From NCBI GenBank assembly GCA_964270895.1, contig OZ185444.1: 64,000 nt of DNA. One strand, given 5' to 3'. The stretch is from Podarcis filfolensis. Taxonomy: Eukaryota. A program made the position numbers and the translations under genes. Within the stretch, counting starts at the first letter, position 1; every line of letters begins with the position of its first letter. Positions 1 through 64,000 of this stretch are shown here, piece after piece. The notes under the pieces are model-generated. The model did no database searches and was not told the origin of the DNA. It was given only the letters and a program-made list of their open reading frames with translations.

Positions 1-1507
1 AGGTGGTGGAACCTGGACATTGCCCGTTCTGAAGTAGGTCTGAACCAGCGGAACATGGCTCAGTTGTACTTAGGAATCCAACAAATGTGACAATTATCTA
101 TTTGGCTGCCATGAGTGCTCAAATGCATGAAAGAGCGAGCAATGCAATTTATAAACAAATAATAAACAAATCCCTGCGAGGCAGGTTAGTCTGAGAACCA
201 GTGACTTGTCAAAAGGATGCCCTGTGAGCATTATGGCTGAACAGTGGATTTTAGCATGGCTCATCTATATCTATACCCAAAGCTTTTGCAATTATACTAC
301 CTTAGCTCACACATGTATATATGCCTAGTTAGAGATCCCACTGAAACAGGGACAAGCCCTAAAGTTGCACCAATATTCCATGAGTTTGGAGAGAGTTTAT
401 TGTGGATTTTGCCAGCATGGCCTAGCGCTGTGAGTGTTAGCCTTGGTGCTGGTGTCAAACCCAAGCTCAGCCATGTACCAAGTGGTTCTAGGCAAGCCCT
501 TTCTCTCCATCCCAACCCGTAACATAAAGAGGGGCTGCCCTCAAGGGTTTGAAGGAAGGTAAAATGATATGATATGTGTCTATCATGCACCTTAAGAGAT
601 AGGCTATAAATAGAGATTATCCCTTATATATATGCATACTAGGATACTCAGACCATACACAACTCCTTCATTGCTAATATACACCACACATCTAGAGTTG
701 TGTGTAGAAATAAGTAAGTGGAATAACAACAACAACAACTTAAAAAGAACATTCTTTGGCCAGACATTCCAATTTCTGGACCAAGAAAATTTCTGCACCC
801 TATAGTGCAGTACATATGCATAACTTCTCTTATTTTGTACAACAGATGCTGTGATCTTTACAATCTTGCATGATTTTGTCTGGTATTGCTAATTATGAGC
901 GGAGTCAAGGAAATATGGAGGAAACCGAAGCTTTAACCCAACCACCGCTCCACCTCCTGAGATTTCTGCAAACACTGCCTCCATGCTTTCAAGCAGAGCT
1001 TTATAGACACAGGGACTAGAAAAGTGCCATTTATATATGAAAAGTGGAAAAAAAGAGAAAGCTGGGATTCTCAGAAAACTAAATTCTGCACTCGTCACAT
1101 TCTGCACTTTTTCTATGCTATTGCAGAACTGTGACATGCACAGAAACCTGAATGCACTTCTGTTCTACCTAAGCACATGCCCTTAAAATACATTCAACAT
1201 CCCTCCACATTTCTATTTTGTTTCGGGAGACACGGTGGGCAAACTTATGTGGTGCAGATGGGCTTGGACAGACTTAACTGTTTCTGATTAATCAGTGCAT
1301 GCACAGCTACAACAAGACCTCTGCAAATATCACAACTGCCCCATTTCCTGCAAGAAATACCTTCAGTTTCAAGACCACCCTGCCCACCCTTTGCCCTCAC
1401 CCTCCAATCTATGCAGATTATTTCTTACACAGGAAGGCCAATGTTTCCTTGGACGATGACATCCCAGTGGTGAGCTCCCCCAAGCCATGTCTCTGTCCCT
1501 CCCATGG

Positions 1508-1708
1508 TCACCGGGAACCGTTCCCTGCTGGGGCCAAGGGGTTGGGCCACTTTTGCTCAAACTTTTCAAAAAAGAGCTCGTCCGTGAAGGGCCCGCTGTG
1601 CACAATGGCGTCAAGGATGAAGTAGAGTGCCACCACCATGCCGCTGATGAGGCAGAAGGGCAAGAAGGGTTTGAGGTGCTGCCAGAAAGTCTGCAGACAG
1701 ATGTTCAT
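1508..1708 (-). CDS. Candidate 66-aa single-pass membrane microprotein nested in TOM1 intron 11 (or alternative TOM1 terminal exon)
   Basis: ATG..TGA ORF MNICLQTFWQHLKPFLPFCLISGMVVALYFILDAIVHSGPFTDELFFEKFEQKWPNPLAPAGNGSR. 52 of 66 codons end in G/C. Residues 15-36 are hydrophobic. The in-register antisense frame is open (1487-1819 +). Pyrimidine-rich tract and AG acceptors upstream (1767, 1714). Confidence 0.6.
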   Translation of the reverse strand: MNICLQTFWQHLKPFLPFCLISGMVVALYFILDAIVHSGPFTDELFFEKFEQKWPNPLAPAGNGSR

Positions 1709-4651
1709 GGGGATCTGGGAAGACGCACGAGCCAGCTGTGGTGGTTGCCCACAAAAAGGGTCTCAGTCTGGAAGCGAAGCCGCAGGAAGGGAGGGGGGAA
1801 AAGGCACAGGAGAGCATGAGGGGCTGTAGAAGAGACAGTCCTGAGATGGCTTGCTGGCAAGAAAGTTAAAAGTAGGAGGCAGATAGTCCAGTTGGAGAAA
1901 GAGGAATAAATAGAAGGAGCCTCTTTATCGGAAAGATCACACCCGTCACAGGAGGATCAGGTTTTGCTGGAGAAGTTAACAGTGCTCAGTTCCAGGGTTG
2001 GGAGGAGAGTGGCCGGAGTGTGCGCCAAGAGGTTGGGTTTCAGCATAAGATCAGCTGCTTCCAGCCTTCTCGCTCTCTGCCTTGTTTCTGCACAAATCGA
2101 CTCCACTCCGCACTCAGCAAACCGTTTGCTGAGAACAACATTCGGACAGCGTTTTACACAGCATCCTTCTCCCTGTGTCTGGTGTGCTCGACTGGCTCTT
2201 TGCGAGGGCAATCTGTGAGTCAAGAATTATAAGCCCTTTCAGCGGCAGAAAGAGCTGCAGCAATGGCAATTAGAAGGATGCTGGCTCCCAGCCCGGTTTG
2301 CTAAGTGTTGGGGGTGGAGTGCATTTCGTGCTCAAGCGTAACCGCACATGCCCAAAACAAACATCTGTTTCTACAATCAGCAGGGGTCACTGAAAGGCTT
2401 CTTGCAGGTTAGCAATACCGAGCCTAGGACTTTTCCCTCAGACACATCTGTGGGTTTTGGAACTACAAGGCTGAATTTGCTGAGTACAATGGAAAAGACC
2501 ATATCTTCCACACCTAAGTCCTCTACGGAATAACCATGCTTAGCATTATATACTACTTCCTGAGCATGCAGAGTGCTCTGCATAATTCTAACCAGTAATC
2601 CTTCAGGCAGCCAACCTGAAAGATAGGTTGCAATTATAATTAACCCCCTATTGCAGATTTGGGGTGGAGGGGGAAAGGGTGGCTGTGAGAATAGTGGCTG
2701 CCCTGAAGCCAACTGGTGAATTCATGGCTGAGGTGAAATTGGCCTCAGGAACTTCCTCGTAGAGTTTAGCTGAAGTGTCAGACTCATCCTATTTGTGGGC
2801 AGTAAAGGAGATGGGGAATGTTTCAAGGTAAGATCCACTCAGTAGTCACTGGCCATCATTTCCTCATCCCCTTGATGTTCCACCATGATGTCCTGTTGCA
2901 CAGGGGGAGCGTTCTGGGGAAAACATTTGATGGCCCTTCTTCCCAGAAACCCCCACAGCTCAATGGTACATCATGGTATAGCATGTCAAGAGGCTTCTGG
3001 GGGAAAAGACTGTGGCTGTCAAAAGGAACACTGACTGCTTCAGCTGTTACTGCCATGTGGTATCTGTGAAATAAGGAATAAGGATGTGAACAGAAGGATG
3101 TGAATCCTTGAAATTGTCTGCAAGTTCCGCAAAAAGTTTTCATTGGAGAACTTTTGGCCTACTCTTACATTTTGGCTCTCAAGAAATCTAGATCATTGCA
3201 ACTGGGACAGCAGGAGCAAACAAGGTATGTGACTTAAGATACAGATAATGTATGGTGCAGGGGAAAGCAAACCTCCTCTTTACAGGAATATTCATTCCCT
3301 GCTTTAACCACCCCCCCTCCCCACATAGATCAAGTCATTTTTGTATGTGTGAGATTTGTTTTCAAAACTAAGGAGGAAACGGAAATTCCAAAATCTTGAA
3401 ACTTTCACTCTAGGTTACCCCAGAGAATTTTAAAAAATGCATTTATTTACTTAGTACCACAATAGCTATTTCCCTCTGGGATACTGTACAAGAAAATACT
3501 ATAAGCAAAATATAAAAATCATATGAATTCTGTAATGGAAAGAAGCAATGCTAAGTAAAGTATGTGTATCATAAGAAGAGGTTTGTCTCCTTTTCCAGGC
3601 TACAAGCATGGGCAACTGTAAGAAGCAAAATACAAGTACTGGGTATGGCTGGTGTTTACTCTCCTGGAGTATTATCTGCAGCACTGAAACACAGCCCTGC
3701 TCTCCATTTGGCCCACGCCGTTAACAATAAATTATCCATTTCACTGCTGCTAAAATTCCAGGAAGCCATTAGAGAATGACAACATAACAGACAAGGGGGG
3801 AAAAAAAAGAGTAGTGGAGAGAGTTAAGTGCTAATGAAAACTCAAGACTGCCTTCATTAGTTCTGGTGGGGATGGACAACAGCAGCAGCAATAAACAAAA
3901 CCAAAACAAATCAGTCTCCTAAAAGACCAGGGTTTTAAACAGTACAGACAGTCTGCTCTTGAACTCCACCACCAAAGAACATTCAGACTGGAAAATGAAA
4001 GATGGGTGTGACATTGGAAGAGTCACTCCTGCACCACAAGCAACCATGCAAAAGGGAAATGGAAGCTGGCGAAAGAGCAGGGACAAACATGTAGCCTTTT
4101 TCCTATCCTGAAAAACTGGGCATAAGAAGGGCTGAGCCAACACAGTTTGGAAAACAAAGTATCTAACAGCAATTCACTGGAAATAGAAACTATTTGTCCC
4201 CAAAGGGCTCTGCGCTGGCACTCAAGTCCCTAGGGGGCTTCAACTACACCTGCTGAGTACAAGCTTGTTTGTTTGGTATCTCTTATTAAACATACTATTC
4301 ATCCGACAAGCACCCTTGATTTCAGTTTCTCCTTTTCCTACTTGCGATACCCTAGAATTTAGGGCTTATTGATTTGCTTAATCACATGGAAAAAATATCG
4401 AGGGGCAGAGGGCCATAGTTTCTAGCAAAACAAGTCCTGCTTTTGAAAAAATTAAATAACAATTCTGCATGGATATAAACCATATTTTGCACCAAAAGCC
4501 AAATTCCTCTGTTTCTATACATTATGCAAACCTGCATAACTTCTCTTGTTTTGAGTTATGAATGAATGAACGTTCATTATTAAGCCTGAACAGCCAGCAT
4601 GCAACCCTTGTATACAACACCTAATTTGCAGCAGCAGGTGCTGTCACTTAC

Positions 4652-4772
4652 TCTTTGCGTTGATCGGCCAAGTTGCTGCCTCGGGTCAGTGCAAACATGT
4701 CAAACTCTTCCTCCAGCTTGCCAGAATTGTTGAGGGACTGCAGTCCTGCACTGACGCTGCCGGAACCCAGAT
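4652..4772 (-). CDS. TOM1: TOM1 coding exon 11 (121 nt; [39 protein letters not shown]), ends in phase 2
   Basis: ttcag acceptor and gtaag donor; translation matches the recalled TOM1 segment [19 protein letters not shown]; frame continuous with exon 10. Confidence 0.95.
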
Positions 4773-5216
4773 CTGAAAGGCGTAAAAAGTCAAGAAGAAG
4801 GTAACATCTAACACACGTTCAGATCAGCAAAGCATAATACATACCTGTCTGAAAATAGGATCACAGGAGGTTTCATTTCTTTTTGCTGGTAAGGATAATT
4901 TTATGAAGGGTTGCATGTGCCATGCCTCCTCTGTAAAATACCTCTCCTCTCCCTCCAACCCACTCATCCCATGTGCTGCTATCAGGGTAAGTTATGAACA
5001 TCTGCATACATTTGCTGGCTTGGCATGACTGATTCTGCTACCTTATATTAAATTAATTCTGAAGTTTTTAAAGCAAGGACTGAGGGAGCATAAAGAAGGA
5101 AAGATACAGAAGCTAGAAGACAGGTGGGTGAGCTAGTGGCTCCCAGAATCATGGGGCTGGGGTAGGGGGCAGACAAGGAAACCACACAGCAGAAGGAACA
5201 CAGGTAAGTTACTCAC

Positions 5217-5325
5217 TCATTTCTGCAAGCTGAGATGAAAGCGTGGAGGCGGCTTCTGGTTTTTTTTCTACTGCATTAGGTCCCACATCAATCAAATTGC
5301 TTGCATTTTCTGCATTGTTTAGCTG
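5217..5325 (-). CDS. TOM1: TOM1 coding exon 10 (109 nt; QLNNAENASNLIDVGPNAVEKKPEAASTLSSQLAEM), contains clathrin-box-like LIDV
   Basis: ttaag acceptor (tandem CAG follows) and gtgagt donor; matches TOM1 DLIDMG...LSSQLAGM; phases 0/1 fit the neighbouring exons. Confidence 0.9.
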
Positions 5326-5387
5326 CTTAAAAGAGACAAAAAGTTTGCTTCACTATTTTGAAACTATTCTCACAGCATTTCTAACCA

Positions 5388-5396
5388 ATCATCATC

Positions 5397-5428
<32 letters not shown>

Positions 5429-5470
5429 TTATTACTTATACCCCACCCATCTGGCCATGCTTTCCCAGCG
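5388..5470 (-). repeat. (CAT)n microsatellite attached to an L2-type LINE 3' tail
   Basis: About 13 CAT units followed by atttattacttataccccacccatctggcc, the same tail seen at 5713, 11340, 46400 and 63050. Confidence 0.75.
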
Positions 5471-5664
5471 TGGTTCTGCTTTGGGAGGCCACGAGTTTTG
5501 AATAACTGAGGAAATCTAAAACACCATTCATGACCCAAAAAATTCTGAGAAATTTGGAAATAATGGAATCAGCCTCACCAAGAATAAGACAAAATATCTG
5601 AATCCGCCACATTGAGGACTGTGCCCCTTGGTTCTAATGTGCTACTATCTTACCCTTCTAAGAA

Positions 5665-5668
<4 letters not shown>

Positions 5669-5712
<44 letters not shown>

Positions 5713-5760
5713 TTTTTTTATTTATACCCCAGCCACTCTGGGCGGCTTTCAACAGATCAT
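5669..5760 (-). repeat. (AAT)n microsatellite plus L2-type 3' tail
   Basis: About 14 AAT units followed by ataccccagccactctgggcggctttcaac. Confidence 0.8.
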
Positions 5761-5806
5761 TAAAAACCTTGTTAGCATGCATTAAAAGGAAGGAACACTC
5801 ATTCAC

Positions 5807-5840
5807 CTTAGCAGGCTGGCCAGATCGGAGCCGTTCGAAC
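5807..5840 (-). CDS. TOM1: TOM1 coding exon 9 (34 nt; FERLRSGQPAK)
   Basis: AG/GT boundaries; matches human FERFRTGQTTK exon of the same length. Confidence 0.93.
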
Positions 5841-5953
5841 CTATGAGAAAGAGAGAGGTGAGCAGATGAGCTCAGGTGGAAGGTTTACACAAGCTGTTTT
5901 GCTTGCAAGGGGGTGTGGGCTGGGGAACGAGCAGGGGAGGGGCATGGGAATAC

Positions 5954-6087
5954 CGTTCGTGGCGCAGGAAAATGTTGTTGAGGTTGTCATTGACAATGAG
6001 CAGCTCCTCTGTTAGCTGTTCATTGAGGATGCGGGGGATCAGCTCCAGCACACGCTGCTGCATCGCTTTACATGTCCGGTTCAGCTC
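5954..6087 (-). CDS. TOM1: TOM1 coding exon 8 (134 nt; GAT domain, [45 protein letters not shown])
   Basis: Near-identical to recalled TOM1 GAT domain; tag acceptor and gta donor. Confidence 0.97.
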
Positions 6088-6321
6088 CTACCCATGGCAA
6101 GAGAACGTACATTGTGAAAACTGAACCAAACAGCCTAGGTTAACAAGTGGCAGTTAGTAACCAGCCCGGGCTAAAAATCCATTCCTACTGCTCGAGTCAC
6201 TGGCGTGATGGGTTATTTTTGTCGGCATAAGCTAAGCCCACCTCAGCACTTGCTGGCCCGAACCAAATTAAGTCCTTACTCACAGCAGCAGAGGCAAACT
6301 TGTGCTGCAGCCGCTTCCTAC

Positions 6322-6438
6322 CTGGAGCAGGTCAAGGTCGGAGGTTTCAGCTTGTCCTGGCACAAGCTCCGTGAGCATCTCAGACATCACTTTCACATTC
6401 CCATTCACCACTTCCAACTTGCTGCGTAGTTTCCCAAT
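6322..6438 (-). CDS. TOM1: TOM1 coding exon 7 (117 nt; GAT domain, [39 protein letters not shown])
   Basis: ttcag acceptor and gtagg donor; matches TOM1. Confidence 0.97.
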
Positions 6439-6857
6439 CTGAAAGCACAAATACAGCCATTACGTCCAGCTGGACTTTCCACTCTTAGAGAAGGACGCAG
6501 GAAATTACCTTGTACTATCAGACTATTGATTGACCTAGCCCAGTACGATCTGATCTCTCCAAAGACAGGCTTTCCCCCACCCTGCTGCCTGTGATGTATA
6601 TCTGTGTATGCATACATGTGTGTGTGTGTGTATGTATTAGGACCTGGCCATACCCTTGCTAAACAAATGAGACCTCTGACACTGCTCCTTCAGGCACATT
6701 TTCATTACTGTTGTAACTGTGGAACTTGCAACCATGGAAGAAGCAGGGTTCCTTTTTATGAAACAGTCTCTTCTCCATATGAGGAATCGAATGACTTGTG
6801 GAACATGGGGGGGGCCACCCCCCAAGCTGGATGTATTGCAATAATATCACTACACTG

Positions 6858-7027
6858 TAGAGATGGAAAGCCCTAGAAAAACCCTGGAAAAATTGGAAAA
6901 GTGTGTGGAATATTCAAACTATATCAAACTGTGTTTTTTTTCAATTTTCCTGAAAAAAAACGGCTTTGGGGAAAAACAGGTCCCCCCCCCATTTCTCCGT
7001 CCCCCCCCCAAGGCCTTCCCATCTCTA
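6858..7027. mobile_element. hAT-type MITE
   Basis: Imperfect TIRs TAGAGATGGAAAGCCCT / AGGCCTTCCCATCTCTA; 8-bp TSD ctacactg / ctacgctg. Confidence 0.75.
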
Positions 7028-7048
7028 CTACGCTGAAGTTGAACCTAC

Positions 7049-7195
7049 CTGCTCTGGTGTCGGTGTGATGGGGGCATCCGTGGCGGCCCCTGGAGAGACA
7101 GGGAGAGACACAGGATGCAGAATAGACTCTATTGCTTGAGGGGAGTCTGCTGCTGGTGAATTCACTCCGGTAGGGGAGCCTGAGGTATATACAGT
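7049..7195 (-). CDS. TOM1: TOM1 coding exon 6 (147 nt; VHS-GAT linker, TVYTSGSPTG...PITPTPEQ)
   Basis: tctag acceptor and gtagg donor; open frame; same length as human exon; ends PTPEQ. Confidence 0.93.
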
Positions 7196-7350
7196 CTAGA
7201 GAGGAATCCGTAAAATAAAAGAGAAAGTGGTTCAGTAACAGCTGAAAAAAGGCAAAGGATATTTTTCCCCTCCTACTCTATTAATTCACCCAGCAATGTT
7301 CTACGGTGTTTTCTGCTCTCTTTGGTGTTCCCCTGAGTAATTTGTTTATT

Positions 7351-7571
7351 AATTACATTTATATGCCACCTTTATCTTCCAAGGAGCTCAAGGGAGTGTA
7401 CATGGTTCTCCTCCCCATTTCATTCATACAACAACCCTGTGAGGTGGGTTAGGCCAAAAGATGGTGACTGGCCCAAGGTCACCGAGTGAGCTTCAGGGCT
7501 GAGTGGGGATTCAAACCCTGCTCGCCCAGGTCCTAGTCCAACACTCTAACCATTACGCCACACTGGCTCTC
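7351..7571 (-). mobile_element. tRNA-derived MIR/CORE-like squamate SINE
   Basis: Reverse complement starts with box A/B-like tggcgtaatggttagagtgttggactaggacc...gggtttgaatcccc; related copies at 26570-26760 (+) and 26832-27074 (-). Confidence 0.7.
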
Positions 7572-8499
7572 CAGTAATGAGCTGGACATGAAGCCCGCCA
7601 ACATCCTTACATTCTCTGGGCTGACCATTAATCCTCCTATTTGGATTCCAAAACAGACTGCCCTCAATGAAATGCACCCCAGCCACAGGTCCCAATGAGC
7701 TGACAGAAACTAGGTTTTTGTCTCCATATGTGCAGTGAGGACTCTAGTAAGCTTCAATGTACTGCTTGCTTTTTAAAACTGAAGAGGCTGAATTAGGTCT
7801 TGTACTAATGGAGAAACGGCTGAAAATATACTAGGGTCAAACCTTTCAGGCCAGCTTTTCTTCACCATTGTGAAGTAGGAAACCACTTCAGACAAATACA
7901 AATGTTTCCAATAATCCAAATGTTGCTATATCTTATAAAATAGCGAAGAAACCTATCAGCATTATATCTGAAAGCAACAGCAGTGCATACATTATTGCTG
8001 AAAATGCTGGGAACATTTGTAATTTTTACTCTTTATCTTGAACACAGAATCTGGACTCTCAGTTTATTCCCCCTTTGCAAATGCCTTTCCCTCTGGTTCT
8101 TCACTCTTCACATTAGACCAGCTTTGTGTTCAAGCCCTTCCCTCGTCGCCATAGACAAGAAGCAACAGCATGCAGGAGAGTGATTGGGATTCCATGCAGG
8201 CTTGTGAACTGGATGGCAGAGAAGGGGGAGCAGTAGCTCACTGCATCTCTCCCCCAAACATGAAAACTAAGTGGGCTGCCAAAGGTGAGAGGGAATCCCC
8301 CTCCTCTGTCCCTAGAACAGAACTGCAGCAGGCTGGTGCAAGAGGAATGGAGCTCTCTGCCTCTCTTCTGCCAGTCCCTAGCAAACTAGTAAATATGCTT
8401 GCAGGCTAGTAACTTTTGTGGGGTTATTTGCAAGACTGCATTATACTCTTCCAGGAGCTACGGGTTTAAAAAGACCCTCATAATGAAAGAAAACCTTAC

Positions 8500-8634
8500 C
8501 CTTTGTGGTGTATGGATGGGTGAGAGCATATCCAGATCAGTCATGGGAAACTCCAAGCCTTTCCTCCTCAGGTCCTCATAAACAGCCACAACTCCTGTCA
8601 GGTCTGGTGTACTACGGAATGCATCTGCCCAGGA
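8500..8634 (-). CDS. TOM1: TOM1 coding exon 5 (135 nt; [45 protein letters not shown])
   Basis: ctgcag acceptor and gtaagg donor; matches the end of the TOM1 VHS domain. Confidence 0.97.
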
Positions 8635-9446
8635 CTGCAGAGACAGAAAACAGGTACCGCCTCACAGTCTCATAATCTGTCTTCCCTTTCTTAAATTCTC
8701 ATGGGGGAGAAGAGCAGGGTGTGTTATTGCTAAGAATCTGTAAGAGCACAGAAAAATTGCATAATGTGGTATTGGGAGCAGGATTCAACTTTCCAGAAAA
8801 TCTCTCCTTTGTTTATTTATTTAGCTTCTAGGCCTTATGGCTTCAAATATAGGTATTAAAAAATGTGTCAACTATGTCAGCTGAAACCTCAGCAGTGGCT
8901 GAATAATATGTTTGGTAGCTGAAAGCAGGCTTCAGTGCCCTGTCTGCCTTCTTCCTCCTCCTACCTTCTTTCCTCCGACACCGGGATACATTATGCAAAA
9001 CAGCATATGCTGAAGAACAAATTATGCAAATGAGATATATTATGCAAATTGAATATATCTATATGTGTGTGTGTGTTGCAGAATTCAGCTTTTCTTGACT
9101 GAGGATTTGGATTGTAAAGAGTGTAACTTTTTTACTTTTTAAGGAACGGAATATACTCAGACCTGAAAAAACCTGGGTGTGTGCCTCAGCCCAGGTTCAG
9201 ACTCAAAATAACTATATCTATTGTGGGGGTCACATTTTAATTCTGTGTCACTGTTCATGTGCAGCATAGTAGGCAGCCCCTGAAGGGCAGATGCAGTGCT
9301 AGAGAGATTAATGCACAAAGTAGCACCTTGCCATACTTACATTTGAACTGACTTCCTTTGCTTCCTTCTGTTTAATTTGCTGGGAGTTATTTGCCCGCAA
9401 AGGAAGGCAACTGAGCACACCTGTGCAACTCATCTCATGCACTCAC

Positions 9447-9596
9447 CTGTATGAGGGTCAGCACCTTGTCGTGTACAATGGCCGGAGGATTGTTTTTGGG
9501 AAGAATAGTTCGCACCAGCACACCTTCTACAAAGTCCTGGCTAGCGACCAGCGTGTGGAAGCGGTGGCCACAGTTTTTGACACATGTTTCAAGGAC
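9447..9596 (-). CDS. TOM1: TOM1 coding exon 4 (150 nt; VHS domain, [50 protein letters not shown])
   Basis: Diagnostic VHS sequence; acag acceptor and gtgagt donor. Confidence 0.98.
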
Positions 9597-10047
9597 CTGT
9601 AGAACCAAATAAGATGTCAGCGAAGGGGTTTTCGGTCCTCCTTCCCATGCAATCCCAACTGGAAATATCAGTATTTCCACTGCAAAAGTTCCAAATGGCA
9701 GGCACGCATAAGGATATGTTTTGGTACCCAGGGTATTTCCACTTGCTTTTGACTAAATCAAACACGCACGACATATTTTTGTAGTCTTTTGGTGCTTTCC
9801 CACTACTTAATCCAAGATTTAACATCCCCGCTCAAAGGTTATACCTTTTTTTGGATATACCTTCAGACTATCTCTGTCATTGATTTAGCTACTGAAGTAA
9901 ACAGAATCAAATGATTATAATGGCACTCTGCCCTATAACTCCTCCTGCAATAGATGACAAGAAGCAAATGCAGAATACTGTTGGGTTGGGGGGTGGGAAG
10001 AAATTGACAGGTTCTTGTGGTTATTGAAAAAAGGGTATCATACTCAC

Positions 10048-10126
10048 TGTCAAAGCCAGCATCACCTCATGGAAGTTCTTATTCCCTACAATCCTTTTCT
10101 TTATGGCTCGGAAAGCATCTTTGGGG
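10048..10126 (-). CDS. TOM1: TOM1 coding exon 3 (79 nt; [26 protein letters not shown])
   Basis: ttag acceptor and gtgagt donor; matches TOM1. Confidence 0.97.
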
Positions 10127-11094
10127 CTAAGAACAGAAGAAACAAGATTACAAAAGAACTAGCATTGGAACAGAGACAAAATATGCAGCTGGAATTTCGC
10201 AGGCCATAAGGTTTCATCAGTTTTGTTCCTCAGTCGCTACTGTTAAGAACCCAATTCAACCAGCCAATTGAGTCTGCCAAGCTAGCCATTCCCACAATGT
10301 CAGTATCATACCCCCAAAGTGTATTTGCTTGAATCAGAGGCAGAAATGCAGATAGCAACAGGAACAAGAATTGCAAAGAATGCAAAGAGCAAGCTACAGA
10401 TAGGTACATAAATTTAATAAAAAATAAGTAACAAAAAGATGTGCAAGGAAAAGTGTTATTTCTGAAACACGTCCAGGTAAAGTCCTATATTGTTGTCTCC
10501 TTTGGAATGAAATGAAAGAGTCATATATACCATGCCAGTAAAGGACAGCTGTTGGGCAAAATCAGAGAAGAACATAAAATGCCCACCTACTGAAGACTAT
10601 CCTGTTTCAAAGAGCACATTCATTCTGCAAGCTTGAGATCCATTCCACCAGTAGCTTTACAGGAGTAATAGTGAACATGCTATCTGTTGCCATGTTACGG
10701 AAGATGAAGAATTCAGAAGCAAGACATACAAACCAAACCACCGTTATTTATTTCGGCATGTCTTGCTTTCTTGACACTTTACAAGCTTTCTGGATGAAAC
10801 CCAAAACTTTAGCAACACCTAACAAACTTTTCAACACAAGGCAAGAAGCTAATTATCTTTGCATTACTGTGCTGTGGGGTGGGTTTTTTGGCAGGGGTGG
10901 GGTGAGAAGGTGGAACGAGATTCATTGCAGTATAGAGAAAGAGAAGCAGAAGACAAATGTAACCATGCTAGGAGGCAGTGGATTTTGAGAGCAGTTAATG
11001 ATGGTTGGGGGCTACCCAGTGGTAATCGAAGCCCAACTGCTGTGCTGTTGCCTGGTAGCGATGCCAGAGGACTCACAAATGTGGGGAAAAGGTG

Positions 11095-11390
11095 GACCAG
11101 GAGATGGCAGCTTGCTGAGGGTCCCCTCAAACCTGGAGTTAGCCATGAATAGGATTACTAGCCTTCTCGGTAGTGGCGCCCGCCCTGTGGGACAGCCTCC
11201 CATCAGATGCCAAGGAAATAAACAACTATCTGACTTTTAGAAGACATCCAAAGGTAGCCTGTTTAGGGAATTTTTTAATGTTTGATGTTTTATTCTGTTT
11301 TTAATATTCTGTTGGGAGCTGCCCAGAGTGGCTGGGGAAACCCAGCCAGATGGGCGGGGTATAAATAACAAATTATTATTATTATTAATA

Positions 11391-11432
<42 letters not shown>
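11095..11432 (+). mobile_element. L2-type LINE 3' end with (ATT)n tail
   Basis: Encodes AFSVVAPALWDSLPSDAKEINNYLTFRRH, the typical L2 ORF2 C-terminus, then the conserved tail and (ATT)n. Confidence 0.8.
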
Positions 11433-11435
<3 letters not shown>

Positions 11436-12753
11436 ATCACCAATGACACTTTGCATATTAAAAGGGCTTCACAATGTTTACCCTGCTAACAAAAATTACA
11501 CCAATGAGCCTTGCATCTTCTGAAAACAAATAAATAAAGGCAAACAACTGCCCATGGATTAGACCACACCATCAGATGCAAATCTTTTATTCTCACAAAA
11601 AATTCAGATGGGGAGCTCCTGAGTAGCCCACAGCTAAGCTAGGATGCAAATCCATTTCCCCCCAATGTCCAAGTAAAATATGGAACCTACTAGAACAGAC
11701 CCAATGAGCCATGATGGTGTTGTATGAAAAACAAAATTGTGTGTGTATGTGTGTGTGTGATGCAGTAATGCTGAGCTCATGATGGGACAAAGGCCTAGGA
11801 TTGGAATAGACACAGGGGCTGCAAGGCAGGCGCGAGGAGATACAGCTGACAGGACAACGCAGCCTGAAGCCATACCACGTTGCAATAATGAAAAGAACAA
11901 GAAGGCTTCCTTTATTTTCTGTGTGGGGAGATATCTGCAGCCACGTAAGCACTGAGCTGCATTCCAGAGAGGCACCACTCCTATTGCATGTTGTTCTTGC
12001 CCTTCCTGAGGTCGCCAGCAAGCCCACTGAGAGTTATTTATAGTGTTCAGCATGGATGGGTTTGGCATTCCTCAGATTTCTGGATGCCTCAAAGCTGGGT
12101 TGTTCAGGGTATATGTATGAGAGAAGAAGAAGAAAAGATTGGATTGGAAACTTCACACTTCTTTGCTCCTCTCTGCTATTACTGTACTATCCGTATACCT
12201 GAGAGAACCTCAGTTGGAACTGAATAATGTCAGAGCACTGAATGGGCCAGCTGAGATTTTTCCTGTCTCCGTAGTCACCAGCCTGGAGAGTATTAGACTC
12301 CCAGCGAGGGGAAAGAAGGCAGAGACAGAGAAAAAAAAAGAGAGAGAGAAACGGAGAAGGGAAAGGAGGACAGTAAAGAAGGAACCCATCGAGCAGTAAG
12401 CTGTCCTTGTGAGAAAAGGAAAAGAACAAAAAAAGGAAATGCCAGGGAAAGAATGCAAGACAGAGTTGAATACTATGTGAAAAAATTACGGGAAAGGGCT
12501 AATGGCATATCTGGCAGCTGGTGGTACAAAAGGCGGCTTCAAGCAGAATGTTGCTCTGGCAGCGTTCTCTTCTGAAGGTGTCAAGGGACTTGGGCTTTTA
12601 AGACTAATGACTTACATTGCCAACCCCTACTCAAGAGATTTTTTCCTGAACACTTTTTCCACTCATACACATTAGCGCAGTAGACTGACGCAAGTGAGTC
12701 AGTGAGCATGTGGATAAGGCCACTTGTCTTGTAAGCAGCACTGGCTTCCTTAC

Positions 12754-12838
12754 CCTTCTTCTGTCTCATTAATGATATCACAGATCTCCATGTTGAGGGC
12801 CCAGTTTTCGTTCTGTAGGGAGCCATCAGTAGCTTTCT
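12754..12838 (-). CDS. TOM1: TOM1 coding exon 2 (85 nt; [27 protein letters not shown])
   Basis: cctccag acceptor and gtaag donor; matches TOM1. Confidence 0.97.
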
Positions 12839-12882
12839 CTGGAGGAAGAAAACAGACAACATCCCTAGATCTGCCTTTGAAG

Positions 12883-13540
12883 TATAGAATCATAGTTGGA
12901 AGGGACCATGAGGGTCATCTAGTCCAACCCCCTGCAATGGAGGAAACCTTTGCCCAATGTGAGGCTCGAACCCACAACACTGAGATTAAGAGTCTCTCTT
13001 TTTAAATTTTTATCACTTTCATTTTTACAATTTAAACAATAACAATAATACAAATGTAAAACACACATTTCTTTTTATTCCCTTCCCCCTTCCATAGTTC
13101 ATTTTATTATTTTCTTCTACATATTCTATTTCCCCCCAATATCTTCTTTTTCACCGTTTCACAGTAATTCTTACTGCTGAATGTACTCTATCACTGCTAA
13201 CCTTTTAATATGTTTACAATAATTGTCAAAACAATCTATAAAACATTCATCTTTAAATACTTTTTCATCCTGATCTCTTATTCTGTTCGTTAATCTTGCC
13301 ATTTCTCTATATTAATTCCGTCTGCCTTTCTTCCTTTGTTGGTATCGTATCACCTTTCCACTTCTGAGCACATGTCATTTGTGCTGCTGTTGCATACATA
13401 ACAAGAGACTTCTGGTCTTTAAATACACTTACATCTATTATACCAAAAAGAAAAAGGGTTTTTAACAAATTATCTTTTAAAACATTTTTTTCTCAGCTCA
13501 TTGTAATGAGATTAAAAGTCTCAGGCTTTATGAATGGCAG
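12883..13540 (-). mobile_element. tRNA-Lys-derived, CR1-tailed SINE interrupted by a 5'-truncated L1 (12997-13506)
   Basis: SINE tail at 12883-12996. The L1 encodes MYATAAQMTCAQKWKGDTIPTKEE. 16-bp TSD tgagattaagagtctc (12981-12996) / tgagattaaaagtctc (13507-13522). Confidence 0.75.
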
Positions 13541-14208
13541 CTGCAGCACAACTGAAAATGAAAGAAAGGAAGAGGCAAGATTCCAAATATACACCCCCTG
13601 CACAATAATCTTTTCCCACAACAGACCTAGAAATAGCCTCCATATGGTCAGAAGCACTGGCAGTCTGTGAGGTCACCAGGACATCAGTAGCCTGTGCTGG
13701 CCACCGCGAGCCACTCAGCTGCCATGTACCTGAAGGGTGGCAAACCCAGCAGCTGCTAAACCTTTGCATCACAACACCTTCTGGTACAGGCAACAGGTCC
13801 CCATCCTTCATGTCGCCAGATGCTGGTACAGTAGCCTATAAACAACTGCCTCCTGAGCCACTGCTGTTCCCAGGTCTCCACCTAGCGACAGCTTCTGACT
13901 GTAACCAGCCAACACCTGAGCCCTATTCCAGCTTTCTCTTCATGCCGCTGGCTTCAGGCCACTCGCCCTCTGGCAGTGCAAGGATTCTCCTTGCAGTACA
14001 GCATCAAAGACATGGGAGGGAAGACAGTGACTTCCTTGTTCTTCTCTTGTGTTGCAAGGAGAATTGCAATGGGGCGCTGAAGTGAAGCAACAGACAGCTA
14101 ACATGGCCAGCAGCTAGGAGCAGAATCTCCATGCTGCAAGGCCAGAGAGTAGGGCAAACAACACGGGGGAAACACAGCAGTCTGTTTGTAAACTTCCAGA
14201 AATATCTA

Positions 14209-14360
14209 CAGTGACTTTTGTCTTCTGGGCTTCTGGGGGTTTTCCTGTTGTTATTATGTCTCTCACAGCTACAATAAACCTACCATTAAAATTATGGACT
14301 GGTCATTACTTCGTCAGAGGGCAAACTTAGCAGGGGATCAAATACTTTCCCCCCTCACTG
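14209..14360. mobile_element. Tc1-type transposon deletion derivative
   Basis: Right end ...gcaggggatcaaatactttcccccctcactg|TA is a typical Tc1 TIR; left end reduced to TA|cagtg. Confidence 0.65.
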
Positions 14361-15266
14361 TAGGTTCTTTCACATTCTGAAGGAATCCCAAAGAGGCCCC
14401 ATAAATCAAGCCAAATCAGGAGTAAATACGTGTGAATGTATAAGGAGGAGGGGAAATCAAGCTTCTTATTTCCATATGGATCTTGTCCAATGGGAGCCTT
14501 CAAATTCTGGGATACTCATTACAAGGCAAATTGTTACATAGTATTTTCATTATATTTTTAGTGGGGGTGGGATGGGGAAGACACACACCAAAATGTCATG
14601 GTTTAACTCTGGTCGTACAAAAATGGAGAAGCTGTTTAACTTCTTAGCATCCAAATGAGTGGGATGGGTAACAGAATGCAATGAGGGCAAACCCAGTCTT
14701 CGTCTGATGGTGTCTCTTTCAGTCGGTGTTACTCACAGCAGAATGTTGAACAGCAAGTTGTTATTACCAGCGTCTCCACCCTGTAATCAGCTCAGCCTTA
14801 ACCCCTTGTGGCAAGTGGGCCCAGTAAGTCTAGGCAGAAGCCTGGACTGTGTACAAAGAGAAAATGGATACCAGCCTAGCAGCAGTGGCACATGAAAGTC
14901 TGCAAAATAATAGGCTGAAGGAAAGAGGGAAACAGAGAACAACTCTATCTAGTGTTCAGAGTAGCATGTACCAGTGGCCAGTGGAGTAGTGGGACAGCTA
15001 AGCATTGCACTTAGAAGTACAGGTTAGGATGGCCATCAATTGTACATGGAAGTGCTCCTCTGCCTTTGACAGGAAGCAAAACTTCCAACACTTCAAATAT
15101 CAGAAAAATCTTTCCTAGGAGAATTTCTGAAGCTCTGATGAAAGGGATGCAGAGGCAGACCTATCACTGCTGTCTAAGGAGTAGTCAAGGATGCCAATGA
15201 GATAAGGAGGGCTGGAAGTAATCTGTACGGAAAAGGCTTGGCAGCAAGAGTCCTTGAAGGATGGTA

Positions 15267-15512
15267 CAGTCATACCTTGGTTTTCAAACAGCTTAGTTCT
15301 TGAACGTTTTGGCTCCCGAACAGTGCAAACCTGGACCGAGTGACTGTTCCGGTTTGTGAACTATTTTTGGAAACTGGATGTCCGACGGGGCTTCCATGGC
15401 TTCTGATTGGCTGCAAGAGATTCCTGCAGCCAATCAGAAGTCGTGCTTTAGTTTACAAATGTTTTCGAAGTCGAACACACTTCCAGAATGGATTCCTTCC
15501 AAGGTACGACTT
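15267..15512. mobile_element. Tc1/mariner (Tigger-like) MITE
   Basis: TA|CAGTCATACCTTGG ... CCAAGGTACGACTT|TA; internal palindrome cttctgattggctgca...tgcagccaatcagaag. Confidence 0.75.
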
Positions 15513-16901
15513 TAAATGATAGGTAAAATATATAGCTGCTAAAGTCATCAGATCTTGACAATACACTGAAATTCTCTGGATCAGAAGCTAGCAATTTTAG
15601 TACCTTTTTAAAACAAAACAAAACCCAAAACACACATGACATAATTTTAATTCTATTCTCAAAGTATACCATACTCAAATTTCATTAGGTTATTAAAGTG
15701 GGGGATACCACTTTTGAATACCTCTCTGTGTAAAAAGACTCACTGATTGAGCTGCTGAAAAGGGGGATACTTTAATATTCCTCTTCATTACATTTCCCTC
15801 TGCCACGGTTCACTTTGCTAACCTCTACCCCAATGTGAAGAGATCTATTCAAGGTCCCAAAATATTTACTTTCCAGAAAGGAATGCAAACAAACTGCACA
15901 TACTCCTCTAGCTGCTCAGGAAAGAGGCTTACTAATAAGAAGAAAAGTCCAAAGGAGCAGAATTCAGCCAAACAACTAGATGACTATTAATCCACCAATT
16001 TAGAATCCAGTTTTATTATGGCCAACAGCAACAGCTTTGGAAGTTGAAACAATTCCTTGTATTTTGACGCATGTAAAGTACACACAGAAATCAGTGCAGA
16101 GACCAACACCAGCCAGTACATGGTGAGACAGGAGTGAGATTAGCAAATAAATCCAAGGACAATGGGAGCAACAATATATAAGGAAGGCTGCGCATAAGCT
16201 GCATATCCTAAGTAAAAAATAAACACAGAAAATCCAAACTGCTTTCAGAACTAAGGCTGCACATTTTCGCCATGCACACCGATTGTCGGACAGATAGATA
16301 TAGAGAGATACAGATATATTGCAATATTTCATCTATTTTAATGAAAGTAAATGTCCACATGTTAAACTCTACACAACTTTCCATGATGTGTTTGCTGGTC
16401 AGCACAGAACACACACAGGCAAAGTTTTACAGCGGGTGGATAGCATTCAGTTCAGTGGGGTTTACTGCTAGGTTTATTGCAACCCAAGAGCTTAACCATA
16501 TTCTCACTAGGGACCATAAACTCATATTTTAGATTCAGCCGCATACCTGCAACACTGATATAATACTAGCATAGCTTATGGGATTGTTGGAAGCGTTGCT
16601 GTGGTAACAACTGGGAAGCATACTGAATCCAATTTTTCAAAGTGTCCTGTAATATTTATAATTATTATTATGATTATTAAGTTCTGAAAGGAAGTAAATG
16701 TGATAGAACGGACATCTGTCTGTGAAGATATAGGCCTACACCTACGTACATAGACCAGAAGTATATGGATGCCAGGATAGAATCTTTGCCACTGAAGGTG
16801 TTAGGACATGCAAACTGGGGACAGAGCTCAGCTGCCAGCTTGGGTACAGGAAGGCCTCCATGAGATCTTTGGGAGAAAGGGGCTGTTCTTCTCCTACCTA
16901 G

Positions 16902-17263
16902 GTAAAGGTAAAGGGACCCCTGACCATTAAGTCCAGTTGCGGACGACTCTGGGGTTGCGGCGCTCATCTCACTTTACTGGCCGACGGAGCCGGCGTTTGT
17001 CCACAGACAGCTTCCGGGTCATGTGGCCAGCATGACTAAGCCGCTTCTGGCAAACCAGAGCAGTGCACGGAAACACCGTTTACCTTCCCACCGGAGCAGT
17101 ACCTATTTATCTACTTGCACTTGACGTGCTTTCAAACTGCTAGGTTGGCAGGAGCAGGGACTGAACAACGGGAACTTGCCCTGTTGCAGGGATTTGAACC
17201 ACCAACCTTCTGATCAGCAAGCCCTAGGCTCTGTGGTTTAGACCACAGTGCCACCTGTGTCCC
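16902..17263 (-). mobile_element. Full-length Sauria SINE
   Basis: Head GGGACACAGGTGGCACTGTGGTCTAAACC and tail GGGTCCCTTTACCTTTACC; perfect 15-bp TSD tcttctcctacctag (16887-16901, 17264-17278). Confidence 0.9.
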
Positions 17264-18979
17264 TCTTCTCCTACCTAGCATAAGACAAAGGTGGGCATCT
17301 TGTAGATGTAGACCTACCACCCCACAAACCCCTTTAAATTAATTTAAAATAGCATAAAATAGTTGACTGACGTAAATTAACCCAACAAAATTTGAAGTAT
17401 ATTATTACGTTAAATTACTTTTCAGTAATCGATTATAAAGGAAAACAAATTAAAATCGTTATCAAACACACTTCTCTTCCAGACCCAAACAGAACATGCT
17501 GTTATTACTACTAATTCAGCTTATCATCTCTTTTATGGAAACTGTCAGCGCCATTTCCAGCAATTAACAATCCCTCTGACGGACCACAGGCATCCAAGTG
17601 GAAGTGGTTGTGGGTGAGTGAGTGTGGGTGGTCCAATTCTGACACCTGACAATCTAGCTCAGAGGTTTTTTTAACTGCTTGATAGGGAGTCTCCTGAAAT
17701 ACCTATATGCAAAACCCTTCAACGTTCAACTCAAAGTGTATCATCTCATTGCTCCCATCCTTCATCTGAGTGAATGTGGGATTGTCAGATGAAAAAAGAA
17801 AGGAGGGAGTATTAACACATGGGACCTCTGGAATGACCTTAAAAACAGAGAATGAGCTACACACCCACTCAGACACTATCTACAAAAGAAGTGGGCCACT
17901 GGGATGCTGACAGTGCTACAAACCTCTTCTGTCACTCTAACTGAGCATTTTAAAGAGCACCTTTTTAGACAGGCGCTTCATACAGCTGGAATTTTAATCA
18001 GTTCCAGCTTCTTATTTGTAATAAATCCATGGGATGGATTTTGAGTTAGTGATGTTTTTTTTTAAAAAAGGGGGGGAGAGGAAATCCTGGATTTTACCGC
18101 TTTGATGAAGATTTACATAAACACAAAGGCTATTCATTGGTCACATGAAGGATCTGGATGCTGGGCTCTGCTTCAAGAGCTGTAATTAGAACCATCCACA
18201 CCTTCTGAAAACTAACCCAGGGCAACATGGCTTCTGCAGAGAAGGGTGTATCAGACAGCAGACACAGGAGCACAAATCTCAATGACAACAAACATGCCAA
18301 ATTGTAGGTTAGCAAATGGAGCACTCCAAGCTTCAGCTTGTGCAAGCGTCTCTGGCTTACTTCAAAGTCAGTTCAGGAGAGTGTCAGTTTGCCTCCAGGG
18401 TGTGGCGACTGGCAATTTTGTCACCCAACATTTAAGTGTTATGTTTTACCGGCTGGTCAGGTTATTTCAGATTTCAGGGGGCTCTGGTATGCTCTATAAC
18501 TGAAGCATTTACTAGCTGTTCTCAAAATAAGGACCAGGAAGGATGTATCAGTGAAAATTCTCAGTGCAACTATCAGATTAAGAATTTATTCTAAAGACAG
18601 GGTAGAACATCAAGGGCAACAATATATTGTTAACACACAGCACTGGCTGCAAATTTTGCAGTTGTAAAACATGGATTTTAAAATCGGACTTTAACCCTAG
18701 CTATTCTCTGTGATATGGTTCAGTGCTGACTACATTGTTGTAAACAATACATGTGCCTCCCTTGAAAGAGGGTAAAGCTTTTAAGCTGGTTTTCAAACTA
18801 TAGAATAGGGATTTTAGAAATATTACCTAGAAAGAAATATTGCAGTATTTCATTCAGTTTCAAATCACTTTTACTCAAATGATTCATCAGGCACTACTTC
18901 ACAATGATCCTAATTGGATAGATTTAGTCTTCAATTCAGTATCTTATACATTGCTACTAGGAGATATTTTCTGAAGACA

Positions 18980-19632
18980 AAACAAAATTTTTTTTTCCTT
19001 CCAGTAGCACCTTAAAGACCAACTAAGTTAGTTCTTGGTATGAGCTTTCGTGTGCATGCACACTTCTTCAGATACACTGAAACAGAAGTTGCCAGATCCT
19101 TCTATATAGTGAGAAGGTGGGGAGGGGTATTACTCAGAAGGGTGGTGGGAATGGGTGATTGGCAGATAGCTGTGATGAGCCTGTTGACGACTCTTAACGA
19201 CTGCAATAGGTCTTACAGGAAAAAGCAAGGGGTGAGAAGGTGAAAAATGGCTTTGTCATGTATAATGAGATAAGAATCCAATGTCTTTGTTCAGACCAGG
19301 TCTCTCCATGGTTTTAAGTTTGGTAATGAGTTGCAATTCAGCAGCTTCTCTTTCCAGTCTATTTCTGAAATTCCTTTGTAGTAATACAGCTACTTTGAGA
19401 TCTTGTATAGAATGTCCTGGGAGATTGAAGTGTTCTCCTACTGGTTTCTCTGTCTTGTGATTCTTGATGTCCAATTTATGTCCGTTTATTCTTTGGCGTA
19501 AGGTTTGGCCTGTTTGTCCAATATAGAGAGCTGAAGGACACTGTTGGCATTTGGACAAACAGGCCAAACCTTACACCAAAGAAAATTTTTGTTTTGTTTT
19601 GACTATGGCAGACCAACACGGCTACCTATCTG
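18980..19632 (-). mobile_element. 5'-truncated Penelope-like element (GIY-YIG endonuclease C-terminus plus pseudo-LTR) with inverted terminal piece
   Basis: ORF 19256-19567 CPSALYIGQTGQTLRQRINGHK...HFNLPGHS...LNKD is a PLE GIY-YIG domain; 12-bp flanking duplication tttctgaagaca (18968-18979, 19633-19644). Confidence 0.9.
19038..19075 (-). ncRNA. Minimal type I hammerhead ribozyme motif in the Penelope pseudo-LTR
   Basis: Minus strand reads GUAU-CUGAAGA-AGUGUGCAUGCACAC-GAAA-GCUC-AUAC: intact CUGANGA/GAAA core, helix I GUAU/AUAC, helix II GUGUGC/GCACAC, palindromic AGCU helix III. Confidence 0.75.
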
Positions 19633-20592
19633 TTTCTGAAGACAGACATTCTCAGTTCAGTACAGCCAAATCAGTGTGTGCCATGGGAAAGAAATAAGTA
19701 ACTACGAAGAGAACTGTCATTTTATGCTAGCTCTTCCTCATGTTTCAACTTCTGAATCATCCTTTATTAATCAGTCACAAACCCATGACCAATAACCATT
19801 TAAAGGGATTAAATCTACACTGGACAGAAAATGCCCGATTTTAACCACGTAATATCTATATCATCATCTTAACTTTTATTTTAAAAATAAAAAATACAGT
19901 AATCTCCACCTACTGGATCCTGACTCACCAGTGGGTCTGATAATCTCCAGAATTTTCCCATGCACTATGGAAGCTTTAAGTGAACATAGCATTGTCAGAA
20001 GATGGATATGAATGACAGAACAGAGCATTTAATTTCTGCCAGCCTTTAGTGCATCCTTAACTAATGAAACCTGGAGAAAATATACAGGATTAGGCATCCC
20101 ACTCCACTCCCCCCACTTTCTGGTGTGGGGTGCAGTGGCAGTCAAAATTGTGGCACCCCAAAGCTCTGTGCACAGTGCAACCAAACTGATCACACTCCCC
20201 TAAATCTGCCTCTGTAGTGTTCCTGTTTGTGTAGTTTACAAGGAATCCCAAGGGATTTATCTGCCCTCAGCTTTATAATCACTTGTAGCACACATCCTAC
20301 AGATACCATTGGATTGCCTCAGAAATAAAATTTTCCCTGCCTTCCAACTCAGAGCCAGTATCAGTGATAGTCATCTGCTAAACATCCTAGCAGGCCCGCC
20401 ACCGGGATCCACCACTGGCTCTCTTTTTGTGGCTAGACAATCCAAAGTGTCAGGCAGCTGGGTCTCACTGCCGTTTAAATTTCCCACAATACCCAGTGCA
20501 ACACTGCCAGCTACCCAGTGCTGCTCCTGCCATCCCAGCACATGAACCCATAGATGAAGGGCCACAACCTGTGCCTACCCCATCCATGTACA

Positions 20593-20956
20593 CAGTGCAG
20601 GATTTACATATAAGCTAAACAAGCTATAGCTTAAGGCCTCACTCTCTTGACCCCCCTCAAAAAAAAAATTAAAGGAAAAAAACCTGGATGTACATTTCCA
20701 AAATATAAGATAAAAAACAAATAAAATAAAACCTACGTACAGCAACAGTGTTTTGTGCTGTGTATTACTTTGATAAAATACATATTTTGTTATGTGCAAA
20801 TGGCTTTAGATACCTATTAGGTCCATAAATTACCATACAGCATATATTCAACAAAAAAGCAGCGACAATTGGTTGTTGACGAAGGACAACTGGACATATA
20901 AAGGGCCCCATCACCTTCAGTAGCTTAGGACCTGATCAAACCTAAATCCGGCCCTG
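20593..20956. mobile_element. hAT-type non-autonomous element
   Basis: Ends CAGTGCAGGATTTA / TAAATCCGGCCCTG; perfect 8-bp TSD catgtaca (20585-20592, 20957-20964). Confidence 0.8.
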
Positions 20957-21199
20957 CATGTACACATTTAGTGGTTCCCTGGAAAGAATATCAAGCCTGT
21001 TTCTCTGGAAAGGCGCTTCTCTCTATGTCTCTCCTCGGAACAACCATATGTGACTACCAACTTTTAGGACTGTCTTTTGAGATCTCTAGGTCAAAGACCA
21101 GCTTGCGTGGAGTGCTGCACGGAGGTGCAAACAGAAGGCCAGAAAGCAGCACCTGTTTAAAGTGGCCTGCCAACAAATGCCGTTGCGACACCCGCAGCT

Positions 21200-22150
21200 T
21201 CCTCCACGCCTCTACACAGAGCCATTAGGTTGGCAGCCGAGGAGGGCAGCGGGACTTTCCCCTCAGCCAGGTACTTTACAACCGCTCCATATTGTCCTCA
21301 GGCAGCCCCTGCCCCCCACTCCCCTCGCTTTGGGAAGGTGGTCGGGGTGAGCAGCGAAGAGGCTTTGGCTCTAGGGGGCGTGGCGCCCACTCGGAGCGGG
21401 GCGCGGCCCCTTTAAATGAGAAAACTTTTTATCTAGTGCGCGAGACTCCTCCCGTCTCCCCCCCCACCACAAGCCCCGATTGGCTTAGGAGGGCAGCCCC
21501 GAGAGCCCACCTCCTAGCTCGCTCCCCATTGGCTAGCACTCGTTGCCGATCAACATAATCCCGTCTTCCCATTGGTCCAGGTACCCTGAACCCCGCCTAT
21601 TCACCGTAAAGGTAACCCCCCCCCCGCCTGAGGTAAGAACCTCGACGGGAGGGGGGGAGGGAAGGGAAATACGCGCAAACGCCACAGAAGCGAATTTGCG
21701 GAGTTGGTAAAAGGAGGGCCGCGGCCAGGTTCGGCGTTCTTACCGATGCGCTGCCCCACGGGAGAGCTGAAAGGGTTGCCCAGGAGAAACTCCATCACCG
21801 CTGCCGCACAGCTCAGCAGAGATCAGCTGACATGGCCCGCGAGAGCGCGTCACGTGACCTCCTCGGGACCGAGAGAGGCGTGTCCGCGGGCCTCCCTCCC
21901 ACCCCCGCCCTCGTGACGTCAGCGCCCCGGCGCGTTCCAAGCTGAACTTCAAAGGCGATGTTGTTGGGGAGCTTTACGGAAGGGATGACTCAGCGCGCCA
22001 AGGGGAAGAGCCCGATCCCAAACATGCTCGCCGGGAGAGCAAGCCCTAATGAGTGTGGGACTTGCTTCTTTGCGAGCATGCTTGGGAGTAGAGGTTTTCA
22101 GCGGAGAGGTCGATTGGTTTATGACGGTGGCGGGTGACGTCACAGAGGAT
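21200..22150. promoter_or_regulatory. TOM1: TOM1 CpG-island promoter with CLEAR/E-box GTCACGTGAC (21849-21858), GC box (21903-21910), CREs TGACGTCA (21914-21921, 22135-22142) and AP-1/ARE-like ATGACTCAGC (21985-21994)
   Basis: High GC and CpG density around exon 1; motifs read directly from the sequence. Confidence 0.8.
21744..21795 (-). CDS. TOM1: TOM1 coding exon 1 (52 nt; MEFLLGNPFSSPVGQRI)
   Basis: ATG at 21795 in a CpG-rich region; gtaag donor; matches TOM1 N-terminus MDFLLGNPFSSPVGQRI. Confidence 0.97.
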
Positions 22151-22805
22151 CGTTAACTGGGACACAAACACGCCCACATTCTCTCCACCCCTGCCCTGTG
22201 GTCTAATATGTTCCTTAGGCAGTTGCTGCTTTTGAAATAGAAACGTGGCCAGTGCAGGTCTTTTGCAATCGTACCTGCGGGTTTCATGGATCCTTGTGGC
22301 GCCTGCCAAACGAAAATGTTTTTCCTCTGTTACCATCCAGACTAAAGAAGCACAGGAGCAAAAACCTCAGCAGCTGCTGAAACTGTAGCAAACTAGCTTG
22401 GAGCTAGTCTTGGATTAAGAACAGGATACAGATATGATTGGGAAAGATGATGGGCTTCATAGCCTGGTGCTTAGTTGGAGAGGCAGGTTTGTCTGTTAAC
22501 ACAGCAATTAAAAACACACATAGAAATTTTAAACTGCTTCCAGCATTCTCGGTCACTAGAACTTCCTTTGGGAGTGTGTTTAAATCCTGCCTAACACAAA
22601 AAACCTCACAAACAAAAGAATCACCCACAGGAATGTTCACTTGAAGAGTAAATGGTTTCCAGATTTGACAACATACAGTATATAGGTGAACCATTGTGTT
22701 CTTCAAATGAACACACTAGGATTCCTCATGGCTGTTTCATATCTAGGCAATTACAGCACTGGACAGTATTTCAACTTGGGCAGCATAGCAGGCACAAAGT
22801 CATTC

Positions 22806-22920
22806 AGAATCACATAATTTGTAGAGTTGGAAAGGACCCTGAGGAGCATTTAGTCCAACCCCCTGCAATGCTGGAATATGCAGCTGTCGCATACAGGGAT
22901 CAAACCTGCAACTTTGGCAT
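22806..22920 (-). mobile_element. tRNA-derived, CR1-tailed SINE (degenerate)
   Basis: gtagagttggaaaggaccctgaggagcatttagtccaaccccctgcaatg matches the tail of the 41676 and 12883 copies. Confidence 0.7.
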
Positions 22921-23908
22921 TATTTTAAAATATTTATATGCCACCTTTCTGAGTAGCACTCTTCCAGAGTAGTTTCAATATTAAATTTCAAAAATAGTAT
23001 CAATGAAAATGTGTAACATAAAACAAAACAGTAGTTCCAGAGAACCAGCAATTCATGAAGAACAGGTTAGGAAAAAAGGTCTCCTAGCCAGTGTTGCTTA
23101 TGTAAAGACACCTTCTGACAAAGTCTTAAGAATTACACAGAAACCCAATTGCAATCAATGAGTTAACACAGTGACCGTTACTGGTAGATCATACTGCTTG
23201 CTTTCAATCTAAAGAAAACTGGTAGAATGAGTGAAAGTAGAAAGATAGTTATGGACTATACTGAGGCATGTAAAAATTACAAAATAGAGAACTTATATAG
23301 TTGTGGAGTGTGGGGGTTATGAACAGGGATGTTGTAAAACTGATTTTTTAAAAAAACAAGTAATTTGCCAAGACCAAACATCTCATAGATGAAATATTGG
23401 TGGTCATGAGGCATATGAAATTAATCAAGATTCAAGTTCCGATTTTTTAAAAAGTTTATATACATTAGCAAAACATTTATACAATGCAATTTGGACTAGA
23501 TGGCAGGAAATAACAAATGTAAAAAAGTATGAGGGGTATATCCAAAGCTCTCCAGTACCAAATGTCACACAACACAGATTATACAAATGTTTACAAATTT
23601 TAAATAAAAATACATCAGTACATTTATCTTTTAAAAAGTCAAGTTTGCCATAGTGCAGATGGCAGAACTGAAGTAGAGCCCCTTTGACTGTTTGACTCAA
23701 AGGAAGTTTCTGACAATTATCTAGGTTTAAAGTGATTGCGCCAGGATTCTCTTCACCACTCAAATGTTACTTGAGACACAAAAGGCTCTGTAAAAATCAA
23801 GACGTTAGCTCCCAGCACATGGGTTTGTTTACAGAATAGCACCTAATACAGCTAACCTGTCCCCCTTGGGATTAACTAGGGAAAACTTGTGAAGAAAGTG
23901 AGAACTTT

Positions 23909-23914
23909 TTTATT
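23909..23914 (-). terminator. HMGXB4: Candidate HMGXB4 polyadenylation signal (AATAAA on minus)
   Basis: First canonical AATAAA I found downstream of the stop, about 1.6 kb away and followed by U-rich sequence. A variant ATTAAA lies at 25061-25066. Confidence 0.4.
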
Positions 23915-25486
23915 AAAACGTTGCCAAGAAGTTTGCAGAAACTTCTTGCAGAAAAAGTGGGCAGAAATAATTTTCATACACTGAGCCTGTGGATCCTAAA
24001 GTGGGTGGAGCACGTGGAATGCAAAGGTGGTTCTACTGCCATTGTCAATTCCCTACTGGGCTTGAGCCAGCTGGGCGGAATGTGGGTAGGGGCTTTTAAA
24101 CTGCCAAGACCACCCTAGGGGTCTGAAGACAGAATATGGAATTTGTGGCTAGTCCTGGAACCAAAATTATCCCACTGTCTGCCACTTTTCAGTTTTCTAA
24201 ATAACAAGTGGCAAGGGAACTTAGGGCAGAATATAAAGTTTTCAATTTTTGTTTCCATCCACCATCCAAATCCCACCGCTACTATTTCCTTCTTGAAAAC
24301 GGCAGATAAAATGCAATTCTGGCAGGGTATCCAGGTAAAAACACATAGTTCTCGTTTTCCATACATGGTTGATGGAGGGAATTTTTCCTTTCATTATAGC
24401 TATATACAGAAATATACAATATAAATTAATCTACTACAGATGCAGTATATGAAAATGTAAATACACATGTTAAAAATGCCACACTTCATCCTAGGTGTGA
24501 GGGAAGTGCTTCCTCAAAGAGCAACAGGCACTCAAAGCGCTAAATCCTGTGGCTGGGATAAAGGACCTGCCCTCTCATTGTCTTCCTCTCAGCTAAAAGC
24601 CCTTAAATTTCAGCTTAATCACTGCCTCTACAGCACACATTTCAGCACCATGAGAGGAGGACCACGTCAGTTCACTGCTGGTGATAAGCAATTATAAATC
24701 AGTATGTGAACTGTAAGGGAGCTGGAGGAGCCCCGGCCCTCAGTCTTTTATGGTGTTACCTTAGGTACTAGTTTTTGAAGGGTACTGGGGGTGGGGGTAG
24801 AGAGATAGCAGAGGGGAAGAGAAATTAGCTAAAATCAGGAGGAGTTGAAGGTAGGGCTTGTAGATCCTCCTCTTTAGAATATCCCAGCACAGTTTTAAAA
24901 TACCACAATCCATTGATTAGTTACAACCTGTGAAAAAGTGATGCAGGCTTTCACTAGGATTTACTACTACTGCTTAAGAAGCCCTTGTTTCTCCTAAGAA
25001 TTTGAGAATTCACTCACCACACCTGAATCTGTATTTAGCAACCTACTTACAACTGGAAGATTTAATGAGGATTCCTGGTGCCAGCACAAGCCCTCAGCAA
25101 AACACTATCCCCTCAACTTTCTTTCCCAGCGTTATTTTAACAACGTGCAAGCCAACCAAACTTCAACCAAACTTGCTTGACTTTTCCAAGTAAAACCAAT
25201 TCATTAAAAAAAAACAACAACAACAACCCAACCATATTAAGGCTAATCTATCAAAATATTTCCCAACTCTAATTGTAGAGACATCCAATCTGAGACAAAA
25301 CCGATTCCCACAAATTACAGTTGAAACTTTTCATAAAATCAAGCAAAATAGTTACAATTCTATTTGATATATTACAGAGAGAAAAACTCAAAGCCCTATA
25401 CATTGTCCTCTGGAAGAACTAGGATAGTGTATCTGTACACACTTCAGTTACTTGGCAGCACGTCACTTCCCATTATCCTTTTCCTG

Positions 25487-25531
25487 TCAGAGTCCAGGCA
25501 TGATGTATGCAATGTTGTCCAATGTGTTTGA
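25487..25531 (-). CDS. HMGXB4: HMGXB4 last coding exon (45 nt; SNTLDNIAYIMPGL*)
   Basis: Identical to recalled human C-terminus; ccag acceptor; TGA at 25487-25489. Confidence 0.96.
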   Translation of the reverse strand, partial: SNTLDNIAYIMPGL

Positions 25532-26831
25532 CTGGAAAGGTGGCCGGGGGGAGAGAGGGAGAGAGAAATATTAAATTGAATCAGTATCTTATAAAAAAAA
25601 CAAGCATGCCTTTGACATTAATGCAGCAGAACAAATGACTTAGGAAAAACCAAACACCTAAAGACATGACAAAGGTAGACAGAGTGCTTCCTTTGGAGAT
25701 GCACAAAAGCCTGTGGATCTTTCAGAGGTACTGGGGAATATTTTCATTTGCCCTGGGCTTTGATAGCCATCACTAAGCCAATAAAGAAATATTTCAGCAC
25801 CAATGATTTTGTGGCACCCAATTCTATAGAAGCCAGGGCCACAACATTTGGCTGGTCTTGGTAGCTGGACTGTGGTCCTCAGGACTTTCAGCACATGAGC
25901 AATAAGCTCCATGATGCTTGCAGGGGTTTACACCCAGGAAACTAGCCCTAAGATTGCAGTTAGGTCCTATCTAATTCACTTCTGAGTAGACAGTAAAACT
26001 GGGTCACTGAGGGTGTGCTTTATCTTTGCTACTCATAGCCAAAATGGCCACCTTGCCCCCCAGAGCCAAAGGCTTCATACTGATCACAGAGACTCAAAAT
26101 GGCAAGACTCAGCCCTCTGTGGAACTGGAAAGGGGAACAGATATCTTTCTGTACTTCTGTTGTAACCCCCAAAGCTCATTGCAAGTCTTAAGAGATGATC
26201 CCCACTGCTTCCTCAACTCCAAGTTAGAGAAGAAAGGGCAATGGAACATTCACCATGGTTAGCAAAACTGGACTGCTCAGAATTAGGTTTTACTGATTTT
26301 CTGCTTTTTAGCACTGAATGTATTAGCTTGCTGCATTGTGCTTTAATTTTTAACATGGAAGGTGCCTTGAGCATCCTAGAAAAGGCAGGATATGAATATT
26401 TAAAATAAATTCAGGACATGTTTTTATAAAATTGCAGTTCTTACGTAACACAGCCGCCTGCTGGTAGAAAATATTAACAGCAGGTTGCAGGAGGAACAGC
26501 CTTTAATAAATGTTTCAGCTGCCTGGGACAAATGAAGCAACTCTCAACATAATTAGGTGTGCTTCACAGCCAATGTGCTGTGATGGTTAAAGGGTTAATT
26601 TAGAATGGGGGGAGACTTGGGTTCAATTCTCATTAGGTGAACTTGAGCCAGCCACCACCGTTCAGGCTAACCTATCCCACAGGGTTGATTTGATAAGGGG
26701 ACATGGGTACCATCTATGTTGCCTTGCATTCATTGGAGAAAAAGTAGGATAAGGATGTCATATTGTTTTCTAAAATGCACTGTCTTCTATTTTTTTTTAC
26801 TTTACACAAGCTTTCTTTCAATAACAAAATC

Positions 26832-27074
26832 ATTATTTATATCCCACCTCCCCCCCCCCCATGAGCTCAAGGTGGCGTACATAGTTTTGCCCCTTCTCAT
26901 TTAATCCTCACAACAACATCCCTGTGACTTATGTTAGGCTGAGAGACAGTGGCTAGAAAGGACTCTACAATTGTATGACTGGCCCAGGGTCATCCAGTGA
27001 GGTGCAGAGCAGGGCTGGGATTTGAACCCTGGTCTCCTAAGTCCTAGTCCAGCAGTTTAACCACTACACCACAC
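26832..27074 (-). mobile_element. MIR/CORE-like squamate SINE
   Basis: Similar to 7351-7571 along its whole length. Confidence 0.7.
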
Positions 27075-27654
27075 TAATCCTCTAAATATTCTATTCATAT
27101 ACAATGAATACAAAATCTGGTATGGAGTGTATATTGCATCATCTCACATACAAAAAAAGTGTGCTTTGAACACAGGAAAAGGTGGGACTGAAGTGCAACA
27201 AGGAAGACATGTGGACACCACCAACAAATTACATACAAACTGAATGTTCAACCCAGCCAATGGGTGCCAGTATTGCACCCTCCATATGTTGTAAAGAATA
27301 CAACTCCCATTGTTACTGACCATTGACCATGCTTGCTAGGGCTGATGGGAGTTGGAGTCCAACAACAGCTCGAAGGCACCACACTGGCTACTCCAGGACT
27401 AAAAATACATGGTTGTGCAGAAGGGCAGATAGAAAATAAGACAACTTGAATCCTGCTAAGTTCAACCAGCATTTCCTTTCTATAAATTCCTTAAGCTGTG
27501 AGAGAAGAGGGTACTAACACGGGAGTATCCTACATATAAAGCAAAGTGCTGAAGGTGTGCAACAATTATGGCAAAAACCATGCCTTTCATGGGCAGACGG
27601 AAGCTGTAAGAAATAGTGTGAGACCTTGGCATTCCAAAACAACACAGAACTTAC

Positions 27655-27777
27655 CAAAACGTGTTTGGGGCAGCCATTTAGTTCAGGGAGCTGGGATGTC
27701 AGGCATGCCAAAGGGCCTAGAGCACAAATGATTGAATCCAGGAGCACAGATAAACTTCCTGATACAGCTACCATACC
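27655..27777 (-). CDS. HMGXB4: HMGXB4 coding exon (123 nt; [41 protein letters not shown])
   Basis: cag acceptor and gtaag donor; matches HMGXB4 C-terminal region. Confidence 0.97.
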
Positions 27778-29068
27778 CTGGGAAGGAAAAAAGGAAGTAG
27801 TAGTAAGAGATTTGTCTTGATGTCAGTTTGTTATCTTTGTCTTAGGCCCAGCACAGATTCTCTCATTCTCATGGAGCTGGCAACCCTGATTGGCTTATTG
27901 AAGCGCTTGTCAGGAGCTCATCCTACTCTTGAGTAGGACCCTGGCAGAGACACATGCCCAACTGGCATGTTTTCTCCCTCCTGGTCAATTGTTTGGGAGC
28001 TTCAAAAGCTTTCTTCAGCCCGAACATCACAGCAACCGATGCCAACAGACATCGGCACTTAGGGATCCGCAGAGTCTGCGCAGTTCGCGTGACAGACCTC
28101 TGCAACTCAGCATTTTGGCTAATCTACTTTATTTACATATAAACACACCCAGAGCACTGCAACATGGCTTCCTCTCTCTCTAGCATCAGACAGCAAAGAG
28201 AAAAAGAACAAAGGACAATATTCCCACTTCACGGAACACAGTAACACAAACATCCTGTTTCCGTCACTTCCCACTCTGTGGAGTTAAAACATACACAGTC
28301 ATGTGAAAGACAACAATCCTATGACTGCAACCACAGAGCAGGAATTCTAACAGCGCTCTTCTCTTAGAAAAGATGAAGCTCAAATGCAGGAATGAAAGAA
28401 CAGAGATGGAAGACATACTTTCTCATTTTTGAAGTTATTTCTGGCCACTTCTACTCAACACACCATGGCTGCAACCCTGCGCCCTATGTCTAAAGCACCA
28501 GGCAGAATGATAAATATGGGAGCGCAGCAGATGACAAAGCAGCTTTGCGCAAGATACCAGTAAGGTGCTCCCACCCTGTACTTCCTTACTGTGATGCTTA
28601 AATGTTTGATGTGCTGCTGCTGTCCTGCTGTGCACTGTACCTGGAGCTTCCATATAGTCATCATGACTACAAGCCACAAATTGTAGTCTATATGAGGGGT
28701 TGGAAAGCCTTTCCAGCTCAAGGGTTTCATTCTGTTCAGGGAGGGGCAGGAGACACATTCTAGTAAAGGGCAGAACAATTAATGTAAATCTTATCTCTGT
28801 ACAAGAGGCTGGTTTTTTTGACACCCCCCCTCAAGTGCCCATCCAGGCAAGCAAGCAAAAGTCCTTCTCAGAGTTCAAGGACTCATTCCAGCCAAACAAA
28901 AACAAGCAAGCAATCTATCGCCAGGGAAGAGTGTGTATGGCTGGGGAGAGTCCCAAGATTCACGGACAGGACTGGGTTGCATTTGGCCCCTGGGCTTAAG
29001 GATCCACACCCCTGGGCTATATTAAACTTCCATGTTCAGAGGCAATAGATCTCAATTTCATATCCTAG

Positions 29069-29197
29069 CAGGGTTTCCCAAACTTGGGTATCCAGCTGTT
29101 TGTTTTTTGATCTACAACTCCCACCATCCCTGGCTAGCAGTGATTATAAGAATTGTAGTCCAAAAACTGCTAGAGACCTAACTTTGGGGAAACCCTG
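29069..29197. mobile_element. hAT-like MITE
   Basis: TIRs CAGGGTTTCCCAAA / TTTGGGGAAACCCTG; no clear TSD. Confidence 0.55.
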
Positions 29198-29899
29198 TCT
29201 TATATTAAGAACATAAGAGGAGCCTGCTGAATCAGGCCATTCTGGTCTCTATTCAGTGTCCAACCACATACCATGGGAGGCCCAGCAACAGAGCCTGACT
29301 GTAGCAGATGTAAGTCATATAAACAAAGTTGGAAACAAAAAAATCACCTGAAAGCAAAAAGTAAATAAAGAATACGAATAAAGGGAAATGTACTCAGGAA
29401 TTGTATACCCAGACACAAAATGTAGTTAAACTAGTAAATGAGGGTAAAATCAATTTGGGTGGATTGTTACTTCATGCTACTTTACAATGCAAGAGCTTTT
29501 CACTCTTAATGGATTCATCATTTCAGGGCAAACTGTTTGGGTAGCTGCCAAAATCCCCATTTGGGCATTTTAATTTAATGTCATTAGCAGTAATGCAGGG
29601 CGTGTCATCTTGTTCTGCACAGGCAGTCATCCCAGAATGATGCCATGACATGGCTGCGGGTAGTTTGTATAACAGACTAATGTGATCAACAGTTTCCATC
29701 TAATCCCTCAAATGCAGCAGTAGCCAAGCAAGAGCTGTGTTTTATATGTATTTTGGAAAGCATTTATTCTGCTTTATATATATATAAACCTTAGTTCAAC
29801 CAAACATCTTGACATAGAATTGGAAACCATGAGATTTTTAAAAAAATGATGGCAACTCAGGAATGAAGCTTGCTTAACCTGAAAAGTGGAGTCTTGATA

Positions 29900-30110
29900 C
29901 AGTGGTACCTCTACTTAAGAACGCAATTTGTTTCAGGGTGCCGTTTGCACCCCAAAAAGTCTGTAAGTAGAGTGTCGCTACTGCGTGTGTGCGATAGAGT
30001 GCAGATCGCTTCACACGTACTGCGAACCTGGAAGTAAACAATTCCGGGTTTGCCGCGTTCGTAACCTGAAAAGCCGCAACATGAAGCAAACGTAACACGA
30101 GGTATGACTG
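29900..30110. mobile_element. Tc1/mariner MITE
   Basis: TA|CAGTGGTACCTC ... GAGGTATGACTG|TA. Confidence 0.8.
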
Positions 30111-30295
30111 TACACAAATAAGAGCCCTTGGAGCAAATAAAGTTCGTTCAATGTGGCACTGAATGCAGTATGCAGAACAGGCAAACTTGTTCAATTCAGC
30201 TTATTCCAATTAGTTATTTGAACTTTGTGAATAAAATAGCTCTCTTGTTTAAAAATGAAATGACTACATTCGCGTGCGAAGGTTCCTGCACCTAC

Positions 30296-30465
30296 CTCTG
30301 TCTCCTGTAGCCTGTGGCCAATAAGACTTAGAGATTCACCCAGCAATTGCAGATGTGCAGCTACATCTATGGGATCCGTTTCAGGAACTTTGACAGGTGA
30401 TGCAGATAGCACTACAGTGCTAGATGGAGACTTCTTATGGGGTGAAAGTGCCCCTGTTAGAGAAG
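30296..30465 (-). CDS. HMGXB4: HMGXB4 coding exon (170 nt; ...PETDPIDVAAHLQLLGESLSLIGHRLQETE)
   Basis: ttcag acceptor and gtagg donor; matches HMGXB4. Confidence 0.97.
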
Positions 30466-31120
30466 CTGAAAACAGAAAGTAAAACACTTATTTCTGCATT
30501 TTACATATTATGAAAACTCTGCATCAACTGCACAGTTTACATAGCCAAACTGTATGGCCATAGAAGTTTAGCCCACACTATTTCTTTAACTTACTTTATT
30601 TTTAATGCAGTTTTATTTATTTATGAATCATCTCTTACATTTGGCTCTAGCTGATTCACAAACATACCACAAAACTGCTAAAAAATAGTTTTCAAAACAC
30701 TACAAAAAGCAAAAGATAGGCGTTCATTTTTTTACTGTTTTAAACCTTTCCATCCAGAGAGAGAAGCTTGTTGAAGCAAAAATGTGTTCAACTGTTTTGC
30801 AGCTACAGTAGCAACAGCCTTAAGGAAACTGAGAATCAGTCTGTCCTTAATTATTCAGGTTTCACATTGTTGTCCTAATTTGTACAATCTATTGGGAATT
30901 TGCTCCAACAGCATTTGTTGAGCTGCTTTATATTCTGTACCATATACCACATGTGGAATAACTTTCCCCAGAAAAATCTTTTAAGTGCAGATCTTAGATT
31001 AACTCCTGAAAGCAAGCATATGGCCTTACTTATAGGTTTGGAAGTCCTGTGGATATCCAGGTATGATTTTGATTAAACTGCATTCCTAAATATTTAAAGT
31101 CCTTAAAGTATTCCAAATTA

Positions 31121-31349
31121 CAGTGGTACCTCTTTTAAGAACTTAATTAATTCTGGAGGGCCATTCTTAACCTGAAACCGTTCTTAACCTGAGGTACCAC
31201 TTTAGCTAATGGGGCCTCCCGCTGCCGCTGTACGATTTCTGTTCTCATCCTGGGGCAAAGTTCTTAACCCAAGGTACTACTTCCGGGTTAGCAGAGTTTG
31301 TAACCTGAAGTGTTTGTAACCTGAGGTGTTGTAACCCGAGGTACCACTG
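31121..31349. mobile_element. Tc1/mariner MITE
   Basis: Perfect TIRs TA|CAGTGGTACCTC ... GAGGTACCACTG|TA; internal taacc(t/c)ga repeats. Confidence 0.85.
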
Positions 31350-31694
31350 TAGTATTACTGTCTGTGTATGTGGCCTAGGCCTTTTATCAAGCAAATTAAG
31401 TTTTGTTTTAGCATAGATCAAAGGTAGATGTTCTTTTTTTTCAAAATGAAAAAAATTCAAAATCTTAAAGGGGTCCCTCATACTAAGCATGGATGAAGAT
31501 ACAAAGGGCATGCCATCTGCATAAAGCAACATGGAGGGTCTGCCATCTAAAGCTGTGTGGGATAAATACTGAGGATCTTTGAAGATCCTGGATTACACAC
31601 ACACTCATAATGGACTAACAGACAACCTCGTCTTACACTTGAACAGCCTCATTTTAAGAATGGTATGTAAGAAACAGTGGAATATAGAGATTAC

Positions 31695-31800
31695 CTTTCA
31701 GTTTTGGTGCACCCTCTGATGAGGTTGCTTTCCTCTTCACTGTTGTAGCCTCTGCTTTATTCTGCTTGTGTTGCAAATACTGCGCCTTCTGCTTCCAAAC
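31695..31800 (-). CDS. HMGXB4: HMGXB4 coding exon (106 nt; VWKQKAQYLQHKQNKAEATTVKRKATSSEGAPKLK), end of HMG box
   Basis: ttcag acceptor and gtaat donor; matches HMGXB4. Confidence 0.96.
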
Positions 31801-31895
31801 CTGAAAAGAATAGGGAAAACAAAACTAGTGTTAAAAAAGGCAACATCAGCTGTCCAACCATACAGATGGAGCAATTATAAAGCAGGATGTCTGGC

Positions 31896-31898
<3 letters not shown>

Positions 31899-31968
<70 letters not shown>
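31899..31968. repeat. Compound (GT)n(GA)n microsatellite
   Basis: Directly visible, in the HMGXB4 intron between the 65-nt and 106-nt exons. Confidence 0.95.
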
Positions 31969-31975
<7 letters not shown>

Positions 31976-32137
31976 TCAATACCAAACATTTCCCATTCGC
32001 AAGCAGGGGTAGGTGATATGCAATACACAGATTTGGAAGGTAATAAATACAAGAGCCATGGTGGCAGTATTCCAGGACCAAGTCAGTTTTCTGCCTACAC
32101 GTGTCATTTTCTGTACAAATGTTTATCAGATATTTAC

Positions 32138-32202
32138 CAGCTTATCTTTCTCCGGAAGCTGCTTCCAAACTTCTGCCAGCTTTTTGCTCAGATCACCAAA
32201 AT
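32138..32202 (-). CDS. HMGXB4: HMGXB4 coding exon (65 nt; FGDLSKKLAEVWKQLPEKDKL), HMG box
   Basis: ttag acceptor and gtaaa donor; HMG-box helix sequence. Confidence 0.96.
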
Positions 32203-32398
32203 CTAACGGGAAAACAGGGAAAGTAAGCCATTCAGAGAAAAGCAGAGATTTTCTATGTACATTCAGTTAACTACTTGAACCGTTATAGGACTCATTGTTT
32301 ACAATACATACGATGCTAAAATATCTCATTATTGTCTACATACATGGAAAAACAATCCATGGAACAGTTGCAAAAAAATCACAGCGAGGAATAAGAGC

Positions 32399-32640
32399 AA
32401 GAACATAAGAAGAGCCCTGCTGGAACATACCAGAGACCTAGCTAGCCCACCTTTTCCCCTCACAGGGGCCAACTACATGCCTATGGAAAGCCCACTAGGA
32501 GGACATGAGTGCAGCACCAATCCCACTTTGGTTCCCCAATGAACAATATTTAGAGGTATACTGATTCTGGAGGCATCACACAGCCATCATGAAAAGTAAC
32601 CTTATTCTCTATGAATTTGTCTAATCCCCCTTTTAAAGCT
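32399..32640 (-). mobile_element. Old amniote SINE/LINE tail (LF-SINE- or CR1-like)
   Basis: Starts aagaacataagaagagccctgctgg; a related fragment lies at 29208-29290. Family assignment uncertain. Confidence 0.45.
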
Positions 32641-33615
32641 CTCTTACATTAGTGGCTGGTCTAGTCCATCCCACACAATGTTGTAATGCACGTTATGTGG
32701 TCAGGACTTGGGACAAAAAGTGGAAAAGAGCAGGAGCTAAGAAATTCAGAATTCTATGTTTGGGAGGATATGTGACAGCAGAATGTAAGGTAATTTCTAC
32801 TGCTATGCATATATGTGGCATTTAATCCTGTCATCTACCCAGAGAAAAAAATATTGTATGTCTGCCTACCCTCCTAGTATCCACAATTTAAACGCTAACG
32901 TGTTTGTTCCTAGCAAGGGTGCTAATCATTTTTGGTTTACGACATAAACCACAATTGCCTGTTTCTAATAGGGATCTGGAGGTCTGATATGGTTGTATTT
33001 CTTAAGTTTGAAAAAAACACACCCTTCAGTCCCTTTACATGGGGTTCTGCAGAGGAGACAAGTATGCTGATCTACACTCCCCAAGCTCCAAAAGTCATGT
33101 GCACAGAACAATCTTGAATCCTTTGAAACAGCCTGAGTAAAGGATTTTTGAATGCCCTGCTTGATAATCACACCTTGAAGAAGAATGGCATTTGCATTAC
33201 AACCCTTAGTGCCATTTTTATTTCTGCTGCCACTTTAATACCAAAGAGACGGCCCAGAATGATTGGTTATATGCTTTCTGAAAAAGTGTATCGCCCAGAT
33301 TCATAATGGGAACACAGAGCCTTTGCTGGAGCAGAGTTCTTTCAAATATTAAAACATTTCTTCTCCACAGCTTGTGCTTTCATTTTGCAGTGGCCCAATG
33401 GGCAGGATCCAACATCATGCCAGTAAAGATGTCAGGCATTCCCCTACCTATCTCTCCCCTACCACTCCTTTCCAAAAGGTCCCCCAATTCTCTGGAGCAG
33501 ATTTGGGGGATATACAGGTGGGCTGCAGGGGGAAAGAGAGAAAGTGAAGTGCAGTGTGTCCAAGCGGGATGCCACAACTGGATATCTCCCAAACCTTACC
33601 GGACACTTCTATTAC

Positions 33616-33697
33616 CTATTCCTGGATGCTCAGCCACAATGTTCACACGATACTCTTTACAGAATACTTGGTAGGCAGACATGTTCTTCTTCTTTGG
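33616..33697 (-). CDS. HMGXB4: HMGXB4 coding exon (82 nt; PKKKNMSAYQVFCKEYRVNIVAEHPGI), start of HMG box
   Basis: tag acceptor and gtaat donor; matches HMGXB4. Confidence 0.96.
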
Positions 33698-34259
33698 CTA
33701 ATCAGGAAGAGGAAAAAGAAAGCAAGAAGTTTATGTTGGAATATGTTGTAAAATATTCAAGCTCCTTTAGAAATCCCCAAAGAAAATAATCTCCTGGTGC
33801 ATTCTCTTCGACAAGTTAGAAGTGGGTTAATTTCAAGCTGAGTTTTTGTATGATGTATGTTATTTAGCTACTTATATTCTTACTCAGTCCTTGAGGTCAT
33901 TGTTGGAGACCTCTCTGAGTGGCAGTGCCAAATGAGACCCAGAGGATGGATATGAAAGAGAAGGTATTCTCTGTGGCAGCACTGCATCATCTTTCTCAGA
34001 AAGGCATGCCTGGTGCATACTTGGTAACCTTTTCAGTACCAGGCAAGTACTCTTTTATTTTCCCATGCTTTTTAATGGATTTTTAATCAGTAGATTGCTT
34101 AGCATCAATGTTATTTATATCAAAAAGAAAAAAAGTCAATGTAAGTCTGATTTAAATCAAGTTTCCTACTGATACTTCTTCCTATTTCTTAAACAATGGC
34201 GGGAATCTGACCATTAAAGCATGTTAATTTACAACTAAGTAATACCATTTGTTGTTACT

Positions 34260-34670
34260 ATTTTTAAAGCATTTTTACAACTTATATATACGTCATACAA
34301 TATTCATCATTTATCTCTTATCTTCAGACTTCCCAGTCCATCTCTCTCCATGGTAGTCTTTTGTCGGCTGCATATTCCACCCATTCCTTTAGTTAGTGTG
34401 TGTCTTCCTTTAATTAGTGTTATCTGCTGCTCATATGTTCATTCCTACTTGTAGGTTAAATTGACTATTATACCCTCTAAGATACTCTTCAAAGCACTTC
34501 CACGCATCTTATCTGTGACTCATCCTTATTTCTTAATTTCAGTTACTAATTCTGTGTATTCTATCAATTTATTCTGCCAAATTTCTTTTGTATCTCTTTC
34601 TTTCAATTTTTTTGGATATACTACTCTAGCTGTGGCAGTCGTAAACAATACCATTTAAACCACTCTTTCC
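34260..34670 (-). mobile_element. 5'-truncated L1 3' fragment
   Basis: Minus-strand frame LFTTATARVVYPKKLKERDTKEIWQNKLIEYTEL resembles the L1 ORF2 C-terminus; T-rich tail. Confidence 0.6.
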
Positions 34671-36104
34671 TACAACTAGGCCTTGCATCGCTTTGTTGCA
34701 CTGTTCCTTCTCTACTGACAGCTAGAATGTATTTAACCCTTTCCCATATAGACCATCTTGGCTATGAGTCCTGGAAGACTTGCTCCCTGCCTTGCAGGTC
34801 TTTCTCTACCTGGCCTGGGAGGACAGGGTTGTGACTGACTTCTGCTATGAAAGCTGAGGCTGCTGAACAGAATATTGAGCTGAGGCATTGTTTAAGTGGT
34901 TTTGTGTGTGTGGGAGGGGTGTTGCTGTTAATTTTTTGTATCTTTATTTTGTATCTTATGAGTTATGTGGAAATGGTTCAATTTGGTTGTGTACTTTTTG
35001 ATGTCTTGTTTATTGTTTATGACTACTTTTGCTAGAAATTTTTTATATGTTGTAAACCATGGCTTGAGTGTGGTTTAACTTTAGAAAGGCGGAAACAAGT
35101 AAAATAACTGATTGACTGATATTGGGTCTTTCTTACAATAAGCCCCATAACAGCATACAAACAAAGTTAAGTATGGGGATATACTGCACAGTGGGCATTT
35201 TTGTTTTCTCTTCTTTCCAGTATGGATCTTCTCTGCTTCACTCTTACCTTGATAGGTAGATGTCTGAAAGGTACCGGGCAGACTACAGCAATTTATTTTC
35301 ATTAGGTTAAATTGATATGCCTATGTTTGGCAGGTAGAGTATACATGTTCATATTTCAGAAAGGATCCAATTGGTTTTTCATTTACATAAAAGCCTTTTT
35401 TCAAACTCAGTGTGGGCTATATCTCACTACACCATGACTTAGTATTATTAATTTCCATGGGTATACTCTGCATAACTTAGTTGGACAGCATCCTGTATGG
35501 TAGAGACATTAATTGAATTTAGACATTTACTGTAGGGCCAGTGTTCGAAACTCCCATTGTTCTAGTTGCATTTTGTGACAGGGAATTTCATTTTTTTGTG
35601 CATTTTGAGGTTTTGCTTTTAAAAGTTTCAATGCCTATTTGTATTTAACTTTTATTGATTTGTATCTGGTGTGCTGTGTTTTATATTGCAATTTTAAAGT
35701 TTCTTATTTTATTCCGCAATTGTTTTGTTATTCTCATTGTATTTTATCAATGTTTATATACATGACTCAAAGAGCTTCAGCTACTGGGCAGTACAGGGCT
35801 GCCATCAATGAATAAAATAGCTACTTCTACCAGCTACTTTTACCTAAATATTTCTAAAGCAGAAACCAATTTGTTTCAATGTTAAGCACATTCGGGGGGG
35901 GGGGGGGAGAAGTGTACTCCTTTAGAGTGTTTCTGCTTATCTGCAGTTCAGAAAGACAACAATCAAGATAATTTATATATTTGGTTCCTATTTCTGAAGT
36001 TAACTAACAAAACTGCAAAGAACAGTCTAGAGCCCTCTATTTTGGGAACAACAGTCCTCAGCATTTCTAATCACCCACTTGTGCTGCCACTTTTTCCTTT
36101 TTAC

Positions 36105-37111
36105 CTTTTCTTTGTCCATTTTTTCAACCTTCTCCTTTTCTTCTTTCTTCTTCTTCTTCTCACTCTGGCCATCTGTATGGAATACAGGTGGCGGTGGAGG
36201 TGGAGGAGGAGGAGGGGCAGGAGCGGCAAACTGCGCACTGGTTGGAGAGACTGGGAGTGGAGCTGTTACTTCTGCTACTGCCAGTGAAGAGGAAAGCCCG
36301 GAAAGCCCAGAACTCTTCTTGGATTTGGAATGCTTCTTTTCCTTGTGTTTCTCCTTGTCCTTCTTCTTTTTGCTCTTCTTTGATTTCTTCTTCTTCTTTA
36401 TCTCCCGGTACGAATCATCAATTACTAGCTCTCCAGCTTCCAGTTCACCTCCAGAGGAAGAACCTGATTCCGCTTGTGGTTCCAGGCCTGAAAGCTCAAA
36501 TTCACTGCTTTGGCCTTCAGGGAAGAGGGGTGTGTCTGGGCTAAAGCTCTCAGCAGCTGGAGAGGGATGCGGCTCCTTCTCCAGTGGTTTGTGCTTCTTT
36601 CGGGATGATTTCGAAAAGCCGTGCGAATCATGACTTGGGAGAAATGATCCCTGTTCGTCCCGAGCTGACTTCTTAGAGGATTTCTTTGTGGCTGATGGAT
36701 GTGGAAAGGGCTCCTCCGTTGTGCTTCCCCCCTTCTCCTTAGGTGAGAGGATGAGTTTCATCTTTAAGCCATCAGGTTCACGCAAGGTCAACATTTCAGT
36801 GTTCACGTAGGGGGGCTTCACCTTTTTGGACTTGTGGAAAGTACTTTCATCCAAGGACAGGTCACTGCTACTGCCACTCAGTTTTTTCTTGTGGTGTTCC
36901 TTCTTGCCTTCTGAATGGCCAGAGGCAGAGAGTGAAGAATGAGATGACTTTTCAGATGTTTTCTTCGAGGACTTGGAGCTTGTGGCCAAAGGCGAGGTGA
37001 TGGCCTTAAGCAGATCCATGGCAGTGTCAGCAGAGGGTTGGCTTGTCACTACTTTTTTCCTCTTCTTTGCAGACGATTCCAAAGGCAGGGATAACTCAAA
37101 TGAAGAAAGTT
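36105..37111 (-). CDS. HMGXB4: HMGXB4 large coding exon (1007 nt; Lys/Ser-rich, DTAMDLLKAITSPL...LTLREPDGLKMKLILSPKEK...EAGELVIDDSYREIKKKKK)
   Basis: ORF 36027-37082 matches HMGXB4; ctttcag acceptor at 37111 and gtaaa donor at 36105; frame continuous. Confidence 0.97.
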
Positions 37112-37371
37112 CTGAAAGAGTTCAGGGAAGAAGGGTCAATGGAAGTATACCCAACAACAAACCCATCTTCACTTGCACAGCATCATAACTTCACGGCCTC
37201 ATGTCCGGGTGAAGATATTCGGTCTTGAACTGCTAAGAGCTATCCTACTGTAAATCAATTTTGGTTTATAAATCAGTGAGGCCAATTGGTGAGGCTGAAA
37301 TATAAGGACACATTGGATTTTAAGAGGCTATTTTGTTTCTGGTGTATTCAGTAATGGTTGGCAGCTCTTAC

Positions 37372-37401
37372 CTGACCTGTGAGTGGTGTCAGTGCAACGT
37401 T
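37372..37401 (-). CDS. HMGXB4: Candidate 30-nt in-frame cassette exon of HMGXB4 (adds ERCTDTTHRS)
   Basis: Acceptor ccacctcccctctcccag and donor CAG/gtaagag; phase 1-1 with no stop; lies between the 76-nt and 1007-nt exons. Confidence 0.55.
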
Positions 37402-37559
37402 CTGGGAGAGGGGAGGTGGCAGTGATAAACAAACACACTGACAGCTGATCTTGCCTCTTCTCCTATTGGTAAGCCAGTGACACCTGTGATGGGAGGCCAG
37501 GCATGAAAGTCGACTTACAAATAAGTTGGTGAGGCTTATTTGACAGCAACGCAAAACCA

Positions 37560-37812
37560 AGCCTCGACCAAGCCCTGTGGAATACCCTGCCAATAGATTC
37601 AGCAGCGCCTTCCGTTTCAACCTTTAAATGCCTGCTGAAAACCCTTCTATTCCACCAGGCTTATTCAAGCAATTCAGAATGCCTATTTCCATAACAGTTA
37701 GCTGATTTCTGACTTTTAAATTTTATTTGTTGTTTACTGTATGGTCTTATGTGTGACTGTTGTAAGCTACTCTGATAGTATTTATGAACAGTGGTATATA
37801 AATATTTTTATA
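37560..37812 (+). mobile_element. Degenerate L2 3' end
   Basis: Frame LWNTLPIDSAAPSVSTFKCLLKTLLFHQAY followed by an AT-rich tail. Confidence 0.55.
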
Positions 37813-38060
37813 AGTAAATGGAAATAAATTAGCTGTCAAGTGAATATGCAATATATACAGCTGCCTCCCTTTCACTGATTGGCCTCTCCCTTATCTATCT
37901 TTAGACTGGAAGCTTTGTAGGAAAGGACCTGGCCTCTCACTTTACCTCCAGGAAGCACAAAGCCTATTGGCAGAACCTTAGAAGTACAAACTGAACCTTA
38001 AAATCACCGCTCAACTTTTCTCCTTTGTCATATCCCTTCCTATGTTGCTTCCACTCTTAC

Positions 38061-38136
38061 CTCTGTAATAGTACTCATTGGAGTGCTTCCTCTTCTTCTT
38101 ATAAGTGTCTGTCCCCAGCAAGAAAATGTCACTTTC
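38061..38136 (-). CDS. HMGXB4: HMGXB4 coding exon (76 nt; ESDIFLLGTDTYKKKRKHSNEYYYR)
   Basis: gcag acceptor and gtaag donor; matches DSELYFLGTDTHKKKRKHS. Confidence 0.95.
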
Positions 38137-38900
38137 CTGCAAAAGAAGATAACAGCATTTTGGAAAGAAGAAAAAGAACCAAGTAATGAAGGCATATACA
38201 TAATCATTTCTAATACAGATGATCATAGAAGTCACATTAGCTAACAAATATGCTCTCTATGGCATGGCATTTCTGTGCTTTGAAACAGAAGATGGTCTGA
38301 GTTGCTATGTGAAATTTAGAAATGATACTCGCAAGAGAAAGCAGAACTTCCCTGTTTAAGAGCGGAAAACAACTTTTCCAAGCTGAAAATTTAGAAAAAA
38401 ACAAAAGCAAAGCTCAAATAATCACCTCTAGACTAATAGGAGAGATTTCAGGTCAAAAGAAAAGGAAAAGCTGTCTGTGTTAACATCCCCAGGGAATTGA
38501 ATGATAGATCACACCTCATTATTTTTCAGGCTACCTGCAGAATCAGGCAAACAACAACATATCAGTTTGCATCCTGCAACAATATAATGATGACCTATGC
38601 ATCCAAAAGAATAATTTCTATTCTGTAATGATCATTCAATCTCTAATTCAAACAGCAGTTTAAGATGAGTGGATGATAAAAAGTTACATTCATCTCATCC
38701 TATTTTTTAGAAGAAGGGGATACCATTTTATTGAACTTTCTAAAATAGGGAAATAGTATGATTTCTACATCTGTTTCTGTAACCCCAAGAATCCTGTTCT
38801 CTCATTTCTCTTAATCTGGCATTTACTACCAAGACAGCAGTCCAAATTGGGTGGGAGAGAGGCAAAGTTGGACTGGCAAGCTTTTCTCATACTCTCTTAC

Positions 38901-39046
38901 CTTCAGCCTCTTCTGTGAATTCTTCCTGACCTGAGCAGCTATCTCCTCCTCTTCTCGAAGAAGGTCCTTGTAGGAACGTTTCTTTTCTCGCTGGGTTCTG
39001 CCAGCTACTAGTCCCACACCATCAATTCGGTCACTCTCTAAGCAGT
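38901..39046 (-). CDS. HMGXB4: HMGXB4 coding exon (146 nt; CLESDRIDGVGLVAGRTQREKKRSYKDLLREEEEIAAQVRKNSQKRLK)
   Basis: ttcag acceptor and gtaag donor; matches HMGXB4. Confidence 0.96.
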
Positions 39047-39633
39047 CTGAAGGAGGAAATACTGGCGTGGTCAGAAATAATCAAGGCACGCTCTCACAAC
39101 TGTCACTGTGGCCAAAGATAAAACACAATGCACAAGAGGAAGCAAGCAGTCACATACACACACATACACACAATCTACTCACTACTGTAAAGCACTGCTC
39201 CAAACCTTTAGGGAAATGCTTTAGGCTGCCATATCAAAGGCTGAAGTTTTATTCCTACTCTTGGGTTTTCCCCCCTTGGATAGCAAGAACTGAAAAGGCT
39301 TCTCAGCCAAATGAGGACCTAGGTATCAGTGTTGTGCTGTGTTGAAGGTCTGGATCCAGTCCCCAATCCAATTATAATTCTACGGAGCTGACAAGGGTTA
39401 GGAAGTGTTGCTTGTGGCCAAGCCTGATAAAAATTAATCAGCACTTTGGAGCTTGTGAGACTCATGTTTCAATCCAGGTACACTTAACTTTCTGAGTACA
39501 AGGGAGGGATCTGGAATGCTGCAGAAACCCAATCCATGCAGGACACTGGCTTTCTTTCTTAGTCTCTCACTCCACGGACTGGGGGGGGTTGTATTTTCCT
39601 CGTAACACCTCTCAGACTATGAAACAATCCTAC

Positions 39634-39664
39634 CTTCTTTTTTCTTGGAGTCATCATAAGCCAT
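39634..39664 (-). CDS. HMGXB4: HMGXB4 first coding segment (31 nt; MAYDDSKKKE); the exon including 5' UTR spans 39634-39739
   Basis: ACCACCATGG Kozak context; gtagg donor; acceptor ctctgtttcttag at 39739; matches MAYDDSVKKE. Confidence 0.95.
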
Positions 39665-41675
39665 GGTGGTCCTGCAGGGGCCTGGGAATGTGTTGCCACG
39701 CCTGGGCTCCTTCCCCCGTTCCCGTCTACAGGACAAGGTCTAAGAAACAGAGAATGAGAATAACCCTCCCATAAAGTGGAATCATAATGCAGAAAGGGAC
39801 TGAATGAAGATTTTTTTTTAAAGAATGAAATGGGAAGCAGGAGGGTGAAGTGGTGTGCCTTCTCAGCAGTTTATCTTTATCCTCCAGACATTCCAAGGCT
39901 TGGAGAAAGATCCCAGATTCAGCACAGTTTGGTTTAGGTGATTTTCATGTTAAAAGGCAGGAGAGGAATGTTTTTCAAGGTGAGAACCAAGCCTCTGTTC
40001 CACTAGTTTTAAACAGATTAACACCATGTGATCTTTTTCAATGAAACACAAGGACAGTGACCAAATAACTATATTGGGCTTTTGTATTGTTACAATATGT
40101 TCAGGGTGAGTACTGTATTGAATCCTGCATTTTTTAAAGGAAAGTGTGTAAGAGCCATGGAGGTGAGGGAATGAGAGTTTTATAATCTCTTATTCTAGGA
40201 TAAAGTGAATTGACTGGAGAGAAGAATTTAATTTTTCAGTCCTGTGTGATGTTCAATGATATCAAACTTTAGAGGCTAGTGATGGTGTAGCAATAGTAGG
40301 CATTAGTCCTATTATTCCCACAGGTGTTGTTCAGAGTACCAAACTGGGGAAGGAAAAGGGAAGGAAAAGGAGGAGAAAGAGAGAAGACTGAAAGAAGCAG
40401 TCCTTTTTCCAGGGCCTCTGCAGCATTTCCAGTCTATGTCACCTCAGATGCTCAGGATTTCCCCAACCTGCCTCAGGAAGGATACTGATTCAGGAAGTGG
40501 GGCACTTACTATTTCTGTTCTTGAATAATGCTTTATCCCCCTTAAAATGACAGACATGCAATATCTCTCAAAGCATAGTTGTGCAGTTTTTATTTTGAGT
40601 CTCACAATAATTTAAAAAGATTCAGCTCCTGAATAAACATGATATCCCCTGTATAAACCATTTGAATTTTGAATGCATTTATACACAGCTGTCATAAAAA
40701 TGCTGAATTAAAGCATAGGTTCTTAAAAAGGGGGAGTTTTGACCTCCTTATAGTAATGTATTTGACAAATAATACAAAAATACAAGATGTTAACCAATGT
40801 CAGCTGTTAGAGATATTAATGTAAACTAGTGGGTTAAGTTCCTGAAGAATATTTCAACCTGTGAATGGAATATTTCATCTGATGAAGAAGACTTTGAAGA
40901 AAAGTTATCTGCATATTAGAATTCCCTCATTAATTGTTTATGATGCATTCATAACAAATTCACTAACAGAATAAAGGGAGCTCAGAAACCTTGCTTTTGC
41001 ATATAAGCTAGAAAACAAGCCTCTGTTTCTTCATGTACCGTACTCAAAGGTCAGGCCTCACACAGACAAACATACAATAAGCTGTAACTCAGCAGAATTG
41101 GTCCCTGTACAAAACAGGGCTCCCCGGTTATAAGCAGAAAGGACTGGACGATTTACAGGATTGACAACTCAATTCTATAGCATAGAATTATTTAGCAGTA
41201 GGTGGGCTTGAACAAAGTAGGATTTACTTCTGAGTAAACACTTGGAGGAGGACGCTGCAAGTTCTGTAAAAATGGGTGTTCATGAACAGCACTTGCAAGT
41301 TACCTCTCAAGTGATTTTAACAACCCCAAGCAATTTAATTTTGTTACATCATGCAACCATCTTTCATAGGAATACTTCCGAGGCTTCCAACTTGCCAGTA
41401 GTGGATAGGCTATCAAGCATTTAACTACAATGGTTATCAGCAACAGTTTTAAATGGCATGGTGCCTGGAGGAGTGGTATACCACAGGCAGTACGGGAACA
41501 GTATCGCCCAGACGATGAAGTCCACACAGGCGTTGGTTATTTATGTGAAGAAAGGCATCCACCCATTACTCTACTGCAAGGGACTTACGAAGGCGCATGG
41601 TTTTATAAGATCAGAAACGGGCAACTTATGTTTCCAGCGTTATTCTCCTAACAGCTCTACTGTATTTGTTCATAC

Positions 41676-41808
41676 GTCTGGGTTAGCTTAGTTGGCAGAG
41701 CATGAGACTCTTAATCTTGGGGACATGGGTTCGAGCCCCAGTTGGGCAAAAGATTCCTGCATTGCAGGGCTGTTGGACTCTTGGTCCCTTCCAACTCTAC
41801 AATTCTAC
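41676..41808 (+). mobile_element. tRNA-Lys(CTT)-derived SINE with CR1-like tail
   Basis: Head gtctgggttagcttagttggcagagcatgagactcttaatctt...gggttcgagcccc continues into agattcctgcattgcagg...ggtcccttccaactctac. Mismatched stems argue against a functional tRNA. Confidence 0.85.
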
Positions 41809-42199
41809 TAGCAAGCGTCTGAATATTAGGGCCAGCAGATGCTTCTTATTTCCTGACACCCAAGCCCTTGTGGAGCACCACAGCCCATGCAGCAAGTCCT
41901 GGGCCAGCTCTTTACTCTTGACCTGGAGCCCAACCATGCCCTGCTGCTTCCTTCTGGCCGGGTCAATGCCTGCATTTCTCCCCCATTCAGCACCAGCCTG
42001 CCACCATCCCTTCATTCATTCATTCTGGGCATCCAATCGAAGCTCCACAAAGGCCTCCGAGTTCGGAGCCCGGCAGCGGAGCACATTCCGGCTTGACACC
42101 ACAGAAGGATGCCAGAGATCCAGGAACAACAACACCCCTTTTGTCTGGGGAAATCAAATAAAGTAGTTTTAAGAAGTAGGGAGGATCGTTTCCATCGCT

Positions 42200-42970
42200 C
42201 CCGACAAAGGACAATGCCTCGATTATTATCGCCCCAGTGGCCGGAAAACAGCAGCGGGCGGAGCCTGCGGGCCGCTGCACGGAGCAGCATCCGAACCCAG
42301 AGCTAGCAAGAGCAGCGACCAAGCCCGCGTCGCCGGCCGCTTCCTCACCTGCGGCTGCTGCTGCGGCTGCCCATTTCTGAACTGCACCTGGTCCAAGCGG
42401 CGCAGCGACGCCCTCTGTCGGCAAAACCCGCTCGCCCCCGGGCTGCCCAGCCACCACGCCCACTGCGCATGCGCACCCGCCCCTCGAGGGGGTGGGGGCA
42501 AGGACCCCGCGCGACCCCTTTCCCGCCTCCTCAGTTTGAACTGGCCCCGGCCGTTGGCCGCCCTGTGGCCCCTCGCCCTTCGCGCGCTCACCCCAGGCGG
42601 GCTTCAGAAGCCTCCGGAACGGGGAGGAGGGATTTGTCGACGCAGCGAGTGGCGGCGGGCAGATAACGGAGCGACCTGCCCCCTCCCGGCAGAAGGTTGC
42701 CTTCCCTCCCCCGCGGCGGAAGGGGGTGGGGGAGCGGCCAGCCTCAGATCGCCTCGCCGCTTCGAGCGGCCGCCATCTTGGTGTGGGAAAAGGACGCCCG
42801 CCAGTTTCAGCCGCTAAGGCGAAGCAGCCGAGCGCCGAGCTCCTCCGCTCTCGACGCCGTTAAGAGAGCAGAGGCTGGAACCTGGCGCCGAGTGCATCGA
42901 TTTGCCAGGTGTTTGGGCTTCTGCGAGCGAAGTACAAAAGCCGGTGCTCAGGATGCTATCGAGCGGCGGT
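42200..42970. promoter_or_regulatory. HMGXB4: HMGXB4 CpG-island promoter with NRF1 palindrome TGCGCATGCGCA (42464-42475) and YY1 motif CAAGATGGCGGC (minus, 42768-42779); non-coding first-exon donors at 42349 and 42592
   Basis: Very GC/CpG-rich; motifs and donors (CAG/gtgagg, GGG/gtgagc) read directly; TSS positions inferred. Confidence 0.75.
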
Positions 42971-45900
42971 TCTAGGACCCTTTTGAGTTGCGATTTTTAT
43001 TCTTCAGAAAATAATAAAAGCAAATGTATATCTGAATCTGGGGAGCCTGCAGTTCAATCCTAGGCATGCCTGCTCGGAATCAAGTCCCCGTATATGTACA
43101 GAAATGGGACTTTCCCCCCTAGGTTTTGTGCAGAATTTCGGTAACTACAGTTGAATACAGTGGAATTTGCTTCCTAGTAAACCTGTGTAGCGTTGCCCGT
43201 TCTTAAATACGTGAATACAAAGAGGCATTTGCTAGTGATTTGTCTTTTTGTTTAATTAAAGGCTTCCTCGTGTACCTAGACGGCAGTTGGCGGTGTGGCA
43301 TTGGTCTCACTACGATTCTCAAAGGAGGTTTAAGCAGTTATGTATAGGGGGAAACAGGGAACTCAACATTAGTCCAATTTGTGATCAGCTCTTAATTGGA
43401 TCAGGACGTGGCGCAGGTATGGGAAAATAAGAGGAAGGAATAATTTAACCTGAACTCTCAGGCATACTACGTTTCCCTTGGTGTCCAATAAGAGAATGTT
43501 AGCGCCCCCTTTTTTCAATCAAGTGTTCACCCAGTGTTTACACTCTGTTGGGGTTCACCACTGTTGTTACTCAAAACTGAAAAATGTTTACAAAAAGATG
43601 AAATGTGTTAGGAAAAAAAGAAAAAAGGGAGAGCACAAATTTGCACATCCTGATTTATATATATCTATGCACTTCTCAAAACAAGTACTGTACTACAATT
43701 TATATTGAAATGCAAGACATTTCACCATAGTGGAGAAGACTGTGACCTAGGAGCATGCTTAGCCTGCTGTCCAGCTTCTAACATTCAGTGGGCAACTTCA
43801 GGACCTCTCCCTCCTTTCTGATAGTTCTTTATCTTTAATCTGAGTTGGACGAAATAGTCCTTTAAATAGAGGACTCATCAAATGGAGGACTGGCCTGACA
43901 GTCATTCATTGCCTATTATCTCTTATGAGCACAACCCTGAAGGACAGTTTTCATAGGGGCTATTTTTAGGGAAATGATGTCATGGGCCAAATTTGGCACA
44001 CTCGAAGGCCAAAATTGACCCATGGGCTGGAGGTTCTTTACCCTGGGATAATATAATCCACTATTATTTACCTGTCAGTTTTCCCCTTAAAACCACTTCT
44101 GCCTTTGTTTATCATGTAAGCAAATCCAGAACTGCTTCAAATTACAAGGGCTATGTAGACAAGCTCTCAATAAACACAAGTGCAGGAAGCAATTCTAGCA
44201 TTAGAGGCTGAAGGAAGTGTATTTTGTATCACATTTGAAAACCAGGATGATGATGACATAGAAAAGACAGACATATGATTAGTGAATAGGGGCAGGGAAT
44301 GTGTAGAAAGCTTTTCTCTCTGCTTCCAAGAATTAGGCATAAATGTACTTCCTTTGAAGGTTAGTTATTATAGCAAATGGTTTAGAGGCATGTTTAGGTT
44401 GCGTTCCAGATTGTATGTGGGTGTGAGAAAGCATATGTTTTCCTTTCAGTCTTAATCATAGAAATGTCTCGTTTCTTTGAAGGAAATGAATTTTAGTCAT
44501 TAGAATTCAAATCACTTTGCTACATGAAGTTACTGAAATGCTGTCTATATCACACACAAAGCTTACATGATGAGCTCACTTTTTGCTCCTCTAGTTTCAC
44601 AGAAGTGTTTTGAAAATTCTATTATGTGTCTTCCAAGCCAAATTATGAAAATGAGTGACACAGGCTATGTCACTATTGCAGCAACATCACAGAGAGTGGC
44701 TTCCTACATTTAGCAACTCTACGTTGCAATTCTGTTGCAAATACATAATGAAAGGTTATTTCCAAATAAAATGCACATAGACACATGCTGACATATGTGA
44801 CTTCAGAAAGTCTTTGGACAACTAATACCGTTTTGTAACTAAGCCAAAGTACACATAATGGAAATAATCACATATCCTCCCCCCAACGCTTATCTCCACT
44901 TCCCTTCTCTTGCTTCTCTATGTCTGTTTTTCTCCTGGGGTGGGGATCTGACCTGTTCTTTATGAAGTGCCATGTATGTATTGATGCCACTAAATAGATT
45001 ATATGGCAGGTATATCTGTACCTGCAAAAGGACAATTTTGAGCATTATAGTGTGCTCCCAGTTGATCCTCTGCAAGTAGGAGTTGAATTCAGCATCTTTT
45101 AAATTTGTCACCAAATACAAGCTCTGCCAGGTGTTTAGGAGCTCCTGATCAGGGCTTCTAAATGCATCTGATCCCAACCACAAGTTGGACTTGCTTAAGG
45201 TGCTGAATTTAAGTTTAGCACTGCATACAAGCCCTGCTGGAGTTAGCTGCATGTGGGAAATTGCACATTTCCTACATGCAGCTGACTGAGGGCAGCTGAT
45301 CCCTGCCACAAGCAATAGTTTGCCCTTTTGGTTTATGCACTGCTATTTTAAGTTCCAGTGTCAGTTAATGAAAGGTAAATCCCTTGGCTATCGTAGGTTT
45401 GAGAACCGGAACAGAGTCCAGTTTAAGTTTCAATAACATTCGTAGATGATTACTGAGGGAAATTCCATTGAATTCAGTCAAATTTTCTTTTGAGTAAATA
45501 TACCTAGAATAGAGCTGCTAGCTAGCATGATACACTTCCATCCAAACTTGCACTTTCACTGTAAAACTGGTATATCAATTTCCATCTGTGTAAAGCCATA
45601 TTTTATTATGTGCTGCAGCAAAACAGTTTTACACTCTTCCACAAGTATCAAATCAGCTTGAGAGGCTTTTGGATCTGCTCCTTCAATAACACTGCTCCTC
45701 TCTTATTCCACCACAATAATAGTGCTTTTTTTTAGTTTGCTTATTTATTTTCCATTCTGTAATTGTTTCTGGTTGAAGAAACCTGAAGAAAAGATTATGA
45801 TGACTAATAGATTTGCACATTATCAATGCTCAAACACCCCCATAAACTGCTCTAGTAAAATTAGTAGGATGAGCAGCTGTTGTCATGCTTTTATTCCAAT

Positions 45901-46384
45901 GACAACAGTAAATGAATTTTAAGGCTTTGTTCACATAGAATTTGTCTATAATATTCAGAGAGGCAAGCAGCTAACTGAGCACAAGAACAGCAAATCTTAG
46001 GAAGAGGAGGAGGCAGAAAGGAGGAAAACAGATTTTCCCTTCCATTCTGGGTATGTACATCTCTACTTGAGATAAGGCAGCACAGCACCTGTTACCTTGT
46101 CTTATCAATATACAGCTATCATGATATTTTCTTAATTTGCATTCTTCATTCTTACCTGAAAAATTTAATTTTAAAGAAATCATTCACAAATGTTCCCTGG
46201 GCTCAGTAGCCAGTTGTTTCTAGTAGCCAATGAAACTAAACTTTCTCACTTTCTATATATTTTATTTCCTTCATCTACATATTCCCTTCCCATAGACCAT
46301 GCTTACAGCCTAAGATCTGTGATACAAGAAGGAAAAGCAAAAAGCAAATTCATGTTCCAACTTTTTCATAATACATCATCATGG

Positions 46385-46690
46385 ACTGGGCATCACGCGG
46401 GTGGGCTGGGGAAACCCAGCCAGATGGGTGGGGTATAAATAATATTATTATTATTATGGGCAGCCAAATGGCAATGGGGCCCAGCTGAGCCAGTGGAGAG
46501 GTCCTTGCATAAGGAGTTGCCTTATAACACATTGCACCATTGGTCAATCTAGCTCAGTATTGTCTACACTGACTGGCAGTGGGTTTCCCTGGTTTCAGAC
46601 AAGAATATTTCCCATACCCACTTGGAGATGCTGGGGATTGACTTTGGGCTTTTCTGCAGGCAAATCATGCACTCTGCTGCAGAGCTATAG
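46385..46690. mobile_element. L2 tail (+) adjacent to a tRNA-derived SINE fragment (-)
   Basis: ggctggggaaacccagccagatgggtgggtataaat(att)n, then ccattggtcaatctagctcagtattgtctacactgactggcag...ggggattga. Confidence 0.55.
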
Positions 46691-48060
46691 TCTTTCTCGG
46701 TGTTTCACCTCTTGCTCTGATGCAGGAAGATTGAAGAACTACTGACATTCTGTAGCAGCAAAGTAAGTGTCTGACAACAGAGGTGTTGTACAATCTCACC
46801 CCTCCAGTCTGTGACTGTTACTGTATTTGCTTACAAGGCACAGTTGTATTGGCTGAGTGAGCTTCGGAATAGATTTAGGATAGGTTTAAAGCTTGCAACC
46901 CACCAAGCCAAATGCAGCGTAACCTTGCACTGTGGTCTGCTAATTGCTTGAAGGTTCCCAGTGTCTACATCAAAAATGGGATTTTCTAGGCCTAGCGAAA
47001 AGGTATGTGCAGGAAGCGTATATGTGTACAGTACACACATACCTATTTGGAGGACCTAGTAATATGAGAGTGCTGTCTCTGAAATATAACAATCAAATTC
47101 TACCTTTGGAAATAGACAAAGTGGTAGTCTTCTGCCCTGTGAAAACCAGTGAATCCATTTTGCACTGGAAGTCAACTGGTACTGTCTAATTATGGCAATG
47201 TATATGCAGTGTTTCCAGTTATCTCTGTTCTTGATCAATGCCACATTCAGCTCCTTCAGGGCAACTTGGAATAGATTTAATCGTGCCTAGATTTTCTTAT
47301 TTTACTCATGTCATAAAATGTATATATTGCTTGATTGTAAAAACTCAGCGTGGTTTACAAAGAGAAAAAAGTGAAAAGCAAATATTTAAATAATTCAAAA
47401 AATTAATATCAGCAATAAACAAAAAATAGATGCACATGCCATCTCTATTGGGGGGCACAACGGAAAGGGCCTTTTTGCAGTGGCCCCACATTTCTGGAAT
47501 ACTTTACCAGCTGTGCTTTGGTAGACCCTATCACTTCAAGATTTTATGATAATCCTTGCTTATGTGTGCTTTTCTCAAATGTGTTCTTGCTTTTTAAAAA
47601 TAGTTTTAAAAAATATTATTTGAGCTGGTTGGTTTATTTTCCCCAACTTCTAATTATTGTATTGTATTGCATTTGAACTTTATAGCATCTTGGGTCGTTT
47701 TTTAAACCTTAAAGGTGGCATAGAAATATTTTAAAGGGGGAAAAATCATGCTTATGCACATGGCCCATTGGTGGTGCTGTTAACCAAGGTTTCTACTCCT
47801 CTGTCTCTTACACTGCAGTTCTGATTAGAATCACACACTTTCTTCCCTGCCACAGTTGCCTAACGTATAATCACAGCAAGACACAAACGCCCTTCCAAAC
47901 ACTGAAAGTCTGCATTAAACATGAAAGTGTGCATTAAACATGAACCAGCCCTACTGAGTAAAGATTCCTTTTAAAGCAAATATATGTTTCCCCACTATAT
48001 TACTGTGATATTGGTCTTTTTCCCTCAATTTCCTCGTTTAACTAGATTTCAGATACTGGG

Positions 48061-48112
48061 AAATTAGTTGGTCTTTAAGGTGCTACTGGAAGGGAAAAAA
48101 TTTTTTTGTTTT
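48061..48112 (+). mobile_element. Penelope pseudo-LTR fragment
   Basis: ttagttggtctttaaggtgctactggaagg is the reverse complement of 18998-19027. Confidence 0.7.
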
Positions 48113-48846
48113 GGGAAATTAGAACAACAGCACTAAGGGGCACAGAATGTTGCTCTACCTGTATGCCAGGAACTCAATTTTTCACTAGGCTATACTTAAC
48201 ATGATTATGTTATGAGAGGCCAGCTATACTGAGAGGTCAGTATATTTGGCCCATAGACCAGAAGTTTTCTACCATTGCTGTAGACTAACAGTACTACATT
48301 TGGAGCAAGATTTGGGAGCACTTGGCCAGAGCAGTCTGAGTGTGCTTCAGCAGGCCTCTCTTGTTAAAGAATAATAATAATTTTAATAATATTTATAAAA
48401 TTTATATCTTGCCTACCTTTCCAGGTTTCCCCAGCATCTCTGGGAACTTACAACATAAATAAAAACACAACAAAGCATCAAACATTAAAAAACAAAATAT
48501 CCTATACAAGCAGCAAACAAATCAATAAATCAATGGAAACCAATAATAATGACAACAATAATAACAATAATAAATGCTTTACAGTTATACCCAAATTAAG
48601 ATAATCGCCAACCCCAACTAAACGTTTAATCAACATCAATAAACAGATGACTCTATGGGCCGAATTATAAAGCATATTATCATAAATGTGCAGCTACTGT
48701 CTAAAATGGAGCCCTGCAACTTGTTCATAACTTTTACTCAATAGTCCCAGCATCAGGATGATCTAGAAGATCTTATCTGATGCATTCTTCAGTTCCCCAT
48801 CCCCACTATACATGATTGCTGTTGCTTGGAAGGGAAGGGAGCAAGG

Positions 48847-49335
48847 TGTCAGGCATCAGGGAATCCGACCCCTCCACGGTAGGCTGCCAGGAATAGATAA
48901 GACAGGGAAAGTTCTTACCAATGTCTTTTATTCCATATTCACAGAGAGAGGCTTAGAAATGCAGCCTCTTGGAGCAATGGTGTTGCTCCAAGTAATTCAC
49001 ACAGCCTTCTCTCCACTTCCTCAATCGTCAGCAACACCACCCACCTGATTGTGGCCATTTAGGGTCATTTGTCTCCAAGCCCTTTGCTCTCCTACTTTCA
49101 ATGCCCACCGGGTTATGGGAGAGGGGGCCAGGTCTGGAATGCTAATGTGTCAGCCAGCTGCTCCGGCTCTGCCTCCTCCTCCTCTCCCATTATTTCCCAA
49201 CTTTGCCCTTCATCTGCCTTTGTGCTATGACCTCCCGCAAACCACTGTTGTAAATCTGTATGGTCTACCTCTTCTCTGGAAGGTTCAGGCTGGGGAGGTG
49301 GTCTCCACCACTCCACCTCTGTCCTGTCTCTGACA
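48847..49335 (-). mobile_element. Probable solo LTR
   Basis: Ends TGTCAG...CTGACA; internal AATAAA on minus (about 48937-48942); no matching TSD. Confidence 0.45.
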
Positions 49336-52300
49336 TGATGTGAAATGAGTTCTGTTAAAAGTTATAGAGGAAGGAGAGGAACTAGATGAGAAGACACTAC
49401 ATCTTTACTGTCCCTAAAGTTTTGCAGTGTTCAGTTCAAGTGCTATGTAGTTGGACTTTCTCCCCTTAATATAACTTTCTAAAAAACTTAGGCCTTTTCC
49501 AACTCACACACCTTTGTACCTGAAAACCTATTTACTCTGGTGGTTGAAATTGACAAGATTTGTACAAGTTCCCCCCTTCTAATAACTGGTTTTAGGCTTT
49601 CTAATCATTGAACATTACTAAGAAATTAGATTATTCAGCCATTATTGGTCTAAATGCACTGAGTACCATCAGATTTTGTTTTCCTTTAACTAAATAAAAC
49701 TTTATTATTATAATAAATAAGCCTGCCTAATATGTCATATCATCTAGCCTTCAGGGCTGTATCCAAGTTCATCAAGAGGAATCAGACTAGATGAAAATTT
49801 TCTACCCTTGAGGCTTCTGAATGAAAAGAGGAACTAAAATGAGATACAAACATTAATGGAGACTCATCAGCATCAGAATAAACTCAAAAATAGACATGAC
49901 ATCTTGCATTTGCATAACGCTGTCAGCTGCTACTATAGAGACAGGGATCTATTACCTCTGTTTATGCTGCTGCTAACATAATTTATAGCAATTTATTCTA
50001 TAAAAGTAGATTGTAACTGTGTTGGCTGGGAGGGGAAAAAGAAATCACCTTAGCTGCTCTGAAAATAAAAATGGTAATGTGTATAATAGATTTCTGATAA
50101 AGTAATTTGAATGGTGAGCTAATATCTAGGCTTGGCTAAATGCATTTTAGTGAACCTCATCACAACCCAGCAGCTAATCTAGATGCATTTATAGACAGAA
50201 AGATAATTCCATCTCCTGACCCATGCAACTTTTGTTGAATGGGACATGATATCATTCCACCCACAATAGCATATTCTCTAGAATTCTGGAGAGCAGCTCA
50301 CATCTGAAGAAAGAGAAAGTACTAGGATAGAGTCAAGTTTCGTTTCATTTCATGTATGCCAGCTATAAAACAAACTTCATTCTTATGCATTTATACAGTT
50401 GTTGAAGCATGATTCAAACTGCCTTAGAGGTTAGGTGCTACTGGGAGCTATCCAGGGTGCTGCCCGCTATACTTGTTCATCTGTTGGTCTTTTACATTTG
50501 TTTTCCTTGGCCTTGCTTATCTGGGCCTGCCTTTTGCTTTGCTTGACCTTGCCTTGGCTTGCTTTTGCTTTCTGGATCCTGAAATAGTGGTATGTGACCT
50601 GGTGCCCCAAGACTACGGACTCAGCTATACAGCTGCAAATAAAATGTTTTAAGTGTGTTCTAAGTGCAATATACCATGTGGCATTAGATGGCGATGGTGA
50701 GCCTTAGGGAAATTCAATGTATTTTTAAAAACGCTTTAAAAAACAACAAACCCATTTACAGAATGGTTTTTTAAAAAAATATGTGTGTGGATTCCACTTG
50801 AGTCTTCTACATGCTCCCACTTGGGCTGGAATCCTGTCCCAAGGGTGGGACTACTTCTGGGGCAGAATGCTAACTACCGGTAGTTTCCAAAAGCTCATTT
50901 ACCATGATGCAGTTAGACTCCTCAGAGATCTGGGATTGGCTGCACTTCTAGTTAACAAGTTAGTGGCTAACCTGAATTTGTTGCCATGTAATGTGCAGAA
51001 TGGCTCTTACGCCTTTCCTGTTTTTGCAAATCATTTCAGCACAGCTGTGTGGTACCATGCTGCAAAGCATCCCCAGTCCCACTGAAGAGGGTTTGCTATT
51101 ACTGATCTAAGCTGGAGACTTTTTAGTTTCAAAGTTAATTCTTCTCTAGCTTCCCCTGCCCCCCCAAGGTCATTGACACCAGGAACACCCAATCTAAGGG
51201 TGGAACCAAAAATGTATTTATGGCAAGACAACATGGGGCAGTTGCCCAGAGTGATACATTTGAGGAAGAGGCATTGCACCATCAGACATGCCTTTTAATT
51301 GGAGCTCTTTCCCAACCATTGCTCTTGCGGGGGGGAGGGGTGCACACACAAAATGCAATACGAAGGTCACAGCGCCAGTTCCTCCTTGGTTAGAGTGACA
51401 GAGAGAAAGCAGGAGGGGCAGCAGGAGAGAATGTGTGTGCACGGGGTGGTGTGTGTTTGTGCTTTGAAAATATTGGCAGGAGGGAGACAGATAAGAGACT
51501 TTGAGCTAACTCACAGGACATAGAGAATGTGAAATGAGTGATGGGCTCTGTGCTCACACCAGTCAGAAATAAATGCTACATATATAAGACAAGTAGGCTT
51601 ATGGTGTGTGAGAGAGAGTGTGTGTGTGTAGACCAATGCTCTCCTTAATCCTATTTAATTTATTACTTAGCCAGCAGAGTAAACAGTGGAGTTAAAAGTT
51701 CCTTTTTTTCTCCCCTGCCTTCTAAAACAACCAGCTTGATGATATGCGATACCGTCCACAAGATGGGGAGTGAAGTGTCCAGCCTGTCAAGATCAGGCTG
51801 GCAGCACCAGCACGGAAACTGACTCATTCCAAAGCAACTCTAGGGTAGCTGCTTGTTGGCTTCACAGTGGCAGCTAAGTCCTGCACAGGAGGGAAAGTCT
51901 GAAAATTGGATCTGTGCCTTGTGCGAGGGATTCCTCTCCTTGCAGGCCGAGCTCAAGTCACAATCCAGCAGGAGCACAGGGTTGGGGAAGCTGGTTCCTC
52001 AGAAAAGTCACGGCCAAGAATACCGGTAATTCCCAATTAAGCTGACACGGCACTGCCACCATGATTTGCAATAAAGCTGTGACACCATTGGGAATTGAGA
52101 GAGGAGAAGAATTTGAGTATTTAGGAAACCAACAAAAGAGTAAATGTTAAGTTGGGCTTGTATGCAGGAGGAAGGGAAAGGTGTATGCTTGAGAAAGCTG
52201 GAAGTGAGAGAGAGATGGGTCAGAGTAAAGGACTCAGGGTGTGGGTAGGTGGGGGTCATATACCATCGAAACAAGGTGGATGTTGATTTGATTTTTTATA

Positions 52301-53831
52301 TATTTTAGTCCATGTATTTAGTCCACTTCCTATGAAACATCCCTAAGTGATTAGCAACAATATTCTCCTCAGAGGAGAGTGCGTTAGAGCCAGCATCTGA
52401 CATGTGCTTTAAGGTGCCATTAGGACACCAATATTCTAAGTTTAAGTGGCTTCATTATGGGTCATGTTGGCCATCCCTGCCCTTAAATATCAACCACCTA
52501 ATCTGTCCCGTAAGAGATGCAGGGCTCTTACAATACACTTTCTCACTAAGGACTTCGAATAGTCTTAACCAATAAGAGACATGATTTCTGCCCTGTTGAC
52601 ACAATGTGCTACCACAGTTCAAGTAAGAAAGACAATCTTGCTTGACTGTACGTGGAGCATTGCTTTAAAAATACAGGCTGGCTCCTTTCGAACAGCCTTA
52701 GCTTCACGGCTCCTATAGCTCACTGTTTTGTGCCTGACTTGCTCAGCTGAGCTGCTTTGGAAAAATGAACTAATATTGATACTTGTTTCTGAGCTGAAGG
52801 GATAATGCTTTAATCCTCTTAGGGTGGGATTCTGACTCCACTGAAATCAACAGCCAGATTCCCAATGGTTTCCGTGGGAGATTAGGTTTTTGAGGAGGGA
52901 TTTGAATGGGGTAACTTGACAGAGAGAGGCTTTTCTAAGCAGTGGACACAATATGGACACAGGCACAATGGAGGTCTGTAGGGCAATGAATCTCTTTAAC
53001 CTCAAAGGCAATTTTTTCATGACCTGAAAATATTCATTTCCCTCATTATTCTTACTGCCTTCATAGTCCAAAATGTTATTAGCAAACATATAAAATTAGC
53101 CAACCCTCTTTAAAATCTAGCTCCAGTGTTGGGTTGGAGTGACCTCTTGGGGCAATGAATTCTATAGGTTAATGCTATGCTGCACCAAGAATTATTTCTT
53201 GTCTTATTGGTTCACAACCTGTTGCCCTTTAAAGTCAGCAAGTGGCTGCTGCTTCTCGTAATGTTGGGGGGTGAGGTAAAGAGAGAGAATCAATCTATTT
53301 TGCAGCAAATCTTTCATCATCCTGTATGCCTCAGACATGCCACCTTGTAACCATTCACCCTTGCAGGCTAAATGGCTCTCATCCTGCAATCCTTCACCTT
53401 ATGCAAATTCATCTGCGTTGCTCTGTTGACCTTCACCAGACCTTCCCAATGACTTCTACATATCTTTCCTTCACTAAACACCCTCCTGAAAAGCAAACTA
53501 TTCTGACCCACAACTTCTTGTGTTATTCAAAAGGTCAATTCCTATGTCTGCACTGATTTATGATGATGAATGTGATTCCCCCCCCATTCCTATTAATTGC
53601 CCCCTAATCTTCAAAGAGATGCAGATGCTCAGCTTCTTTAAATTCAACGCAGATGCACCAACTTCCGTTTTTTAAATAAAGGGATTTCATTTTGTTTGTT
53701 TGTTTATAAAATCATTTGGCCCTAGTATCACATTGTGGACTTGAAGTGTGCCCGCAAACGGGCTCACAATAAAAGAAGAGAAGCACAATAATATCCATTT
53801 ACAATACTATAAAACTGTGCTGAAGATAATC

Positions 53832-54185
53832 TTTTTTTTAATTTTAAATTTTTTATTAATTTACATCAAAAAGCAAACAAAGCAAACAAAAAACAGAAAG
53901 AAAAGAACATGTTAGTTTCACATCAAATTTTTCACAGCTTATTCCTTTTCTGGACTTCCTTCAGCTTTTCCGTAAATCATCCATAGTTATTGTTTATATT
54001 ACGCATTTCTTAGTTTTATATTGACATTATTTATATCTTACTTTCTATTCCCTTTAGACAATATTTCTTAATTTTTCACAGTGCTTCTTTAAATCCTATT
54101 AGTGTTATCTGTCCCTCACTTATATATTCCAGATATTCCACAAATTTCCCCCAGTCCTCGATGAACTTTTGGTCTCTTAAGTATC
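53832..54185 (-). mobile_element. 5'-truncated L1 with poly-A tail
   Basis: Encodes RDQKFIEDWGKFVEYL; perfect 17-bp TSD ctgtgctgaagataatc (53815-53831, 54186-54202). Confidence 0.85.
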
Positions 54186-56577
54186 CTGTGCTGAAGATAA
54201 TCAACCAAAACACTATCTGCAAGAAGACAAGACATTCAAAGCCTGATTAAAAGCTAGGTAGAATAAGATCTTCTTAGTTGATTGCCTAAGCTTAAAAGAG
54301 AAGGAGGCAGCCGAACCTGTTGAGGATGTTCTATCTCTAAATTTCCTACTCTGAGCAGGAGATTGGACTACTTGGACCACCAGCAACACTCTAGGAATAC
54401 TCTAGGAACCTCTCTATGGTGGAAGTTCCACAGCCTGGGTGCTGCAACTAAAAAGGCCATACTCCAACCAACCATATTTCATAGATGGTGGGTCATGGAG
54501 CAAGGCCTCTGATGATGACTGCTTTGAGCACATTGCAAGCAGGCACCTGTTAAACTTTGGTTGCCTTTCAGGATCCCCTCTAACCCCAGAGTTCCCTCTC
54601 CTCCCTTCAGCTGGAAGGATCATCTCATCCAAGCTCTGGTGATGCATTCAAACACATCAAGGGATTTCTGATAGAACCTTCTCCTTAGCATAATTAACTT
54701 GTGGCCCTCCAGGTGTTGTTGGAATCCAGTTCCCATCAGCCCAGAGATTAATTAATTTAAAGGAATGTTATTCCACTCTTTAGCCAAAAAGGCTTTCAAC
54801 ACAACTTCAGGATCACTAAAAAAAAGTCCTGTCAGTCGTAACATCTAAAAAGACACAACCTAAGTGGAAAATGGATTGGGAGGGAGGAGGAAATGAGCAA
54901 ACTCAGCTATGATTTTTAATTACCAGTTCTTCTAATGACCAGCTAGGTGGAAGAGTTCATGGAGAGAATGTGCTAAAAACGCTGTTAATTCCAGTGCTGT
55001 CTCCCTCTCCAAAGATTTTCAGATGACAGCACCTCTAAAAGTGCAGTTTAGGTTTTAGAACATGAAATTGTTGAATGGTTTCTTTAAATGTAAAGGTTCA
55101 TCATTGTTCCACCCGATGTGTATGTCTTTAAGGGGCCAGAGCAAGGGCCGGAGCAAGATAACGAGACCCAGCTTTACAGCTGTGAAACATAGCAGGTGCT
55201 GCTGAGTTGTATTTGATTAAGGTGTGTCAGCATTTGGGTGTAGTATATAAGGAGCAGCACCTAGCTCTCCCATTACCCTGGGGGATGGGTTGGTGGTTCG
55301 GTCTGGTTTGGTTGCTAATGTATTTAGTGTAAAAGGAGTTTTTCTTTTTCTTATTAAAACCTTGTTTAAGTTACTCTTGAGTCCTTTTTTTTTAAATGCA
55401 TGGTCTCCCCAGCAAGCTCTCTGCAGCGCTACCATACTGCAAACAGCCAACAGAAATAGGAATACAAGCTTTTTAATCTCAACCAGTTCATATATGAGTT
55501 AACACTTATTTCCCTCCTCTCTTTCCATTGAGTGGTATTTGCATTCAAATTTCACAAAAAAACCCCAGTCAAAATCTAACACACAGAAAACACACAAACC
55601 AATTTCCTCCCATTTAAAACCTAATTGCAGTGGAACAGCTGAAAGAAGAGACTGACATAACTTTCTTCTTCAGGGAGAGAGGCGTTTTCTTGTATTCATT
55701 CATGAATGTCAGACAAGCAATTGGTAAGCTGTTCAATTGCACAAATCTCCATTAAATGCAGATGTCAGTCGGAGAAAATATAAATGTTCTGAAGTTTTTT
55801 AAAAATGCAAGAGAACAATTTCTGCCCCAAATGGTCAATGGCTCAGGGATTCATAAATTCAGCTGCACAGATGCCAGTGGTGATTTAAAAAATTGTGTCT
55901 GGCAAATAACACCCCTGAAAAGGCAGAAAATAGACTTCCATTTCTTCCATGTGTGCAAGACCTGGCAACTTTTAATATGATTTCCCCACCCAATTGTCTT
56001 CCTTGTCATCTTTTCTAACCCTATGTCACTTTGCCATCCTTTATCATCTCTGCAACCATTTTGCTTATTCTTTTTTGCTCTCCCTTTAGACTCAAACTGC
56101 CGTTTTCCTCTTTTCTCCTAGTTCCCAGTCAAAGCTATAGCCACTGTAGGCTCAGTCTTGGAGTTGGGTATATATATGTACAATCAGAAGATACAAACAT
56201 GTTGGGGAAATGGTGCAGCTGCATCGTCATCCAAGGAAATGTAGCCGGACTCTCAACTGGAGAGCCAACATAATGCTCCATGGACACAGAGGGAACCAAT
56301 GTGTCCATGGAATTGGGGTGGGGTGTGGGGGGAGTGCATTTTGCAACATTGGATTCACCCAACATGGAGAACCAGGTAGAAACACCAGTTGCAGCCAGAG
56401 GAAAATCTGAGCTACCCTCTGCTGTAGCGGCCCTCCACACATGCTCCTAGGATGGCTAGCTTGAATCCGCTTGTGACAAATGTGACAGACTCACTCACTA
56501 AAGATGGGCAATGAAAATGACTGGGTGTACAACAGGTTCAACTCTCCCTGTTAATAACACTAGAGAAGTCTGTTTTA

Positions 56578-58490
56578 GAGCTTCCGGTTAGTGCCAGCAA
56601 CTGTAATGGCGGATTTCCTCCGATCTCCGGAGGAAATCTGCTTCGTGGAGCTAGGGTTCTACCGCTACGGCGAAGCGGGGACCCGAAAAAAATCACAGGC
56701 GGGGAAGCCTGTGAACTGAAGGCTCGGCGGGCTCCATGTGCGTCCCCCCCCCGCTGCAAAGGAGCCTTTTTAAAGGCTCCGGAACATACCAGGGGTGCGC
56801 GGCGCGGAGCTGAGAGCTGTCTACCCGTCTCCGCGAAGCGAAGCCGCATGCCATGGTTGGAGAGCGCTGACTTCTTCCTTTGAAATTTGGACTAAAAGTA
56901 ACAACCCGTGAGTATTACGGAAATTGGACATTAAAAATCACCCCTTTTTGATTCGGCACGAGCGGGGAAGGCGTAAAGAGGAAGTCCGTCTCCCCCTTTT
57001 GTAAACATTTTAAAGCAAGGACTAGATAACTAAGGTTGAAAAGAACATTTTCTTCGTGGGAAGTCAAAAGTAACTAATTTCACGTTTTGGCAGTATAAGT
57101 GAATGTGCTGGAGGATAAGAATTAATTTTGAAAGTGGATTGATACCCCTCCCCCAGGACCTGGGAGCGATCCGCGAGGGAGCCTGTTGGAGAGATTTAAA
57201 AGACTTTGACAGCTGTCAAATTAGCTGTCAAAGCTGAGAGGGAAAAAAGAGAGAGAACTTTGTTTCTATTGCCTCGGCTGGTTATATTGGTTACATATAG
57301 GTAACAAATTGTCGAAAATCAAGGAAAATAAAGGACTTTTGGATTTACAACTGGAAGGAATACTAAGTAACCAGCACTCCCCTAGAGGGGGCTCTGGGAC
57401 ATTACAGAATGGCTGTAAGTGGAAAAATACAGACGGCACTCGAGAAGATATTTTGAAGCCTGGGAAAACTTCATGAACAAAGCATTGTTTTGGCTAAAAA
57501 TGTCATAATATTGAACGAAAAAGCAAACAAACCTGTGGAAATTGGAAGGGACTCGACTCAAGTCTCTGTACCAGAACAAAAAGACTGTGCCCTTGAACTA
57601 AAAACTCTTGCAGCTGAACAAGAAAAGGAACTTGAGAAATTTGAAGAAGCTACATATGACAACTTAGAGGGAAAGGAAGGAGGAGCTATAATGCAGCAGA
57701 GGATCAAAGAAAGAAGCAAAAAACAAGATTTGGATTACAATCATAAATATGGAGACCTGGCAGGCCAGAGGCCTGTAAAGATGGACTTAAAGGGAAAGAT
57801 AAATTTGACCAAAGTGGAAGCAGGAGTTTTTGGGACATTTGGTCTTAAAAGAAGTAAAAAACAAGATTTGGATTACAATTTTAAATATGGTGGCCTGGCA
57901 GGAAGAAGTATGGACCTTATGGGGACAGAGCTTCTCCGAGATCTGGCGTTTAACATAAAGGACTATCAGAAAAACCGGCAGAGAGGAAAGGAAAGAGATT
58001 TAAGGGCCTCGGATGTGAGATCACCAGGCTGATACCAGATGGACTGATGGACATTGGTTGGGGATTGAAACTGGGAAAAGTGGGGAGTGGGGTTTTGGGT
58101 ATCCAAAGGCGGTATAAATATATTCTTTTTTGTAAATAATCTGTTTTGCTATTTTAGATTAAAATGGGGAAATCGTGAAATGGAATTGGGGTCGACTTTA
58201 GAAAAAGGTATTAAGAATAAGATTTGATGTATCAAGATTGAGATTTATGTCAAAATTGGTTAAACAAAAGGATTTAAATATAATAAGGTAAAATTTGGGG
58301 ATAGGAACTTGTTGAACTAAAAATTGAATTGGAATACAAGAAGAGGAGATGTGGGGAAGTCAAGGAAAAATGTTAATGAAAGATATATGTTTGCTTTTGG
58401 TTTTTTTTTTGTGTGTGTGTGTGTTTTGTTTTTTTGTTTTTTTTTAAATTCTTTTGAAAACTTCAATAAATATTTTATGGAAAAAAAAAA
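56578..58490 (+). mobile_element. 1.9-kb full-length non-autonomous L1-like retroelement with a 180-codon ORF and no EN/RT
   Basis: Perfect 16-bp TSD agagaagtctgtttta (56562-56577, 58491-58506); CpG-rich 5' end with CTTCCGG and ATGGCG; AATAAA at 58465-58470; poly-A; ORF 57490-58032. Confidence 0.85.
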
Positions 58491-58779
58491 AGAGAAGTCT
58501 GTTTTAACTATTTGTGGTAGTGTTTTATTAAACCATACTCAGGTGTTTTACTTCTGTGAAGGATGCCCTGTGTCCACGTATTCCCCATTCAGAGGTTCAC
58601 AATAATGAGAAGGCATTTCTGGAACAAAACTAGATTAATAATAATTTATAATAATAATAGTATTTTTGTACCCTGCCCGCTCTGGACAGCTTCCAGCATA
58701 ATATACAGAAACAACAGAACACCACACATTAAAGGCATTCTGATAGAGGGCTGCCTTCAGATGTTTCCCAAAGGTCGTA

Positions 58780-58930
58780 TAATGATTTTTCGCTTTGACA
58801 TCTGATGAGAGGGCATTTCACAGGGTGGACTCAACTGCTGAGAAGGGCCCTTTGCCTGGTTCCCTTCTTGTAGTGAGGGAACAACCAGAGAGCCCTTGGA
58901 GCAGGACCTCAGTGTCTGGGCTGAACGATG
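58780..58930 (-). mobile_element. L2 ORF2 3' fragment
   Basis: Reverse complement resembles the L2 segment at 11150-11220 (...ccctcatcagatgtcaaag). Confidence 0.5.
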
Positions 58931-59394
58931 GGAGCTTTATATTTTATTTACACTCAAGGAGGGTTTTTAGCTTGATGACTACTCATGCAAGGCACAATTC
59001 TTCGTTTCAGGCAAACACTCTTTTCAAAGAACTTTAAAACCTTAATCAGCACCATTATTTAAAGTTTATTTCAGGATAAATTATTTCCACCTAGAATGGG
59101 GCCCCCCAGACTGCCACTATTTTGCAGGAGGGGTATCCAGTACATACTGGAAATTTAGTTGTGCAAACAAAGTAGATTAAAGTGCTCTTGCCCAAGAACA
59201 GCAAATCCAGCTGTTTAAAAAAGAAGAAAAACCCTGACTTTTGCAGTTAGGAAAGTGATGAGATAATGAACCAAAAATTGTGGGCAGACTTATAAAGTTT
59301 ACACTGTTGTAGAACATCCCTGAAAACAAATCAGCATGAATACTTAATAAAGACTGGACTAAAGGTGCTTTCAGATGGCCACTATTTTCAGGTG

Positions 59395-59545
59395 CAGAGG
59401 ACGAGATGGTTGGACAGTGTTCTCGAAGCTACCAGCATGAGTTTGACCAAACTGTGGGAGGTAGTGGAAGACAGGAGTGCCTGGCGTGCTCTGGTCCATG
59501 GGGTCACGAAGAGTCGGACACGACTAAATGACTAAACAACAACAA
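59395..59545 (+). mobile_element. 5'-truncated BovB (RTE) LINE 3' end
   Basis: ...ctggtccatggggtcacgaagagtcggacacgactaaatgactaaacaacaacaa; perfect 11-bp TSD attttcaggtg (59384-59394, 59546-59556). Confidence 0.9.
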
Positions 59546-60887
59546 ATTTTCAGGTGAGATTCAAGCACAGCCCGACAAATTCAGACAGCACAATTAAAGC
59601 TGATTTAGGGCTCTGGCAAAAAAACAAAAACAAAAAACCCTCTCCCCCAATATCAGACTTTTTGCAATAAGGAAAACTATGAGAAAATGCACTGGAAAAT
59701 GTGAGATAACTCTGGCTTTGAAAGGTCATCTAAACTCCCCACAAACAAATGGGTATGACTGCTCATTAAACAGGTAATGCCGTCTAATCTCTCTGCAAAC
59801 AAACCAGGTTGAATTCTCCTGAAACAAGTCATCTGGAAGCAAACATAGCCTCACCTTTGTGTCAGCTTTGTGCAATGAGATCAGGATGAATGCTCAATAA
59901 AACAGGTTGTCTGGAAGGGGCTAGAGGAGGAGGAGGAGGAAGCCGAATGTGTCAAAGGAGAGCTCAAACCCAGGTAGGGTTTGCCAAGGCAATGCACCAC
60001 CACATCTGGGCTAGAAAGCACACAGGAGCATATTACATCTCTTCTGATGGCTGGGATGGGAATGAAGTGGTAATGAGCAAGATGCATATGCATGCAGGTG
60101 CAGGAAATGACATACAGGCAGGAAGACAGTGCATATGCCACTCGAGAAACAAGTCACTGTATGCAATCCAGTGGGCATGGGGAGGCAGCCAACTCCACCT
60201 TGCCTGAACCCAAGGGGTTCTGTGAATGGTTTTGGCAATGGCTTGTCTGGCATTCTGCTGCTCCTGTAACCCCTGAGCTGAGGGCTCTTTGGTACACGGT
60301 TGCCCCATTTAGATAGCAAGACTCTTGGGGTGAAATTATTATTTTGCAGCATCTTTGATTTCAGTGGTAGTTCTCAGTGCACTCTTGGTTTTCCTTGTCA
60401 CTTACGCAGGGCACCCCACCCCCCGCTATTCCAAATGAAACAAAATAGTCCGCAAGGAAAATAGTTTATTCTGTGGAAAATCACAGTCTGCCAGCAGTGC
60501 ACACATTATAGAGATTACAGCATTAAAAATTTAATTTGAGAAATTCTAAAACACTTCATATTAAAAACTCCCTGAGATATACTTAAGAGAAAATGCTTGT
60601 AGAACTCATAAGCTAAGCAATGCTTTAGTTATGAAATGTTAAACTATGCTTTAATTTATCAAGATCAAGTTTGTGTCACGAATATTACATTTCCATTAAT
60701 GCAGGATATAATTTTCTGTTCTTTTACTTTCGTCTTTTTTGGCAGCTCCCTGCTGTAATTTTTTTTTCTGGGGGGGGGGGAGGTTAAGGGAAAATATATA
60801 CATGATTCAATTATATTAATGTACATTGTATGTTTTTTGGAGAATCAGTGATACCCTGGGTCCCTTCCAAACCTGTGATCCTGTATC

Positions 60888-61392
60888 TGTGAGGATACAA
60901 GGGAACTTGGAGAACCAGTCAAACTAGTTCCTTTGTTAAGGTAATGGCTCAAGCCAGTCAGTTGTACTCATCATTCACATCTTAAAAAGTGGGCTCTGTT
61001 GCTATGGAGACAAATGGGTGGGCCTTTTCCCACCTCACCTGGCTGGATGCCTCATCATCCTAGGATGAAAAAGAGGCCAAGACGGGGGAGGGCTGTATAT
61101 GTGAAAATTGTATGAGTTTGTCTCATGCTGGAAGCTGGACACACGGAGACAAGTGTGCTCTGTGCTGAACCCCAACTGTCTGGAGGCTGCCCTGGAAACC
61201 TAATAGGGATGCAAAATCTGCTGATGTGTTAAATACTGTGAGCCCTTCCATCTTATGCCCAGGTTGTATTTATGTGTAAAGAAAACCATATGTCCGAAAG
61301 ACACCGCAGTCTCTGCTGACCTTCATTCCAAGGAAACTGAACACTTGGTAATGGTGGGAACCCTCGCTTGCAGATTGGGGTGGCACTCAAAA
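60888..61392 (+). mobile_element. Probable solo LTR inserted in a SINE tail
   Basis: Starts TGT, contains a TATA-like tgtatat and a degenerate poly(A) region; 5-bp flanks gtatc / gtatt. Confidence 0.5.
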
Positions 61393-62984
61393 GTATTAAT
61401 GCTCAACTCAGTGAAGACTGATTCATAATGAAGTTCTGCCTCAGTCTGCCCCCATCTGCCTGCCTTCTATTTACAACCGGTCCAGCGGGCAGAACTGCCT
61501 GTCAGCTTCCTCCTCCTGCTTAGTCTCAGAGTTGACCTTGTAGAACTCAGCAGAAAGGAGGATGGTGACAAAGCAAGAATGAGTTGGTTCTGCCTGTCAT
61601 TGGCTCTTGGCTCCTTCTACTGTTGGCCTCTGCCTTCCTCCCTACTAGTCCCAATGGGTACCAGCCACCAATGCAACTTGCCTATGAGCAAGTTACAGGT
61701 ATGCATGTGGTGTGTGTGTGTGTGTTTGTTTGTTGTAAACAGTGGGTTCAAAGAGAAATGCAGTGCAGAAATGGTCATTAACAAACCAGTAGTTGATGGG
61801 TTACACGGACATCCCAACCTTTGTGAGCTTATCAACATAAACATTTCAAGCCATGGATGATAGAGCTAGACCTCTTGATGAACTAAAGTTCCTTTGTTCA
61901 ATGATAGCCACTTTCAAGGTCAGTTACAGAATTTCCTGGGAATCTGAAATGTTTCTTTAAAAAATGTTTTTTTTCTGATGCCAGATAAAAGTCCATTTAT
62001 TCGTTTGCATAGAGACTGGCCTTTCTGTCCTATGTAGAATGCAGAAAGGCAGTGCTGGCAGATAATGGCGTGTAACACATTGCAAGATGAACACTGCTAA
62101 TTATATAATTATCAGTTCTGCATATTAATTCCCTCTGAGCTTACTATTCACAAGTCCACCCAGGAAAACCCATGTGTATGTGTTTGTGTGCATCTACTTG
62201 TAACAAAGGATAACACTTTCTGCAACTGATGAAATGCAATGTGTAGTTGTGCCATAATTTGTGAAAGATGCCCAAGACTCTTTGCTGTACGAAAAATAAC
62301 TCTCACTCCTGCCTTGAACCAGTACTTGCAAATTCTAAGAACTGCCCCCTTGCACTATTTCCCCAGTTCTCTTGATCTCCAAAGACCACTAGCTCTTTCC
62401 AAGTCCGTAGAGAGCCTGTGTGACTAAGGACCAGTTCCAGCAACCTTTGTGACGCTTCCCTCCCTAAGGTAGCTAGTAGTTGGATCAACATAACAGGAGA
62501 AAATCAACCTGCCTACACCTTCCGCAAACAAGATTCTGCTTGCGCAGGCCACTGCAATCATTTGGGTGAGGGTAACAAGGGAAAAACGAATGTAAAGTGG
62601 GCTGAACAATCAATAAATCTGGCATATTCCTTCTCACTTGTCAGTCAGGAGGGAATGAAGCTATATTTAAAGCTATCTGATTGCTGTGCCTAGAGCCAGA
62701 TGCTATGGTTGCTTTTGTTTGGTGGCAGGTTTCAATGCCCCAAACCCCCTAAGTGGGTTTGTGTGCTTCTCTGCAATTTCCCCCTGAGGAAATCAAAGCC
62801 AATGCCAATTATTCAGATGAGATTATATTTAGGGCTGGCAATGTTCCTGTCATGGGTTGCCAGTGAAGCACCCATGGATGCACAGCACTCTTGGAGGCCT
62901 TCCCAGGTGCCCACAGGGCCCTATCCTCCCCACCCCTGAGATTCGGCTTGAAAGAAGCCTAATGTAGCTAAGAGAAGGCATCTT

Positions 62985-63335
62985 CCATACCCTCCAACAT
63001 TTCTCTGATGAAAATAGGGACATCCCATTTCATAATGATAATTTTACTATTTATACCCCACCCATCTTACTGGGTTGCCCCAGCCACTCTGGGCGGCTTC
63101 CAACATATATAAAAACATAATAAAACATTAAACTTTTTTTTTTTAAAAAACCCTTCCCTATACAGGATTGCCTTCAGACAGCTCAGGGGTCTGATAACTC
63201 CATACCCTCCAACATTTCTCCAATGAAAATAGGGACATCCTAAGGAAAAGTGGGGCATTCTGGGATTAAATCAGAAACCAAGATGGCTTCTCTAAATCAG
63301 GGACATTCCTGGAAAATAGGGACATTTGGAGGGCC
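62985..63335. repeat. Composite repeat: 41-bp direct repeats around an L2 tail plus AAAATAGGGAC motifs
   Basis: 62985-63025 and 63200-63240 differ at 2 positions and enclose ataccccacccatct...cagccactctgggcggcttcc. Confidence 0.65.
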
Positions 63336-64000
63336 TAGTCTTCAAGCTTAGTTACAACAGGGGAGGGACAATTTCTGGGTGAAGTTATAGCTGTGGAGGG
63401 AAGTAGTAAGCTTTCCCTCCCCAATGGTGACCCCTTACACCTAATTGTGACAAAGGGAGGGTGTGAACATCCTAGATGACCAGAGTCCCAGTCAGTAGAA
63501 CAAGCAGGAAGGATCCCAAATGCAGCAGGGCTGAATCACCCCATTTGGAAGGAACATGGTACCTTCTAAAGAACAAGACCCACAAGACCATTAAGAGTAG
63601 AGTAAAAATTACCTAACAGCACTGTTGAATTAGCTCAGATGCTGTCTGGTATGAGCTTAATTTATAGAGAAGGAGAAAACAGCAACTTCTGGAACTGCTG
63701 ATCTGGTACGTTCCCTGAGTGCTAAAACGCATGTGCCATTATTAGGGTTTTGGGGAAAAGATGTCTGAGAACAGCGTGATCATTTTAAAAATAGCTTTTA
63801 GATTATGCCCTTTATTGAGTTGGTGGCACACCAGCCTGATGGCCATTGCATTTGAATTTCCCGTTACATCCATTTTGTGCCATCAAGGCAAACTCATATT
63901 TGCTGATTAATGCTATAAGCCGAGAGATTTGCTCTTCCCTTTTGTTTCGTTATTTTTCTAAATTGAATTTAGCACTGGCAAACGGCCGCACAATAATGGA

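What the first reader, a model, noticed from the sequence alone, without database searches (positions are those of the whole stretch)
1508..1708. Unrecognised 66-aa transmembrane microprotein ORF nested, same strand, in TOM1 intron 11
Seen: (1) an ATG-TGA ORF with 52/66 codons ending in G/C in a window that is otherwise AT-rich; the bias starts at the ATG. (2) One ~22-residue hydrophobic segment (FLPFCLISGMVVALYFILDAIV, 1601-1666), preceded by a basic residue and followed by an acidic/aromatic tail (FTDELFFEKFEQKW). (3) The in-register antisense frame is open, the usual shadow of real high-GC3 coding sequence. (4) A ~150-nt pyrimidine-rich tract (about 1770-1920) with AG acceptors at 1767 and 1714, and an AATAAA at 396-401. 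It has no TSD or poly-A, and I recognise neither a TE nor a named SMIM family. Inference: a small spliced gene encoding a single-pass membrane microprotein inside an endosomal-adaptor gene.
Basis: partly seen in the sequence, partly recalled or inferred. Interest (0 to 1): 0.85.

Follow-up and report, generated by a model that had tools for sequence, protein, structure and literature searches.

The report
Conserved membrane microprotein inside TOM1 intron
A 66-codon reading frame inside intron 11 of the lizard TOM1 gene is a real, selection-maintained gene for a tiny single-pass membrane protein, and it belongs to an unnamed family found from fishes to reptiles.

Summary
The ORF (window 1508-1708, minus strand) exists as described. 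A 66-codon ORF alone means little, because the window holds 85 ATG-ORFs of that size or longer. Conservation is what makes it significant.

- **Coding evidence:** Eight sauropsid-type sequences keep the same ATG and the same stop, with only one 3-nt indel. The flanking intron is unalignable. dN/dS is 0.25 (LRT 54.3 against neutrality), and the other five frames fail.
- **Family:** A profile search finds relatives in a frog, a sturgeon and teleosts. There is no Pfam, PDB or named family. Apart from a few ab initio predictions, no public annotation contains it.
The proposed acceptors at 1714 and 1767 are not conserved. Instead, a GTAAGA donor 79 nt past the stop (1428) joins the exon to TOM1 exon 12 in one RNA contig. 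A frog RNA contig shows the same architecture and starts inside the intron.
- **Likely promoter:** A conserved TATTTAT box lies about 200 nt upstream (1906-1912). In one presumed bird locus it follows C/EBP and Myb sites. From memory, not tool-verified, this matches the chicken Myb-inducible "tom-1A" promoter.

Expression in the lizard is only weakly shown, and the protein's function is unknown. The scan had noted only this same stretch before.

The parts
1508..1708 (-). Coding sequence of the 66-aa microprotein (ATG 1706-1708, TGA 1508-1510)
   Evidence: Searches give the ORF. The same start and stop occur in 8 species. Omega is 0.25 with 2dlnL 54.3.
1601..1666 (-). Hydrophobic transmembrane segment (residues 15-36)
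   Evidence: Kyte-Doolittle peak. AF2 helix over residues 2-38 with pLDDT 88-95. The core is invariant across vertebrates.
1511..1600 (-). C-terminal tail: conserved motif GPFxD..FF.KF..(R/K)WP.P, then an N-x-S/T sequon (NGS in the window) near the C-terminus
   Evidence: Alignments A1 and A2. The sequon is present in 8 of 8 sauropsid-type sequences and in most fish members.
1429..1507 (-). 79-nt untranslated remainder of the exon, between the stop and the splice donor
1423..1428 (-). Splice donor GTAAGA that joins this exon to TOM1 exon 12, which lies beyond the window start
   Evidence: The RNA contig of run X4 continues from about 1428/1429 into letters that read (E)VKYEDPL. Those residues match gecko TOM1 exactly. 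The letters are absent from the window. The donor is conserved in L007.
1901..1941 (-). Conserved upstream block with a TATTTAT box (1906-1912), 204 nt upstream of the ATG. Putative core promoter.
   Evidence: It is the only alignable block between exon 11 and the ORF. TATTTAT lies at -174 to -217 in 7 of 7 species of the two clades.
4652..4772 (-). TOM1 coding exon 11 (host gene). It ends in phase 2 and has a GTAAGT donor.

Best explanation
Window 1508-1708 (minus strand) encodes a functional 66-residue single-pass membrane protein. It belongs to an ancient, unnamed vertebrate family.

**Transcript (inferred).** The coding exon sits in TOM1 intron 11. It is transcribed from an internal promoter, a conserved TATTTAT box about 200 nt upstream. 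The exon carries the whole ORF. A GTAAGA donor 79 nt past the stop then splices it to TOM1 exons 12 onward, which serve as 3' UTR. The exon therefore acts as an alternative first exon of the TOM1 locus. It is most likely the counterpart of the Myb-inducible chicken 'tom-1A' transcript.

**Protein (inferred from sequence).**
- A short basic N-terminus faces the cytosol.
- One transmembrane helix spans residues 15-36.
- About 30 residues lie on the lumenal or extracellular side. They carry an aromatic and acidic interfacial helix (GPFTDExFFEKF..W) and an N-glycosylation sequon near the C-terminus.
- At 66 residues it would be inserted after translation, like a tail-anchored protein.
- It most plausibly acts as a small accessory or regulatory subunit, binding a partner through the helix and the juxtamembrane motif.

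**Shown here:** the coding constraint, the family, the synteny and the downstream splice.
**Inferred:** the promoter, the topology, the glycosylation and the partner-binding role.
For: **Conservation and coding signal.**
- Between the window and the distant loci, only the ORF, a 41-nt upstream block and TOM1 exon 11 align.
- Alignment boundaries coincide with the ATG and the stop.
- Eight sequences share the start and stop. There are no indels in seven of them and one 3-nt insertion in the eighth.
- Variable columns by codon position are 24/26/44. Pairwise dN/dS is 0.13-0.54, and 0.22 against the closest relative, whose dS of 0.54 is consistent with the roughly 31% difference in the alignable flanking intron.
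- The codon model gives omega 0.25, with 2dlnL = 54.3 against omega = 1. The other five frames give omega 0.39-2.2 and contain stops.
- The in-frame sequence upstream of the ATG is not conserved. One species has a stop two codons upstream.

**Family.**
- The profile search found 14 proteins at E<1e-10, including frog, sturgeon, eel and Arapaima entries.
- The core is invariant in alignment A2.

**Synteny.**
- The host is TOM1 in the lizard.
- The flanking exons are also TOM1 in the second clade and the frog.
- The sturgeon prediction joins TOM1 exon 11 to this exon.

**Transcript.**
- The X4 contig spans 1428-2000 and is joined to exon 12.
- Frog contig L017 starts 124 nt upstream of the ATG. 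It is collinear with unspliced L023, has an in-frame stop upstream, contains no exon 11, and is spliced at a GT donor to exon 12.

**Promoter.**
- TATTTAT is conserved in 7 of 7 species.
- L016 has C/EBP (TGGCGCAAT) and Myb (TAACGG) consensus sites 56 and 44 nt upstream of it.
- Myb and C/EBP synergy at tom-1 is reported in PMC2175353. The Myb consensus is given in PMC2018721. A 'tom-1A promoter fragment' is named in cited titles.

**Structure.** AF2 gives a helix over 2-38 and a second helix over 46-53.
Against: - **No translation evidence.** No Ribo-seq or proteomics data were available.
- **Weak RNA support in this lizard clade.** Two bulk RNA-seq runs, sampled at about 12%, gave essentially no reads over the ORF.
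- **Modest enrichment over intron background.** 'RNA?' runs hold 0.26-0.46 of the words of the ORF stretch. They hold 0.07-0.28 of a control intronic stretch. Much of the signal could therefore be TOM1 pre-mRNA.
- **Thin splice evidence.** The splice to exon 12 rests on one contig of depth about 5. Its other end is a foreign, collagen-like chimera.
- **Contig overruns the putative TATA box.** That contig extends to 2000, upstream of the TATTTAT box, which does not fit a start site just downstream of the box.
- **Poor start context.** The Kozak context is weak (pyrimidine at -3), and upstream ATGs occur in some species.
- **NMD-prone layout.** A stop 79 nt before a splice junction is expected to trigger nonsense-mediated decay.
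- **Promoter sites not conserved.** The Myb and C/EBP sites of the presumed bird locus are not at the same place in the lizard.
- **Topology conflict.** In the frog the frame runs on into the cytosolic TOM1 tail. That conflicts with a lumenal C-terminus.
- **Unverified literature link.** The tom-1A link rests on my memory of a paper and a PDB DNA sequence that I could not read.
Confidence: 0.72

Rival explanations
1. The exon is an alternative coding exon of TOM1 itself. Spliced from exon 11 or into exon 12, it would give a TOM1 isoform with a membrane anchor. It would not be a free-standing microprotein.
For: The sturgeon prediction P0008 joins TOM1 ...ADQRKD in frame to this exon. Frog RNA contig L017 reads the domain in frame into the TOM1 C-terminal exons, giving 179 aa.
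Against: - In the lizard, exon 11 ends in phase 2. From AG 1714 the frame would hit a stop after three codons, and from AG 1767 it would read a different frame.
- Neither AG is conserved.
- All 8 sauropsid-type sequences have the stop at codon 67 or 68. In the lizard the exon ends in phase 1, which does not match exon 12.
- No annotated protein of 238-756 aa other than P0008 contains the exon.
- The frog leader lacks exon 11 and has an upstream in-frame stop.
Confidence: 0.07
2. The ORF is a regulatory upstream ORF or 'poison' element. The internal (tom-1A-like) transcript would exist to make an N-terminally truncated TOM1 tail, or simply to be degraded. The 66-aa peptide would have no function of its own.
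For: - The stop lies 79 nt before a splice junction, which is an NMD-prone layout.
- TOM1 exons lie downstream in the same RNA.
- The start context is weak.
- Steady-state RNA is very low in bulk tissue.
Against: - Purifying selection acts on the amino-acid sequence along the whole peptide, while synonymous sites change freely.
- The same domain is kept in fish at a different locus that has no TOM1 exons downstream. There it is a stand-alone ORF followed by AATAAA.
- The conserved C-terminal sequon and the transmembrane helix are features of a mature protein, not of a stalling peptide.
Confidence: 0.12
3. It is a non-coding conserved element, such as an intronic enhancer, a splicing element or a structured RNA, that happens to be open in one frame.
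For: - It lies in an intron.
- The antisense frame is also open in the window.
- The antisense frame that shares third positions gives omega 0.39.
Against: - Substitutions are concentrated at third codon positions.
- Omega is 0.25 in the sense frame only, and every other frame has stops in some species.
- Conservation begins at the ATG and ends at the stop.
- There is no Rfam match.
- Protein-level similarity reaches fishes even though the DNA no longer aligns.
Confidence: 0.04
4. It is a chance ORF, a TE fragment or a processed pseudogene.
For: The window holds 85 ORFs of this length or longer. There are no database names.
Against: - The position between TOM1 exons 11 and 12 is orthologous in the lizard, the second clade and the frog.
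- There are no repeats or inverted repeats.
- There is no parent gene in 1.8 billion representative proteins.
- Purifying selection is strong.
Confidence: 0.02

Closest known systems
Chicken tom-1A transcript and its Myb/C-EBP-responsive promoter (Burk et al. 1997 EMBO J 16:1371; Tahirov et al. 2001/2002). Cited. The paper itself was not readable here.
   Same: - The internal promoter lies in the TOM1 locus and shares 3' exons with full-length TOM1. I recall this from memory.
- In locus L016, C/EBP and Myb consensus sites lie 44-56 nt upstream of the conserved TATTTAT box that precedes the ORF.
- The string around those sites matches the crystallised 26-mer as I remember it.
   Different: - The link is not tool-verified.
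- The lizard lacks the Myb and C/EBP sites at that position.
- No database entry gives this 66-aa ORF as the tom-1A product. Whether the 1997 paper noticed the ORF is unknown to me.
Small integral membrane proteins and conserved microproteins from unannotated smORFs (SMIM-type; tail-anchored-like single-pass proteins such as the 'regulins')
   Same: - It is under 100 aa, with one transmembrane helix and no other domain.
- Both the peptide and its length are conserved.
- It is too short for co-translational targeting.
- It is probably an accessory subunit.
   Different: - It has no sequence similarity to any named SMIM, Pfam or PDB entry.
- About 30 residues with a conserved aromatic motif and a glycosylation sequon follow the helix. 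That is longer than in classic tail-anchored proteins.
- No partner is known.
Teleost and holostean paralogue next to a BTB-domain gene (Arapaima LOC108935894, KAL4641697.1; eel KAJ8382417.1)
   Same: It has the same core (RPF.PF.LIS...GPF.D..FF.KF..RWP.P) and the same sequon near the C-terminus.
   Different: - It carries an N-terminal extension of about 45-60 residues, rich in serine and proline.
- It lies in another locus, beside Arm-repeat, BTB and UNC-93 genes, not in TOM1.
- It is annotated as the first exon of a 1,898-aa BTB protein. The DNA, however, also reads as a stand-alone 124-codon ORF followed by AATAAA.
TOM1 (target of Myb1 membrane trafficking protein), the host gene
   Same: It is on the same strand and shares the downstream exons in the RNA.
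   Different: There is no sequence relationship to the VHS or GAT domains. In sauropsids the ORF is not in frame with either neighbouring TOM1 exon.

Membership tests
Conserved protein-coding smORF (microprotein gene) | Start and stop codons conserved, and all indels in multiples of three | tested here: met
   8 of 8 sequences share the ATG and the stop position. The only indel is one 3-nt insertion. The upstream in-frame sequence is not conserved.
Conserved protein-coding smORF (microprotein gene) | Purifying selection on the encoded peptide (dN/dS well below 1, specific to one frame) | tested here: met
   Omega is 0.25, with 2dlnL 54.3. The other five frames give omega 0.39-2.2 and contain stops.
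Conserved protein-coding smORF (microprotein gene) | A processed transcript carries the ORF | tested here: inconclusive
   One lizard-clade RNA contig is spliced to exon 12, and one frog spliced contig exists. Against this, raw RNA-seq gave almost no reads, and a control intronic stretch is also held by RNA runs.
Conserved protein-coding smORF (microprotein gene) | Evidence of translation (ribosome footprints or peptides) | not testable with these tools
   No Ribo-seq or proteomics tool was available.
Single-pass / tail-anchored-like small membrane protein | One hydrophobic helix of about 20 residues and no other domain | tested here: met
   Kyte-Doolittle mean 2.37 over residues 18-36. AF2 helix over 2-38. 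No Pfam domain.
Single-pass / tail-anchored-like small membrane protein | Membrane insertion and topology (N-terminus cytosolic, C-terminus lumenal, glycosylated) | not testable with these tools
   Inferred only, from basic residues before the helix, acidic residues after it, and the conserved N-x-S/T sequon.
Any named protein family (Pfam, PDB, ESM Atlas clusters) | Significant sequence match | tested here: not met
   Pfam gave nothing for the ORF or for 7 relatives. The best PDB hit had E = 0.43. Atlas scores were 0.85 or below, with no consistent family.
TOM1 protein isoform (alternative coding exon) | In frame with exon 11 through a conserved acceptor, or in frame into exon 12 | tested here: not met
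   The AG sites at 1714 and 1767 are not conserved. The frames do not match, and the stop precedes the donor. This feature is met only in the frog and in the sturgeon prediction.
Chicken tom-1A transcript | Internal promoter with adjacent C/EBP and Myb sites upstream of the first exon | tested here: inconclusive
   Met in L016: TGGCGCAAT and TAACGG lie upstream of TATTTAT. In the lizard only the TATTTAT box is conserved. L016's species is not known from a tool.
Chicken tom-1A transcript | Identity with the published tom-1A cDNA and promoter sequence | not testable with these tools
   The paper is not held, and no open paper prints the sequence.
Transposable element or processed pseudogene | Repeats, target-site duplications, multiple copies or a parent gene | tested here: not met
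   No repeats were found. The position is syntenic in several lineages. No parent protein was found.

The most novel reading that the evidence does not exclude
The Myb-inducible internal transcript that gave TOM1 ('target of Myb 1') its name does not encode a TOM1 isoform. In sauropsids it encodes an ancient, still unannotated, probably N-glycosylated type II membrane microprotein. Its family dates back to the common ancestor of bony vertebrates, and no mammalian member was seen in these searches.
Probability: 0.4. Interest if true: 0.7.

Novelty: new member of a known kind. Interest (0 to 1): 0.6.

Why it matters
- **A missing gene.** It would add a conserved, selection-maintained membrane microprotein family to vertebrate gene catalogues. 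At present the family has no name, no Pfam entry and almost no annotation.
- **One locus, two proteins.** An intron-embedded alternative first exon would let a single locus produce two unrelated proteins.
- **The tom-1A link.** If it holds, a classic Myb and C/EBP target promoter, used for a textbook crystal structure, would drive a protein that nobody has studied. That would give a concrete candidate effector in myeloid cells of birds and reptiles.
- **Evolution of the exon.** The different fates of the exon offer a tractable case of how microproteins arise from, or turn into, exons of larger genes. It is fused in frame to the TOM1 tail in a frog, free-standing in sauropsids, and next to a BTB gene in teleosts.

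Tried and rejected
- **My first guess that the host was TOM1L2.** I based it on a remembered sequence, and it was wrong. The window's exons are 80% identical to gecko and tuatara TOM1 and 67-71% to lizard TOM1L2.
Not conserved, and in the wrong frame.
- **Contig ends of L009-L012 as transcript ends.** Rejected. The ends coincide with variant sites, so these are probably population DNA data.
- **Upstream loose end of the X4 contig as an upstream exon.** Rejected. It is absent from the 64-kb window and reads as a collagen-like Gly-X-Y repeat, so it is probably a chimera.
- **Database searches.** Pfam, PDB, ESM Atlas and Rfam gave nothing.
- **Literature searches.** Peptide strings, 'TOM1 + microprotein', 'TOM1 + smORF', BTBD18, SRA run numbers and the promoter string gave nothing relevant.
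- **The 1997 tom-1 paper.** It could not be read.
- **RNA-run word shares as expression evidence.** Weakened by my control stretch.
- **Species of the Logan and ENA contigs.** These could not be determined with the tools. 'Birds' for the second clade is an inference from its short GC-rich introns and the recalled promoter match.

Full report
**1. The observation**

The minus strand of window 1508-1708 carries an ATG..TGA ORF of 66 codons.
- 52 of 66 codons end in G/C (0.79). The same register in the 200-nt flanks gives 0.52-0.56, and the window GC is 0.42.
- Residues 15-36 (1601-1666) are hydrophobic. The best 19-residue window has a Kyte-Doolittle mean of 2.37.
- The antisense frame is open (ORF 1487-1819 on the plus strand).
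- 1770-1920 is 76% pyrimidine on the minus strand.
- AATAAA lies on the minus strand at 396-401.

An ORF of this size is not remarkable in itself. The window has 85 ATG-ORFs of at least 66 aa.

**2. It is conserved as a protein**

A word-indexed search of 5.8 billion proteins returned six unnamed proteins at 66-80% identity. Four are exactly 66 aa with the same first and last positions. I fetched their contigs.

- **What aligns.** Between the window and the more distant loci, only three islands align. They are the ORF itself (1508-1709, so the boundaries are the ATG and the stop), a 41-nt block at 1901-1941, and a TOM1 exon. The multiple alignment shows the intron diverging immediately outside the ORF.
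- **Indels.** Among eight sequences the ORF has a single 3-nt insertion.
- **Substitution pattern.** Variable columns by codon position are 24/26/44. Pairwise NG86 dN/dS is 0.13-0.54. Against the closest relative (L007) dN is 0.117 and dS is 0.54, consistent with the 69% identity of the alignable flanking intron.
- **Codon model.** A GY model on the ML tree gives omega 0.25, and fixing omega = 1 costs 2dlnL = 54.3. The other five frames give omega 0.39-2.2, and each has stop codons in some species.
- **Start codon.** The in-frame sequence upstream of the ATG is not conserved. One species has a stop two codons upstream.

This is the signature of a translated ORF. It is not the signature of a nucleotide-level element. 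No Rfam family and no repeats are present.

**3. Host gene and position**

tBLASTn of named lizard and tuatara proteins places eleven TOM1 coding blocks between 21.8 kb and 4.65 kb on the minus strand. Identity is 80% to TOM1 and 67-71% to TOM1L2. Exon 11 is 4652-4772, with an AG acceptor and a GTAAGT donor, and it ends in phase 2.

In the second clade the ORF also lies between exon 11 and exon 12 of a TOM1-type gene. The frog RNA contig likewise runs into TOM1-type C-terminal exons.

**4. A wider family**

A filter-free HMM search of 1.84 billion representatives with alignment A1 gave 19 hits, 14 of them below 1e-10. Three of the weakest are repeat proteins.

Members with a source name are:
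- a frog protein (Staurois parvus, 'unnamed protein product');
- a sturgeon prediction in which TOM1 exon 11 is joined in frame to this exon;
- eel and Arapaima predictions in which the domain is the first exon of a long BTB-domain protein;
- a toothfish fragment mislabelled ZNF469.

Many unnamed fish contigs encode 111-135-aa versions with a serine- and proline-rich N-terminal extension.

In Arapaima the locus is flanked by Arm-repeat, BTB and UNC-93 genes, not by TOM1. There the DNA also reads as a stand-alone 124-codon ORF that ends ...KNITY, with AATAAA about 20 nt later.

The family core is (K/R)PF.PF.LIS...(helix)...GPF.D..FF.KF..(R/K)WP.P.

An N-x-S/T sequon at or near the C-terminus is present in 8 of 8 sauropsid-type sequences and in most fish members. 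It is absent in the frog and the sturgeon.

No Pfam, PDB or Atlas family matches. Scoring the domain alone against all proteins of 238-756 aa found only the sturgeon prediction. No annotated TOM1 isoform therefore contains this exon.

**5. Transcript structure**

From exon 11 (phase 2), AG 1714 would meet a stop after three codons. AG 1767 would read a different frame.

*Lizard-clade reads.* I laid two contig sets and two raw RNA-seq runs of a closely related organism (95-99% identity) on 1-4600.
- The raw runs, sampled at about 12%, gave three reads each, and almost none fell on the ORF.
- One contig set (X1) covers scattered parts of the intron at depth 3-6. That looks like pre-mRNA or DNA.
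- The other set (X4) has a single 626-nt contig covering 1428-2000. Its downstream loose end reads (E)VKYEDPL, which matches residues of gecko TOM1 exon 12 exactly. Those letters are not in the window.
- The junction uses the GTAAGA donor at 1428-1423, 79 nt after the stop. This donor is conserved in L007.
- The contig's upstream loose end is a collagen-like string that is absent from the window. It is probably a chimera.

*Frog.* Spliced contig L017 starts 124 nt upstream of the ATG and is collinear with the unspliced contig L023 from another run. It contains no exon 11 and has an in-frame stop upstream. It leaves the genomic sequence exactly at a GT donor to enter exon 12.

Two distant lineages therefore show the same architecture: an exon that begins inside intron 11 and is spliced to exon 12.

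In the frog the frame continues into the TOM1 tail, giving 179 aa. In sauropsids it stops at 66 aa, and in the lizard the phase no longer fits.

*Control.* 'RNA?' runs hold 0.26-0.46 of the words of the ORF stretch and 0.07-0.28 of a neighbouring intronic stretch. The enrichment is modest, so expression in the lizard is not firmly established.

**6. Promoter**

The 41-nt conserved block contains TATTTAT (1906-1912), 174-217 nt upstream of the ATG, in all seven species of the two clades.

In locus L016 a C/EBP consensus (TGGCGCAAT) and a Myb consensus (TAACGG) lie 56 and 44 nt upstream of it. TAACGG fits the PyAAC(G/T)G consensus quoted in PMC2018721.

Held papers state that Myb synergises with C/EBP at the tom-1 gene (PMC2175353). 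They also cite crystals made with a 'tom-1A promoter fragment'.

From my own memory, chicken tom-1 has two promoters. tom-1B gives full-length TOM1, and the Myb-inducible tom-1A is internal. As I remember it, the crystallised 26-mer matches the L016 string around these two sites. I could not verify either point.

If the link is right, three things follow:
- the ORF exon is the first exon of tom-1A;
- the second clade is avian;
- expression would be expected in myelomonocytic cells. That would fit the near-absence of reads in the two bulk RNA-seq runs.

The lizard keeps the TATTTAT box but not the Myb and C/EBP sites at that position.

One observation does not fit: the X4 contig extends upstream of the box.

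**7. Protein and likely mode of action**

AlphaFold2 with 18 aligned sequences gives a helix over residues 2-38 (pLDDT 88-95 in the core) and a short helix over 46-53, with mean pLDDT 74.

- **Topology.** Basic residues precede the helix, and an acidic and aromatic stretch follows it. The conserved sequon near the C-terminus argues that the C-terminus is lumenal or extracellular and glycosylated.
- **Insertion.** A 66-residue chain must be inserted after translation.
- **Function.** I infer a small type II or tail-anchored-like accessory subunit whose conserved juxtamembrane motif contacts a partner. This last step is the weakest, because nothing here identifies the partner.
- **Unexplained.** The frog fusion to a cytosolic TOM1 tail, and the BTB fusions predicted in two fishes, would put cytosolic domains on the presumed lumenal side.

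**8. Verdict**

The ORF is real and protein-coding, and it belongs to an old, unnamed vertebrate family.

The locus is best read as an alternative first exon of TOM1. It is probably the long-known tom-1A transcript, whose encoded microprotein appears to have gone unannotated.

Translation, topology and function remain to be shown.

I did not test that.

Noticed in passing
L022:10001-10400 (Arapaima gigas, CM104703.1): The fish paralogue is annotated as exon 1 of a 1,898-aa BTB-domain protein. The DNA also reads as a stand-alone 124-codon ORF that ends ...KNITY, with AATAAA about 20 nt after the stop. From memory, the BTB part resembles BTBD18. The fusion may be an annotation artefact.
   Followed up: partly
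L017:125-664 and L023:499-771 (frog contigs): In a frog the microprotein domain runs in frame into the TOM1 C-terminal exons, giving 179 aa. Its post-helix motif is degenerate (GPLSDEHFYDRID) and the sequon is lost. This may be a lineage-specific membrane-anchored TOM1 tail, or a decaying copy.
   Followed up: partly
window 1890-1895 and L007 (18-19 nt downstream of TATTTAT): Both lizard-clade sequences have a Myb-type YAACNG site (CAACTG and CAACAG) at the same offset downstream of the TATTTAT box. The presumed bird loci have theirs upstream instead.
   Followed up: no
L001:2707-3303 (same in L002-L005): A 198-codon ORF was called in the GC-rich intron between TOM1 exon 11 and the microprotein ORF of the second clade. 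It has no Pfam hit on record and is probably a composition artefact.
   Followed up: no
L018:1-460: The sequence upstream of the most divergent 67-aa homologue consists of imperfect tandem units of about 40-50 nt (GTGTGGC.GAGG.CT.GGAC..). It lacks the TATTTAT box. The species is unknown.
   Followed up: no
window 2773-3080 and 3543-3696: The few raw RNA-seq reads that did map in the intron fall here, all with the first mate on the plus strand. This may be a repeat-derived or antisense transcript.
   Followed up: no
window 1611-1817 (minus): A 68-codon ORF overlaps the microprotein ORF out of frame and starts at an upstream ATG (1815-1817). That ATG is not conserved in the other species. If it lies within the 5' UTR, it would compete with the conserved start.
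   Followed up: partly
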